Of a stretch of DNA of 64,000 nt, positions 1-64,000 are shown in pieces; the first letter of the stretch is position 1, and the number at the start of each line of letters is the position of its first letter. Below the pieces are notes generated by a model. The model was not told where the DNA came from. It was given only the letters and a program-made list of their open reading frames with translations, and made no database searches. Origin of the DNA: Nostoc sp. DedSLP01 (GTDB lineage Bacteria; Cyanobacteriota; Cyanobacteriia; Cyanobacteriales; Nostocaceae); the NCBI GenBank assembly GCA_034530875.2, contig JAVRCJ020000007.1:192001-256000 (forward strand), given 5' to 3'. A program made the position numbers and the translations under genes.

Positions 1-1898
1 ATATTGGTATTTACCTGTAACTGGCTTTTAGAGGCGATATCAGACAATTGAGAGACAAACCTTTCCACTAGATTTGGGCGGGCGTTGCGATCGCAAACGT
101 GTAACAATACAACTTCTGCCTGATTTACGTCAGCCAAAATCTGGGCAAACCGTAAAGCGCCTATGGTTTGGCGTGTTAAATCTCCAACTGGTACGAGAAT
201 TTTGCGGATTGTCTTGGGACTGCTCAAAAGGCGCGTCACTGCTACCGGACAATGAGAAGACCAAAAGACACTATCAATTACGCTACCAAATAAACGAGCG
301 CGTAAACCTGTTGTCCGCGACCAACCCATCACCACCAAATTAGCGTTTTGTTCTCGACTAGTGCGGCTAATTGCCAAAGCCACATCATCATCAATGCGAT
401 TTGTAGGTGAGACTTCTACATCAAATTCTTGACTAATTTCTTTAGCTAAATTCAACCTTTGCCGACTTTGTTCGAGTCCCGTTACTAATTGCGGATCGTC
501 CATTTGGATATGCGCTCTGGTAATAGCTAATGGTACAATCCTGCCAGATTCATGACTAGCTAACAATGCTGCCATTTCTATCAAATAGCGCTGGGTTTGA
601 GGGTTGTATATTGGCACTACAACAGTAAATAAATCTTCCCTTTTTTCTATTAACTCATCTTCACTACTTCCCCACCAAGTAGCCAGACTATCTGTTTGAA
701 AATCTGTCTCTTGCACCTGTAAGTAAGAAGCAAATCTTGCTGTGATTACCGGGCCTAATATTGCAGTCACCAGCATGAGGACAATCACGCTGTTTAACAC
801 ACCTTCATTAATTAGCCTTTCCCCCGCAGAATTCATGCTTTGATAAGCTACCAAAGTTGCTGCTAGTGTAGCTGCAACCTGTGGGAGCGACAACGACCAC
901 ATCGTTAACAATTCAGCCGTATTGTAGCGGTACAACAGTTTGGCTAAGAATGCGGCGATAAATTTGCTGCCAATCAAAGCTACTACAATTGCCACAGTCA
1001 GCCAAATTGAACTGAGAGTTTTAATAAATGCGGGAATATTAATCAATAATCCCATGTCCACAAAGAAACAAGGGATAAATAAAACACTGCCAATAAACTC
1101 AATTTTCTCTTTGACTGGGCTACGTCCCAGAACATCGTTGACAGCTAGACCTGCTAAAAAAGCACCAACAATTTTTTCAACTCCAATAATTTGCGCTCCT
1201 ACAGAGGCCAAAAATAATGCCAGTAATATGAATAAAAATTGGTTGCTTTGTTCGTCTCCAGAACGGCGAAAAAATTCTTTTCCTGCCCAGTCAAAGCCAA
1301 ACAAGACAACGACAGAGTAAATTGCTAATCCACCTAACAACATCGCTAAACTCAAGGCAGAGAATTCTCCTCCATGAATTCCCACACAAATTGCTAGTAC
1401 CAGCAAAGCACCTGTATCAGTAAAAATTGTCGCTCCAATTGTCACTGTTACAGCTTCATTTGTTACCACACCTAAACGGCTGACAATCGGATATGCCAAG
1501 AGAGTATGGGAAGCCAGCAAAGAACCAATTAAAACTGAAGAATTCCAACTAAAATTGAATAAGCGTCCCGTAATAATACCAGCAATTAATGGAACTAAAA
1601 ATGTAAATGCGCCAAACCCCATCGAGCGATTTTTAGTTTTTTTGAATTGCTCTAAGTCAATCTCTAAACCTGCTACGAACATTAAATAAAGTTTACCGAT
1701 TTCTGAAAGCAGTTTAATAGTTTCAGACTCGGAGTTTAACAACTTTAGTCCATTTTCTCCTAGTATTATACCTGCAAATAACAATCCTACTAAGCCAGGA
1801 AGTCGCAAACGCTCAAATATAGGGGGTACAGTAAAGATTACTATCAGCAGAATCGTAAACGCAACGATTGGACTGTCTTTTAGTAAGTCTTGTATCAT
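1..1898 (-). CDS. Cation:proton (Na+/H+) antiporter with C-terminal USP-like region; 3' end runs off the window
   Basis: Absent from the ORF track (no stop in window). Manual translation from ATG at 1898 gives MIQDLLKDSPIVAFTILLIVIFTVPPIFERLRLPGLVGLLFAGIILGENGL, typical of CPA antiporter TM helices. Later RIDDDVALAISRTSREQNANLVVMGWSRTTGLRARLFGSVIDSVFWSSHCPVAV is USP-like. The frame is still open at position 3. Confidence 0.9.
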   Translation of the reverse strand, partial: MIQDLLKDSPIVAFTILLIVIFTVPPIFERLRLPGLVGLLFAGIILGENGLKLLNSESETIKLLSEIGKLYLMFVAGLEIDLEQFKKTKNRSMGFGAFTFLVPLIAGIITGRLFNFSWNSSVLIGSLLASHTLLAYPIVSRLGVVTNEAVTVTIGATIFTDTGALLVLAICVGIHGGEFSALSLAMLLGGLAIYSVVVLFGFDWAGKEFFRRSGDEQSNQFLFILLALFLASVGAQIIGVEKIVGAFLAGLAVNDVLGRSPVKEKIEFIGSVLFIPCFFVDMGLLINIPAFIKTLSSIWLTVAIVVALIGSKFIAAFLAKLLYRYNTAELLTMWSLSLPQVAATLAATLVAYQSMNSAGERLINEGVLNSVIVLMLVTAILGPVITARFASYLQVQETDFQTDSLATWWGSSEDELIEKREDLFTVVVPIYNPQTQRYLIEMAALLASHESGRIVPLAITRAHIQMDDPQLVTGLEQSRQRLNLAKEISQEFDVEVSPTNRIDDDVALAISRTSREQNANLVVMGWSRTTGLRARLFGSVIDSVFWSSHCPVAVTRLLSSPKTIRKILVPVGDLTRQTIGALRFAQILADVNQAEVVLLHVCDRNARPNLVERFVSQLSDIASKSQLQVNTN

Positions 1899-2513
1899 TT
1901 GTAATATTTAATCCTAAATTTTTTAGCGTAAATTTACATACGAAAATCAAATAAAATTTTCGTAGACTTAAGTTTTTTGATGAATGGTAATTAAATCCTT
2001 CACAGCATAAATGCTGCATTGCGATCGCAGTTCTATCTCAAGAAGGGTTTATTTATATCAAAAGGCATAAATATATGATTTTTGACCAGAAAAAATATTA
2101 TGGATATTTGAAGATTGTAAATAGTAACTAAGAATTATAAATCTTGATATTTGAGAAAAATATAAGTTTTTACGGTAGATAATTTCAAGTATTAGCAAGC
2201 TAATAATTTTAATATCAAAATAATGTCAATAATTTTTCAAATGACACCATCAAAGTTGGTAATTTAAATTTTTGAAAAAATTAAAATAATAGTTTATTAG
2301 GACTCCTAGTTGATTTTTGCGAAGCTAAATACACTTTTTCCCTTTTTCCCTACTTGTACAAGAAGTCTTAACTTATGCGATCGCAGTTTGCACAGCTAAC
2401 TGAGTATATTTGCTTATCTGCCTGCTATAATCTGGAAAAATCTGGAAAAGCACTTCTGTGGGTTCCTATCAATGATAATTTTAAGCATTGGGAACCCCTA
2501 AAGATGAGAGTTT

Positions 2514-3200
2514 ATGAACGCAGCCGACGATAAAACAATTGTTCGCGAGTATTTCAATTCCACAGGGTTTGACCGTTGGAGGCGAATTTACGGCGATGGC
2601 GAAGTCAACAAAGTCCAGCTAGACATCCGCAATGGGCATCAGCAAACCGTAGATACAGTTATCGAGTGGCTAAAAGCTGATAACAATTTACCAGAACTAA
2701 CAATTTGCGATGCTGGCTGTGGTGTAGGTAGTCTCAGCATTCCACTGGCGATAGATGGTGCCAAGGTCTATGCCAGCGATATTTCTGAAAAAATGGTGGA
2801 AGAAGGCAAAGATAGAGCTTTACAAACCTTGGGAAATGCTGAAAATCCTACTTTTGCCGTGCAGGATTTGGAATCGTTGAGTGGTAGTTACCATACTGTT
2901 ATTTGCTTGGATGTCCTCATCCACTACCCCCAAGAAAAAGCTGATGAAATGATTTCTCACCTTTGTTCTTTGGCACAGTCGCGGATAATTCTCAGTTTTG
3001 CACCCAAGACCTGCGCTTTGACTATACTCAAGAAAATTGGCAGTTTCTTTCCCGGGCCGAGTAAAGCAACGCGCGCATATTTGCATCGTGAGGCGGATGT
3101 GGTGAAAATTTTGGAAAAGAACGGCTTTTCAGTGCAACGTCAAGCGATGACTAAAACTCGCTTCTATTTTTCCCGCTTACTGGAAGCTACGCGTTTATAA
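2514..3200 (+). CDS. chlM: Mg-protoporphyrin IX O-methyltransferase
   Basis: SAM motif ICDAGCGVG, N-terminal YFNSTGFDRWRRIYG, CLDVLIHYP, C-terminal FPGPSKATRAY...FYFSRLLEA. Confidence 0.97.
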   Translation: MNAADDKTIVREYFNSTGFDRWRRIYGDGEVNKVQLDIRNGHQQTVDTVIEWLKADNNLPELTICDAGCGVGSLSIPLAIDGAKVYASDISEKMVEEGKDRALQTLGNAENPTFAVQDLESLSGSYHTVICLDVLIHYPQEKADEMISHLCSLAQSRIILSFAPKTCALTILKKIGSFFPGPSKATRAYLHREADVVKILEKNGFSVQRQAMTKTRFYFSRLLEATRL

Positions 3201-3381
3201 CTTCCTCATATTCTTGATTTTTCCTTATCAGCTGTGGCGTGGTAACGCTTAAGTTGTGCATTAGATGTAGGTTGGGGAGCCACTGCGTTGGACGGGTTTC
3301 CCGGTTTAAAGCAAGTGGGGTTTGAGTAACGCCAAACTAAATTATAGATCTTGATGTTGCGTTAACGTCAGAAAACCCAAC

Positions 3382-4164
3382 TTACAATTTTTTATCGTTT
3401 AAATAACCAATAACTGTCTGTTTCCAGAAGTTTACTTTGTTTTCTCGTGTTGGTGTTTTACCAAGAAGTTTACGCCATGTACCATTGGCAGCCCCACTAG
3501 GATGAGGAAAGGGTAAATGTTTTATTTTTAAACCTAAATTATTAGCAGTTTCATTAGCTTTTTTTCCCCAAGTGATGAGTGCAATTGGTTCAAAGATATT
3601 TAACTCGTCTTGCAAAATTTTGATGGAGCGATCGCAATCTTTTTCACTAACACCAATACTGCGATAACCGTTATTAGGTTCGCTGACCCAAATTTTGAAT
3701 ACATCTGTCAAATAAACCCGATAGCCTTCTTCTAGTAAGACTTGGATCAAATCAAAGTAAAGTCTGGTATTTCGCAGCTTTTCACGGCAGTTCTTCAAAT
3801 GCATTGCGTATGGCGTTCCTATAACAATTTCTTCTCTTCTTTTATTGCTTCTTCTTCGAGGGTCTTGTCCAAGGATGACAACTGTCTTTTTATCCGAAAC
3901 ACCATTATCTAGTTCAAGAATGCTAGGAATATCAATTCCGATAATTAGAGCTTCATCATAAAGTTTTTGGAAGTTTGGATCGCCTGAACGAAAAATATTT
4001 CTGTTGATAGTGTGTTCGGGATAGCCCTCTACTTCAAATTCTTCACGCATCACTTGATAGAGGTTATTTAATTCTTCTTGTTTAATATCAAAAACTTTAG
4101 ATATTTCCTCATACAGTGCTTGAAATTCACAGCTTTTGAAATTTGAAAATAAATATCGTGACAT
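3382..4164 (-). CDS. Uracil-DNA glycosylase superfamily protein
   Basis: Motif 1 VVILGQDP, motif 2 FPHPSGAANG, and LITWGKKA between them. Confidence 0.8.
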   Translation of the reverse strand: MSRYLFSNFKSCEFQALYEEISKVFDIKQEELNNLYQVMREEFEVEGYPEHTINRNIFRSGDPNFQKLYDEALIIGIDIPSILELDNGVSDKKTVVILGQDPRRRSNKRREEIVIGTPYAMHLKNCREKLRNTRLYFDLIQVLLEEGYRVYLTDVFKIWVSEPNNGYRSIGVSEKDCDRSIKILQDELNIFEPIALITWGKKANETANNLGLKIKHLPFPHPSGAANGTWRKLLGKTPTRENKVNFWKQTVIGYLNDKKL

Positions 4165-4379
4165 AAAGGCAAGGTATTTTATAATCTAACTATTTATTAG
4201 AATGCCCAATTTTGTCACAATTAATTCATAGGAATGGTGATAATTCAATATACAAGGTTGGGTTGTAGCTTGCTTCCACGAAGTGGTACAAAGTGAAACG
4301 CAACACCCTTATCCAAGTTGGGTTTCGCTCTGCTCAACCCAACCTAAGTTAACTGTGCCCCTACTATAAACTATTGAAG

Positions 4380-4670
4380 TTACGAAAACTTGTCTTCAAC
4401 ATTTCTTGATTGATGTAATACTCGAAAAATTTCTATGCCGTTAGTTATTTTTGTGTAAAACACAATGTAAGGTTTTACAGGAAAGCTTCTAAGTTCCTTC
4501 ATTAAATCATCTCGCTTTTTGCCCATATCAGGAAACTGAGCAAGCATTGGAAAACGATTGAGAATTTGAGCTATCTGTTTGTCGGCTGCAAGTGCATCCT
4601 GTTGAGCAAGGTAAGTCCAAATATCTTCCAAATCTTGTTCGGCTTGCTGGGAAAGTCTGTAATGATTCAT
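4380..4670 (-). CDS. Type II TA toxin, RelE/ParE family
   Basis: YRLSQQAEQDLEDIWTY...FPDMGKKR...LRSFPVKPYIVFY...IEIFRVLHQSR pattern; 2 bp downstream of the antitoxin. Confidence 0.92.
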   Translation of the reverse strand: MNHYRLSQQAEQDLEDIWTYLAQQDALAADKQIAQILNRFPMLAQFPDMGKKRDDLMKELRSFPVKPYIVFYTKITNGIEIFRVLHQSRNVEDKFS

Positions 4671-4672
4671 TG

Positions 4673-5017
4673 TCAGCTATCCAGCTTTAGCTTATTCTGT
4701 CCTCGCGCTTTGATATTTTCGAGCAAATTAGGGAGAGACTCATCATTGTATTCATTATATTCTCCATGCTTTAGCTGTTCGGCTGCGATCGCAATATCTC
4801 TCTGTAATGCTTCAAACTTCAACTGACGCACTTCTTCCTCTGCAAGCTCAAGTCTATGAATCATTTCCTGAAAGGCACTTGCATCCTGGACGACGACTTC
4901 TGCTTTGCCATTGACAGTCAGCACAAGAGGTGATTTGGTCGCTTTGATACGCTCTATAAACTGTTTGACGTTGCGCTTGAAGTCTGTAAGTGAGTGAATA
5001 TTCTCTAGATCGATCAT
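4673..5017 (-). CDS. Type II TA antitoxin, Phd/YefM family
   Basis: IHSLTDFKRN...PLVLTVNGKAEVVVQD Phd-like N-terminus; upstream of the ParE toxin. Confidence 0.9.
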   Translation of the reverse strand: MIDLENIHSLTDFKRNVKQFIERIKATKSPLVLTVNGKAEVVVQDASAFQEMIHRLELAEEEVRQLKFEALQRDIAIAAEQLKHGEYNEYNDESLPNLLENIKARGQNKLKLDS

Positions 5018-5271
5018 AAAATAGATATTGAATTAAGTGCTGAATTAAAACTCTATTCAATACTATCAAGCTTATCATATACTAACGTACCAATTTGCAT
5101 ATCACAAAACTGGTAAATTATCAACACTATTTTTCCAAGTTATATGGATTTAGCAATTCAATTGCTAAAATTTACTCCTGTGCAAGTATTTAATTTAGCC
5201 CAAGATTATGGAAGTGATTTATCAGAAGGTAGGTGGTTGGGCATCCATATTTCATTAGATCGAAAAGTTTT

Positions 5272-5363
5272 GCGTTAGCGTACCCCTTTGGGGAAGCAAG
5301 CTACGCGTAGCGTCTCGAAGAGAAGCTCACCGTTGGCGGAGCCTCTCGTAGAGAAGGTATCGC
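5272..5363. repeat. Nested small dispersed repeats inserted in a HIP1 site
   Basis: GCG...ATCGC (split GCGATCGC) encloses GC-rich modules such as TTAGCG, AAGCAAGCTACGCGTAGCG and CTCTCGTAGAGAAG, which recur near 21740-21800 and 51460-51510. Confidence 0.6.
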
Positions 5364-5388
5364 TCATACTAAAGAACAACTTTGTACA

Positions 5389-5826
5389 TTATTTACAATT
5401 TTTTTGCAGAAGAGATATAGCGAGTTCAAAACTATTAGGTTGAGTTTGTACTGCAAAGGCTTCTCTTTCTAAATCTTGTCTGCGGATATCAGTATAGTGC
5501 ATAAAAAATGGTCGAGCATAATTAATAGGCTCAATATTTAAACCTAAAGTTTTTATTTTGCCTTTACCCGCACAGACTTGTGCAGCATGAACAGCCTCAT
5601 GAATTAGGGTTTGAGTACCGATATTTAACTCAAAAACTACTGGATTAATCCAAATTTTTTTAGTCTTTTCTTGTAATAAACCATAAGCACCACGCTGAGG
5701 TGGTAGTTGAATAATCACCGGAAAATTAAATTTTTCTAATTGTTTTTTTAAATCGATAAATTTTTTGTCTGGGGTCGCTACTTGAGAAATTAATAATAAA
5801 GAATTTAATAGTACAGTTTGGATCAT
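5389..5826 (-). CDS. Small, probably exported protein with HExxH zincin motif
   Basis: Hydrophobic N-terminus; TLIHEAVHAAQ; downstream EREAF could supply the third ligand. Confidence 0.7.
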   Translation of the reverse strand: MIQTVLLNSLLLISQVATPDKKFIDLKKQLEKFNFPVIIQLPPQRGAYGLLQEKTKKIWINPVVFELNIGTQTLIHEAVHAAQVCAGKGKIKTLGLNIEPINYARPFFMHYTDIRRQDLEREAFAVQTQPNSFELAISLLQKNCK

Positions 5827-5923
5827 GAAAATTTATGTATTAGATTTAAGCTCAGCCATAATCTTTCATATTATATGCGCTTAGTTAACCATGAGCTAAT
5901 AATCCTAATTATTCTTGAAAGGC

Positions 5924-5960
5924 AAACTCTCCAACTTGTTTAAAAAATTGGAGAGCTTTT
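5924..5960 (-). terminator. Hairpin downstream of the transketolase-like gene
   Basis: Stem CTCTCCAA/TTGGAGAG with A/T flanks, about 20 bp after the stop codon. Confidence 0.45.
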
Positions 5961-5978
5961 AGTTTCGGCGATCGCAAA

Positions 5979-7892
5979 TTATCTAATCAAATCTTTCACC
6001 TTGTTCATAATACTCACTGGGTCAATTCCTTGATGTGGATATTGTTCCCACAAACCGCCGCAACCTTCTCTATGAGTACCAAGATAAGCGTATTTGGGAG
6101 TCAACCCACGCTCTAACAGCCAGCTGCCAAAACGGCTGCCTAATCCAGTTCGGCGATTAAATGGCTCAACCACAAGTACAAATGGAGCATTACCGATTTT
6201 TGCGATCGCCTCTTCGTCAATAACGTTTAGAGTTGGTTTATTAATTAAACCTATATCTAAACCTTCTTGCTTCAGACGCTCAACGGCATCGAGGGCGCGA
6301 TACAGAGCATCACCAAAGCTAACAATGTAGCCTTGCGTTCCTTCTCGAATTACCTCATCTTTACCAGGAATAAATTTATAGTCACTGCCAAAAAATTCCT
6401 GGCCGTTGTTGTCGAGAATTGATGGTACTTTAGAACGGGTGGAAAAAATAAACCGCAGTCCAGCTTCAAAGAATACAGACTCTACACAAGCTTTCATCTG
6501 ATTGGCATCAGCTGGAAAGTAAAGACGTGTTTGGTAGCCATCATCTAAACCATTGTCAGCGAACATATTATTGAGGCCGAAGTGGCAGGTATTATCCGCC
6601 ATATCGTCGATGCCTGCATGAGAAAAGTGACAAAGTACGTTGGAATAATTCAACCGCGCCATCGTAATCTCTGAAATACACATTTCTAAGAAGGCGCTAA
6701 AGGTTGCGAAAATACCTTGTTTTCCTGACTCCATCCCAAATCCGGCAGCAGCAGAAAAGTTGCTTCGTTCCATAATGCCAGAGGAAATAAAAATTTCCGG
6801 GTAAGCTTCGTGAATTTTCTTCAGACCGCACGAGCCTTCAAGGTCGCTATCGATAACTCTCACTTTTTCCTTACGTTCTACTTCGCTGAGGCGACTTAAA
6901 ACACCAACCATCGCATCACCGAACACATTACGATTAGCATTCCATTTGTCACTGGAACCGAGAAAAGTGTAGGTTTGTTTCGGTTTCTGAATACTCTTGA
7001 GGTAATCAACAGCAGCAGTTTGTCCCCGTGATTCTAGATATTTAATAGCTAACTCTACAGAAATCACATCGTGACCGTGAATAGAGCCTTCTAAACCTGC
7101 AATACCAGGACACATGGGGCGTTTATTAATGATGGCAACTGGGCCGGGAGTATTCACAGCTTCGCGAATCCGACTGTATAGGTCGTCTAAGTCTTCCCCA
7201 TCTCCTGCGAGTATCTTCAATCCATGTCCTTGTAAGGTTTTGGCGACACTGAAACCAGGGAGATATTTGGAAGGATGTCCGGCGATTGTCACGTCATTAT
7301 CATCAATAATTAGCTTGACGTTAAGATGTTGAGCGACAGCCAACCGAGCAGCTTCAGCATCGTTGCCTTCTTGCTGAGAACCATCGGAACCAAGGCAGAA
7401 AACCACTTTACCTGGATTTGCCATTGCCACACCATTGATGTAAGGCCATATATGTCCCAATCGTCCAGAACTAAATTTGACGCCAGGAGTTAGCCCTAAT
7501 TCTGGATGTCCTGGTAAGCGAGAATGTGCTTGACGATAGTGTAGAAGCTGCTCGGTTGGTAAATCACCGTGCAAAGCTGCCATTAGATATTGAGTTGCGA
7601 CTCGATGTCCAGCCTCATCAAAGAAAGTCGGCACAAACTTATCGGGTGCTGAATTAAACAAGGCATCAAGTACGATCGCCTCTGGTACTGTGTCGAATGG
7701 CCCTCCAGTGTGACCGCCTACCCCTGTCGCAGCTCCCGTGGCTGTAAAAAACACGATCGCATCACGACACAGTTGAATGTTTGCTTTTAGGTTCTCTCGT
7801 TGCTCCGAGGTAAGAGTTGCATTTGCCAAATCGAGAACTACTGGTTTGTAAGCACTCAAATCAATGGGAAATTGAAGCTTGGTAACAGTCAT
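5979..7892 (-). CDS. Transketolase-family ThDP enzyme (atypical subfamily)
   Basis: GGHTGG, RLPGHPE, FSSGRLGH, ThDP motif GSDGSQQEGNDAEA...DDN, DSDLEGS, GIMER, FATFSAF, FSHAG. Confidence 0.88.
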   Translation of the reverse strand: MTVTKLQFPIDLSAYKPVVLDLANATLTSEQRENLKANIQLCRDAIVFFTATGAATGVGGHTGGPFDTVPEAIVLDALFNSAPDKFVPTFFDEAGHRVATQYLMAALHGDLPTEQLLHYRQAHSRLPGHPELGLTPGVKFSSGRLGHIWPYINGVAMANPGKVVFCLGSDGSQQEGNDAEAARLAVAQHLNVKLIIDDNDVTIAGHPSKYLPGFSVAKTLQGHGLKILAGDGEDLDDLYSRIREAVNTPGPVAIINKRPMCPGIAGLEGSIHGHDVISVELAIKYLESRGQTAAVDYLKSIQKPKQTYTFLGSSDKWNANRNVFGDAMVGVLSRLSEVERKEKVRVIDSDLEGSCGLKKIHEAYPEIFISSGIMERSNFSAAAGFGMESGKQGIFATFSAFLEMCISEITMARLNYSNVLCHFSHAGIDDMADNTCHFGLNNMFADNGLDDGYQTRLYFPADANQMKACVESVFFEAGLRFIFSTRSKVPSILDNNGQEFFGSDYKFIPGKDEVIREGTQGYIVSFGDALYRALDAVERLKQEGLDIGLINKPTLNVIDEEAIAKIGNAPFVLVVEPFNRRTGLGSRFGSWLLERGLTPKYAYLGTHREGCGGLWEQYPHQGIDPVSIMNKVKDLIR

Positions 7893-8042
7893 AAATTTAT
7901 TCCTGGGAATTTAGAAAGGGCAATGGCATTTGGAAACTTGCAACAAATCAGAAATTCAGGCAATGGCAATCCGACCGCTTTTGTTTAATAAAGCAGACTA
8001 TCAAAAGTCATTGAAAATGCAGCTAAGATTGTTAAATCTTGC

Positions 8043-8150
8043 TTGCACGAATGTGCTTGAATTTATTTAAAGGTGACGAGAAACGTGCAGGAACCTGCAT
8101 ACCTATGAGTATAAACTCACAAACGTGCAATTTCAAGATTAAATATGCAA
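8043..8150. promoter_or_regulatory. Phased AAACGTGCA-like repeats in the divergent transketolase/DeoR promoter (candidate operator)
   Basis: AAACGTGCAG (8081), GAACCTGCAT (8091), AAACGTGCAA (8121) and AAATATGCAA (8141) lie in a 10-bp register; an inverted TTGCACGA is at 8043. Confidence 0.6.
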
Positions 8151-8167
8151 CTTCAGGAAAATAAATT

Positions 8168-8923
8168 ATGCTAACTGCGGAGCGACGGCAATTCATCTTA
8201 GAGATTCTGCGTCGTGACAAAAAGGTGCTGTCATCGGAACTGAGTGCGGTTTTAAAGGTTTCTGAAGATACGATTCGCCGGGATTTGCGGGAATTAGCGG
8301 AGTCGGGTTTATTGCAGCGCGTTCATGGGGGGGCGCTGCTAATTTCGCCAGCGATCGCTTCTTATGCCGATCGCCAAAAGCAAGCACCGAAAGAAAAAGA
8401 AGCGATCGCCCGTGCAGCTGCTAAATTAGTCTCTCCAGGGCAGGTGGTAATTTTAGATGGAGGCACCACGACTCTGCAAGTAGCTCGGCATTTGCCTGTC
8501 GATTTGCAAGCGACAATTGTCACAAATAGCCCTCCCATTGCTGTAGCCTTAGCAGAACATCAACATATAGAAGTTGTTATGTTAGGCGGAAAACTCTACA
8601 AAAAAGCTTTGGTCAACGTTGGTGCTGCTACAGTTGAGGCATTACGGATGATTCGTGCAGATTTGTGCATGTTGGGAGTGTGTAGCCTACATCCAGAATT
8701 TGGAATTAGCGTACAGAACTTGGACGAAGCCCATGTCAAACGAGCCATGATTGCTGGAGCAGCCGAGGTAGTTGGATTAGCCACAGAAGAGAAGTTAGAC
8801 ACTGCTGCTGCTTATGTTGTGGAATCGATTCATGCCCTAACTTACCTCGTAACAGCACCAACTGTATCCGATCGCCTGCTAACTTCTTACAAAGCTTTGG
8901 GTTTGGCGATCGTTCGTGAGTAA
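8168..8923 (+). CDS. DeoR/GlpR family transcriptional regulator
   Basis: HTH signature VSEDTIRRDLRELAESGLLQRVHGGA; sensor domain ILDGGTT, VTNS. Confidence 0.96.
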   Translation: MLTAERRQFILEILRRDKKVLSSELSAVLKVSEDTIRRDLRELAESGLLQRVHGGALLISPAIASYADRQKQAPKEKEAIARAAAKLVSPGQVVILDGGTTTLQVARHLPVDLQATIVTNSPPIAVALAEHQHIEVVMLGGKLYKKALVNVGAATVEALRMIRADLCMLGVCSLHPEFGISVQNLDEAHVKRAMIAGAAEVVGLATEEKLDTAAAYVVESIHALTYLVTAPTVSDRLLTSYKALGLAIVRE

Positions 8924-9176
8924 ATAAGGGAACTGGAAAAAATAAATAATAGGTTTAGGTGGTTGAGTGTTGACTGACACCGTTGGCGAAATATTTCTTA
9001 ATGCTGGAAATGCTTGTGCTGTCGTGGAAACCTGCCAACGAAAGTTTCCAAAAACCACCCTTCCAATGAATTCGCCAACGGTATCTTCGCTACTTTCCCC
9101 CATCAAGGAAGCTTGAATAGCTAACGATGTCAACCTCCTCAATGGTGGGCGGCTAGGCAAAAAGCTCGGAAGTCTT

Positions 9177-9355
9177 TAGGACTTACGCATTGACAGGAAA
9201 AACCAAATATGAGGTATGGATTTCAAGCATTAAACCTTGATTTTTCGACACTTTTTAGGCGATCGCTATTTATCCAAAGATGATTGATTAAAGCCTGAAA
9301 CGACGTATTTTCGTTAATGCACAAGATAATCAATTTGTACAGTGCGTAAGTCCTA
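9177..9355. mobile_element. MITE with TAGGACTTACGCA terminal inverted repeats
   Basis: Left TAGGACTTACGCATTG, right CAGTGCGTAAGTCCTA; TA at both ends; 179 bp, non-coding. A related end (AGGAGTTACGCACT) lies near 17266. Confidence 0.8.
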
Positions 9356-9420
9356 GTCTTCTCTATCAGCGCGGTGCCTTCAATTCATGGGCAGGCAGGC
9401 AGCAGGTGAGCCAATCAGGC

Positions 9421-10260
9421 TTACAGCATGGGAAGCACCCGGGGACGAGATCCGGTCGGGAAGGCTGCGTCGATTCGATCGAGTTCGGTTTGGGTCAGAT
9501 TGAGTTCCCCAGCTCCCGCGTTTTCAGCGGCGTGTTCGGGGTTGGATGCTTTGGGTATTGCGAAGAGCGAGGAATGCCGCACCAGAAATCGGAGCGCGAC
9601 TTGGCGAGGGGTGGCGTTATGGGCGGCGGCGATTTCCTGTAGTACGCGACCTGCGGTTGTGCGCGAGCTGGGAAAATCCCCATGACCGAAGGGGCTGTAT
9701 GCGACTACGGCGACCCCATGCTTCTCACACCAGGGGATCACAGCATGTTCGATCGCTCTCTGTCTCAAATGGTAAAGGACTTGATTGCAGACGAGAGAAC
9801 CCTCGCCAGCGATCTTCTGGACTGCTTCAAGGTCAGGCACATCGAAGTTGCTCACGCCCCAGCAGAGAATCTTCCCCTCGTGCTGAAGCTGCTCGAAGGC
9901 AGCGATCGTCTCCTCCAGTGGGTGTTGACCGCGCCAGTGCAACAGATAACAGTCCAGCTGATCGGTATGAAGTCGAGCGAGGGATTTCTCGCAGGCTACG
10001 ATCGTCCCTCTCCGAGAAGCATTTCCAGGAAGAACCTTGGAAACCAGGAAAACCCGATCGCGTCGTCCAGCGATCGCCTCTGCGACCACCTCCTCGGCGC
10101 TACCGTACATCTCTGCCGTGTCGATATGGGTCATGCCGAGATCGAGTCCTTGGCGCAAAGCCGCGATCGCAGAGGCGCGGTCACCGTTGTCGATGTACCA
10201 GGTTCCTTGACCGATCGCTGCCACCTCGCGCTGCGTGGAACCAAATCGATGCTGTTCCAT
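9421..10260 (-). CDS. Aldo/keto reductase
   Basis: IGQGTW, IDTAEMYG, LVSKV, LDCYLLHW, WGVSNF, NQVLYHL, AYSPFG, AIPKAS. Confidence 0.95.
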   Translation of the reverse strand: MEQHRFGSTQREVAAIGQGTWYIDNGDRASAIAALRQGLDLGMTHIDTAEMYGSAEEVVAEAIAGRRDRVFLVSKVLPGNASRRGTIVACEKSLARLHTDQLDCYLLHWRGQHPLEETIAAFEQLQHEGKILCWGVSNFDVPDLEAVQKIAGEGSLVCNQVLYHLRQRAIEHAVIPWCEKHGVAVVAYSPFGHGDFPSSRTTAGRVLQEIAAAHNATPRQVALRFLVRHSSLFAIPKASNPEHAAENAGAGELNLTQTELDRIDAAFPTGSRPRVLPML

Positions 10261-10290
10261 ACCTGTCCTCCTGATTAACGCTCCGAGTCC

Positions 10291-10854
10291 TCACACCATC
10301 TGCTGTACCTGCCCTGCATGGCTGAACAGCTCGATCGTTTCCCGGTTGAAGGCTGGGATGTCGTCTGGCTTGCGGCTCGACACGAGGTTGTTATCAACTA
10401 CAACTTCCCGATCTACCCATTGGGCACCTGCGTTTTGGAGATCGGTCTTGAGCGACGGCCACGAGGCGATCCTTCGTCCGCGCACCACATCTGCCTCGAT
10501 CAGAGTCCAAGGCCCGTGGCAGATCGCCGCTACCGGCTTGTTAGTATCGAAGAAGGACTTTATAAACTCGATCGCCTTAGCATTAGTCCGAAGTTGATCT
10601 GGATTGGCAACACCACCGGGAAGCAGGAGGGCATCATAGTCGGCTGGATTTACTCGATCGAGGGGGACATCTACCGGGAAAAAATCCCCTTTGTCAAAAT
10701 GGTTCCAGCCCTGAACGCGATCGCTCTTCGGTGAAATAATGTAGGTTTGAGCACCTGCTGACTCAAGGGCAAGCTTTGGTTGAGTCATTTCAACTTGCTC
10801 AAAGCCATCTGTAACCAGAATGGCAACTTTCTTATTTGTGAGTTCTTCTGTCAT
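10291..10854 (-). CDS. PfpI/DJ-1 (YhbO-like) type 1 glutamine amidotransferase domain protein
   Basis: VAILVTDGFEQVE, LLLPGGVANPDQLR, nucleophile elbow AAICHGPW, SSRKPDD. Confidence 0.94.
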   Translation of the reverse strand: MTEELTNKKVAILVTDGFEQVEMTQPKLALESAGAQTYIISPKSDRVQGWNHFDKGDFFPVDVPLDRVNPADYDALLLPGGVANPDQLRTNAKAIEFIKSFFDTNKPVAAICHGPWTLIEADVVRGRRIASWPSLKTDLQNAGAQWVDREVVVDNNLVSSRKPDDIPAFNRETIELFSHAGQVQQMV

Positions 10855-10908
10855 CTCTACCTCCTAAAGTGTTAGCTAGATTTGGTTTTTTCGTGTTCTT
10901 GTGGGGTT

Positions 10909-12087
10909 TTAGGCAGCCTGACCTGGCTTGAGCACGATCTTGATACAGTTGTCCTTCTTGTGTTTAAAAATCTCGTAGCCGTGCGGTGCTTTCTCTAGCG
11001 GTAAACGGTGAGTGATTACAAAAGATGGGTCGATATCGCCATTTTGGACGCGCTCGAGTAACGGGCGCAAGTACTTATGAACGTGCGTTTGTCCCGTTTT
11101 AAATGTTAAGGCTTTGTTCATGGCAGCACCCATCGGTATCTTGTCTACAAAGCCGCCGTAAACACCAGGAATTGAAACAGTGCCACCTTTGCGACAGGCA
11201 ACAATCACTTGCCTTAGGGCAGTGGGTCGGTCGGTTTCCATACGCACGGCTTGCTTTACCTGGTCGTAAAACGCATCAGGGCCCGTACCGTGGGCTTCCA
11301 TTCCCACAGCATCCATGCAAGCATCGGGGCCGCGACCACCCGTCATTTCTTTCAATGCTTCACCCACCTCGACTTCCTCATAGTTAAGGACTTCTGCCTT
11401 GCCGTCTTTCGCCATCTGTAGGCGTTCGAGAACTCGATCGATTGCAATGACGCGCTCGGCACCTAGCATATATGCACTTCTAATGGCAAACTGTCCGACT
11501 GGACCGCAGCCCCAGATCGCTACAGTATCTCCTGGCTGGATATCGCAGTTTTCCGCTGCCATATAGCCAGTGGGGAAAATATCCGTCAGAAACAGGACTT
11601 GTTCGTCTGTTAGTCCATCCGGAATCTTGAATAAACCGACATCGGCAAAGGGAACGCGGGCATATTCAGCTTGACCTCCAGCATAGCCACCCATCATATG
11701 GGAGTAGCCGAAAAGACCAGATGGAGAATGACCCATCAGTTTTTCCGGTATCCAGCCGTTGGGGTTGGAGTTATCGCACAGCGACCACAAATCTTTTTGA
11801 CAAAAGAAACACTGACCGCAGGAAATGGTAAAGGGGACGACAACGCGATCGCCTATCTTCACATTCTTGACGGCACTCCCTAGCTCGACGACCTCCCCCA
11901 TAAATTCATGACCAAGGATGTCGCCCTTTTCCATCGTGGGGATGTAACCGTCATAAAGATGTAAATCAGAACCGCAAATCGCCGTTGACGTGATTTTAAC
12001 AATCGCATCACGCGGATTGATGATTTTTGGATCGGGTACTGTATCAACTCGTACATCGTTAGCGCCGTGCCAGCAAACTGCTTTCAT
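10909..12087 (-). CDS. Zinc-dependent alcohol/formaldehyde dehydrogenase-like MDR enzyme (copy 1)
   Basis: ICGSDLH, GHEFMG, Zn cluster CGQCFFC...[17 protein letters not shown]. Confidence 0.93.
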
Positions 12088-12092
12088 AATCT

Positions 12093-12572
12093 TTAACCTC
12101 CCTTTGGTTGACCTTCTGTTGTTGCAATCTCGCCTGTTTCCATCAGCATTTTGAAGCGGCGTAAATCATCTCCAATCTGCTGTTCTGGTTCTTCGCCGAA
12201 GAGTTTGGCAATGGTAGCTCCAATCGCACCACCAGGCGGGTTATATTCCGTGACGACCTTTACCTCTGTACCGCGATTGGCGGGTGCTGGCTGGAAGCGG
12301 ACAGAACCAGAGTTATCAACATCTGCACCTTCAATCGAAGCCCAAGCAATCAATTCGTTTTCCCGATCTTCAATGATGTCTGCATCCCATTCAATACTTA
12401 CACCTAACGCCCCACTGGTCGTCCAGTGCGTTCGCTTATTATTGTGTACTTTTACGTCTTTGAGATGCTTCATGAAGCGCGGCAAGTTCTCAAAGTTATG
12501 CCAAAAGCGGTAGAGTTCCTCTGCTGGTTTGTTAATCGTTACCGTCTTTTCAACTTTAATTGGTTGGCTCAT
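12093..12572 (-). CDS. SRPBCC (cyclase/dehydrase) family protein (copy 1)
   Basis: [28 protein letters not shown]...[21 protein letters not shown]. Start moved to the ATG at 12572, which has a GGAG-like RBS upstream. Confidence 0.9.
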
Positions 12573-13048
12573 GTCTATTGTCTCCCGTGTTTGCTGTATG
12601 GTGCTTTGTTTATCGCAGTTTGGACAAACAAATTTGTCCAAACCCTAATACCAGGAGTGGAGAACAGTGTAGAATAAAAGCTTATTAGCGAGAGGTATGT
12701 AAAAGTCTCTTGAAAAAATTTACCCTTCGTATCAGCCTTCTAGACTACTAAAAAATTAACTACTACAAATGAATACCTGAACCTTAAAGCTTTCAACTAA
12801 ACCTAACCTCTAACTAAAGAATGGGATTGGTGTTAAGTTAGTTGGTTCTCGCTTATACCTTGGCGTAATGCTAAGGAAGCTTTCATTATTTTTCCTCTTT
12901 TGTATTAACTCAAAACAGGCTGTGGGGTATAGGAATTAAAAATCTCAAAACAGTACACCCCACACCGTTCGGCTGACGCTCACGGCGGAAGCCCTACTCC
13001 CTACACCCTGCCCTGACGAGATTGCGTCTTTTCAAACGCAACATTTAC

Positions 13049-14218
13049 TCAAGGCTGCAATCTGACTTTTATGCAATTGTCTTTTTTGTGCTTAAATAAC
13101 TCAAACCCTTGCTTTGCTTCCGTGAGGGGCAAGTGATGTGTGAATACAATAGATGGATCGACTTCACCCTTCAAAACGTAATCCAGCAAAATAGGCATAT
13201 ACTTTTGACCGAACATTTGCCCCATTCTGAAGGTCATGGCTTTGTTCATGGCAGCACCCATTGGTATTTTGTCTACAAATCCACCATAAACACCCATGAT
13301 TGAAAGAGTACCAGCTTTGCGACCGCTGACTATCATTTGCCGCAGGATGTGAGGGCGGTCTGTTTCTAAGCGAACCGCTTGCTTGGCTTCATCGTAGAAT
13401 CCTTCTAAACCAGAGGCGTGGGCTTCTAGTCCCACTGCATCAATGCAAGCATCGGGGCCGCGTCCTCCGGTCATTTCTTTGAGGGCGTCACCGGCATCAA
13501 CTTCTTCATAGTTGATGACTTCTGCTTTGGCAAAATCTTTAGCTAGTTGCAGGCGTTCGGGAACTCTGTCAATGCCAATGACGCGTTCTGCACCCAAGAG
13601 ATAAGCACTACGCATAGCGAACTGTCCCACTGGGCCGCAGCCCCACACTGCTACGACATCTCCAGGCTTGATATTACATAAATCTGCACCCATGTAGCCA
13701 GTGGGGAAAGCATCGGAAATTGGTAGCAGTTTTTCGTCAGGAATATCTTTAGGAACTTTGATTGTGCCCAAATCGGCAAAGGGTAAGCGCACGTATTCTG
13801 CAAAAGCACCTGCGTAGCCACCAAAAGCGTGGGAGTAGCCATAAATGCCTGATGTAGAATAACCGTATACCTTTTCTGCTATCCAGGCATTGGGATTGGA
13901 ATTATCACACAACGACCACATTTGCCGTTCGCAGTAGAAGCAATGACCGCAACCAATCATTGAAGAAACAACGACGCGATCGCCTTTTTTCAATCTCTTG
14001 ACTTCACTACCAATTTCAACGATTTCGCCCATAAATTCGTGACCGATAATGTCACCGGGTTGCATTGTTGGAATGTAGCCATCGTAAATGTGCAAATCAG
14101 AACCGCAGATAGTTGCTGATGTAACTTTGAGGATAGCGTCACGGGGATTAAGTATTTTTGGCTCTGGCACTGTTTCCACCCGTACATCGTTAGCGCCATA
14201 CCAACAAACAGCTTTCAT
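13049..14218 (-). CDS. Zinc-dependent alcohol/formaldehyde dehydrogenase-like MDR enzyme (copy 2)
   Basis: Same motifs as 10909..12087 (ICGSDLH, GHEFMG, WGCGPVG); clearly paralogous. Confidence 0.93.
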   Translation of the reverse strand: MKAVCWYGANDVRVETVPEPKILNPRDAILKVTSATICGSDLHIYDGYIPTMQPGDIIGHEFMGEIVEIGSEVKRLKKGDRVVVSSMIGCGHCFYCERQMWSLCDNSNPNAWIAEKVYGYSTSGIYGYSHAFGGYAGAFAEYVRLPFADLGTIKVPKDIPDEKLLPISDAFPTGYMGADLCNIKPGDVVAVWGCGPVGQFAMRSAYLLGAERVIGIDRVPERLQLAKDFAKAEVINYEEVDAGDALKEMTGGRGPDACIDAVGLEAHASGLEGFYDEAKQAVRLETDRPHILRQMIVSGRKAGTLSIMGVYGGFVDKIPMGAAMNKAMTFRMGQMFGQKYMPILLDYVLKGEVDPSIVFTHHLPLTEAKQGFELFKHKKDNCIKVRLQP

Positions 14219-14221
14219 AGT

Positions 14222-14710
14222 TTACCCTTTACCTCTTGGTTGACCTTCAGTTGTGGCAATTTCCCCTGCTTCCATCAGCATTTTGAAGTGACGTAAATCT
14301 TCTGTGAGATTGTGTTTTGGGTCTTCACCAAAAAGTTTGGCGATCGCATTTCCAATTGCACCACCAGGTGGGTTAAATTCTCTAACTACTTTCACTTCAG
14401 TACCGCGATTACCTGGCGCTGGCTTAAACTGAACTAAGCCAGAATTTTCAATTTCTGCACTTTGAACTGAAGCCCAGGAAATTATTTCGTTTTCCCGGTC
14501 TTCAACAATGACTGTATCCCACTCTAAGTTTTTATCTAAAAGTCCTTCAACAACCCAGTGGGTTTTTTTATCATCGTACACCTTGACTTCTTTGAGATGC
14601 TTAATGAAGCGCGGTAAATTTTCAAAGTTACGCCAAAATTGGTAGAGTTCTTGTGCTGGTTTGTTAATCGTTACCGTTTTTTCAACTTTAACTCGTTGGT
14701 TCGCCATCAT
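14222..14710 (-). CDS. SRPBCC family protein (copy 2)
   Basis: Paralogue of 12093..12572 in the same position relative to a dehydrogenase. Confidence 0.9.
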   Translation of the reverse strand: MMANQRVKVEKTVTINKPAQELYQFWRNFENLPRFIKHLKEVKVYDDKKTHWVVEGLLDKNLEWDTVIVEDRENEIISWASVQSAEIENSGLVQFKPAPGNRGTEVKVVREFNPPGGAIGNAIAKLFGEDPKHNLTEDLRHFKMLMEAGEIATTEGQPRGKG

Positions 14711-15362
14711 TACCTCTTGTGCTTACTTGGCATATATTGTTTTGTTGTTTTATATAAAAGCTTAAAAAGATTTATTTATCTATTTAGCAATCCAATTTGA
14801 TTTTTGAATTGCTAGTAAACAAAGGAAACAGAGCAAAAATCTACTTAGCTTCGCATAAATCAAACAGGAGTTGTATTGTTTAAATTTTTATTTAAAAATG
14901 AATCATTTAGAGTCTTTCAATAGTATTATTTCCTAAAAATATTCCTATTACAAAAGGAAGAGTTATTTTTTTAATAGTTACTAAAGTTTCTCCTCATTAA
15001 ATATGATTTATATTTTGATAAAAGTAAGTTAAAGTAAGTATTTTATATCTATCTTTTAATAGCTTAATCGTTAAAATTTGCTAGCAACTGTCTAGCAAAT
15101 TATAATTGATAAATAGTCTACCAATAGAAGTAGAAAATAACCTCAACCAGAGGGTAGGGTGTCTGAATTGCATTTTGCTTGTTAATTCTGCTCTTTATTG
15201 GTAGCTTAAAACTACCATGAATCAATCTTGAGGATGATTTAATACTTTTAGAGATTGTTTTAAAAGTGGCTGGCTGTAATTTTAATCGCATTTTTACCTA
15301 CCTTAATCCCACCAATAGATCGGAGGGAAACAAGAAAAATCAGTTTAACGTACCAGTTTTTT

Positions 15363-15382
15363 AGACGCGATTTATCGCGTCT
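15363..15382. repeat. REP-like palindrome AGACGCGAT-nn-ATCGCGTCT
   Basis: Near-identical second copy at 25433..25452. Confidence 0.7.
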
Positions 15383-15402
15383 CTACATGAGATAAATAGC
15401 GC

Positions 15403-15654
15403 CTCTTCATTGTTACACGCACTCTGTAGCAGCTTCCGCCTTGGCTGTAGTAACTTCTGCCTTCACGTTTCAGTGTTACGCGCACCCTGTAGCAACTTCC
15501 GTCTTGGCTGTAGTAACTTCTGCCTTCACGTTTCAGTGTTACGCGCACCCTGTAGCAACTTCCGCCTTCACGTTTCAGTGTTACGCGCACCCTGTAGTAA
15601 CTTCTGCCTTCACGTTTCAGTGTTACGCGCACCCTGTAGCAACTTCCGCCTTGA
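15403..15654. repeat. Array of twelve 21-bp units of two types (order B-A-A-B-A-A-B-A-B-A-B-A)
   Basis: A = CTGTAG(C/T)AACTTC(C/T)GCCTT(GG/CA); B = CGTTTCAGTGTTACGCGCACC; exact 21-bp register over 252 bp. Confidence 0.95.
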
Positions 15655-15761
15655 CTTTATTAGAAACGTTTTTCAATAAAAATCAACAATTTTACGTATG
15701 ACAATGTTTTAAGCAATTGTCCACTATAGAGTTATGGCAAATTTAGAAATAGGTATTAATT

Positions 15762-16124
15762 ATGGTAAGAGCGAAACGTAATTCACGTGTTCTCGGTAAA
15801 GCTGAAACACGTTTGGCAAGTGTTAAATCCATCAATCCAATTCTAGATGTTGGGGAAGGTTTAACAGTTAAAGATTATACTGATAGAATTGAAAAACTGA
15901 GAAAATCTCTTGAAGCTTATAATACTACTCTTTCTACTATCGATATCTTACTAACCCAAATCGTTGAAAACGAAGAAGATTTGGCTGACTATTCTGAAAA
16001 GTTTTTGCGTGGTATTGCTTATAAATTTGGTAGTAATAGTTACGAATATAAAATGGCTGGAGGTACTCGTAAAAGCGAGCGCAAGCGTACTGGGCGTCAA
16101 AGCGTGGTTTTACCTACTAGCTAA
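15762..16124 (+). CDS. Hypothetical 120-aa helical protein with basic termini
   Basis: RBS-like TAGGT upstream and a terminator hairpin downstream; C-terminal KFGSNSYEYKMAGGTRKSERKR motif. Confidence 0.8.
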   Translation: MVRAKRNSRVLGKAETRLASVKSINPILDVGEGLTVKDYTDRIEKLRKSLEAYNTTLSTIDILLTQIVENEEDLADYSEKFLRGIAYKFGSNSYEYKMAGGTRKSERKRTGRQSVVLPTS

Positions 16125-16147
16125 AGTTAGAACAAGTTGTAACGCAC

Positions 16148-16176
16148 ATACCCGACTTTTTTAAAAAGTCGGGTAT
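16148..16176 (+). terminator. Strong hairpin after the 120-aa gene
   Basis: ATACCCGACTTTT-TTA-AAAAGTCGGGTAT inverted repeat. Confidence 0.65.
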
Positions 16177-16410
16177 TTAAATCTAGGCAATATGCGATCG
16201 CACATCTTTTATAATAAATGGCTTAATTTCATTTCTTGAATGTAGTTACTTTAGCTCACCACTTCACACAGCCGTTACCAACCATAGTATTTTTTACCTG
16301 GTTTCTGACGTCAATATCTGATAACAATAGAGAGCTGCTAAGAGTTGAAATCAAAGCCAAACAACACCAAAGGTTCTAAAAATAGTCACATCTGGCTAAT
16401 GCAACGTTAA

Positions 16411-16540
16411 TATAGGACTCACACTTGATTTTTGAAAAAAATCAGTACATCCAGACAAGGCTTCTGTCCTACTCCCTACTCCCCATTCCCTACTCCCTGT
16501 CTACACAAATAAATTCTCCAAATCAAACCTGATTCCTATA
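16411..16540. mobile_element. MITE-like element with TATAGGA(C/A)TC..TTGATTT ends and internal heptamer repeats
   Basis: Left TATAGGACTCACACTTGATTT; right end reverse-complements to TATAGGAATCAGGTTTGATTT; internal CCCTACT repeats. Related ends near 2298, 40360, 54750 and 55150. Confidence 0.65.
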
Positions 16541-16541
16541 G

Positions 16542-17078
16542 TTAATTTACATTAGAAGTACTTGTGGGTTCTTGGGCAAGTTCATCTTTTTTAGCAGTAA
16601 CTGAAAGATGTACGATATGTACCGAACAAGGAGCATGGTGAAGGACGTAGTTACTTACACTACCGAGAAATAATTCGGTTAGCCCAGAACGACCGCGACG
16701 CCCCATAACAATTAAGTCAGCGTCATAACTACGCGCTAAATCACAAATAATTCGACCAGGATTGCCAACATTTTGAGTAAATTCTATAGTAATTCCTGCT
16801 CTATGAGCTTTAGCAGAGTAAATCTGTAACATTTGGATACCTTGATTTTTAAAGGCGTCCCATTGCTTTTGGTATAACTCGAAGCTTTGACTATTCAATC
16901 CTGGATAGTAGTCGAAATTAGACACCATAGGTACGTAAGGACTACCCTCTTCTTCTGGTGATAAGACATGCAGTAGCATTAAGTTCGCTTGTGTTAAGCT
17001 TGCTAAAGCTAATGCTTGGTCAAAAACCTTTTGTCCTACTTCCGAGCGATCTAATGCAACTAAAATCTTTTTAAACAT
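16542..17078 (-). CDS. Universal stress protein
   Basis: MFKKILVALD...ADLIVMGRRGRSGLTELFLGSVSNYVLHHAPCSV; GGAGG RBS before the ATG at 17078. Confidence 0.95.
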   Translation of the reverse strand: MFKKILVALDRSEVGQKVFDQALALASLTQANLMLLHVLSPEEEGSPYVPMVSNFDYYPGLNSQSFELYQKQWDAFKNQGIQMLQIYSAKAHRAGITIEFTQNVGNPGRIICDLARSYDADLIVMGRRGRSGLTELFLGSVSNYVLHHAPCSVHIVHLSVTAKKDELAQEPTSTSNVN

Positions 17079-17398
17079 AGAGACCTCCATCTCTATTTGA
17101 ATTTTAGGTTACTGAAACGTTTGAGTTTTATAGTTATATTTATAGCAAAAGAATTTGAGAGACTTGTGAAGAAAGCAAATGTATCCCATTGCATAAATTG
17201 CGAAAAGGGAAAAAGAGGAATCTTCCTTTTTGCTTTTCCCTTGTTTTCCCTTCTTCTTTAATTTCAGGAGTTACGCACTCAGATCCCTCAACCCACTGAC
17301 AGCGTTTTTCGTTCTAGTCAATTAACTTCAGCGCCCCTTTGCGTTAAAAAATTTAATATTTGGCGCACCCTCATAAAGAAACGGTATAAGTCGTAAAT

Positions 17399-20263
17399 TT
17401 ATTTAACAGCGCAAGAAGCAGATACAACGGCTGACTTATGAGGTGTCACAGTTGGTATTTGAGCAACTAGAACCACATTACCATCAGCATCTACTATCCA
17501 ACCTTGGGCTTCGACTATTTGAGATGGTTCTTCCGCAGAATTAACTTTCTGTAAATTTTGTTCTTGATTTCTCTGTTTGGAACTAACTGCTCTATTTTTA
17601 ATATCGTTAACAGAATTTTCTGCGTTTGGTTCCAGTGAGATCCAATCTACTAAAACTGTATCAGCCGTCAATGGTTCCACAGGATTCGATGCTACTCCGC
17701 CACGTCCCATGACTGTGAATGAACTCCTGCTGCCTTTTCCACTAGCATTGCAATCAGCAGCAATTTGCCGAGATGCATTAACAACATTTACAGGCAGTTC
17801 TGTTAATCCTTTGCTGAGGTCAAAATTTGGTAAGATTATTCCTACTAGACTACTTAATAAAGGGTTTTGCCGAGAAAATGATGTAATGTCGCTGGTTGGG
17901 ATATTACCTGGATTGAGATTTTCTGGGTCAAGTCTCTGTATCTCTGCACCAGTGCGGAGCACAAGCCCAAAGATTCTTTTAGTAGTGATTGCGATTTTAC
18001 CACTATTTCCAAAGGCATTGGCAGTAATATCATTATTTTCTAAGGGAGCCGCAACAACAAAACCATTAAGTGCATTAATTGTGATATTACCTGCGTCGGC
18101 AGGAGATTCTGCCTTGCCTGCATCGGTGGATATTTGACTATTCCGACGCATCAGTAATAAGTCCTGAATTTGGAAGTTGATATTTCCACCCTTACCTGAT
18201 TCAGTTTCCGAGGTGATTTTTCCACGATCGCTTAGTCTGAGAGTCTGTGTGTTGACAACAATATTACCTGCATCGCCTGTTCCCTGGCTACTAACGCTGA
18301 CTTGAGCCAGATCTTGGGCAATAAATTCTTTAGTTTCAATTGCGATATTCCCTCCTGAGCCTATAGAACCACGGCGGGTATTGGCAAATAATCCACTATT
18401 AGGCCCTTCATTTTGGACTTCAGCCGGAAATTTCTCCCGTCGTTGAGCAAAGGTAGGGTCGCTTCCAGAAAGTATAATCCTGTCAGCATCTTTGATGATG
18501 ATATTCCCTGCTTTTCCAGAATTGGCAGTGCTGCTGATAATTTGTCCGCCATTAATAGCTTCAAAGTTAGCTGCGTTAATAGTAATGCTACCGGCAGCAC
18601 TCTGATTGAGAGTTTGAGTATTTACAATCCCACCGTTTGCAATGCTAAAGAGTGGCGTCTTGATGGTAATATCTCCTGCTTTACCTACTGCACCTGCCTC
18701 TGTGGCGGCGAATAAGCCACTAGAAAAACCTGTTTCAAAACTAGTGCCTGAAATAGTTACAGAATCAGAGGCATTAACTGTGATATTTCCTCCAATTCCT
18801 CGCCCTCCCGGTCTTCCATCTTTTTGGCTAATAACAGAAGTACCTATTTGAGTACCACCAGTTAAAGAGAGCGATCGCGTCTTAATATTAATTTCACCAC
18901 CATTACCGACTCCTCCTGATGATACATTACTAAAAATTCCACTTTTTTTGGTTGATTCGAGAGAGACAATATCTGCAACGTCTATGAATATGTTTCCAGC
19001 ATTTCCCTCTGCAAAAGTTCCGGCGTTTATAAAAGCTCCATCTTTTATATAAAGTTCCCTAGCTTTAATGTTGATATTGCCACTGTTACCTTTTCCTGCG
19101 TCTCCCACAGTGCTATCTATACGAGATTCTTTACCAACAACTGTAATTGCCCCATTGCTGACATCAATGTTCACTTCACCAGCATTTCCTGTGTCGAAAG
19201 TAGTAGCTTGTACTTGACTAGCGGTACTTAAAGATAACGATCCAGCTTTAATATTGATGTTGCCGCTATTGCTTTGTCCATCAGAAGATAGCACTCTGTT
19301 GAGGATTTTACTACCGTTTGTAAGAGTTAAAGCTCCTGTGGCATTGAGTGTAATATCTCCAGCTTGACTACCAGCCGTTCCTTGGCTGATACCGCTAAGA
19401 AGCCTAGTTTTATTTCCGGAAATTCCTATATTTCTTGCATTGACTGTAATACTACCGCCACCATTAGCTGTTACATCAACTTTAGCTCCATTGCTTAGTA
19501 ATACATCTGCTAATGCGGTATTCTCAGGAAAACTTAAGCGGAAGTTGTTGTTATCAATATCTAACCCTATTACTCCAGATTCAGCTAATCCTCCTAATTC
19601 GACTCGACCCCCCAAAGCATTTAATCCTCCTTGGTCTAACTTCACTTCTCCACCGACTAATAGCAAACTCTGTCCATCAGGAACTCTTAACCCAAATAAT
19701 TCAACGCCTTCTGAATATACTCCTAGTGGTGCAATTGAATTGTTTTGGATTACTCCTTGGGGATTTTGATACAACAAAGCTGAAGGATTGACTGTCAATA
19801 ATGGAACTTCGGAAACAGAAGCCCTAAAAAAACCCCGATCGCCAAATTGAATAGCATTGGCTGTAGTGCCTATAAATGACGCTTTAACATTCAACTTTGC
19901 ATTTGGCCCAAAAATAATCCCATTAGGATTTATTAAAAATAGGTTAGCATTTCCTAATACGCCTAATGTGCCAAGAATGTTAGAGGGTTGATTTCCTGTT
20001 ACCCGAGTCAGAATATTCTTGGCTCCTCGATCGAGGAACAAAACTGTTGCTTCTTCATCCACATTAAATCGAGAAAAACTGTGAAAAAGATTATTGCCAC
20101 TTTGAAGTCCACCGTCAATATTACAATTTCCTGTGCATTGACCTGGTGTAGTTGGAGTGGTTCCATCTATTTGGATTGATTGAGCTTGAACGCTACTGTT
20201 GATTGCTATCAAATACAATGAAATAGTGCAAACACCCCACAATAAATAAAAATGCTTTTTCAT
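17399..20263 (-). CDS. Filamentous haemagglutinin N-terminal (TPS) domain exoprotein
   Basis: Signal peptide (..VQAQ), NLFHSFSRFNV, LFLINPNGIIFG, repeated GNAGNINI beta-helix motifs, C-terminal IVEAQGW. Confidence 0.92.
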   Translation of the reverse strand: MKKHFYLLWGVCTISLYLIAINSSVQAQSIQIDGTTPTTPGQCTGNCNIDGGLQSGNNLFHSFSRFNVDEEATVLFLDRGAKNILTRVTGNQPSNILGTLGVLGNANLFLINPNGIIFGPNAKLNVKASFIGTTANAIQFGDRGFFRASVSEVPLLTVNPSALLYQNPQGVIQNNSIAPLGVYSEGVELFGLRVPDGQSLLLVGGEVKLDQGGLNALGGRVELGGLAESGVIGLDIDNNNFRLSFPENTALADVLLSNGAKVDVTANGGGSITVNARNIGISGNKTRLLSGISQGTAGSQAGDITLNATGALTLTNGSKILNRVLSSDGQSNSGNINIKAGSLSLSTASQVQATTFDTGNAGEVNIDVSNGAITVVGKESRIDSTVGDAGKGNSGNINIKARELYIKDGAFINAGTFAEGNAGNIFIDVADIVSLESTKKSGIFSNVSSGGVGNGGEINIKTRSLSLTGGTQIGTSVISQKDGRPGGRGIGGNITVNASDSVTISGTSFETGFSSGLFAATEAGAVGKAGDITIKTPLFSIANGGIVNTQTLNQSAAGSITINAANFEAINGGQIISSTANSGKAGNIIIKDADRIILSGSDPTFAQRREKFPAEVQNEGPNSGLFANTRRGSIGSGGNIAIETKEFIAQDLAQVSVSSQGTGDAGNIVVNTQTLRLSDRGKITSETESGKGGNINFQIQDLLLMRRNSQISTDAGKAESPADAGNITINALNGFVVAAPLENNDITANAFGNSGKIAITTKRIFGLVLRTGAEIQRLDPENLNPGNIPTSDITSFSRQNPLLSSLVGIILPNFDLSKGLTELPVNVVNASRQIAADCNASGKGSRSSFTVMGRGGVASNPVEPLTADTVLVDWISLEPNAENSVNDIKNRAVSSKQRNQEQNLQKVNSAEEPSQIVEAQGWIVDADGNVVLVAQIPTVTPHKSAVVSASCAVK

Positions 20264-20652
20264 AAAAAACAAGTAAAATCGAAGATGAAATATAGCAAGC
20301 TTATTGGACTTATCAAATTAGTTGTGGAGAGAGCAAATAGACAATAAACAATAGTTTTTTTGCAAATTATTTGAGATTGCCATATTAGAAAAATGGAAAA
20401 TCATTAACAGGGAGTAGGCAACAGAAAAATCCTCATAATTATAATGAGGAGATTTATGTCAAGACATATTGAAACTTTATAGCTTGTGCTATCTCGTTTC
20501 AAATATTTTATTTGTTAAGAAAAAATAATAGTGGTTGATACTCAATATTGGGGTAAGCTTTTAAACCTGTCCCCTACCCGTTGGTGCAGGCGAGACACCA
20601 GAAGGCTATGGTAAGAGTCTGTTTTAGTGATTAGCAAAAGCAATGCTCAAAA

Positions 20653-20865
20653 TTAGACAATTAGCTTCGAGGAAAACTCTTTAACAGGATGCGTAGGATC
20701 TATTGTTCCACCATCATCTTTTACTGCATCGCCTTTCTGGAAAAGGGAATTTATTTTATTGACCGGAGCAGTATCATTTGTTTGGCTATCATTAAGTTTT
20801 GCTATATCTTCTTCTACAGAAAATTTTTCTGCGTTAGTCAAATTAGGCTTGATGCTTTGATTCAT
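20653..20865 (-). CDS. Small hypothetical protein (70 aa)
   Basis: ATG with purine-rich upstream sequence (AGGGTAGAAG); hydrophilic; no recognised family. Confidence 0.4.
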   Translation of the reverse strand: MNQSIKPNLTNAEKFSVEEDIAKLNDSQTNDTAPVNKINSLFQKGDAVKDDGGTIDPTHPVKEFSSKLIV

Positions 20866-21136
20866 AACTTCTACCCTGTAGTAAAAAAAACACTGTTAAT
20901 TAGTGCATCAGCTCGAACTGTCAAAATTACGCATCGTGTAACACAACTTCATATTGTTATGGTCTGCTCAAACTTCAATACTTAAGATCCACTGAAAAAG
21001 AATTAGGCAAGAGTTATAGACAATTAGGCCTCGTCCATAACTCTTGCCTGACTACGTATGTACTTAATGTTACTAACCTACTTAGAAATGAGTTTTTGCG
21101 ATCGCACCATATCTCCCTCGATGAGATACTTTTGAT

Positions 21137-21460
21137 TTAGAACTCCCTGATTTCGGGTTTCTCTAGAGTAGATCGTCTTTTTAGTATCTCTCTCAAATCA
21201 ACCTTGAGGATAGGTCTATTTGAAGAGAGTTCTCTTTGCCTGAGAATTTGAATTTCTCTCTCAAACGCATCCCTTCCTTGTCTAAAAAATTCTTGAGAGC
21301 TAGATGGAACTAAGTCACGCCCAAAATTTGGAAGTGGTGAAGGAAGCGGAGTAGTAAATTTTTGTTGAGCTTTAGCAGAAGTTTCCCCAACTAGGAAAAA
21401 AGTTGTTGAAAGCGCTAGCACTTTTATTGTTAGAGAACGAATAAGTTTTAAGTTGAACAT
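21137..21460 (-). CDS. Hypothetical exported protein
   Basis: Signal-peptide-like LALSTTFFLVGETSAKAQ followed by SSSQEFFRQGRDAFEREIQIL. Confidence 0.65.
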   Translation of the reverse strand: MFNLKLIRSLTIKVLALSTTFFLVGETSAKAQQKFTTPLPSPLPNFGRDLVPSSSQEFFRQGRDAFEREIQILRQRELSSNRPILKVDLREILKRRSTLEKPEIREF

Positions 21461-21837
21461 AGTTAATAGATGTATTGAGTTAATTGTGCGTATTATCAAG
21501 TCATATTAACTTGGTCTAATAATATATAAAGTACACTGACTTTCTGGATGATTACCTCCTACAAATGGGTTAATTTATTTTCAGTAAGCCCATAATTGTA
21601 ATTTGACTTCTCTGTTTCTAAGTTAAGGTATACCTAGAAAGTTTTAAGTAGGTAGACATAGTTAAATGTAAAATACAAAAATTTAAAACCCTAAGAAAAA
21701 CTGGCTTTTCTCTGCTGCCTCCTGCCGACGATCGCGGACTCGCTCTAAGCGAAGCCATGCGGTTGGCAAAGCCTCTCGTAAAGAAGGCTTTACGCTGCGC
21801 TATCCTGCCTTGTGCCTTCTACTTATATGGAGTTTTA

Positions 21838-22803
21838 ATGATGTCTAGTGATGCAATTGTTGAGTCTGAGTTATTAGAAAATGAAGCTGATAAACAGCGC
21901 AAGCCCCGGCAAATTCTCAGTATGCAAGAATTAAGCCTTTTGAATCATCGCTATAACTGGAAAGGGCTACTTCAATTAGCTGGACATCTAGCTGTTATGG
22001 GAGTTAGTGGTTATCTGTGGGCAATGAATTTTGGCAATTGGTTGTTAGCAATACCAGCACTGGTAATTTACGGTTTTAGTTTAGCTGCGATGTTTGCACC
22101 TTTGCACGAATGCGCTCACAGAACTGCTTTTGCTAACAAGCGTTTGAATGAAATTGTGGCTTGGTGTGCGGGTTTGCTTTCATTTTACAACAGCACATTT
22201 TTTCTCTATTACCACAACAGACATCACCTCTATACTCGCACTCCTGACAAAGATCCAGAATTAAACGAGCCGAAGCCAACTAATTTAGGTCGATACTTTT
22301 TAATAATTACTGGTTTACCTTGGTGGTTCGGAAAAATTAGCGGACATTTTCAAACTGCACTCGGTAAACTCGATGATTACCCATTTTTAACTCAAACAGC
22401 ACGAGCTGAAATTATTCGTTCGACTCGTTGGCAATTAGCTGTTTATATAATGGCGATCGCTGTTTCCATAATTGCAGGTCAGCCTTGGTTTTTCCTGTAT
22501 TGGGTGCTTCCCTTAGCTGTCGGTCAACCAATTCTGCGTTTTATTCTGCTAGCAGAACATACAGGCTGTACTCTTGATGAGAATCTACTGACCAATACCC
22601 GTACAACACTGACGTTATTTCCTTTACGATTTTTGATGTGGAATATGCCATTTCATGCAGAGCATCATTTATACCCATCAATTCCTTTCCACGCTCTACC
22701 TACCGCGCATCAACAGTTAAGTTCGCACTTTACCCACATTGAACCAGGCTACATAAAAGTTAACTGGGATATTGTCGATAAATCAAGGCGATCGCTGATA
22801 TAA
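21838..22803 (+). CDS. Fatty acid desaturase-family di-iron membrane enzyme
   Basis: Three His boxes HECAH, HNRHH and HAEHH, plus DPE and AEHTG. GGAG RBS before the ATG at 21838; the longer ORF start lies in repeat DNA. Confidence 0.9.
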   Translation: MMSSDAIVESELLENEADKQRKPRQILSMQELSLLNHRYNWKGLLQLAGHLAVMGVSGYLWAMNFGNWLLAIPALVIYGFSLAAMFAPLHECAHRTAFANKRLNEIVAWCAGLLSFYNSTFFLYYHNRHHLYTRTPDKDPELNEPKPTNLGRYFLIITGLPWWFGKISGHFQTALGKLDDYPFLTQTARAEIIRSTRWQLAVYIMAIAVSIIAGQPWFFLYWVLPLAVGQPILRFILLAEHTGCTLDENLLTNTRTTLTLFPLRFLMWNMPFHAEHHLYPSIPFHALPTAHQQLSSHFTHIEPGYIKVNWDIVDKSRRSLI

Positions 22804-23149
22804 CAAAATCTCTGAGTTGTCTACTCTTAGACAACTCCAATTCGCTCGTTGGCTACGCCTAGACAAGCTATAGTTGTTTTTAACACCAGCTTTATAGAGA
22901 ATGTTTGCAATTGTCTGTAGCAGCCTATACTAATTTTTGAAATTGTATTTCATCTAGGCAATATTTATAAATGTAATAAACTTATCAAGTTACTGAAGTG
23001 CCAAATCTTCCTAAAATCAAAGCTTTGCTTTATATTTTTTAACTTTACTAAATCTTAGTTATACAAAAAAATCACAGTATTTATACTGTTGTTAAACCCA
23101 TGAATACTTACTTAATATGTAGCACAATATTTTTATTCTCTCAACGATT

Positions 23150-23443
23150 GTGAAATCTCTTCTACAGACTTACTTAGAACAAGACATTTGGATACTAATA
23201 CGAGAAAAATGGTATTTTGCGACAATTATCGGCGTTTGGGACGATTTATTGTGGTTTAAACATAGAACTTACAATAAAGATACAGAGGAAGATACTCTGT
23301 GGGAAATGGTTGTCAAAATCAGTGAAGTAATAGCAGTTGATAAAGTTAAGTCTGTGATCAGTAGAAAGCCGGACGTGCTGATTTCACGGCTATTAGAAAC
23401 CGAGCAAGGTATATCCGATTGCAATCAAGAACACGAACGTTAA
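23150..23443 (+). CDS. Hypothetical 97-aa beta-rich protein
   Basis: GTG start; alternating hydrophobic strands (IWILI, FATIIGV, LLWF, MVVKISEVIAV) suggest a small Sm/SH3-like barrel (inference). Confidence 0.6.
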   Translation: MKSLLQTYLEQDIWILIREKWYFATIIGVWDDLLWFKHRTYNKDTEEDTLWEMVVKISEVIAVDKVKSVISRKPDVLISRLLETEQGISDCNQEHER

Positions 23444-23727
23444 TAGACAAGTGCTTTTTGATTGGTGAATTAGAAAATAGGGAATAGGGAATAGGGAATA
23501 GAAAATAGCGAAAGATTTATTGTCTTTTGACTGAGGTATCAATTTTCCAGGCAATTAGATCGCATTATTATTTTTGCGAAGCTAGATACAACTGGAAAAG
23601 GCTTCTTGACTATTATGTATTTCCTACTCCGTATTCCCTATTTCCTAAGGAAGCTCTAATAATAATCTGTTAAACTATCTAAAATTTAAAATTATCGAAG
23701 CTGGTAGCTCAGGGCTGATAACTAAGT

Positions 23728-25404
23728 ATGAGTAAAGCCTTATTCTGTATCGAAAATCTACGAGTTGCCTATCCTCAACGAAGTGGAGAAGAAGCAAGCT
23801 GGGCCGTTGATGATGTATCTTTCACGCTGCAACCAGGTGAAAAAATGGGATTGGTGGGAGAGTCCGGTTGTGGTAAATCAACTATCGGACGCGCAGTCAT
23901 GCGTTTACTACCAGCTTCTAGTCGGATTGAGGGAAGAGTAACATTTCAGGGACAGTCAGTATTTGACTTGACGCCTAACGAGTTGCGAAAATTTCGTGGA
24001 GAAGCGATCGCGTTAATTTTTCAAGATCCGATGACGCGCCTCGATCCGCTAATGACTATTGGCAAGCACTGTATCGAAACTCTGCAAGCGCACTCGCCAG
24101 AATTATCAGCTTCACAAGCTAAAGAAAAAGCAATTGCGACATTGGCAAAGGTAAACATACCCGTAAGCCGTTGGAATCAATATCCCCATGAATTTAGCGG
24201 CGGAATGCGACAACGGGTAGCCATCGCCTTAGCTTTACTTCTCAATCCCAAGTTGATTGTTGCAGACGAACCCACCACGAGTTTAGATGTCACCGTTTCC
24301 GCGCAGATATTACAAGAATTAACGCGGCTGTGCAGTGAAGAAAACATGGGATTGCTGCTGATTTCCCACGATTTAGCAATGGTAGCTGAGTATTGCGATC
24401 GCATCGGCGTCATGTACCACGGGAAGATGGTGGAAATGGGTTCGACGCAAGCTGTATTCAGGCAACCGCAACATGAATACACGCAATCGCTTTTGAAAGC
24501 AGCTTTACATATTCAAACAGTGGATGAAATAGAAAGTGGGGAATGGGGAGTAGGGAGTGGTGAGGAGAAGCAATTAGGGAATATTAATAAGAAATCGCCG
24601 ATTTTGAGTGTTACGGAACTCAAACAACATTACACCATAGAACCTAACTTAGTTGAAAGACTGTTTAAGAGACAAGCCGAGACAATTAAAGCAGTTGATG
24701 GGATTAACTTGGATTTATATCCGGGAGAAATTCTTGGTTTAGTTGGAGAATCAGGTTGCGGTAAAAGTACTTTGTCACGGACAATTTTGCAATTAATTCG
24801 TCCCACTGCTGGCAAAGTTGAGTTTTTAGGACAGGATTTAACTAAACTATCGCGTCAAGAAATTCGTTCTTCACGGCGACAAATACAAATGGTTTTTCAA
24901 GATCCTCATGCTTGTCTGAATCCAGCGATGACGGTAGGACAAAGCATAGCCGATCCTTTATTTATTCACAATCTTGCCGATGCTGCCAAGGCAAAAGAAC
25001 AAGTTTTATGGATGTTGGAAAAAGTTGGCTTAACACCGACACAAGTGTATTATGAACGCTATCCATCAGATTTATCTGGAGGACAACAGCAAAGAGTAGC
25101 GATCGCTCGTGCTTTGATTACTCACCCAAAACTTTTGATTTGCGACGAACCGGTGAGTATGTTAGATGCTAGCGTGCAGTCACAAGTCCTCGATTTGATG
25201 TTGCAATTAAAAGAAGAATTTGAGTTAACTTATCTGTTCATTACCCATGACCTTTGGTTAGCCAGATTTTTGTGCGATCGTATTGCCGTGATGAACGGCG
25301 GTAAAATTGTTGAACTCGGCGATACAAAAAAGATTTTTGCCAATCCTCAACATCCGTATACCAAAACCTTACTAGCTGCTGCTCCCTTATTAGCACGCGC
25401 TTAA
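23728..25404 (+). CDS. Peptide/nickel-type ABC transporter ATPase with duplicated ATPase domains
   Basis: Two GESGCGKST Walker A motifs; FSGGMRQR and LSGGQQQR signatures; PQHEYT and PQHPYT tails. Confidence 0.96.
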   Translation: MSKALFCIENLRVAYPQRSGEEASWAVDDVSFTLQPGEKMGLVGESGCGKSTIGRAVMRLLPASSRIEGRVTFQGQSVFDLTPNELRKFRGEAIALIFQDPMTRLDPLMTIGKHCIETLQAHSPELSASQAKEKAIATLAKVNIPVSRWNQYPHEFSGGMRQRVAIALALLLNPKLIVADEPTTSLDVTVSAQILQELTRLCSEENMGLLLISHDLAMVAEYCDRIGVMYHGKMVEMGSTQAVFRQPQHEYTQSLLKAALHIQTVDEIESGEWGVGSGEEKQLGNINKKSPILSVTELKQHYTIEPNLVERLFKRQAETIKAVDGINLDLYPGEILGLVGESGCGKSTLSRTILQLIRPTAGKVEFLGQDLTKLSRQEIRSSRRQIQMVFQDPHACLNPAMTVGQSIADPLFIHNLADAAKAKEQVLWMLEKVGLTPTQVYYERYPSDLSGGQQQRVAIARALITHPKLLICDEPVSMLDASVQSQVLDLMLQLKEEFELTYLFITHDLWLARFLCDRIAVMNGGKIVELGDTKKIFANPQHPYTKTLLAAAPLLARA

Positions 25405-25471
25405 AAATTAGGATACCTCCTGTCTCTTGTACAGACGCGATTCATCGCGTCTCTCCTCCTCCCTCTTTTAA

Positions 25472-26377
25472 CTATTTCCCCTCTGCAATTAATTTCATTA
25501 CTTCTCCACTCGAACCATATAACTCAACAAATCTCTTAAATAACAATGCAGTTTCGTGAGTTGAAGCTCGATTTGAATTGAATAAACGCTCTATTTTTCT
25601 CTCAGCTAAAGTTCTTAAATATGGTAAGTCTTCAAACAGCGTTAAACAAGCAGCAAAATGTAAAATTATTTGCAATAATGGCTTTGGCCATTCTAGGTCG
25701 CTATAAATATCTATAAAAAACTGGTGTTCTGAGTCACTTAATGGGAAAACGTGAAAAATCACAATGATTCTTTTGTTATTGTAGACTGGGATACTCAGTT
25801 CAACTGTATAGGGGCTATGCAATATTAAATCAACTTCCACTATTGGTTGTCGCCAAATTCTCAGAGGATTAGCTGGCGAATCTAATATAGTTTGGAATTT
25901 GATTATCCCACCGATATTTGTATTTTGAAATTTGCTAACACTGAGAATTTTCAGGTTATTCAGGCTAAATTTATGAATTGTTTCCAAGTGCTTTAAGCTC
26001 AAAAGATGATAAATTTGGCATATATAAGGAAAAGGTAAAATATATTCTTGGCTAATCATGTGTAGCTTTTTTATCTTCAGCTTTTCCGCTTGAATCCGAG
26101 AGAGATATTCTTGATATTGACTTGGAGTAAAATCCTTGCTAGTAAAGCTTTCCTCTGGTTTGAGATATATCCAACTGAAAAAAAAGAAAGAAGCTGTAAA
26201 TAGTTGAAATACTTCTACACTCGATACATAGCCATCAGCAAATGCAGCTACACTTCTATCAGTTATGCCAAAAAGCCAAGAGTGAATGCCAAATATCCAT
26301 ATTAGATTTTTTATTTTATCTATAAAAATAGCACTTTCAACTTCTATAGATACGTTGCTAGGTCGAATCTCGCTCAT
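25472..26377 (-). CDS. Hypothetical membrane-anchored protein
   Basis: About 300-aa ORF with two N-terminal hydrophobic segments; no recognised family; start uncertain. Confidence 0.7.
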   Translation of the reverse strand: MSEIRPSNVSIEVESAIFIDKIKNLIWIFGIHSWLFGITDRSVAAFADGYVSSVEVFQLFTASFFFFSWIYLKPEESFTSKDFTPSQYQEYLSRIQAEKLKIKKLHMISQEYILPFPYICQIYHLLSLKHLETIHKFSLNNLKILSVSKFQNTNIGGIIKFQTILDSPANPLRIWRQPIVEVDLILHSPYTVELSIPVYNNKRIIVIFHVFPLSDSEHQFFIDIYSDLEWPKPLLQIILHFAACLTLFEDLPYLRTLAERKIERLFNSNRASTHETALLFKRFVELYGSSGEVMKLIAEGK

Positions 26378-27124
26378 AAAATCATCATTTTTATCAAATA
26401 AATTATTAACATAACAACTCAACTTTTTAAGCTTAAAAAGTCTAATATTTGTTATGAAACTTATAGTTACATTAATTTCATCCTAAACATAACTAATATG
26501 AACTACCCTCTATCTTTAGCTGGAGATGCAAGTTATATTTATGAGAATTGAGAAAATCAAACTTTCCATAACTGAGCTTAAAAATACAAAATTTTTATAT
26601 GCATATTTCTGCTTGATGGAAAGCTTCAGAAATTATGTTGTGAGATATTGTAGTCTGTATCTTATGATGCATATATTGAAAATATTCATGTGTTATGATA
26701 GTAAAATCAAGCGTAAATAAAAAAATAAGCTATCTAAATCTAACCAAATATATATACATTAAAATCGAGAAATTTATTCTTACTGACATTAGTGAAGTTA
26801 ACAAGAAAGAATACATACGCTCATCTTTTCTTTTAAAGACGCTACGCAAACGATAAGGGTGCAAAACAATTAGTGGCTGATTTGAATCCTCAACTAATTG
26901 ATATTTAATTTCCCAATTTCCCAATTCTGAGTTCTTCTTCAATATGTTTCTATGAATTAATACTCAATGAACTGCTTGTTAATTTAAAAATGAGTAAATT
27001 AGCGTTTCAGAGGATCTTTATTTCGTTAATATCTGTGAGAATTAGACTATAAGCCGTATAATTGCTACTGTTTAGGCTGTATTATTTTTGAATATTTGCT
27101 GACGATTTTCTCTGAGACTTAGCA

Positions 27125-27628
27125 ATGATTATTCGCCATGCGACTGAAACCGACTTAGCCACAATTGTGGCAATTTACAACGCTGCAATTCCCAGCCGTA
27201 TGGCGACTGCTGATTTAGAACCAGTATCTGTGGAAAGTCGGCTTGCTTGGTTCAGGGCGCGATCGCCTTTACAACGTCCACTCTGGGTAATTGAAGTAGA
27301 AGGAGTAACTGCTGGGTGGCTGAGTTTTCAATCCTTTTATGGGCGGCCTGCCTATAGTAATACAGCTGAGATTAGTATTTACATAGCGCCTGCCTTTCAT
27401 CGGCGCGGTTTGGGAAAACAACTTTTAGCACAAGCAATCCACAAAAGTTGTAGTTTAGGTATCAAAACTTTAGTATCCTTGATTTTTGCCCACAATCAAC
27501 CCAGTTTAAAATTATTTGAAAAATTTGGGTTTCAACAATGGGGATATTTGCCTAAAGTTGCAGAACTCGACGGTGTTGAACGAGACTTAATTATTATGGG
27601 ATTCCGAATTAATCAACCTGTTGCCTAA
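27125..27628 (+). CDS. GNAT N-acetyltransferase (phosphinothricin/YncA-like)
   Basis: IVAIYNAAI, FYGRPAY, EISIYI, RRGLGKQLL, HNQPSLKLFEKFGF. Confidence 0.93.
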   Translation: MIIRHATETDLATIVAIYNAAIPSRMATADLEPVSVESRLAWFRARSPLQRPLWVIEVEGVTAGWLSFQSFYGRPAYSNTAEISIYIAPAFHRRGLGKQLLAQAIHKSCSLGIKTLVSLIFAHNQPSLKLFEKFGFQQWGYLPKVAELDGVERDLIIMGFRINQPVA

Positions 27629-27669
27629 TTTCAATATTCTTGTATATGTACGACCAATCCAAAATATTA

Positions 27670-27882
27670 TTAGATGTACATAGAACGCGGTCTAGGATCG
27701 GGAATTGGACGGCCTAAATCCTTAGCCGTTTCTACCCACTCCTGCATCACGAGTTCTACATTATGTAAAGCTTCTTGATAAGTCTCACCATCAGCAGCAC
27801 AGCCTGGTAATTCTGGTACTTCAGCAATAAAAGCTTCATTTTCCCTACTCCAGTAGAGAATGATTTCATAGCGAAACGTCAT
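27670..27882 (-). CDS. hicB: HicB family antitoxin
   Basis: FIAEVPELPGCAADGETYQEAL...GRPIPDP. Confidence 0.9.
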   Translation of the reverse strand: MTFRYEIILYWSRENEAFIAEVPELPGCAADGETYQEALHNVELVMQEWVETAKDLGRPIPDPRPRSMYI

Positions 27883-28132
27883 TTTTATTTCCTAGCTGAT
27901 ACTTAAGAATTACTGCACGAACTTGTTTAACTTGATAGATTTTGGCTTTTCCTCTTTTGTGTTGTAAGTTTAATATTTCCTCAATACCATCTTTGACAAA
28001 AATCCGATGATCGCCACGAATCCGTTCTTTAAAACCCAGTCTGTATAAAAGTTGCCACAATTGCGCAAAAGGGATGTCTGTATCAGAAGTCCCAGAGAGG
28101 ATTTTTTCTAAGATTTTGTCTTGCTGACTCAC
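27866..28132 (-). CDS. hicA: HicA family toxin
   Basis: LGFKERIRGDHRIF...EILNLQ...AKIYQVKQVR; overlaps hicB. Confidence 0.85.
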   Translation of the reverse strand: MSQQDKILEKILSGTSDTDIPFAQLWQLLYRLGFKERIRGDHRIFVKDGIEEILNLQHKRGKAKIYQVKQVRAVILKYQLGNKNDVSL

Positions 28133-28243
28133 GTTTTTCTGACTGCCTGACTACTTCTATAGTCTCATATTTTTGGAAAAATTTGTTGATGCAAAGAAAA
28201 AGTGAGTTTTATTTGGATAATATGGGGTGATGTTTGCGAGGAG

Positions 28244-28486
28244 TTAAGCTATATACTTGGTATTTTGTAGAATTAAGCAAATATCAAGCATTATCTTCCA
28301 ATTATAAAGTTGAGCAGTTAAATTGGCATTGCGGATACTGGTTAACCCTCCAACCAGAGGTATTACTACTATTGTGCCATCAGCATTACGTTCAAATCTG
28401 ATTAATTCGTTTATTTGATATAGCTGAAAAAATTGCTCATCTGTTAGTTGAATAACAAGAGCAAAGTTAATTTTTAAGGCATCCAT
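28244..28486 (-). pseudogene. Truncated Uma2 (DUF820) endonuclease
   Basis: LTDEQFFQLYQINELIRFERNADG...RNANLTAQLYNW aligns with the N-terminal third of 32843..33418, then similarity ends. Confidence 0.85.
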
Positions 28487-28630
28487 AAGATAATTTGTAT
28501 AATAACAAAGTTTATATTTAGTAAAATATTACTAGAAAAAATAAAAGCGAAGTTTTTAGCGATCGCTTTTAGATAAAATATCGCTATCTATATTTGACTT
28601 GGAATACACAAAAGTAGAAATGTAAATTCT

Positions 28631-28852
28631 ATGTCTAATTATCAAGAAGTACTACTGCAAGCTCAAAGCCTAACTCCTGAAGAGCAAATACGCTTAATTG
28701 AAGACTTGTCAAGCTTAATTCGTCAACAGGTAACGATGACACCTAAGCCAAAGCGTAGTATCCTCGAATTACGTGGGTTAGGTAAAAAAATCTGGAATGG
28801 CGTTGATGCTCAAGAATACGTTAATCGAGAACGTGATTCATGGAATGGCTAG
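28631..28852 (+). CDS. Probable antitoxin of the PIN toxin
   Basis: 73 aa; RSILELRGLGKKIWNGVDAQEYVNRERDSW tail; 13-bp overlap with the PIN gene. Confidence 0.8.
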   Translation: MSNYQEVLLQAQSLTPEEQIRLIEDLSSLIRQQVTMTPKPKRSILELRGLGKKIWNGVDAQEYVNRERDSWNG

Positions 28853-29283
28853 TTCAGCTACAGGGGCAAATTGTGGGTTTGGATACTGCTCCACTAATTT
28901 ACTTTATTGAAGAAAATCCTAATTATTTGAATGTTACAGATGCTTTTTTTGAAGCAATGTTTCGTAGCGAGTTTAGCGTTGTAACATCAGTTTTGACTAT
29001 AACGGAAGTGTTAGTCTATCCCTTGCGACAAGGAAACACAGCATTAGCTCAAGAATATCGTGAAATTTTATTTAATTCGCAAGGTTTGACTACTATCGAA
29101 CTTTTTCCTGACATTGCTGAAAATGCAGCACAATTAAGGGCAGATTATAACTTAAGAACCCCAGATGCTATTCAGATCGCTACCGCTATTCATGGAGGTG
29201 CATCATTTTTTTTGACAAACGATGTGCGGTTGCCATCTTTACCAGGGTTATCAGTGTTAGTTTTGGATAGACTGATAGTTTGA
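28840..29283 (+). CDS. PIN-domain (VapC-like) toxin
   Basis: LDTAPLIY, TITEVL, LRTPDAIQIATA, FLTND acidic PIN motifs. Confidence 0.93.
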   Translation: MEWLVQLQGQIVGLDTAPLIYFIEENPNYLNVTDAFFEAMFRSEFSVVTSVLTITEVLVYPLRQGNTALAQEYREILFNSQGLTTIELFPDIAENAAQLRADYNLRTPDAIQIATAIHGGASFFLTNDVRLPSLPGLSVLVLDRLIV

Positions 29284-29298
29284 GTCTTTTTGTATGCT

Positions 29299-29328
29299 GC
29301 GATCGCTTGTTATAAAAGAGTGAGTGCG
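29299..29328 (+). repeat. 30-bp direct repeat, left copy (begins with HIP1)
   Basis: GCGATCGCTTGTTATAAAAGAGTGAGTGCG; 28/30 identical to 30721..30750. Confidence 0.85.
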
Positions 29329-29357
29329 AAAGCTTTGCAGAAAACCTCACCAATAAA

Positions 29358-29392
29358 GCGTAGACACGTAGCGGCTTGTCGTTAGACATCGC
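29358..29392. repeat. 27-nt small dispersed repeat inserted in HIP1
   Basis: GCG + TAGACACGTAGCGGCTTGTCGTTAGAC + ATCGC. Confidence 0.65.
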
Positions 29393-29412
29393 CCCGCTAT
29401 AATAATCATTTA

Positions 29413-29754
29413 TTAAGCTGTTGCAAATTCTGTAAATTTTCTCACATCTGGAGGCTGAAAAGCTAACACAATCTCGCTGCTATTTACACCTAAGTTCATT
29501 AATTCAGTTGCTATTCCCTCTTCTGTCCAGTCTTCTTCTATAAAAATTTTTTCATTCTTAATCCGAATATGAACGTGAGTATATTTAAGTCTTTTGCTAC
29601 CTTGCCAATCTACAGTTAACCAAAGATAATGATCGTGATTTTCATCAAATACTAAACAATTTTCAGTAATTCGATCGGGTGATTGACGAGATAAATTATC
29701 ATATTCAGTTAGCACCTGTTTAATTAACTTTCGATATGTTGTTAATTTATCCAT
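29413..29754 (-). CDS. xisI: XisI family protein
   Basis: [15 protein letters not shown]...VFDENHDHY...[29 protein letters not shown]...IVLAFQPP. Confidence 0.93.
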
Positions 29755-30158
29755 AAAGTAATTTCCTCCCTTTCATTGTTAAAAACAATAAATTCAATTT
29801 GCTGAAGTTTTACCACGGCTTGAATAGATTTTCTTTGAAAGAAAGTATCAAATACTGTATCTCTGATTGCTAGATAAATGTTATAGTTTTTACTGGCTAG
29901 TCGTAAAATATCGCGGTATAAAATATATTGACCCAGAGCATTTTCAAAATCTCTCATAGGAGAAGGACTGAGAAAACTTTTGATTTCTACAACTATTTTC
30001 CGTCCTTATTGTTCTGCTAACAAGGCTTTTTCTACAAATAAATCAGCATAAAGCTCTGCATCTTCATACTGCAAAAAATAAGGGTCAGCTATAATTGTCC
30101 AGCCATCTTTAATTAAGGGATTTTTAACAGCATCATGGTAAATGTCTTTTGCTGGCAT
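29742..30158 (-). pseudogene. xisH: XisH family gene with in-frame nonsense codon
   Basis: From ATG 30158: MPAKDIYHDAVKNPLIKDGWTIIADPY...ALLAEQ*GRKIVVEIKSFLSPSPMRDFENALGQY. The TAA is codon 51 (30006-30008); the repaired length is 138 aa. Confidence 0.9.
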
Positions 30159-30178
30159 TTTCTTTATTGTAGTCTTGG

Positions 30179-30634
30179 CTAGATATTAAATTGCCGCCCC
30201 TTAATTGACGCTTTGATTTCTTCCCAAGTCAGCACATTGTCTGGATTTGAATCGTAATCAGCAATTCGGCGATCGAGTTCTTGTTGCTGCAAATCAGTTT
30301 CCCGATTAATAAATTGCTCGAATAATTCAAAAAAGGTATTTAATGCATCTTTCTCATCCGCAGAATGAAAAAGAATAATACTATCCCAGCTATGAGAAGA
30401 ACTGATTTTAAATCGTCGCTGTATCCAATCTTGAAATTGATTAAATTCTAGCTCTTGTTGAGTTGGTGATAACCCTAAATCTTCCCTACAAGCCATATAT
30501 CCATCTAAAAAAGCTCTCAATCTGGTAATTGAACATCGGCCTAAAAACATTCCTGGCTTTTGTTTAATTCTTTCGAGCATTTCATACAGATATTCATTTG
30601 TAATGATAGGAAGATGATGAGAATTGTTTTCCAT
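30179..30634 (-). CDS. Hypothetical protein with C-terminal addiction-module-component tail
   Basis: C-terminal QQELDRRIADYDSNPDNVLTWEEIKASI resembles addiction-module component (TIGR02574-type) proteins; N-terminal domain unassigned. Confidence 0.7.
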   Translation of the reverse strand: MENNSHHLPIITNEYLYEMLERIKQKPGMFLGRCSITRLRAFLDGYMACREDLGLSPTQQELEFNQFQDWIQRRFKISSSHSWDSIILFHSADEKDALNTFFELFEQFINRETDLQQQELDRRIADYDSNPDNVLTWEEIKASIKGRQFNI

Positions 30635-30720
30635 AGTTTTGAAGTATTAAAAACTTTCTTCTCTAACTTGGAATTGTTGTGCATTAAAAAGCGATCGCTA
30701 ATTTTATGGTTGTACTGTAG

Positions 30721-30750
30721 GCGATCGCTTGCTATGAAAGAGTGAGTGCG
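30721..30750 (+). repeat. 30-bp direct repeat, right copy (begins with HIP1)
   Basis: GCGATCGCTTGCTATGAAAGAGTGAGTGCG. Confidence 0.85.
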
Positions 30751-30852
30751 GTTACCTCTTAGGCTTACAAAATTGCGCTTCGTTGCATGTACAACCATAT
30801 TTTGTATATATCTACCTTTTAAAATTAGTAAATATTTATGTAATTGCTATAT

Positions 30853-32073
30853 TTATCCACGATTCTTATTAGTTCTTTTCTCTTTATACTGAATACCCAT
30901 AACTTTGTCTTCTTGCTTAATGAAATAATCATGATTAAAAGAGTAAATTTCTAATCTATCTTCATAGATAACGTGAAGATGATTTTCATATCTAATTGAA
31001 CGAGGGTAAACTCTCCAACGAACTACAGGCTCATAAAAATTTATAATTTTTTGATCGCTACATAAAACAGTTAATGACTCATCATATTCTAAAATCACCC
31101 CAAAATAAGCAGTACCAGCACTAATTACTCTACCTGGAATTGAATCGTTTAAAAAAGTTTCCACCAATGAAAAAGCATTTTTATTCTCATTAGAGACTTT
31201 TGACTGAGTATAGTTAACAACATCAATACTATTAGAATTAGCCATATAGATTTTCTCTTGGCAACCCCAGCTAAAACCTGATTTTTGAAATACTTCTGTA
31301 TCAGGAATGATTCTTCTAAAACCCCTATTTTGGCTTTGAGTATTACTGTTTTTATTGTTATCCCAGCCAAAAGCTGCAAGAAAGCCTGAGGAAACATAAG
31401 AGGAAATATATAAACTTGCAAAAGCCCAATTTACTAAAGAAGAATGCCTATTGCTAACTCTGTAAACTTTGTTATCAACTTCTTCAAGACCAAGTGATTC
31501 AATTCCATAGTTATAGTTATTAAGATGTAATTCAAAAGCACCTTCATCTCCTGCCGCCATACCTATAGTATTTTTTGATGCGCTAATTGATAAAAGCGGA
31601 CAATCCCACAGTTTTTGAGAACGTGTACTAACACCATATTTCGTGTGCTGGCGGTGAATAGCACTAGCAATTAAGCCAGAATCAGTAATCACAAACAAGG
31701 TGTTATTATAAATTTCTGTATCAGTAGGTAAATCATTAGCAATATTATCCTGCCTAGAATATTCAAAATTTTTTAATTTTTTATTTGAAATTAACAAATT
31801 TTTAGCGGATAATTTTTTAATTTTTTTTAAAAGTAGATTCTTAATTTCTGAATCATTTAATATCGGCTGGTTATTCAATTTGTATAAATAATCACCTTCT
31901 ATAAAAGCACTTTTTACAAGAATATCATCTATTTTATCCTTAAAAATTGAACTGATGATGTCATCCCAACGATATACACCTACAGAACCATCCATGTACC
32001 ACAAGTAAAGCCGATTTCTATATATTTGACAATCCCAAAAGTCACCTTCAATTATGAGCTTTAAAGGTTGCAT
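30853..32073 (-). CDS. Hypothetical 406-aa protein, predicted beta-propeller
   Basis: Long AT-rich ORF with seven blade-like segments; 13-bp overlap with the upstream gene. Confidence 0.75.
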   Translation of the reverse strand: MQPLKLIIEGDFWDCQIYRNRLYLWYMDGSVGVYRWDDIISSIFKDKIDDILVKSAFIEGDYLYKLNNQPILNDSEIKNLLLKKIKKLSAKNLLISNKKLKNFEYSRQDNIANDLPTDTEIYNNTLFVITDSGLIASAIHRQHTKYGVSTRSQKLWDCPLLSISASKNTIGMAAGDEGAFELHLNNYNYGIESLGLEEVDNKVYRVSNRHSSLVNWAFASLYISSYVSSGFLAAFGWDNNKNSNTQSQNRGFRRIIPDTEVFQKSGFSWGCQEKIYMANSNSIDVVNYTQSKVSNENKNAFSLVETFLNDSIPGRVISAGTAYFGVILEYDESLTVLCSDQKIINFYEPVVRWRVYPRSIRYENHLHVIYEDRLEIYSFNHDYFIKQEDKVMGIQYKEKRTNKNRG

Positions 32074-32492
32074 TGTTTACCACTCCGTATTTTTGTGATA
32101 TGATGCTTGGCAATTATTCCGTCGTTTCTCCAAATTTGCAAAATTTTTGTAGAAGGTCTATCTTGTTGATTGTTCTGGTAATCAGCAGGATGACCATGCC
32201 ACTCATTAGTTTGACTATCATCTCTAAATTTGGCTATTTTTAAAGGTTCTTGTAATGGCGATAAACCAACTTGTTCTAATTTACCTATTTGATTCTGCTT
32301 AATTCCCCAACCTGTTTTTTCCTCTAACCAACCTTTTGAAAGAGCTAATTGAAAACAAGTAATTTCTTCATCTTGTGTAATAGTCCATATAGATTTGTTA
32401 GGATTTCCAGTTCTTCTATGAGAAGGATTGATTTTATAGGATATTTCCTTATTGTTATTTGTTTTCAAAGAAGCATTACCATTAAAAGTCAT
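32061..32492 (-). CDS. Hypothetical 143-aa protein with NPSH and WHGHP motifs (possible nuclease/toxin)
   Basis: Intact ORF coupled to the 406-aa gene; function is inferred only from the His motifs. Confidence 0.7.
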   Translation of the reverse strand: MTFNGNASLKTNNNKEISYKINPSHRRTGNPNKSIWTITQDEEITCFQLALSKGWLEEKTGWGIKQNQIGKLEQVGLSPLQEPLKIAKFRDDSQTNEWHGHPADYQNNQQDRPSTKILQIWRNDGIIAKHHITKIRSGKQCNL

Positions 32493-32573
32493 TGAGAATT
32501 ACACTCTATTAATTAAATGGTGTGCATCAAACTACTATATAATTGCTTTTTATAACGTATAAGTTATTATAAA

Positions 32574-32813
32574 TTAAAAAAAAGAGCAAGCTAATGCTTT
32601 ATGTCCTAAAGCTTTACCAAGACGTATTGCTATATCTACTATAATTGCTCTTTGACGATTAATAATTTCCTGAATTGTTTGATTAGATACTCCTAAAATT
32701 TCTGCAATTTTTTCAGTATTAATATCTAATTCATCTAAAATATCTGCAATTATTTCACCAGGATGTATTGGTCTTACTAATCTATCATTACTCACGTCTT
32801 GCCAATTATTCAT
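32574..32813 (-). pseudogene. higA: C-terminally truncated HigA-family antitoxin
   Basis: RPIHPGEII...AEILGVSNQTIQEIINRQRAIIVDIAIRLGKALG, then HKALACSFF and a stop in place of the usual WLNLQ-type helix; no higB adjacent. Confidence 0.8.
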
Positions 32814-32842
32814 AATTAATAACTAACTTCAGCTATAAAATA

Positions 32843-33418
32843 TTACCAAATCGCTTCTAGATTCAAAATAAACCCTTGTAAAACATCCTCTCCTGATAGC
32901 GTAGTAGGAGAATCCAGCACCTCAACTTCTTGTCCTTGTCTATAAATTTCAACTTGCCGAGATTTGCGGTTAATTAACCAACCCAAACGCGCACCATTAT
33001 CTCGGTATTCTCTCATCTTTTCTTGAGCAACTTTCAAACTATCACTTGGTGAAAGTAACTCAACTACAAAATCAGGACAAAGCGGGAGAAATTTTGTTTG
33101 TTGTTCTTGATTTAGTGTATTCCAGCGTTCCAGTTTTATCCAAGAAGCATCGGGAGAACGATCCGCACCATTAGGAAGTTTAAAACCACCTGAAGAATCA
33201 AAGGCTATACCAGTTCCATCTGCGTCTGACCAATTAAATAACTGTTGATTTAGCCTACCATTACGGTTACTGGTTTCTCCTCCAGTAGGTGACATAATAA
33301 TTAATTCTCCCGTTGCAGTACGTTCAAATCTCAAGTCACGGTTTGCCTGACATAGATTAAAAAATTGTTCATCTGTCAGTTCCAATACTGATTTAAGGTT
33401 TACTTTTAAAGCATTCAT
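32843..33418 (-). CDS. Uma2 (DUF820) PD-(D/E)XK endonuclease-like protein
   Basis: FDSSGGFKLPNGADRSPDASW, CPDFVVELLSPSD, GARLGWLI. Confidence 0.95.
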   Translation of the reverse strand: MNALKVNLKSVLELTDEQFFNLCQANRDLRFERTATGELIIMSPTGGETSNRNGRLNQQLFNWSDADGTGIAFDSSGGFKLPNGADRSPDASWIKLERWNTLNQEQQTKFLPLCPDFVVELLSPSDSLKVAQEKMREYRDNGARLGWLINRKSRQVEIYRQGQEVEVLDSPTTLSGEDVLQGFILNLEAIW

Positions 33419-33451
33419 AGATGTATTGGCTATTCCAGATTGAAAGATTAA

Positions 33452-33470
33452 GGCAGGCGTGTTGCCTGCC
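33452..33470 (-). terminator. Hairpin downstream of chlH
   Basis: GGCAGGC-GTGTT-GCCTGCC, about 10 bp after the stop codon. Confidence 0.55.
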
Positions 33471-33479
33471 CTATAATGA

Positions 33480-36400
33480 CTATTCTATTCCTTCAATCCG
33501 GTCTTCAACTTCTTGGTACAACTCGCGCAGCAAGTCTAAATTACTCTCGCTAGTTTCCCAATAACCGCGTCCATTCACTTCCAACAAAGTTGACACAACC
33601 TTGCGGAAAGAATGAGGATTAAGATTCATCAACCGGTTCCGCATTGCTTCATCTTTGATGAACGTTTCGTTAGTATCTTCGTAAATCCAGTTATCCACAG
33701 CGCCGGCTGTCGCACTCCAACCCATTGTATTTACTAATCGTTTGGAGAGTTCGCGCACACCTTCGTAGCCGTGAGACAACATCCCCTCGTACCACTTGGG
33801 ATTTAATAATTTGGTACGCGCATCCAAGCGGACGGTTTCTGATAATGTCCGCACCTGTGCGTTGGCTGTGGTCGTGTCTGCAATGTAAGATGCTGGTGTC
33901 TTACCATCGCCACGCAGACTTGCGACTAACTTGGTGGGATCGGAGTCGAAGTAGTGAGAAACATCCGTCAAGCTGATTTCGGAAGAATCCAAATTTTGGA
34001 AAGTTGCATCAGCAGTTTTCAATGTACTTTCAAAAATCTGCCGCGATTCGTCCATTATTCCAGGGTTATCGGAATTGAAGGCGAAAGATTTTCTATTGAG
34101 ATACATTTCTTGCAACTCGGCTTCGCTTTCCCAAGTGCTGTTTTCCACTGCCAAGTTAATATTTGACGAGTAGGAACCGGAAGCGTTGGAGAAAACGCGA
34201 GTTGCTGCTTGACGCAAGTTAACCCCCATTTCTTCGGCTTGTTGCAAAGCGTGTTTGCGAACAAAGTTCATTTCCAAGGGTTCATTCGCTTCAGCAGCCA
34301 TTTTCACTGCTTGGTCTAGCAGGTTCATTTGGTTGATGAACAAGTCGCGGAATACACCAGAACAGTTAATTACGACATCAATTCTAGGGCGTCCCAATTC
34401 TTCTAAGGGTATCAATTCTAACTTGTTCACCCGTCCCAAAGTATCGGGAACCGGACGCACGCCTACCATCCACATAATTTGGGCTAGGGATTCACCATAA
34501 GTTTTGATGTTATCGGTTCCCCAAAGTACGCAGGCGATGGTTTCCGGCCATTTGCCACCGTTTTCGGACTTGTTACGTGCCAAAAGCCTATCCACGACGA
34601 TTTTGGCTGATTGGACTGCTGCTGTTGTTGGGATGGATTGCGGATCTAGAGCGTGAATGTTTTTACCTGTAGGCAAGACATCTGGGTTGCGGATGGGATC
34701 GCCGCCAGGGCCGGGTAGGACGTACTCGCCTTCTAAGCCTTTGAGTAATGCTCCGAGTTCGTTATCTGCACAAACTTGTTGGAGGCAGAATTCTAAGTAC
34801 TCAAACAATGGTTTGAGTGTGGCTGTGTCAACTTTGGGATAGCCTGCTTTATGCAACGCTTCTACCCAAGGTTCTTTTTTGCCCATGTTGAAGAAATTCA
34901 ACCGAGAAACTAGAGAAACTCGACCTTCGGCATCGGTTTTCTCTTGGACAAGGGCGCTAACAGCTGCACGGGTGGCTAAGGTGATGTCTTGCAATAGCTG
35001 GACATCTTCTAAAATGCCTTTGTCGCTATTTTGGTAAATTTCGTCAATATTGCGCCCGATGCTGTTAGCGATAATTCGCGGTAAGCTGAGAATTTCTTCT
35101 TCTGGACGGTCTAGGTTGGCGATGTTAACTAGAGTTGCTACGGCTTCTTCTGCACTTGGCGGTTTACCAATGACGTGCAAACCACAAGGCAACAACCGAG
35201 ACTCAATTTCCATCAACTTGCGGTAGACGATACCAACAATATTATCCCGTTCTTCGGCGCTCATCTCTTTGGCGTCGGTTTCAGGCAGGTTAATATCCTT
35301 ATCCAAGTTGACGATGCGGCATTTATCCATTATCGAGTTGACAATTGGAATACCGCGTCCAGTATCTTTTAAGGTTTGGTACGAAGCAATTAATTCGCTG
35401 AGTTCCTTCAAACCTTTATACAAACCAGCGTTTTCTGCCGGCGGTGTCAAGTAAGAAATTGTTTCGGCATAACCCCGACGTTTGGCAATTGTCGCTTCGC
35501 TAGGATTATTGGCTGCGTAATAATACAGGTTGGGTATGGAACCAATTAAGTTATCTGGATAACATTCTCCAGACATACCCATTTGCTTACCCGGCATGAA
35601 TTCTAAGGAACCGTGAGTGCCAAAGTGCAACACGGCGTCAGCTTGCCAAACTTGCTCTAGGTAGGTGTAGTATGCAGCAAAACCATGATGGGGACTAGCG
35701 GAACGAGAGAACAGCAGCCGCATCGGGTCGCCTTCGTAACCAAAGGTGGGTTGCACGCCGATGAAGACGTTACCGAAGTGCTTACCATAAATCAACAGGT
35801 TTTGTCCGTCGCTGTTGAGGTGTCCGGGAGGTGGCCCCCAGTTTTCTTCGAGGCGTTGGGAATAGGGGGTGAGTGCCTCATATTCTGGCACTGACATTTT
35901 GTAGGCGATGTTCAGTTCCGGGCTGGCGTACTGTGCTTGGGCGTCGTGGATGACTTCCTGCATCAGTGCTTCGGCTGATTCTGGCAACTCTGGAAGGTCG
36001 TAGCCGTTATTTTTTAGGGCTTTCATCACTTCGTAGATGGAACCGAACACATCTAAGTAAGCGGCGGTTCCGACGTTGCCTTTATCTGGCGGGAAGCTGA
36101 AAACAGTGATGGCAACTTTTTTATCTAGCTTGGGTTTGCGGCGGAGGTTAGCCCATTTTAATGCTCTTTGGGCGACGGCTTCCATTCGGTCTTGGAGAGC
36201 GATCGCTTTTCCTGTTGCCCCGTCTCTACCCGACAATATAATCGGCTCAATTGCCCCATCCAATTCCGGAATCGCAATTTGCAAAGCTACTTGAATCGGA
36301 TGCAAGCCCAAATCGCTATCCATCCACTCTTCTGTGGTTTGGAACACCAAAGGCAACGCTACCATGTAAGGACGGTTTAAGCGCTTGAGCGATTCAATCG

Positions 36401-37463
36401 CCTTGGGATGGTCTTGTCTAGCCGGGCCGCCCACTAAGGCAAAACCAGTCAGCGATATCACCGCATCTACTAACTGTGTGTTGGTAGTTGGTTCGTAGAA
36501 GTAAGCATCCACAGGCTTAGAGAAATCCAAACCACCAGCAAACACTGGTAATACGCGTGCCCCTAGTGCTTCCAACTCCTGCACCATTGCGACATAATGA
36601 GCGTCATCCCCTGTAACCAGGTGAGTGCGTTGCAATACCAATCCAATACAGGGAGCTAGGGGATCTTTGAGATCTTTAGAGATATCCTTACGGGTTGTGT
36701 ACCAATTTAGGTACTCTCTGACATCCTCAAACATATTGGGAGCCAAGGGGTGCCAAATCCCCATATCGGGATAAACCACTGGCTCTTGATATGTAGCAGG
36801 TGCAATGTTTTTCTCTAAACCTTTAAATACGTATTTATCAGCTAGCATCAGCAAGAAGTTTTCCAGGTTTTCTGGAGAACCGCCTAACCAATACTGAAAG
36901 CTGAGCATGAAATTTCGTGCGTCCTGTGCCTTGTCCATTGGTAGGAACTTCAGCACTTGCGGTAGCGTTCGCAAAAGCTTGAGCATCCCATCTTGGAATC
37001 CCGCACCGGATTTTTCTTTGCGTTTCCGCATGAATTGGGCGATCGCACTTTTGGACTGACCCAACTGTGCCAGAGAAAAGCTGCCCATTTTATTCAGGCG
37101 CATAACTTCTGGCATGGAGGGAAAGACAACGGCAACATCTAGGCGATCGCGATGTGGTTCAACTGCTGTTACTACTTTCTGTGCTAAGTCTTCGATAAAA
37201 ATCAGGGAGGCGATAAATATATTGGCACTCTCCATATCCCTTTGGAACTCCTTATAGTTCTCTGGATCTCGGAGTTCCTCAATTAAGTAACCGCTGATTT
37301 CAATCGCCAGTTCTTCGTGAAGCGCGTTAATCGACCGCACCGCTTGCGATAATGCACTCTGGTACTGGGACTCAAGCACGACATAGACCACCTTGATTAA
37401 ATTACGTCCGCGTAAGTTATCAGGCGCAATATGTCTAATGGTGGACTTGACGTGGGTGAACAT
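33480..37463 (-). CDS. chlH: Magnesium chelatase subunit H
   Basis: [12 protein letters not shown] start (ATG 37463, AAGGAG RBS); [47 protein letters not shown]; 1327 aa. Confidence 0.98.
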
Positions 37464-38423
37464 GCTTCCTCGGCTCCTTTGATGCGTGTTCTCTACTAGA
37501 AGTTCAAAGCGGCTGATGACACCACAGTTAACTTCGTTTTTATTGGGCAATATGAGTTTTTTATCAGAAAATGCTTGCCCAGTGGGCATTTTATCGCCTA
37601 TCTGACACAAATCGATAAATATATTGAAATATTTCTTTGCAGATTTTGATTTTTTATAAGAGCATACGCTCTTATTTATGTTAAATAATGTAAAATATAA
37701 ATTTAGGTACTTGTAATTTTGGCAAAAATATGAATTTAATATACTGAGATAAAAATAATTAAAATACTAAAACTAGTGATTTTTAATACGAAAAAATTTT
37801 CAATATAGAAATATCAGGTATGGACTAGATAGCTCTACTTTAGTCATTGCAATTGATAATCTAGTATTTACCTTGATGCCAAATAAGCCATTAATTAGCC
37901 TGGAATCGCCACCTCAAGAAAGATTGAACTTTCTTACAAGCATAACCAGTCATTTATCGGCAGTGAGATTAATTGGTATTTACAGAAGGTAGACGATAAG
38001 CAACTACCTCAGATAATCTGGGCTTGAATCTACCAACAGCAAGTACCGCAGAGTTTTTTTGCACAAAGCTTGGATTGCAGAACGGCGATCGCTGCTTACA
38101 TAGCATATCAATATAGATACAAAAATTTAGATAGTTTAAGCAATTCTCAAACTCTCCAACATACTCCCGCACTGTGGGAGTGTACGCTTCTGTTAGAACC
38201 CCCCTAAGCCAATGGCTACCAACTCTGAGAGCCTCACAACAGCATCAGTATAATTAATTATCATGTTATCAGCATGTTTTTACGTAATATCAGGTAAACT
38301 TTAGAAACTCTTCAAAGGATTTCCAGCAAAAATTACCTGGCAAGAGTTGATTTGAGCCTAAATAATTGAGAGAGAGTATAAAACTCTCTATGATTCTTCC
38401 TTCGCGCAGCGAGTTGACAGTGC

Positions 38424-40022
38424 ATGAGCTACTGCTTAAATCCTACCTGTCGCAATCCAGAAAATTTGGTAAATAGCCAAAGGTGTCAGTCTTGTGGCTC
38501 GCCACTACTGTTGCGCGATCGCTATCAAGTGGTAAAACCATTAGGTCAAGGCGGCTTTGGAGCAACCTTCTTAGCCCAGGATCGAGTTTTACCAGGAGAA
38601 CCAAGTTGCGTCATCAAGCAACTACGCCCCTCTGGAAACGCGCCACATGTTTTACAGATGGCTAGAGAACTCTTTGAGCGAGAAGCCAAGACTCTAGGTA
38701 AAATTGGCAATCATCCACAAGTACCACGATTGCTTGACTATTTTGAAGATTGCGAACAATTCTACTTAGTTCAAGAATACATCAGCGGTGATACCTTGCA
38801 AGAGGAAGTTAAACTTAACGGTGTCTTAAGCGAAACCGGAGTCAAACAATTCTTGAGTGAGATTTTGCCATTGCTGCAATACATTCACGAACAAAAGGTA
38901 ATTCACCGAGATATTAAGCCAGCTAACTTAATTCGCCGCAGTCAAGATGCCAGAATGGTACTCATAGACTTTGGCGCGGTTAAAAATCAAGTCACCCAAG
39001 GCGCGGCGAATCAATCCGGACAGACAGCATTAACTGCTTATGCTATCGGTACTCCTGGTTTTGCCCCTCCAGAACAAATGGCTATGCGTCCAGTTTACGC
39101 CAGCGATATCTACGCATTAGGCGTGACGTGTATTTATTTATTAACTAGTAAAACTCCTAAAGATTTAGATTATAATCCCACAACTGGTGAGATGATGTGG
39201 GAGCAGCTTGTGCAAGTGAGCGACCACTTGACCAATGTACTGCGGAAAATGTTAGAGGTATCAGTACGTAATCGCTATCAGTCAGCAGCAGACGTTCTCA
39301 GAGCCTTAGAAATAGAGCCATACTTGGACACCTTAGCGCAGGGTTTGTTGGTCAAATCTCCTGATTCTGGAGTTAAAGGGCGAACACACAACCGTATAGA
39401 AGATTCTGCTATTTTATGCAGTAACAGTAACCCTTCCGCAGCTGTTACCAGTGCAGGAGGAATGGCGCAAGTAGCAGCCGCAATACGCGCCAGACGAGCC
39501 AAAGCTGCGGAAGCTTCTGGTATGGGCAAATCAACAACTTTCACGAGTAGCAGCAGTAATGGTTCTCAAATTCAAAATTCTAAAGTTGAGCGCAAGTTAG
39601 ATACCCAAGGTTTACTAACAGCGTATATGAAAGGGAGACGAGATTTTGCCCTACACAATTTAAATTTGCTGAACCTGCAAGGTGCTGACTTATCAGGAAC
39701 AAATTTCCATTCTGCTCAATTACAAAAAACTAATTTCCAAGGAGCCGATCTCCACAACAGCGATTTTGGTAGAGCCAGTCTGACTCGAGCAAATCTCAAA
39801 GATGCTAATTTGAGTAAAGCGTACTTTAACCATACCGATCTAGAAGGGGCAGACCTGCGAGGCGCAGACCTCAGTCATGCTTATCTTACCAATGCCAACC
39901 TCCGAGGAGCTAATCTCTGTGGTGCTAATCTCACCAACGCCAAAGTTTCTGATGAGCAGCTAGCACTAGCAAAAACAAATTGGATGACTGTGCGCCCCAA
40001 TGGTAAAAGAGGCTTATTGTGA
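38424..40022 (+). CDS. Ser/Thr protein kinase with C-terminal pentapeptide repeats (SpkB-like architecture)
   Basis: N-terminal CLNPTC..CQSCG, LGQGGFG, HRDIKPAN, DFG, GTPGFAPPE, and A(D/N)LxxA pentapeptides. Confidence 0.95.
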   Translation: MSYCLNPTCRNPENLVNSQRCQSCGSPLLLRDRYQVVKPLGQGGFGATFLAQDRVLPGEPSCVIKQLRPSGNAPHVLQMARELFEREAKTLGKIGNHPQVPRLLDYFEDCEQFYLVQEYISGDTLQEEVKLNGVLSETGVKQFLSEILPLLQYIHEQKVIHRDIKPANLIRRSQDARMVLIDFGAVKNQVTQGAANQSGQTALTAYAIGTPGFAPPEQMAMRPVYASDIYALGVTCIYLLTSKTPKDLDYNPTTGEMMWEQLVQVSDHLTNVLRKMLEVSVRNRYQSAADVLRALEIEPYLDTLAQGLLVKSPDSGVKGRTHNRIEDSAILCSNSNPSAAVTSAGGMAQVAAAIRARRAKAAEASGMGKSTTFTSSSSNGSQIQNSKVERKLDTQGLLTAYMKGRRDFALHNLNLLNLQGADLSGTNFHSAQLQKTNFQGADLHNSDFGRASLTRANLKDANLSKAYFNHTDLEGADLRGADLSHAYLTNANLRGANLCGANLTNAKVSDEQLALAKTNWMTVRPNGKRGLL

Positions 40023-40804
40023 TTAGAGATTTTTAGAGGATGTCTGCGTAATATCCGAGCTAAAAACTCTCCACATCCCTGTAGAGAGCGTTCAAAAGTA
40101 AGTAATTATCTGAAGTTAATAGAGTAATCAAATCGAATTTTTAAACTTATTTACGTGGTACGCAAAGCCTAGCACAAATGCAATAAGTATCAATACTATT
40201 CGCTTTGTGAATTTTAAACTCATAATTTGGTTTTGGGAAAAGCTTAAAGGGTAGGATTGAACGTTTTTCGTTGCCAATTTACCTTTAACAGACAAGTATT
40301 GCTATAGGTAGAGATTAGGGAATAAGAAATCAGCAGTTTCGAGCGCACACAGTTTTTTCAAAAATCAAATACAGTCATATATATATCTAAACAGTATTCG
40401 CAGATGAGTGCCAAAAATGGTGCGATCGCATGTCTCCCAACAATGTGGAAATAATAGTTTTTTAACTAATTTATAACAGGATTTTTACCGCCCGATCGCA
40501 TAGTAAAAATACGGGTCATACTTCCTAATCTTCATAAAATCTTCATGGTTTTTATCTGTTACAAATAACAAAGGATTATTTACAATAAAAAATAAACTAT
40601 CACATAATTTTTTATTAAAGATAGCCATAATTTTTATGGTTATAAACAACAGGGAATTTCTTACGTAAAAGTTGTAAAATTTAACCTTCCTAAGCAAGCT
40701 AACTTCTGAGATGGCAGGCTTAGAAAATTAAAAAAACAATTATCCTTGATTGTAGGCTGAAATAGAATATTCATAACCGAAATCAGGTCGTACAAGGTTT
40801 ATAT

Positions 40805-41542
40805 ATGATGGCTGACTTTTCACAAACGGAAATAGAACGAAGATTAACTTTATATCAGGTATTCCTCAAGTTGTACGAACACCATAGCGGTCTTTTAGAT
40901 GAGATTCTTCAGCTAGAAAACCTATATCAGCCTTCGTTAACAAAGCTGAAACTATTTTATGTACATGGGGTAGTGGATGCTGCTGGTGTTTATTTAATAA
41001 CTAACTTGTGCGACAATCAAACCCAGAGTTTACGACAATCACAGGGGATTTGGACTATAGGTCGTAATCGCAGTAGTGGCATTTGTATTCCTGATAGTTA
41101 TATGTCTCGTCGCCATGCTGCGATTCAACATATTGAAGATCGAGGTTTCTACTTAATTGATTTTAACAGTACTAATGGTTCCTTTGTGAACGAGCAACGT
41201 GCTGTTGAGCCGATCGAACTTAAAGATGGCGATCGCATTCGTTTAGGTAATTTGACATTTAACTTTTTTGTGGACAACAAGTGTTGTATTCTGCCAACTG
41301 TAGCAATGGAGTTGTTGATGCAACTGAAGCATCGCAAGATTGAAAGCAAAGCAGAAATACTTACTTATCCTCGTGACAGACAAAAACCTTTAATTGAGCA
41401 GCCAAGTGATAATTTAGAAATTTTGAGAAATTTCGGAATAACTGATAAAATTGACCATTGGTACGAACACTTCAGTTCCGAACAAAAATCAGAAATTTTA
41501 GACCGTTTTTTTAGCAAACAAAAACCGTATAACCCCAGCTAG
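40805..41542 (+). CDS. FHA domain protein
   Basis: WTIGR, MSRRHA, DFNSTNGSFVN, LKDGDRIRLG. Confidence 0.92.
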   Translation: MMADFSQTEIERRLTLYQVFLKLYEHHSGLLDEILQLENLYQPSLTKLKLFYVHGVVDAAGVYLITNLCDNQTQSLRQSQGIWTIGRNRSSGICIPDSYMSRRHAAIQHIEDRGFYLIDFNSTNGSFVNEQRAVEPIELKDGDRIRLGNLTFNFFVDNKCCILPTVAMELLMQLKHRKIESKAEILTYPRDRQKPLIEQPSDNLEILRNFGITDKIDHWYEHFSSEQKSEILDRFFSKQKPYNPS

Positions 41543-41622
41543 GAAATTAAAAATCAAACAGTAAGCTTAACGCATCTTTTTTATGAAAAAGGTGCGTTAA
41601 ATGTTTTAATAACGCACCATAC

Positions 41623-41750
41623 TGGCGTGGCAAGCCTAAATTGATGTATTAAAATTTTCTTTTGGGATGGGGCGTCTTGCCCGTCTGCTAGGAGAAGATG
41701 CCCAAACCACAAGACAGAGATTTTATGCACTATTTAGCTGTGCCACGCCA
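41623..41750. mobile_element. MITE-like element between the convergent FHA gene and recA
   Basis: Left TGGCGTGGCAAGCCTAAAT; right end reverse-complements to TGGCGTGGCACAGCTAAAT. Related ends near 3237 and 55055. Confidence 0.7.
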
Positions 41751-41770
41751 ATACCATTAAAAATTCCTAA

Positions 41771-42847
41771 TTATTCTTCATCTAATTCGATGTCTTCTTC
41801 TTCTTCGTCTTCACTAGACTTTGATACAGAGTTAGCAGAAACAACAGCACCTTTATCTAGCTTTTCTCGTACCAGTTGCTTAATTTGTTCGGCAAATTCT
41901 GGCTTTTCTTCGAGATATTTAATGGCATTGTCTCGCCCTTGAGAGATGTTATCGCCGTTGTAACTGTACCAGGCTCCTTTACGGATAATGATCCCAGTTT
42001 CTTCTGCCAAATCCACGAGACAGCCCAAGATAGAAACACCTTTACCAAAAATAATGTCAAATTCGGCAACTCTAAAAGGTGGCGCTACTTTATTTTTGGC
42101 AACTTTGACTTTGACGCGATTACCAAATTCATCTGTACCTTTTTTCAAGGTTTGAATGCGACGAATATCTAAGCGCACGGAAGCATAAAACTTCAATGCG
42201 TTACCGCCAGTTGTGGTTTCTGGACTTCCGTAGGTAACACCGATTTTTTGCCGCAATTGGTTAATAAAAATTACTGTGCAACCAGATTTACCAATGTTAC
42301 CAGTAATTTTACGTAAAGCTTGGCTCATCAATCTTGCTTGCAGACCAACGTGAGCATCACCCATGTCGCCTTCAATTTCAGCGCGGGGAACTAATGCTGC
42401 TACTGAGTCAATAACTACAATATCAACCGCAGCAGAACGAACCAGCTGATCGACAATTTCTAAAGCAGCTTCTCCGGTATCAGGTTGGGAAACCAGCAAA
42501 TTGTCAATATCTACACCCAATGCCGCAGCGTAGGTGGGGTCAAGGGCATGTTCTGCATCAACAAACGCAGCAATGCCACCTTCTTTTTGTACTTCCGCGA
42601 GCGCATGTAATGCTACTGTGGTTTTACCGGAACTTTCCGGGCCATAAATCTCAATTACCCGCCCCTTGGGTAAACCGCCTCCCAACGCCAAATCCAAGGT
42701 CAGCGCCCCACTGGAAATTGTCTCTACCCGCATCCGGGTAGCATCTCCCAGGCGCATGATTGCTCCTTTACCGAAGCTGCGCTCAATCTGGTTGAGTACT
42801 ATATTTAACGCTTTTTGCTTGCCAGAAGTATCGGTATTGATAGCCAT
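41771..42847 (-). CDS. recA: Recombinase A
   Basis: [48 protein letters not shown]. Confidence 0.99.
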
Positions 42848-42898
42848 TAGAGCCTCTAAGTATAGGGATTTTCAGGAGTGTGGATTTAGATTGTGAGT

Positions 42899-42912
42899 AG
42901 AACAGATATACT
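42899..42912 (-). promoter_or_regulatory. Cyanobacterial LexA box upstream of recA
   Basis: Minus strand AGTATATCTGTTCT, one mismatch to RGTAC-NNN-DGTWCB, immediately downstream of a TGGTTAAAAT -10-like element and about 50 bp before the start codon. Confidence 0.75.
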
Positions 42913-43248
42913 ATTTTAACCAGAAAATCCTGGAATCGGACTTCTCGAATTAAAAATCAACTGTGACAAGATCGTAACTCGATCGCCATCTGATTAGGGT
43001 AGTCCTGCACAATAATACCAACTTGGATTCAGAGATGGCTGTCGCTCGTCACCACTGGTATTTTTCAGAACTTAAATTAGGATTGCTGTAAAGCTACATT
43101 GAGGCAATTCTAGCAGAGCGATCGCATTCAACCTGTTTTAACAATTAGTTACATAGATGGTGATATGGCGAGAACCTGAAGCTAAGTTCGTAAGTAAGAT
43201 TGAGTATGTTAGCCTGACAGTAGTAAAAACCAAAGGTCAGTCTTAGCA

Positions 43249-44055
43249 ATGACAGCCACGACATCCCAGAATTTATCAGATGAATTAGCTGAACGGGGCT
43301 GGCGAACTGAAATTGTCACCCAGCCTGATGGTAGTATTGATTACGTAAAAATTCCCTTAACTTCGGAAGAGTTTCTCCATCCACAAGAAGGATATCACTT
43401 GCCTAATAGTACCTTTCATGACGATGCGGCCGGTGATGCCAAAGATATGCTGACTCGTCGTTATGCCAATGATTCCACCGCAGGAGTCTTCCGCGATTTG
43501 ATTATTCAATGGGGGATTCCCAATTTGAAAAATCATTGTCCAGATACTTTTGTCGTTTTTGGAATTCAAAATAAAGAACAGAACCGTACTGAGTTTGTTG
43601 TATCTGAAGAAGGGGCGCGTCCTTCGTTGATTATTGAAGTAGTTTCTCCTCGTTATCGTAAGGAAGACCGACAAACAAAAGTCAAGCACTATGCCGAAGC
43701 TGGCGTGCAGGAGTATTTAATTATCGACCGACGCAAGCAACGCCAGCAAGTGATTGACGAAGTTCTGGGTTATCGTTTAGTTGATGGGCAATACTTGCCA
43801 CTGACTCCAGATGAGGATGGACGCATTTTGTGTGAGACAGTTGGGCTGTTGATTGGACTTCAGGATGGGCGAGTCGTCATGGAAGATGTTGAGACTGGCG
43901 AACGACTTCTGACTTCCCTGGAGTTGGAACAACGCGCCATCCAAACCGAACAACGCGCTATCCAAGCCGAACAACGCGCTATCCAAGCCGAACAACGGGC
44001 GGCAAGATTAGCAGAATTATTACAGGCACAAGGGATCGATCCTAATCAAATTTGA
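43249..44055 (+). CDS. Uma2 family protein with C-terminal AEQRAIQ heptad repeats
   Basis: HCPDTFVV, PSLIIEVVSP, YAEAGVQEYLIID; 21-bp repeats at about 43927-43998. Confidence 0.92.
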   Translation: MTATTSQNLSDELAERGWRTEIVTQPDGSIDYVKIPLTSEEFLHPQEGYHLPNSTFHDDAAGDAKDMLTRRYANDSTAGVFRDLIIQWGIPNLKNHCPDTFVVFGIQNKEQNRTEFVVSEEGARPSLIIEVVSPRYRKEDRQTKVKHYAEAGVQEYLIIDRRKQRQQVIDEVLGYRLVDGQYLPLTPDEDGRILCETVGLLIGLQDGRVVMEDVETGERLLTSLELEQRAIQTEQRAIQAEQRAIQAEQRAARLAELLQAQGIDPNQI

Positions 44056-44253
44056 CCGAATACTGAGTCTATACATAGCTTAGGCTGGTTGGTGATTGTT
44101 CGTTGAATTCCCTTGCCCATAATAAAAGCTGCGATAATCCTCTAGATTAATAAGTTTAGTAAAGTTCGCGTTATCGTTGAACCCAGCCTATTGGCATCAA
44201 GATTTTGTACTGATAGATTAGTAATATATTTTACACAAGTATGTAGAGCCAAC

Positions 44254-44772
44254 GTGAATAAGTCACAGAGTATTAAGCTGCTTGAAAGTGAGGGATGGAC
44301 AAAAGCAGATGCTATGCGTGCATTAGAGGTAATTGACTTTAGTGCCAATCCTGATGAGATTACCATTCGCAGAGGTATTTCGCTTTTTGCTGGTTCTGAG
44401 CTAATTAAGCGTCAACGTCTTCAAGCTGCACAGAAAGGTTTGGTAACAAAGAAAACCAATGAGATTCAGAAAAATAATCAGGAATATGCTGCCAAGATTG
44501 AACAACTGAAGAAATCTCAAAAATATGAAACTGAAATTCAAAATTTATCTGACACCAACAAATTGTTAGAAATGAAACTGAAAACTATAAATACTCAAAA
44601 TAACGAGCTAACGCAAGCAAATGAGCAACTAAAAAAAGATAATAAATTATTAAAAAATTTAATAGATGAAATCAAGTTGAAATTGGCTATGAATACCAAA
44701 AAGCTTCTTCAGTATGAAGATAGCGAAATCCGTCAAGCTTTAATTATGATGTTCAAATCGACACTAGGCTAA
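44254..44772 (+). CDS. Hypothetical coiled-coil protein
   Basis: Probable GTG start (MNKSQSIKLLESEGWTKADAMRAL); long heptad-rich C-terminal half. Confidence 0.8.
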   Translation: MNKSQSIKLLESEGWTKADAMRALEVIDFSANPDEITIRRGISLFAGSELIKRQRLQAAQKGLVTKKTNEIQKNNQEYAAKIEQLKKSQKYETEIQNLSDTNKLLEMKLKTINTQNNELTQANEQLKKDNKLLKNLIDEIKLKLAMNTKKLLQYEDSEIRQALIMMFKSTLG

Positions 44773-44784
44773 TTGAGTGGATTT

Positions 44785-45180
44785 ATGACTAACCAAAAGA
44801 AAGTTTTTCAAAGCATGAGTTACCGCGATCTTCAACGTGCTAACTCCAAGAATAGAATTCAGCTGCGTAAGGAAGACCAAGTTTGGCTAAAAGAAAATTT
44901 TTATAAAAATCTTGGTTGGATTAATGTTATTAATCTTTATGAAAAAATTCAAGACTTTTTCAATAAATATGGTGTTGAAGAATTAACGCTTGAGGAATTG
45001 TTTTTAGAAGCTGACCGTATTGGCAATAAATATCTGACAATCCAAGAGATACAAGACTTTAATCAAAGCTTATCTAGAGAAGTCAACGATATTGCAGAAG
45101 AAATAGATAAGCAGTTTCCAAATACAGAAATAGAATTTATTGATTTCAGTAAAAAAACTAAAAACAGATATTGGAATTAA
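44785..45180 (+). CDS. Hypothetical protein
   Basis: Starts at or within 12 bp of the upstream stop; helical, acidic C-terminus; no recognised family. Confidence 0.78.
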   Translation: MTNQKKVFQSMSYRDLQRANSKNRIQLRKEDQVWLKENFYKNLGWINVINLYEKIQDFFNKYGVEELTLEELFLEADRIGNKYLTIQEIQDFNQSLSREVNDIAEEIDKQFPNTEIEFIDFSKKTKNRYWN

Positions 45181-45210
45181 GTAAATTAAAAACTTTATTT
45201 TTGGATAAAT

Positions 45211-45663
45211 ATGATGAATTTTCCAGATAAAAGCTTAAAAGAATTATTCGATCTGGCAAATAAAATTGGTAATAAGCGATATCACAAACTAACTCCTCAA
45301 GATTTTGAAAATTACAGAAAATTCGATTATTGGCGCTATATTAATGGTGATTATGAATGTGGAACAACGCAAGAAAGTAAAGATTGGGTCAAAGCACATT
45401 CAAGCTGGTACTGTCCGATTTGTGGCGATCGCTACTCTGAGAAAGGTGGTAAGACGGTAGACCACAAACTACCTCGATCGCAATATCCCTGGTTATCAAT
45501 AGAATTTCAGAATTTATGGGTTATTTGCCAGGTTTGCAACCAAGAAAAGAGCGAAATGCATTGGTACGAGTACGAACACTATGTATTTGTTCGCTATCCT
45601 CATCTTTATATTTCTGTAAAAGCTGCACGTCCTAGCTCGTTGCTCCAGTCTTTAAAAGATTAA
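45211..45663 (+). CDS. HNH endonuclease (Zn-finger, McrA-like)
   Basis: YCPICG...TVDHKLPRS...NLWVICQVCNQEKS. Confidence 0.9.
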   Translation: MMNFPDKSLKELFDLANKIGNKRYHKLTPQDFENYRKFDYWRYINGDYECGTTQESKDWVKAHSSWYCPICGDRYSEKGGKTVDHKLPRSQYPWLSIEFQNLWVICQVCNQEKSEMHWYEYEHYVFVRYPHLYISVKAARPSSLLQSLKD

Positions 45664-45741
45664 AGCGTTTATTGTGATGAGCTTTGATTTGGGTCAAAAA
45701 TGCTAGAATCGCTTCAGCACAAATGCTTTCAGGCATCTTTG

Positions 45742-46974
45742 ATGACTTTCGACCTTCCCGACTCCCTGATTCTCGATACGGCACTTTCGGTATCTGGTTT
45801 AACTGACTATATCCGCTTGCTGCTAGAGCAAGATGAACAACTGCGGCAAGTTTGGGTGACTGGGGAAGTCTCCAGCGCTAACCACCATCGCAGCGGCTTA
45901 TTTTTCACGTTGCAAGATACAGATGGCACCGCAGGAATTAAGTGTGTGGTATGGAATAGTCAATTGGCAAAACTCGCGCAATTACCGGTTCCTGGGGAAC
46001 AGATAATTATTTTGGGTAGTATTCGAGTTTACCCACAACGCGGAGAATATCAGCTGTCAGTTTGGCAGACTTTACCTGCTGGTGTTGGTTTACAGGCGCT
46101 ACGCTATCAACAACTCAAAAATCGCTTGCTCGCTGAAGGCTTATTCGATCCACAAAGGAAGCGATCGCTCCCCATTCATCCCCAAACCATTGCCGTAGTC
46201 ACTTCACCAACTGCGGCGGCTTGGGGTGATATTCAAAAAACTCTCAAGCAAAGATATCCAGGCTTACACGTTTTATTTTCTCCAGCCACAGTACAAGGCG
46301 AACAAGCACCAGAATCTATAGTTAAAGCAATTGAGCGAGTTGACTGGGATGGCCGTGCCGAAGTGCTAATTTTATCGCGTGGTGGTGGTGCGGTTGAGGA
46401 ATTGGCTTGTTTTAATGACGAACGAGTAGTAAGGGCTGTTGCTAGTTGTTCGATTCCAGTAATTACTGGCATTGGGCATCAACGAGATGAATCTTTAGTA
46501 GATTTAGTTGCAGATGTATGCGTGCATACACCAACGGCGGCAGCGGAAAGAGTTGTGCCGGCAATTGCAGAGTTATATGCCGAACATCGGCAGCGAGTTC
46601 TGGCTTTGCATGAGGTGGTGTATGACTCGTGGGAAGCTGCTGAAAATAAACTGCAAGCATTGCGAAACCGTTTGCGACGTTTGCGGTTAGATCGGCAAGT
46701 GCAGCAGGAAGCGCAGAAGCTAGTTTGGAAGCGTCAGCAATTGGTGCAAGTGACGATCGCGCGATCGCACCAAGCAAAGCAGCATTTGGAATTATTGCGG
46801 CAAAAGTTGGCAACTCTCGATCCGAAAGCTGTGTTGCAGCGTGGTTATGCAGTGGTGAGACAGGAAAATGGTGCGATCGCTCGTAGTGCGGCTGAGTTAG
46901 AAGTAGGGCAAGATTTATCGATTCAGTTGGGACAGGGTGAGGTGAAAGTGAAAGTTACGGAAGTAAAAAAGTAG
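45742..46974 (+). CDS. xseA: Exodeoxyribonuclease VII large subunit
   Basis: WVTGEVS, VVTSPTAAAWGD, VQGEQA, SRGGGAVEEL, TGIGHQRD, TPTAAAE, LQRGYAVV. Confidence 0.97.
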   Translation: MTFDLPDSLILDTALSVSGLTDYIRLLLEQDEQLRQVWVTGEVSSANHHRSGLFFTLQDTDGTAGIKCVVWNSQLAKLAQLPVPGEQIIILGSIRVYPQRGEYQLSVWQTLPAGVGLQALRYQQLKNRLLAEGLFDPQRKRSLPIHPQTIAVVTSPTAAAWGDIQKTLKQRYPGLHVLFSPATVQGEQAPESIVKAIERVDWDGRAEVLILSRGGGAVEELACFNDERVVRAVASCSIPVITGIGHQRDESLVDLVADVCVHTPTAAAERVVPAIAELYAEHRQRVLALHEVVYDSWEAAENKLQALRNRLRRLRLDRQVQQEAQKLVWKRQQLVQVTIARSHQAKQHLELLRQKLATLDPKAVLQRGYAVVRQENGAIARSAAELEVGQDLSIQLGQGEVKVKVTEVKK

Positions 46975-47120
46975 TTTAGATATATAGCGACTTACAACAG
47001 ATTAGTGTCAGGAATGCGATCGCTCGATTTTGTAAACAATGCCAAAAATTGAGCGCAGGTATAATGACAGAGATAGCTAGAAACCAAATTTAGATATGTG
47101 CGATCGCCACATCTCAAGGC

Positions 47121-47149
47121 GCGATGTCTGCGACGGGCTACGCCTACGC
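47121..47149 (-). repeat. 21-nt small dispersed repeat inserted in HIP1
   Basis: Minus strand GCG + TAGGCGTAGCCCGTCGCAGAC + ATCGC. Confidence 0.75.
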
Positions 47150-47224
47150 TAAAAGCAGTGTAATTCATTTTGAGACTGATTCGTTATAATATTGACGATA
47201 AACTTTGCTAAAGAGGGCAAATAT

Positions 47225-47434
47225 ATGACTAGCCGCGAGCAGCTTATCCAAGAAATTGCAGAGCTTCCAGATGAGTTAGTCAAAGTAATGTTAGATTTTT
47301 TGCATCGGGTTCAGGCAACGCATAGTCATCATCCTCTAGCAAAATTTGCGGGTATTTTGAGTGATGATGAAGCGGCTGATTTACAGAAAGCAATTCAAAC
47401 TGATTGTCGTCAGGTTGATTTAAATGAGTGGTGA
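47225..47434 (+). CDS. Probable antitoxin of VapC
   Basis: MTSREQLIQEIAELPDELVKVMLDFL...PLAKFAGILSDDEA; overlaps the vapC start. Confidence 0.8.
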   Translation: MTSREQLIQEIAELPDELVKVMLDFLHRVQATHSHHPLAKFAGILSDDEAADLQKAIQTDCRQVDLNEW

Positions 47435-47813
47435 AATTGCGTTAGATACTTCTGTTGCAGTACGTTTTCTAAATGGCGATCCTAATGTTGTTTCAAGGGT
47501 ATTAGCGTTACCAGAAATATTTTTGTCGGTGGTAGTAGTGGGAGAGTTACTATTTGGGGCTGAGAACTCGACTCGACCGTTGAAAAATCTTCCTCGATAT
47601 TTGGAGTTTATAGAAGTTTGTGCGGTTGTGCCTGTGGAAAAGCGAACGGCAGTTATCTATGCTCAGACTCGTTTGGCTTTGAAGCGCAAAGGGCGACCAA
47701 TTCCTATGAATGATGTTTGGATTGCAGCACACTGTCTAGAACATGGTTGGGTGCTTGTTACCAATGATTCAGATTTTGATTATGTGGATGGATTGGTTAT
47801 AGAGCATTGGTAA
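47424..47813 (+). CDS. vapC: VapC/PIN toxin
   Basis: ALDTSV, VVGELLFGA, GRPIPMNDVWIAA, LVTNDSDF. Confidence 0.93.
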   Translation: MSGEIALDTSVAVRFLNGDPNVVSRVLALPEIFLSVVVVGELLFGAENSTRPLKNLPRYLEFIEVCAVVPVEKRTAVIYAQTRLALKRKGRPIPMNDVWIAAHCLEHGWVLVTNDSDFDYVDGLVIEHW

Positions 47814-47859
47814 TGATAGCTATTATGTTTTGAGATCGCTTTTCCCATCATTTCAAAGC

Positions 47860-47888
47860 GCGTTAGCGTAGCCCGCCGCAGGCATCGC
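47860..47888 (+). repeat. 21-nt small dispersed repeat inserted in HIP1
   Basis: GCG + TTAGCGTAGCCCGCCGCAGGC + ATCGC; same family as 47121..47149, opposite orientation. Confidence 0.75.
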
Positions 47889-47974
47889 CAACAAGTGATA
47901 ATGTAGCATTTTTCACTAATCAGTTAAGATAATCTTCATCAATCTTCTTTCCTTTTACCCTTTTCCTTGGAATT

Positions 47975-50900
47975 ATGACGCAGGATGAGTTATTGGTACT
48001 GATAGATCGCGCCGTGGCTGAGGGTTGGCGAGAGTTAGACTTGTCGGGACAAGAGTTGACACAGTTACCTGTAGAAATTGGTAAATTGCAGCAGCTTGAG
48101 TCTTTGATTTTGGGAAAGAAGGTTGAAGGTTATGAAGAAGTAGGAAACCGCTATTTCCAGAAGGTTTCAGGCAACAATTTCAAAACGCTTCCACTTGAAC
48201 TATTGAATTTGCCTAATTTGCGGAAGTTGGATATTAGTGGCAATCCTTTAGAGAGCATTCTCGATGTGGTAACGCAAATACTACTATATTTAGAGGAACT
48301 TATCTTAATTCGAGTAGAGCTAACTGAAATACCTGATGCGATCGCGCAATTAACCAATCTGACGCAGCTTCACCTTGATAGCAACCAAATAACCGAGATT
48401 CCAGAGGCGATCGCGAAATTAACCAATCTGACGCAGCTTCACCTCAGTGACAACCAAATAACCGAGATTCCAGAGGCGATCGCTAATTTAACCAATCTGA
48501 CGCAGCTTCACCTCAGTAGCAACCAAATAACCCAAATACCGGAGGGGATCGCTAAATTAACCAATCTGACGCAGCTTGACCTCAGTAGCAACCAAATAAC
48601 CCAAATACCGGAGGCGATCGCTAAATTAACCAATCTGACGCAGCTTGACCTGGATGGCAACCAAATAACCCAGATACCAGAGGCGATCGCGCAATTAACC
48701 AATCTGACGCAGCTTTACCTTAGTTTCAACCAAATAACCCAGATACCAGAGGCGATCGCGCAATTAACCTATCTGACGCAGCTTTTCCTCAGTGACAACC
48801 AAATAACCCAGATACCAGAGACGATCGCGCAATTAACCAATCTGACGCAGCTTTTCCTCAGTGACAACCAAATAACCCAGATACCAGAGACGATTGCGCA
48901 ATTAACCAATCTGACGCAGCTTTTCCTCAGTAACAACCAAATAACCGAGATACCAGAGACGATCGCGCAATTAACCAATCTGACGCAGCTTGTTCTCTAT
49001 AACAACCAAATAACCGAGATACCAGAGACGATCGGTAAATTAACCAATCTGACGCAGCTTGACCTGGATGGCAACCAAATAACCGAGATACCAGAGACGA
49101 TCACGCAATTAACCAATCTGACGCAGCTTGACCTCCGTAACAACCAAATAACCGAGATACCAGAGACGATCGGTAAATTAACCAATCTGACGCAGCTTTT
49201 CCTCAATAACAACCAAATAACCCAGATACCAGAGGCGATCGCGCAATTAACCAATCTGAGGGAGCTTTACCTCAGTAGCAACCAAATAACCCAGATACCA
49301 GAGGCGATCGAAAGTTTGCCGAAATTGGAAAAACTAGATTTACGGGGAAATCCGCTTCCTATTTCACCAGAGATTTTAGGATCTTCTAATGATGTTGGTT
49401 CAGTTGAAGACATTTTCAATTACTTGCGATTACTCCGAAGCGGTGAAGTGCGTCCACTCAACGAAGCCAAACTCTTGCTCATCGGACAAGGTAGCGTCGG
49501 CAAAACATCCCTCATCCAGCGACTAATCCGCGATAAATACGATCAAAATCAACCCCAAACCGACGGACTCAATGTGGAAACTTGGAACGTGCAGGTCAAT
49601 AGCAAAGACATCCGCCTGAATGTTTGGGACTTTGGCGGACAGGAAATTTATCATGCCACCCATCAGTTTTTTCTGACTAAGCGCAGCCTCTATCTCCTCG
49701 TTTGTAATTGTCGCACCAGCGAAGAAGAAAACCGCATCGAATATTGGCTGAAACTAATCGAAAGCTTCGGCGGACAGTCCCCCGTGATTATCGTTGGCAA
49801 CAAAAAAGACGAACAACCCCTCGACATCAACCGCAAAGCATTACGCGAAAAATATCCTAACATCCAAGCGATTATCGAAACCTCCTGCCAAGACAATATC
49901 GGCATTGATGAACTTCGCACCGCAATTTTGCAGCAAATCGCCAAACTCAAAGAAGTCTACGACCTTTTACCCCTCTCATGGTTTGAGGTTAAACAAAAAC
50001 TCGAATCCATGACTGAAGACTTCATCAGCTACAACAGCTACATCGGCATCTGCCACCAAAAAGAGATTCCCGAAGAACAAAACCAAGAGCAACTAATCGA
50101 TTTGCTGCATCGACTCGGCTTAGTTCTCAACTTCCGCGATCATCCCATCCTCAAAGATACCAACGTCCTCAAACCCAACTGGGTGACAGAAGGCATTTAC
50201 ACGCTCCTGAGCGATGAAAACCTCAAAACTAAAACCAAAGGCATTTTCACCCCCGCCGATCTCACCCGCATCCTCAATCCAGAGCGATACCCCACTAAGC
50301 GTCACGACTATCTGATCGGGCTGATGAAAGAATTTGAGCTTTGCTTTGCACTAGAATGTTACCCACCACAATTTCTGATTGCGGGACTTCTGCCTAAAGA
50401 CGAACCAGACGAAACAGAACTCGACGGCGAAACCCTGGAATTTCAATACCATTACAAAGTTCTCCCCGAAAGCATCATCTCCCGCTTCATCGTCATTACC
50501 CACGAAAAAATTCATAACCAAATCTATTGGCGCAGTGGCGTAATGCTGCAATATCAAGAAAACAACGAAATCTACAATATTGCTCGCATCAAAGCGGATC
50601 CCGAAGACAAAAAAATCTTCATCACCATTAGCGAACGTAAAGAAACCCGCCGCTTATTTCTCGGTATTCTCCGCGATGTCTTCCAAAAAATCCACAAAAG
50701 TCTTCCCAATCTCGAAATCACCGAATGGGTTCCTGTCCCCAACTATCCCAAACATCCGCCCCTCGACTACCAAGAACTACTTGGACTCGAATCAATGGGT
50801 GAAAGCACAATCACCATCGGCAAACTAAAATTAAAACTCGATTTGCGTCAACTACTTGATGGGTATGAAGATATAAGAACTCGACAAAGACAACAAATAG

Positions 50901-51394
50901 ACAAAGGAATTATTGAACCAGCCCCGATTAAGGAACCAATTATGTCAGAAAGCATCAGAAACCAAATATTTGTTAGCTACAGTCATCAAGATGCAGAATG
51001 GTTAACAGAACTACAAATACAACTAAAACCCTATATTCGTGCAGAAAATTTTATCGTTTGGGATGACACCAAAATCAAACCTGGCGCAAAATGGAAAGCC
51101 GAGATTGAAAAAGCATTAGCCACAGCTAAGGTTGCTATCCTGCTAGTCAGCCCTAACTTTATAGGCTCTGATTTCATCGACAGACATGAGCTACCCCCCT
51201 TACTCAACGCAGCCGAACAAGAGGGATTAACCATTATCTGGATTCCAATTAGTGCAAGCTCATACAGAAAAACCGACATCCAAGAATACCAAGCTGCTCA
51301 CCCTCCAGATAAACCCCTCGACAGTCTAAATAAGGCAGAACGTAACCAAGCTTGGGTAAAAATTTGCGAAGAAGTCGAAAAGGCAATGAAATAG
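47975..51394 (+). CDS. Roco-type protein: LRR array - Roc GTPase - COR - TIR
   Basis: LRRs; P-loop [11 protein letters not shown]2 QTDG, G3 WDFGGQ, G4 GNKKD; COR ([22 protein letters not shown]); TIR ([37 protein letters not shown]). Confidence 0.95.
48326..49291 (+). repeat. 14 tandem 69-bp (23-aa) LRR units of very high nucleotide identity
   Basis: Consensus (E/Q)IPE(A/T)IA(Q/K)LTNLTQLxLxxNQIT; exact 69-bp period. Confidence 0.97.
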
Positions 51395-51424
51395 AACCTA
51401 TGTCAACATTAACCATAACAAATG

Positions 51425-51596
51425 ATATTATGTCCGGTTAATTAGTTATCATTGCGAGCGAAGCGTTCGCGGAGCGTCTCGTTCGCTGAAAGCGTCTCGT
51501 AGAGAAGAAAAGCAATCCCAGAGTCCTTGCGGTTGCTTCGCTCCACTTCGTTGCGCTCGCAATGACATATTATAAGTAATTTAGCGGACTTGATAT
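51425..51596. mobile_element. MITE-like element with ATATCAAGTCCG-type ends and internal inverted repeat
   Basis: Left ATATTATGTCCGGTTAATTAGTTAT versus right-end reverse complement ATATCAAGTCCGCTAAATTACTTAT (20/25); internal TCATTGCGAGCG...CGCTCGCAATGA. A lone similar end is at 58195. Confidence 0.7.
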
Positions 51597-51601
51597 GAGT
51601 T

Positions 51602-51906
51602 CGCCAAAATAACAAATGCGCTGCCAAAATTATAAATGCGCTCGCCAAAATCATAAATGCGCTCGCCAAAATCATAAATGCGCTCGCCAAAATCATAAAT
51701 GCGCTCACAAAATTATAAATACGCTCACAAAAATCATAAATGCGTCGCCAAAATTATAAATGCGCTCACAAAATTATAAATGCGCTCACAAAATTATAAA
51801 TGCGCTCGCCAAAATTATAAATGCGCTCACAAAATTATAAATGCGCTCGCCAAAATCATAAATGTGTCACCAAAATCATAAATGCGTCGTCAAAATCATA
51901 AATGCT
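51602..51906. repeat. About 15 tandem 20/21-bp units C(G)CCAAAAT(C/T)ATAAATGCGCT
   Basis: Read directly; mixed 20- and 21-bp units break any reading frame. Confidence 0.95.
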
Positions 51907-51945
51907 GAATCGCTATGTTTTGATAGGTGTGCAAGTGTCAATAAA

Positions 51946-52653
51946 TCAGCCATTGTTCAACTGCTGAGCAAACGCTTGATGTTCAGCTGAATTTAGCCCT
52001 GTTTGCAACACTGTCAAAACCTGTTGCATATTATCACTAACTAATGCTGAGACATCCAGCCATAATCCAGGAAATATTTGACTTTCAATGATGCCTGAGG
52101 CATTTAATAGTAATGGGACGTATTCACCATTTTGTAAGCTGAACCAGCTTACAGTCTGCTCAAAAACCTGCCAAACAATATATTCTTGAATGCCATTGCG
52201 ACGATAGGCGCGTTTTTTATCATACAAATCCTTGGTAGCACTGCTAGCGGCTACTTCTGCTACTAATTCTGGCGCACCTTCGACGTAACCATCACTACCT
52301 ATATGAGACTGTCCGCCACAGGCTGCATCGATTAACAAAATGGCGTCAGGCTGGGGTTCGTTATCTAAATCTAGGCGCACAGTTGGATTATCGCCCAATC
52401 TGACACCAGGCGTCGCTAACTTATAATTTCCCAGCCAAATCATCAAATTACCATGTGGTTCGGCATGTGATTCAAAGCGCAAAGGTGATGCCACGTAAAC
52501 GACTCCTTCGATCAATTCAGCTTTCTTAAGGTTGGGCATGGCATTGTAGCGACGCTCAAATTCTGGGCAAGTCAGGCGATCGCCACTTTCAAGAGGCGGA
52601 ATAAAAGAGGGAGAATGAATTGGAGTCGAATGTTGTGGAGATGTATTGACCAC
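51946..52653 (-). CDS. Uma2 family protein
   Basis: PPLESGDRL, KAELIEG, NEPQPDA, GAPELVAEVAASS, YRRNGIQEYIVW. Confidence 0.94.
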   Translation of the reverse strand: MVNTSPQHSTPIHSPSFIPPLESGDRLTCPEFERRYNAMPNLKKAELIEGVVYVASPLRFESHAEPHGNLMIWLGNYKLATPGVRLGDNPTVRLDLDNEPQPDAILLIDAACGGQSHIGSDGYVEGAPELVAEVAASSATKDLYDKKRAYRRNGIQEYIVWQVFEQTVSWFSLQNGEYVPLLLNASGIIESQIFPGLWLDVSALVSDNMQQVLTVLQTGLNSAEHQAFAQQLNNG

Positions 52654-52735
52654 GAATAGAAGACGGTAGAGGTGGTTAAATTGATTGTATCGTAGTGTAT
52701 TGTGCCGCTAAAATACGACAAACACAGAGAAATTA

Positions 52736-52969
52736 ATGGTTAAACGCAAGAGTGCTTCTAGTTCTGATTCGATGGAAGGGTGGAACTATGAGGCAAAAGT
52801 TATTGAAATTGAGGGAATTATCGCCCGCATTGAGGCGGGTGAGTTGGAATTGGAAGAGGTTTTTGACCAATTTGGCAAGGCTGTTGAGTATTTGCGTCAG
52901 TGCGAAAATTTTTTGCAAAAGCGGCAGCAGCAGGTGGATTTGTTAATTGAAACTTTAAGCGATGAATAA
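52736..52969 (+). CDS. xseB: Exodeoxyribonuclease VII small subunit
   Basis: [45 protein letters not shown]. Confidence 0.93.
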
Positions 52970-53311
52970 AATCAAAGCCGCAATTGGTGAGTTAGGAGTC
53001 AGAATTAGTGAATTCTAGTTTATAACAGAATCTACAAATTTCTAGTGCGTTATGTTTAAGGTCATTGAATGTGGCGATCGCTAGCTGATAAACTGCATTA
53101 CCTAACTCTATTTTTTACTATAAATTTCAGCACAATGGCATATTGACAAAGAGATAATTTCTGTCAATTTTTCATACATAAAAGTGACGACAGCAGATTT
53201 TTTCTTGCATCTGCTCTATTGTGTCAATCTAATGGTTTAATTTTAAGTGGCTGGATAAATTTACAGTCATTACCGATATACTGAGTACTTATTATTGCAG
53301 TTTGTGCTTTT

Positions 53312-54067
53312 ATGAAACCGTTTCTTTTTGTAACCGATTTGGATAATACCCTAGTAGGGGAAGACAAAGCGTTAAAGGAACTAAATGACGAGCTAGAAAG
53401 GCATAGACAACAACACGGTACAAAGATAGTTTATGCAACAGGGCGATCGATTACACTCTATAAGCAATTAGCTTCAGAAAAATCGCTTTTAGAACCCGAT
53501 GCGCTCATAAGTTCTGTAGGTACTGAAGTATCTTTAGACAAAGAGTATCAAACTCCCGATCCAGAATGGTCGAGAAAATTGTCGGTCGGTTGGAACCGTG
53601 AATTAATTGTAGATATTGCTGCAAATTTTAGTAATAAACTAACTCTCCAACAAGAATCTGAACAACGCCCTTTTAAGGTTAGTTATATAATCGAAGAAGC
53701 CGCAGCAAAAGAAGTTTTACCTCAGTTGAAGTTATTATTAGAAAGCCAGAATCTCAAGTTCAATCTAATATACAGTGGCAGCCAAGATTTAGATATTTTA
53801 CCGCTTTATGCAGATAAAGGTTTAGCTGTGAAGTATATACAGGAAAAATTGGAATTTTTCCCTGATACAACAGTTGTTTGTGGAGATTCGGGTAATGATA
53901 TTGCTTTATTTAGTGTTGGAGAAGAACGCGGTATTATTGTAGGCAATGCTCGTTCTGAATTACTTGAATGGTATAACGAGAATCAAACTGATTATCGATA
54001 TTTAGCTAAGGCTTTCTATGCGAATGGTATTTTGGAAGGCTTGCGTTATTTTGAATTTATTAATTAA
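53312..54067 (+). CDS. spp: Sucrose-phosphate phosphatase (HAD IIB)
   Basis: FVTDLDNTL, YATGRS, EQRPFKVSY, DLDILP...DKG, VVCGDSGND, GIIVGNA. Confidence 0.92.
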   Translation: MKPFLFVTDLDNTLVGEDKALKELNDELERHRQQHGTKIVYATGRSITLYKQLASEKSLLEPDALISSVGTEVSLDKEYQTPDPEWSRKLSVGWNRELIVDIAANFSNKLTLQQESEQRPFKVSYIIEEAAAKEVLPQLKLLLESQNLKFNLIYSGSQDLDILPLYADKGLAVKYIQEKLEFFPDTTVVCGDSGNDIALFSVGEERGIIVGNARSELLEWYNENQTDYRYLAKAFYANGILEGLRYFEFIN

Positions 54068-54218
54068 GGATTTGGTAAACAGTCGAATTTATAATTTTGT
54101 AGATTGCGATACTAATGTAAATTATGGCAACCAATATTTAAGAGTTGCCAAAAAAACAACTAAATCTGTCTGAAAAAATCAAGCTATGTAAAAATAAGTG
54201 AATATAGGAGAAATTTCG

Positions 54219-54707
54219 ATGGACTCACTTTTACCAAAAGAATTGAATAATTTAGAAAATCAAAAAAAGGAAGAGAACGAAGAAACTGAGAGGATTGAAA
54301 CAGGAAATAAACAGAAGCCATTGAAATCGATTTTGAGTAATACTAATCCCGATAAGTTGGAAGTTAATGACATTATTAATGCTGTTAAAACAGCAATAGT
54401 TGATATTACTGAATTAGAAATTACTACTTGGGTTGCAGAGTCAAATACTCGAGTTGGTGAAGAACAAGAAAATCGTGTAGAAACAGCGAAACCAGGAAAT
54501 CGCATATATACAATGATTAATCTTGTAGATGGTAATATATCAAATGAAATCGGCAGTCAATTTGTTGGTAATGGCCCTTATGCAGAACTGCTTGAGTTTC
54601 ATTTAAGCCAAGTCAAAGAAAGCCGAGAAATTATACAAAAGAATATAGAAACTGTGCATAAAATATATGGGATTTTGATGGAGTTGTATAAATCTCGTAA
54701 AAATTAA
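54219..54707 (+). CDS. Hypothetical protein
   Basis: AGGAG RBS before the ATG at 54219; intact 162-aa ORF; no recognised family. Confidence 0.75.
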   Translation: MDSLLPKELNNLENQKKEENEETERIETGNKQKPLKSILSNTNPDKLEVNDIINAVKTAIVDITELEITTWVAESNTRVGEEQENRVETAKPGNRIYTMINLVDGNISNEIGSQFVGNGPYAELLEFHLSQVKESREIIQKNIETVHKIYGILMELYKSRKN

Positions 54708-54747
54708 AACGAGACACTTTATTTTTTAAAAGGTCAAATTTAATCGG

Positions 54748-55162
54748 TACGAGTCCGATTTGATTGATGAAAAAATTTAAGTATCTGTAGTGGACTCACA
54801 CAGCTAATTTGGTGCATTAGCAAAACTCAAAAACGTTGCTTTCTATCAATACATCAAAAATCTATTGGATCATTTTAGTCGTGTCAGTCCACTAGATATC
54901 CCCAAAATTTTTAGTCTACTGAAGTAGACTTGAGCTAAAAGCCTGTGAAATTTATTTCTTGGCGGGTGAGGAAGCCAACAGTTAAGCCATTTCTACCTTC
55001 AGTTGACACCAATGGCGAGACGCCCATCCCACAAGAGCCAAACTAATACACTATTTTAGTCTTGACACGCTAGTAGCCTAACGTACCTAAATCGTTAACT
55101 GGTGCGCTAGCCTTTGGCGTAACGCACCTTACGTGTATTTCAGAAATCAGATATGAGTCCTA
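54748..55162. mobile_element. Cluster of nested MITE-like remnants
   Basis: Outer ends resemble the 16411 family (GAGTCCGATTTGATT / AAATCAGATATGAGTCCTA). Inner element 54788..54894 has ends TAGTGGACTCACAC / GTGTCAGTCCACTA. A fragment of the 41623 family lies at about 55015-55075. Confidence 0.55.
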
Positions 55163-55230
55163 AAGAATATTAGCTAAGTAGGCAGGAAAATTTATAAGTT
55201 TTGGTTTTTCACGCCGATTGACTAACATAC

Positions 55231-55576
55231 ATACCACAACTTGAGACGGAGTTGCAGAGATTTAAATTAAATGTAAAGTTAATCTACAGTTGCGAAATAG
55301 ACCTTGACATTGTACCCCTAACCAGCGATAAAGGTCAAGCGATGCAATTTCTGCACCAAAATGTCGAGATTTGCAACGGAACCAACAGTTGTCTGTGGTA
55401 ATTAGTGATATTGCTTTATTTGCTGTAGGCAACCAAGAGGGAATCATTAATGGAGAATCCCAAAAGGGTTACTCCGATCGCACGATGAGTATCCCGCCGA
55501 TCGCTGCTACCTCATAAAAGGTTTTTGTTGAGGTGGAATTCTTGCAAAATTAAATTATTATGGTCTGTTGAAATGA
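55231..55576 (+). pseudogene. spp: Decayed 3' half of a sucrose-phosphate phosphatase gene
   Basis: Frameshifted blocks PQLETELQRFKLNVKLIYSCEIDLDIVPLTSDKGQAMQFL / TVVCGN* / DIALFAVGNQEGII / [25 protein letters not shown] align with the C-terminal half of 53312..54067. The terminal TGA overlaps the ruvA ATG. Confidence 0.88.
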
Positions 55577-56214
55577 TTAGTTATCTAAAAGGTATAGTCG
55601 CAGGTATCCAAACAATAGGCGCTAATCGCGTTATCCTAACTTTGGAAGTCAATGGTATGGGGTATGACTTGCAAGTTCCCCAACGTTTAGCGCAGCATTT
55701 ACCCGATTCCGGAGGAGTGGCGCAAATTTTTACCCATTTGCAAATTCGCGAAGAAGTGCCATTTTTATATGGCTTTGCTTCTCCAGCCGAACGCGATTTA
55801 TTTCGCCACTTGCTAACGGTTAGCGGTATTGGTGCAGCCTTAGCGATCGCTCTATTAGACACTTTAGAACTACCAGACTTAGTTCAAGCCATTATCGCTG
55901 GCAATACCCAAATCTTAATTCAAGCCCCCGGTGTCGGCAAAAAAATTGCCGAACGCATCTGTTTAGAACTGAAAAGCAAATTGATTGAGTGGCGCAAGTC
56001 AGCCGGCTTTTTCGTCGCCACTGGCGGCCCGGCACCCGGAATCCTCGAAGAAGTCCAAATGACACTGTTTGCTTTAGGGTATACTGCTCATGAAGTCAGT
56101 CACGCCTTACATGTGGTCAGTGAAGACATCGGACTCCCAAAAGATGCATACGTCGAGGATTGGATTAAACAAGCGATCGCTCATCTCAGTAGTAGCGAAC
56201 AAGTTGGTTATTAG
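55573..56214 (+). CDS. ruvA: Holliday junction branch migration protein RuvA
   Basis: [19 protein letters not shown]...[31 protein letters not shown]. Confidence 0.96.
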
Positions 56215-56306
56215 TCATTAGTCATTGGTCATTGGTCATTAGTTATTCCCCCACACCTCCCACACCCCCCACACCTCCCACACCTCCCACACCCCCCACA
56301 CCCCCC
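56211..56306. repeat. Short tandem repeats: heptamers TT(A/G)GTCA and nonamers CCCACACC(T/C)
   Basis: Read directly between ruvA and bioF. Confidence 0.85.
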
Positions 56307-56309
56307 TCT

Positions 56310-57500
56310 ATGCCCCATGACCCTTATGCTTGGATAGAAAAATCTCTGGCAACAATTCATCGGGCAGACTGGTATCGTTCAGTACAAAGTATTGAGGGAC
56401 GGGCTGGTGCAACGGTGATTTTAGGCGGGCAAGAGGTGATTAATTTTGCCAGTAATGATTATTTGGGATTGGCTGGGGATGAACGTTTGATGGCAGCGGC
56501 GATCGCTGCTATTGAGGAATTTGGTACTGGTAGTACTGGTTCTAGATTGCTCAGTGGGCATCGAGAATTACACAGGGAGTTAGAAAAGGCGATCGCATCT
56601 ACCAAACAAACTGAAGATGCCTTAGTATTTAGTTCCGGCTATCTAGCTAATTTGGGTACAATTACCGCCCTTGTAGGCAAACGAGACTTAATTTTATCTG
56701 ACCAATACAATCATTCCAGTCTGAAAAATGGGGCGATTCTCAGCGGTGCAACAGTTTTAGAATATCCCCATTGTGATGTTGTAGCTCTCAAAACCCAGCT
56801 GAGTCAGCAACGACAAAATTACCGACGCTGTTTGATTGTGACTGATAGCGTCTTCAGTATGGATGGAGATTTATGTCCAATGCCAGCACTGTTGGAGCTA
56901 GCTGATGAATTTGGCTGTATGCTGCTAGTTGATGAAGCTCATGCTACTGGCGTACTAGGAAAAACTGGTGCTGGGTGTGTCGAACATTTCGGATGTACGG
57001 GAAGACAATTAATTCAAATTGGCACCTTGAGTAAAGCTTTGGGTAGTTTAGGCGGGTATGTAGCAGGAAGTAACGCCTTAATTGACTTTTTGCGAAACCG
57101 CGCACCTAGTTGGATATACACCACTGGGCTTTCACCTGCTGATACAGCCGCAGCCTTAGCAGCGATCGAGATAGTGCAACAAGAACCGCAACGCCGCGTC
57201 CAATTGTGGGAAAATGTGCGTTACTTAAAAACTTTGCTCGAACAGCTACCCAACCTCAAATTACTGCCTTCAGAATCACCTATATTATGTTTTCAATTGC
57301 CTAATGCTACAGATGCACTCAAGGCTGGAAAGCGCCTCAAAGATGCTGGCATTTTTGCCCCAGCCATTCGTCCGCCTACAGTGCCCACAAGTCGCATCAG
57401 AATATCTGTGATGGCAACTCATAAAGCAGCGCATATTGAAAAATTGGTAGCAGTGGTAAAAGAATGGCATGGGGCATGGGGCATGGAGGCAGAGAATTAA
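56310..57500 (+). CDS. bioF: 8-amino-7-oxononanoate synthase
   Basis: [58 protein letters not shown]. Confidence 0.96.
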
Positions 57501-57518
57501 AGTTCAAGGTTTCATTCA

Positions 57519-57616
57519 CGAATATCAAATACTCGTCGGCGAGTATCAAAGACTCGTTCGCGAATATCAAAGACTCGTCGGCGAGTATCAAAGACTCGTT
57601 CGCGAGTAAAAAAGAC
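57519..57616. repeat. About 4.5 x 21-bp units with 42-bp super-period
   Basis: CGAATATCAAA(T/G)ACTCGTCGG alternates with CGAGTATCAAAGACTCGTTCG. Confidence 0.9.
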
Positions 57617-57620
57617 TGAA

Positions 57621-57704
57621 CCCCTATTCCCCATGCCCTATTCCCGATGCCCCATGCCCCATGCCCCATGCCCAATGCCCAATGCCCAATGCCCCATATC
57701 CAAT
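57621..57704. repeat. Heptameric STRR-type repeats (CCCCATG/CCCAATG)
   Basis: Read directly; inverted counterparts (GGGGCAT) lie at about 57465-57486 inside the bioF 3' end. Confidence 0.9.
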
Positions 57705-57716
57705 GTTCACTTCCTT

Positions 57717-58196
57717 CTAAAAAACTGGCAATTGGTTAAACAAGACCCAATAAAAACCAAGTTGTTGGACTGTTTGAAAAAATTGTTCAAAATCGACCGG
57801 TTTGACGATGTAGCTATTCACCCCAAGCTGGTAACTCTCAATTAAGTCTCGTTCTTCGGCGGAAGAGGTCAGCATGACAACGGGAATTATTTGTGTGCGG
57901 GAATCGGACTTGAGTTGCCGTAAAACTTCTAATCCGCTGACCTTTGGTAGTTTCAAATCCAGCAAGATTACTTTGGGCTGATTTGTCATGGTGCGGTGGG
58001 CATAGTCTCCCTGACAAAAAATAAAATCTAGGGCTGCTGCTCCGTCCTCAAGGACTTGAATTTTATTGGCAATTCTGCTGCGGCGTAATGCCCGAATAGT
58101 TAGTTCGGCATCAGCCGAATTATCTTCGACTAAAAGTATGGCAATTGGTTCTTCGGAAGATGGATCGGTGGTTCGATCGCTTAGTTGGTCAATCAT
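57717..58196 (-). CDS. Single-domain response regulator (Rcp1-like)
   Basis: ILLVEDN, ILLDLKLP, VMLTSS, SYQLGVNSYIVKP. Confidence 0.95.
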   Translation of the reverse strand: MIDQLSDRTTDPSSEEPIAILLVEDNSADAELTIRALRRSRIANKIQVLEDGAAALDFIFCQGDYAHRTMTNQPKVILLDLKLPKVSGLEVLRQLKSDSRTQIIPVVMLTSSAEERDLIESYQLGVNSYIVKPVDFEQFFQTVQQLGFYWVLFNQLPVF

Positions 58197-58280
58197 ATCA
58201 AGTCCGGTTAATCACTTATGATTAATGCATCTTTGAAAAAACCGCAAAAGCCTTTTTTATCCTGCCTCCTGCCTCCTGCC

Positions 58281-61200
58281 TTAGTTATTGGGAATAGTGA
58301 AGTAAAAAGTCGCACCTCGATCGCTTGCTGCTTCTGCCCAGATGCGCCCACCGTGGCGTTGAATAATCCGCTGCACGATCGCCAGTCCGATCCCCGTACC
58401 TTCAAATTCGTCTTCTCGATGCAGACGTTGGAAAACTCCAAACAGATTATCGGCATACCGCATATCAAATCCTGCACCATTATCTCTGATAAAGTACGCT
58501 CCTTCACTATTGATCGCCTGATAGCCCACTTCAATGCGGGCATGGGGTTTGTAGCGGGTATACTTGATGGCATTGGATAACAGGTTAATCCAAACTTGTT
58601 TGAGTAATGAAGGGTCAGCTTGACATACAGGTAAATTGGCGATCGCAAATTCAATCTCACGACCAGACCGATCCGGGGCTAAATCATTGAGCGCCATTTT
58701 CACAATCTCATTGGGAAAAACGGTCTGCCGCGACATTTCCTTACGATCCAAACGGGATAAGGTCAACAAATCATCGATCAGCTCGCCCATGCGTTTGGCA
58801 TTATCGCGGATAACTTTCAAGTAACGATTGGCTTCCGTATCGAGAAGGTGGCCGTAATCTTCCTGCATGATTCTTGAAAAGCCATCGATCGCCCGCAGCG
58901 GTGCCCGCAAATCATGGGAAACTGAATAGGAAAAGGATTCTAATGCTTTGTTAGCAGTTTCTAGTTCGGCTGTTCGTTGTTTGACCCTGATTTCCAAAGA
59001 CTGATTGAGTTGATGCAGGGCTTCGATCGCTCTCTTGCGCTCTAATTCTGCTGCTGCCCGGGCTGCAAATACGTCTAAAATGATCTCTGTTCGGCGTCGA
59101 TCTGACAGCGGTCGCGTGTCGAGAATGCAAAGATTGCCAATGGGATCGCCGCTGGCATTTTTTAAAGAAATACCGAGATAACTTTCTGCTTGCATTGCCA
59201 CCAAGTCTAAGTCTTCAGGGAAAGTTTGCTGAACATTGCTCTCGCAGTAAAACAATCCTTCTCTCAAGGCAAATTCGCATGGTGTACGCGCCGGAAAGTA
59301 GAATATTTGTGGTTGCAATGCCCCATGCGCCCAAAAAGCTAGAGCTTTCAATTTCCCTTCTACTAGTTCGGTGACAAGGGCATAGGGGACGTGCAAGGCT
59401 TCGGCAATATGATGAACCAAAGCTGGGAAAAAATCTTGTCCTGTAACCGCAGCCGTTCCCATAACCAAATTTTGCAGCGTTGTTTCTGCTGTTTTTAGTT
59501 CTGCTTCTCGGTGTTTGGCCTCAGTGATATCCCGAAGGATGGTAGAAAAATATTCCACATTGCCATCTGGTGCCTTGTGAGCAACGATCAATTGGGAAAC
59601 TGGAATTTCTCTGCCATCGCTGCTTAACAAAGCATTTTCACCAACCCAAATACCATCTCGAATTGCTGTTGGAATGCCTTGGTTTTGAACGATATCTAGC
59701 GCCCACTGGGGATGGTAGTTAGCGATTCTCAAAGTGGAAAGGTCTGCATCTAAGGACAGACCAAGGAGTTTGCGACACTGAGCATTGTTCCAGAGGATAT
59801 TGCCTTGGGAGTCTGCCATCCCAACATAGTCAGTGGTGGCTTGTAGCATAGCAATTAAGCGATCGCGGTCTTTTTGTGCCTGTTGGCGTTCGGCAATTTC
59901 AGCCCGCAAAGATTCATTGAGCTGTGTTTGTTGCTTTAACAAACGGGCATTATCAATGGAAATAGCTGCCTGAGTAGAAAGTAGGCAAAGAATTTCAATT
60001 CGCTCTGGGGTAAATGCTTTAGTGCTGAGATTGTTTTCTAAAAGCACAATTGCTGTGAGTTTTCCCTGATTCAACAAGGGGGTACAAAGAAGTGATTTCG
60101 ATTGACGCCGCACAATCCAGGGTTCGGACTGAAAGTTGCCTTCAGCAGCAGCATTATCCAAGACTACACTTTCCTGGGTGCGAACCACGTAATTGATGAG
60201 GGCGTTTGGTAAATCACAATTGCTGTCTTTTAATATCGATTCTTGGGGAACTGATTCTAAAATGGCTTGCCGATTGTCAATCGACTTCATCGCCTCAATC
60301 CGCCATTGGTCTTGTGTTGGCAAAATTAGATAGCCTGTTTGCGCCCCAGCATTTTCAATTAAAATGTTCATTAATTTTGCCAGGAGTTTATCTAAGACAA
60401 TTTCACTGGCCATCGCCTGGGAGGCTTTCAACACCGTCTCTAGGTCGAGCGTTTCTAACTTCCTGGAAGCCAATTGTATTGTGTCCAGTTGAGGTATTTC
60501 AGTTTTGAGAGACGGCACCTCTAAAAGCTGGGGATAGTGTTTTTCTAAATTTTGGACTTTAGCAGTTGCTCCCCACCGCAGGTAGCCGTACCTCGCTTCT
60601 TGGAAATAAGCTTTGGCAATCGTAATGCGGTTGTTTGCCAGATGGAATTTTGCCGCTAGTTCGTTAGCCAAAGCTTCTTCTTGCAGGTATCGATTTTCCC
60701 TCGCTAAGGCAATGGCGCGATCGTAGGCGTCCATTGCTGCCACTACCTCACCCAATACCCGATACCGTTCTGCCTCTACTAAATACCACTTGTGTAGATA
60801 GTTCATTGGCGCATGGTGCGCCCAAAGTTGCATTTTTGCCTGATTTTCTGCTACCTTTTCCAGCAATTGAGATTGTTTGCTGACCTCTGTATCGGAATAT
60901 ATTGCCAGTCGGCATAGAGAATCGTAGAAATTAAAGATGGCAACAAAAGCTGCCCCGGTCATGGCTGGTAAATATTCTTGGGCGAGTAAGGCATTGGCAA
61001 TTGCCCGATCTGCATCGCCAAACAAATAACAGAGAAATAATTTATTGAGGTAGAAATAGAACAAACCCGCGTGAAAATTGGTTTGTTGCATCTGGGATAG
61101 TTGATTTGCTTCATCGTAAGCTTTACCCGATAACATCCCTGGATCGGCTACTTCCTCAACCAAGTTCAAAACAGTCTGCCAGGAAATATCTATGAAATCA

Positions 61201-64000
61201 ATGGCAGCCGAATGCTTGATTTGTTTGACTGCTTGAGCGTAATTAATTAAATGTAGTTGGAGTTCAGTCAGAGGTTGACCGCTGGCCAATGAATAAGCAC
61301 AAAAATACATAGCTGCATAGCCAGCAAACTCTAAATCCCCTTGTTCTAAACCAATTTGATAGCAGTTCTGGAGTGGCTTGAGGCTTTCTTTGAGGTATGT
61401 ATTCCAAACGTTAATCTGGTTGCTAACCGCAAATAAGGTTCTAGCTTGGATGGGTTTGGCATCTGGGCGATCGAGCAGAATTAAAGCCAGTTGACCAAAT
61501 TGATACCCGGCTTCAATGTCAAAAACAACTCCACAGAGAATAATTCCATAGGCGGCATAAGCAAAGGGAGCCAACGTCATGTTTCCGTACTCAACGAGCA
61601 AATCCACCATCTTGAGTACAATTAGCAAAAATAAAGAAGGTACTGCTAAATAAGCCGAGGCACACATTCTTGCTAAAACCTGCATTGCCGCCAGGATCTC
61701 TGGCTGGGACATCATTGGCAAATTAACCAAATCTTCAATACGTCTGTTTGCCAGTTTGCAGGCAGTTTGTGCAAGTGCTTCTCGAACATCTTCACTGCTT
61801 GGCTCAATGGGGAGGTGAATTCCTAATTCTTCAAGCAACTCTAAAGCAATTTGAATCGCCTCTAGTAATTTATTTTCAGCCACATAAGTCTGAATTTTGA
61901 CATCGTAGACTTTTAAGCTAGCTAGTAGGGTTGTGGCGCGATCGAGTACCTCTTGGAATAGTGGCTCTACTTGCTCGAAATTACCGCTGAGATAGGCTGC
62001 TTCTGTTGCTGCATTATACAAATCCAAAGTGAAATCGTAATTCGTTTGCCAGCTATTAGTTGCTAGGAGATCCAAACCAATTTGTAAATATCGCCAAGCA
62101 GCGTCATAGGCGGCTGATGCCTTGGCTTTTTCTCCTGCCATCAGGTTTAACCGAGACAAACGATCGCGATCTAACTGAGTTGTGGCGGCTTTGATGCCGA
62201 GGTTTAGCTGGTTGGTGATATCAAAAATTTTCGATTCTAACTGTTGTGCGGGAGTTATTTGCAACAAGCACTGTCCCAGTCGCCAATGGATGTCGCTTTG
62301 TTGGCTTGGGGGAATTAGGGAATAGGCAGCTTGCTGGATGCGATCGTGGGCAAATTTGTATTCTATTGGCGGCAAATCAGCTGTGAGTGGCACGTCCAAG
62401 ACTAGGGATTTGTGGGCGTTACTCGTGGGTATAATCAACCCTTGGGCGATCGCAACTCCTAAAGCTCGGGCCGCTTCTTGCTGTTCGATTTGGGCGGTAC
62501 ATGCTAGCGTTTGGAGATCGAAACAGTTGCCAATGCAGGCAGCTAGCTGTAAAACTTGCTGTGTCTGTTTGTTAAGCTTTTGAATTTTTACAGCCATCAA
62601 ATGTACGACATTATCTGTAATTTGCCGCTGCTGAATTTGCTCTATCGACCATTGCCATTTGTTAGTTTGGCGATCGAATTCTAATAAACCTTCACTAGAC
62701 AAAGATTTTAAAAATTCATTCATGAAAAACGGATTGCCGCCAGTTTTGAGCTTTACTAGTTCTGCTAATGACAGAGAATCTGACAGGTGGCAGTGCAATG
62801 TATCGGCGATTAACTGATTGATGTCAGGTAAGCTTAAGGGAGAGAGAAAAAGTTGATTTATCGCTCCTCCACTCTCGCGGATTTCCTTTACCATCTGCAT
62901 CAAGGGATGCGTTGGATTTACCTCATTATCTCGATATGCCCCGATTAACAACAAAGACTCCACTGTGGTGGCGGTAGCTAGCAATTGAATCAGCTTTAAG
63001 GAGGCATTATCTACCCACTGAAGATCGTCCAAAAAAACTACCAGGGGGTGTTCTGGCTGAGTAAAGACGCCAATGAAATTTTGGAAAACTTGGTGAAACC
63101 GATTTTGGGCTTCTGTTGGCGGTAGAATAGGTACATCTGGTTGGTTGCCGACAATCAACTCCAATGCCGGAATTACCTGAGTAATGACTTTACCGTTTCC
63201 ACCAAGGGCAGCCAAAAGATGCTTGCGCCACACAGATAATTGCACTTCGTCTTCAGTCAGCAATTGTTCGATCAGCGAGTCAAAAGCTTGGGCGATCGCA
63301 AAATAAGGGATATTGCGCTGATACTGGTCAAATTTACCCGCAATAAAATAGCCTCGTTGTTGCGTAATCGGTCGATAAATTTCCTGCACCAAAACTGATT
63401 TTCCAATACCGGAATACCCTGCAATCAGCATCAGTTCAGCTTGGCGGGAAGACGCGTCTTTATTTCCTTTACCTGCTACTCTTTGAAATCCTGCTAATAA
63501 TGTCTTTACCTCCCTTTCTCTGCCATAGAGTTTTTCCGAGATTTGAAATTTATCAGAAATATCCTGTTGTCCTAGTAAAAAAGTCTCAATTTTTCCTGTG
63601 CTTTCTAGCTGGTTGAGGCACTTTTCTAGATCGGTTTTAATTCCCCAAGCACTTTGATATCGTTCCTCTGCGGTTTTAGCTAACAGTTTCATAACAATTT
63701 CTGAAACCATTACAGGAACTCGCAGATCGATTAAATGAGGTGCAACAGGTTCTAAAGCCAGGTGATAATGAATTAACTCCAGGGCATCGTTGGATTCAAA
63801 GGGCAATCGATTCGTCAACAGTTGATAGAAGGTAGCACCTAGACAATAAAAATCAGTGCGATAGTCCAGAGAACGATTCATTCTACCTGTTTGCTCTGGA
63901 GATATGTAAGCTAGCGTTCCCTCTAATACTTTCGGACTTTTAATAGTTAACGTCTCGCGGGATAAGTCGGTTGAAATTCCAAAGTCAATAATTTTGAGTT
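58281..64000 (-). CDS. HstK-type Ser/Thr kinase - AAA ATPase - GAF - PAS - GAF - histidine kinase; 5' end outside the window
   Basis: The frame stays open past the ORF-track start (LKIIDFGIST...EGTLAYISPEQTGRMNR). Further motifs: GYSGIGKS, FLDDLQW, GAF (LLCTPLL...LENN), H-box FSYSVSHDLRAPLR, DNGAGF, GTGIGL. Confidence 0.95.
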   Translation of the reverse strand, partial: LKIIDFGISTDLSRETLTIKSPKVLEGTLAYISPEQTGRMNRSLDYRTDFYCLGATFYQLLTNRLPFESNDALELIHYHLALEPVAPHLIDLRVPVMVSEIVMKLLAKTAEERYQSAWGIKTDLEKCLNQLESTGKIETFLLGQQDISDKFQISEKLYGREREVKTLLAGFQRVAGKGNKDASSRQAELMLIAGYSGIGKSVLVQEIYRPITQQRGYFIAGKFDQYQRNIPYFAIAQAFDSLIEQLLTEDEVQLSVWRKHLLAALGGNGKVITQVIPALELIVGNQPDVPILPPTEAQNRFHQVFQNFIGVFTQPEHPLVVFLDDLQWVDNASLKLIQLLATATTVESLLLIGAYRDNEVNPTHPLMQMVKEIRESGGAINQLFLSPLSLPDINQLIADTLHCHLSDSLSLAELVKLKTGGNPFFMNEFLKSLSSEGLLEFDRQTNKWQWSIEQIQQRQITDNVVHLMAVKIQKLNKQTQQVLQLAACIGNCFDLQTLACTAQIEQQEAARALGVAIAQGLIIPTSNAHKSLVLDVPLTADLPPIEYKFAHDRIQQAAYSLIPPSQQSDIHWRLGQCLLQITPAQQLESKIFDITNQLNLGIKAATTQLDRDRLSRLNLMAGEKAKASAAYDAAWRYLQIGLDLLATNSWQTNYDFTLDLYNAATEAAYLSGNFEQVEPLFQEVLDRATTLLASLKVYDVKIQTYVAENKLLEAIQIALELLEELGIHLPIEPSSEDVREALAQTACKLANRRIEDLVNLPMMSQPEILAAMQVLARMCASAYLAVPSLFLLIVLKMVDLLVEYGNMTLAPFAYAAYGIILCGVVFDIEAGYQFGQLALILLDRPDAKPIQARTLFAVSNQINVWNTYLKESLKPLQNCYQIGLEQGDLEFAGYAAMYFCAYSLASGQPLTELQLHLINYAQAVKQIKHSAAIDFIDISWQTVLNLVEEVADPGMLSGKAYDEANQLSQMQQTNFHAGLFYFYLNKLFLCYLFGDADRAIANALLAQEYLPAMTGAAFVAIFNFYDSLCRLAIYSDTEVSKQSQLLEKVAENQAKMQLWAHHAPMNYLHKWYLVEAERYRVLGEVVAAMDAYDRAIALARENRYLQEEALANELAAKFHLANNRITIAKAYFQEARYGYLRWGATAKVQNLEKHYPQLLEVPSLKTEIPQLDTIQLASRKLETLDLETVLKASQAMASEIVLDKLLAKLMNILIENAGAQTGYLILPTQDQWRIEAMKSIDNRQAILESVPQESILKDSNCDLPNALINYVVRTQESVVLDNAAAEGNFQSEPWIVRRQSKSLLCTPLLNQGKLTAIVLLENNLSTKAFTPERIEILCLLSTQAAISIDNARLLKQQTQLNESLRAEIAERQQAQKDRDRLIAMLQATTDYVGMADSQGNILWNNAQCRKLLGLSLDADLSTLRIANYHPQWALDIVQNQGIPTAIRDGIWVGENALLSSDGREIPVSQLIVAHKAPDGNVEYFSTILRDITEAKHREAELKTAETTLQNLVMGTAAVTGQDFFPALVHHIAEALHVPYALVTELVEGKLKALAFWAHGALQPQIFYFPARTPCEFALREGLFYCESNVQQTFPEDLDLVAMQAESYLGISLKNASGDPIGNLCILDTRPLSDRRRTEIILDVFAARAAAELERKRAIEALHQLNQSLEIRVKQRTAELETANKALESFSYSVSHDLRAPLRAIDGFSRIMQEDYGHLLDTEANRYLKVIRDNAKRMGELIDDLLTLSRLDRKEMSRQTVFPNEIVKMALNDLAPDRSGREIEFAIANLPVCQADPSLLKQVWINLLSNAIKYTRYKPHARIEVGYQAINSEGAYFIRDNGAGFDMRYADNLFGVFQRLHREDEFEGTGIGLAIVQRIIQRHGGRIWAEAASDRGATFYFTIPNN

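Follow-up and report, generated by a model that had tools for sequence, protein, structure and literature searches.

A leucine-rich repeat (LRR) array of Nostoc sp. DedSLP01 raises the question of how nearly identical repeat units come to differ at three codons per unit while the third bases of those codons stay fixed. The array lies in the window analysed here, that is, the whole stretch of 64,000 nucleotides (positions 192,001 to 256,000 of contig JAVRCJ020000007.1). An earlier note, made from the sequence alone, proposed concerted evolution with module shuffling and diversifying selection, with DGR-like adenine-directed mutagenesis as a variant.

The array and its gene

The array consists of 14 in-frame units of 69 nt each (Table 1). 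TRF applied to the window delimited it as 48329-49310, with a period of 69, 14.2 copies and 90% matches, values which place it among repeats of high internal conservation according to the threshold taken from part of PMC4986451 (>85% identity over ≥100 aa between repeats). The three variable positions (sites 1, 2 and 3) are codons 8, 10 and 11 of the unit, located on the beta-strand and just after it. Their triplets in the 14 units (HDS, HSD, HSS, DSS, DDG, YSF, FSD, FSD, FSN, VYN, DDG, DRN, FNN and YSS) were found as the earlier note gave them, and so were the third bases (site 1, C in 13/14 units, the exception being GTT; site 2, T in 14/14; site 3, C in 14/14). Amino acid entropy at sites 1, 2 and 3 of the window array was 2.18, 1.75 and 2.18 bits. 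Variation extends to codons 16, 20, 22 and 23 (entropy 1.0-1.6). In relatives, codon 6 is hypervariable as well, with 14 residues, which makes four such sites. A single-sequence fold predicted one strand per repeat (aa 131-135, 154-158 and onward), with codons 8 and 10 in each repeat's beta-strand and codon 11 after it in the structure model. The x positions of LRR beta-strands face the concave surface of the solenoid, and the orientation of codons 8, 10 and 11 was taken from there.

The common core of units 5 and 11, pointed out in the earlier note, was confirmed to lie inside an identical 49-nt tract. Of the 14 units, only these two carry a silent CTG within the tract, which indicates that their shared core is a copy and not the result of convergence. 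The order of the units recurs in a second protein record that differs by one residue, and the last six units are also present in a third record. This speaks against a pure assembly artefact, though the records may come from one clone.

Table 1. Features of the array gene and its upstream stretch; positions are those of the window.
Feature	Position	Strand	Basis and remarks
Non-coding stretch upstream, ends in HIP1	47031..47107	+	Found with the gene at several loci; two deletion scars have it as left junction
LRR-Roc-COR-TIR (Roco / AP-GTPase) gene	47975..51394	+	ORF of 1139 aa, frame intact; Pfam; PDB matches
Single-copy N-cap, helix and first irregular LRRs	47975..48349	+	Conserved; dN/dS without the hairpin, 0.28
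Predicted beta-hairpin, aa 43-65, extending the LRR2 strand	48101..48169	+	Model pLDDT 93.9; strands 43-56 and 59-65
Seven HIP1 octamers (GCGATCGC) in Ala-Ile-Ala codons of units	48338..49242	.	Starts 48338, 48407, 48476, 48614, 48683, 48752, 49235
LRR array, 14 near-identical 23-aa units	48350..49315	+	Repeat finder, unit alignment, genus units
49-nt tract	48622..48670	+	Identical to 49036-49084; units 5 and 11, patch copied six units away
Roc GTPase domain	49469..49810	+	PF08477, aa 499-612; P-loop motif in translation
COR-A and COR-B dimerisation domains	49970..50863	+	PF16095, aa 666-806; PF25497, aa 819-963
TIR effector domain	50966..51391	+	PF13676, aa 998-1092; ThsB-like PADLOC profile, E 1e-13

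The earlier note had recognised the array but not that the gene around it is a Roc-COR-TIR gene, from a family already described. PF08477, PF16095 and PF25497 scored above cut-off, with Roc followed directly by COR; the nucleotide-binding motifs of Roc were read from the translation alone. Glu1072 is situated at what we take to be the place of the catalytic glutamate of TIR NADases. The best PDB sequence matches were structures of the Chlorobium tepidum Roco protein (8R4B/6HLU, E 1e-126). A STAND (NACHT or NB-ARC) ATPase core was absent by Pfam, the core being Roc-COR, so the protein is not an NLR proper. No signal peptide or membrane segment was evident in the 1139-aa translation, and a promoter/terminator scan upstream of the gene returned nothing over chance. 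The PADLOC match was confined to the TIR domain, and the gene stands alone. Three further Roc-COR genes are present in the genome, none of them with an array unit at the DNA level. In a Roco paralogue at G000 C12:28615-32466, the Roc-COR module occurs twice in tandem, LRRs are few and the C-terminus is hydrophobic.

Several other elements were observed around the gene. From the upstream HIP1 stretch the Roco gene is separated by an insert (47192-47813, + strand) with an antitoxin-like small ORF and a PIN toxin similar to VapC. This insert is missing at the same locus in G031 and precedes the orthologue at another locus in G006. Between recA and xseA (44191-45663, + strand) lies a three-gene cassette encoding proteins of 193 aa, 135 aa and 150 aa, the last of which is HNH-like and matches PtuB/PDC profiles; the cassette is kept at this locus in G031 and G008. 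A tandem array of 20-21 nt repeats occupies 51601-51905, 3' of the Roco gene, and related arrays are found near many orthologues, on either side.

Selection, third bases and adenine-directed mutagenesis

A DNA search of 61 genomes recovered orthologues at 84-95% DNA identity, and the named orthologues are mostly from Nostoc; one is on record for PCC 7120. In total, 259 units were collected from 23 of the 24 loci examined (L016 has no unit), and 190 further units came from 20 loci retrieved with a search pattern that itself demanded NNC/NNT/NNC in one unit. The unit pattern was found in 71 of 127 genus genomes. Across the genus, 14, 14 and 15 different residues were seen at sites 1, 2 and 3, and 14 at codon 6. 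The same sites are variable in 22 homogenised arrays from other cyanobacterial lineages, a set from which L055, L058 and L061 had been excluded because of their closeness. L057 and L062 were dropped as duplicates. At L075 and L078, 22-aa LRR arrays with high internal identity and three or four of the same variable codons were seen, with no Roc motif in the locus.

The location of the gene varies: it stands beside xseA, as in the window, at 3 of 16 fetched loci, and its neighbours (labelled by comparison with the window proteins and by eye) differ from locus to locus. Three copies among these 16 loci are split or truncated. In orthologues ~90% identical in DNA, COR is followed by a TIR domain, by a helical module without a name or by a short tail; a Pfam scan of four orthologues' C-terminal modules gave COR-B as the sole family above the cut-off. 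Patchy presence, many locations, swapped C-termini and broken copies fit an immune gene. About one third of the orthologues have the alternative C-terminus seen at L042:10587-11183 and L041:7630-8229, in which a helical module without a Pfam match comes after a low-complexity linker rich in N/Q; the two may, we presume, resemble an amyloid-type signalling motif with a death-like bundle. At L046 and L009, short tails rich in G, D and N repeats replace TIR and possibly contain a short adaptor motif.

The diversifying selection on LRR beta-strand positions proposed in the earlier note was borne out by pN/pS and by codon models (IQ-TREE, fitted per partition), with sites chosen post hoc. Per-codon dN/dS, which the earlier note had suggested computing, gave omega 8.8 at the variable codons of the window vs 0.51 elsewhere (2dlnL 6.8 against omega 1), and the genus units gave 5.6 vs 0.45 (2dlnL 26; 90 of 218 distinct units), values inflated by the picking of sites after inspection and by one tree being forced on recombining units. 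In the window, pN at the three codons was 0.46 vs a scaffold pS of 0.14, and pN at these codons exceeded scaffold pS in 20/20 arrays with ≥5 full units, smaller arrays being left out of this comparison.

The cap, which was unresolved by the single-sequence fold, was resolved by an alignment-based fold. Residues 55, 58, 60 and 62 of its predicted hairpin are hypervariable among orthologues, with entropies of 2.58, 2.27, 2.29 and 1.47 vs a mean of 0.24 (19 sequences; L033 and L039, where the motif was not found, were omitted from the alignment). In a codon model, dN/dS was 1.95 for aa 49-65 and 0.28 for the remaining cap (2dlnL 4.2). The changes are biased to codon bases 1 and 2, as in the array (mismatch 0.25, 0.16, 0.11). 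The single-copy cap with this hairpin serves as an independent control for selection, and the bias is present here without repeats. The window cap also carries three private changes at 48179-48295 (L to F, P to L and a one-codon insertion) that are absent from 18 orthologues; the cap being otherwise conserved, the window allele may be decaying.

The fixation of third bases described in the earlier note is real at the three codons but not peculiar to them, much of the scaffold being equally frozen. In the window, the third base is invariant in 13 of 20 scaffold codons; in the genus, one third base is retained by ≥250 of 259 units in each of eight scaffold columns, and by 250, 250 and 246 units at sites 1, 2 and 3. 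Among the 190 further units, NNC, NNT and NNC are kept in 181, 189 and 175. In the 22 other arrays the prevailing third base depends on the lineage (site 2, T in 16, C in 5 and A in 1; site 3, C in 12, T in 6 and A in 4). Residues E, K, Q, M and W are rare in divergent LRRs at site 1 (2/73) and site 2 (4/73); at site 3 their frequency is 2/250 vs 12/73 in divergent arrays. Given the frozen scaffold, the lineage-specific third bases and the rarity of E/K/Q/M/W, the wobble freeze is largely background. Third bases are nevertheless kept in 95-96.5% of units vs 65-92% in point-mutation simulations, and 7 non-synonymous third-base steps were observed where ~33 were expected. The simplest reading of this excess is a family-specific residue preference.

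The nearly pure codon sets and a freeze exceeding simulation are also what DGR-type adenine-directed mutagenesis, with an AAC/AAT/AAC template acting in trans on the units, would have in its favour. No second DNA copy of the unit was found among the 113 contigs assembled for the own genome, an assembly that may lack a copy. The template search proposed in the earlier note returned the all-adenine pattern in 0/127 genus genomes at ≤1 mismatch, the generic unit pattern with its 71/127 serving as control. No Avd was found in the own genome. One of its two reverse transcriptases is the maturase of a group II intron and the other is of the UG34 type, both lying on other contigs and neither being a DGR reverse transcriptase. 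Silent third-position adenines of CAA, CCA and TTA, 6-21 nt from the sites, were changed in only 3, 8 and 1 of 259 and 0, 0 and 3 of 190 units. At the variable sites, by contrast, bases 1-2 were non-A in 917/1554 cases (59%). The third base does vary in two Ile codons of the unit. Steps involving A occurred at baseline (65% vs 63%; 12/28 in near-identical units), the third base in other lineages is the lineage's own, A included, and clonal strains have nearly all triplets in common (see below). We regard adenine-directed mutagenesis of this array as scarcely credible.

Two candidate signals were discarded in this connection. An adenine-centred spectrum proved to be an artefact, as the count of 169 out of 209 steps with A arose from alphabetical tie-breaking in the spanning tree and random ties gave the baseline; a lone unit in G314, considered as a template, turned out to be a deletion scar. 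The UG34-type reverse transcriptase (L002:994-2793, G000 contig C5; PADLOC E 3e-204) converges on a nuclease-helicase-like gene and is a candidate defence system.

Exchange between units and loss of the gene

The module shuffling and concerted evolution put forward in the earlier note were supported, with exchange running also below the scale of whole modules. The nearest scaffold neighbour of a unit lay within its own array for 177 of 250 units (ties allowed). Four gametes were found in 46/105 site pairs of the window, to which recurrent mutation can contribute. Linkage was 0.21 at ≤6 nt and 0.13 at 7-15 nt, and approached the shuffled value of 0.08 past 30 nt. Since linkage is lost beyond about 15-30 nt, units exchange patches besides whole copies. 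Free reassortment of bases 1 and 2 inside a codon was rejected, their mutual information being ~2x the shuffled value.

In the comparison of array order, which the earlier note had suggested, almost no order was shared between species. The 31 arrays compared, of 8-18 units each, contain 163 distinct triplets in 407 units (arrays of <8-9 units were left out of the order and linkage tests). A shared run of ≥2 triplets was found in 17 of 465 array pairs, the remaining 448 having none longer than one. Among 43 protein pairs with identical Roc-COR, 98% of triplets are shared and the unit number differs; the hairpin is identical in 26/26 cases. Triplet sharing drops to 6-10% under 98% core identity.

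Unit number ranges from 7 to 15 among full-length members with an identical core. Since conflicting numbers are also found between assemblies bearing one strain name, assembly error probably accounts for some of this variation. A clean gap of five units separates two records that lie on chromosome-size contigs. In public sequencing data, three runs from one study match both flanks exactly, none of their contigs reaching across the array; variant pieces seen at low depth in run X1 are indistinguishable from errors or another strain. A five-unit block duplication in L083 was dropped as proof of shuffling, a record of apparently the same strain having another order.

The octamer HIP1 (GCGATCGC) occurs at 0.89 per kb in the genome, and within the Ala-Ile-Ala codons of 206 out of 401 units. 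Only one unit of the gene is left in G314, and comparison with the intact G029 locus places the two junctions at HIP1 or HIP1-like sites; in G005, HIP1 marks the left junction but not the right one. The left junctions of G314 and G005 may have a common origin. Some link of HIP1 to site-specific recombination is described in part of PMC4390886. As a required shuffling hotspot HIP1 was rejected: r2 across the site was not lower than at equal distances off it (0.140 vs 0.141; 0.117 vs 0.109), and HIP1 is missing from many homogenised arrays of other lineages. HIP1 therefore bears on gene loss, not on shuffling.

Explanations and comparison with known systems

Bacterial Roco proteins serve as structural models for LRRK2, and their own role is a prediction. 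The LRR-Roc-COR-TIR architecture, the homogenised units with exchange below unit scale and the excess of amino acid change at codons 8, 10 and 11 (and 6) are, in our judgement, quite probably explained by the array being the ligand-sensing solenoid of a cytoplasmic receptor, in which recombination homogenises the units and a changing ligand favours change of the contact residues. Units are kept alike by mutual recombination, with whole units gained or lost and patches of ~15-60 nt copied. Ordinary point mutations at the variable codons would be favoured repeatedly as the ligand changes, and then spread and recombined over the array. Third bases would stay as they are since homogenisation removes silent changes and since the favoured strand residues (D, H, Y, N, S, G, I, V and F) can be reached via bases 1-2. 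The ligand may be an invader protein, most likely of a phage or another parasite. By analogy with Roco and TIR biochemistry, its binding would shift the Roc-COR monomer/dimer cycle and cluster the TIR domains, which could then act on NAD+ or recruit a partner, so that the infected filament cell is stopped or killed. A Roc-COR-CHAT protease found with a bacterial gasdermin, as described in part of bioRxiv 2021.06.07.447441, ties the Roco family to cell death.

Other accounts of the variability were weighed against this receptor. Under relaxed constraint, exposed positions would drift while folding holds the scaffold, and the protein need not be an immune receptor. The post hoc choice of sites, the recombination-inflated omega and the occurrence of broken and deleted copies accord with this, but drift expects pN = pS, while pN at the sites is 3x scaffold pS and 5x the pS of those same codons; convex-side codons, equally exposed, vary far less than the three sites, and the hairpin has omega >1 without any repeat effects. 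We hold drift to be very unlikely. A targeted or repair-linked mutator at bases 1-2, such as error-prone repair of misaligned-unit heteroduplexes, acting on top of selection, would explain the third-base conservation that simulations leave over, and arrays are indeed entirely reworked between 100% and 98% core identity. Yet the hairpin, which has no repeats, is biased to bases 1-2 as well, bases 1 and 2 stay linked within codons, almost no new triplets appear among clones, and a family-specific dislike of E/K/Q/M/W would cover the remainder; such a mutator therefore appears decidedly improbable.

It is also conceivable, at long odds, that the ligand is a self or partner determinant, serving kin discrimination between filaments or recognition of a host or fungal partner molecule, as in fungal allorecognition. 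The nearest evolutionary parallel, the Podospora HNWD family (in the relevant part of PMC1805685), and the best-matching sequencing runs, which are root metagenomes, point in this direction. Against it stand the translation, with neither signal peptide nor membrane segment evident, the lack of a linked partner gene among neighbours that change by locus, and the presence of orthologues in free-living laboratory strains. Unlikely as well is an anticipatory receptor of the VLR type, in which new array variants would arise continually in a polyploid filament through slippage of units and conversion of patches, perhaps biased by repair towards bases 1-2; the hairpin would act as a CDR3-like loop, HIP1 sites as a built-in gene deletion, and allele-specific binding of phage proteins would fire TIR.

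Returning to the ligand-sensing receptor, diversifying selection at codon level, on the LRR face and also on the cap hairpin, speaks for a ligand that changes; the gene was found in more than half of the genus genomes covered. The orthologues offer a natural allele series for finding it, including genetically tractable strains (PCC 7120). The NNC/NNT codon pattern alone is no sign of a DGR. According to parts of PMC7517822 and bioRxiv 2023.09.22.558884, DGRs need a reverse transcriptase, Avd and a template, all template adenines mutate, and the targets are C-terminal CLec folds. DGRs and the Roco array have in common that codon bases 1-2 vary in a putative sensor of multicellular bacteria; none of the other DGR traits named above was found for the array.

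The LRR-Roc-COR-effector (AP-GTPase) conflict system, with a predicted counter-invader function, was described by Kaur et al. 2021 (PMC8195603), whose source data include at least one Nostoc LRR+AP-GTPase+COR+TIR protein among the matches listed. The window gene has the traits given there: Roc-COR, fast-evolving N-terminal LRRs and a variable C-terminal effector. Compared with the section concerned in that paper, the present analysis adds the codon-level treatment, the concerted evolution of units, the hairpin and the HIP1 scars. In the full-text literature, subscription journals and preprint supplements aside, we found no codon-level study of bacterial Roco LRR arrays and none of the cap hairpin or the HIP1 scars. 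The architecture and the evolutionary pattern are thus already published, and the new details are few: the cap hairpin, the swapped C-terminal effectors and the HIP1 gene-loss scars. Across Roc-COR, the best solved relative is the Roco protein of C. tepidum (PDB 6HLU, 8R4B, 5IL7), for which a nucleotide-dependent monomer/dimer cycle is described in part of PMC6337361.

Concerted repeat evolution with selection was suggested earlier for bacterial WD and TPR repeats. The hypervariable LRR loci of Flavobacterium psychrophilum have one variable face and recombine heavily (Altae-Tran 2020, PMC10392669); unlike the Nostoc gene, they encode secreted, BspA-like surface proteins in tandem gene arrays, with no GTPase or effector, and a search of that paper gave no match to Roc or cyanobacteria.

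The fungal and algal strategy of repeat shuffling is now seen in a bacterial LRR. Fungal NLR repeats (HNWD), in the relevant parts of Paoletti 2007 (PMC1805685), Dyrka 2014 (PMC4986451) and Ament-Velasquez 2026 (PMC13449251), are near-identical and evolve in concert, with 3-5 selected binding-face codons per unit, length polymorphism and a death-type effector. The Nostoc array is like them in its near-identical units, concerted evolution and few selected binding-face codons. The fungal proteins, however, have a STAND ATPase, WD40, TPR or ANK repeats, an N-terminal effector and RIP as a mutation source, whereas the Nostoc protein has a Roc GTPase, LRRs and a C-terminal effector (same sources). 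In brown algal ROCO LRRs, four positively selected concave sites are reported in parts of Zambounis 2012 (PMC3341825) and Teng 2024 (PMC11378527), at positions 15, 17, 19 and 20 or 14, 16, 18 and 19. This spacing equals that of Nostoc codons 6, 8, 10 and 11, and LRR-Roc-COR, repeat shuffling and a proposed role as immune receptors are common to both. Each algal LRR is an exon that is shuffled or spliced, whereas the Nostoc repeats form an intron-free tandem array that recombines both at and below the scale of the unit, with a TIR domain behind it (PMC3341825; PMC11378527).
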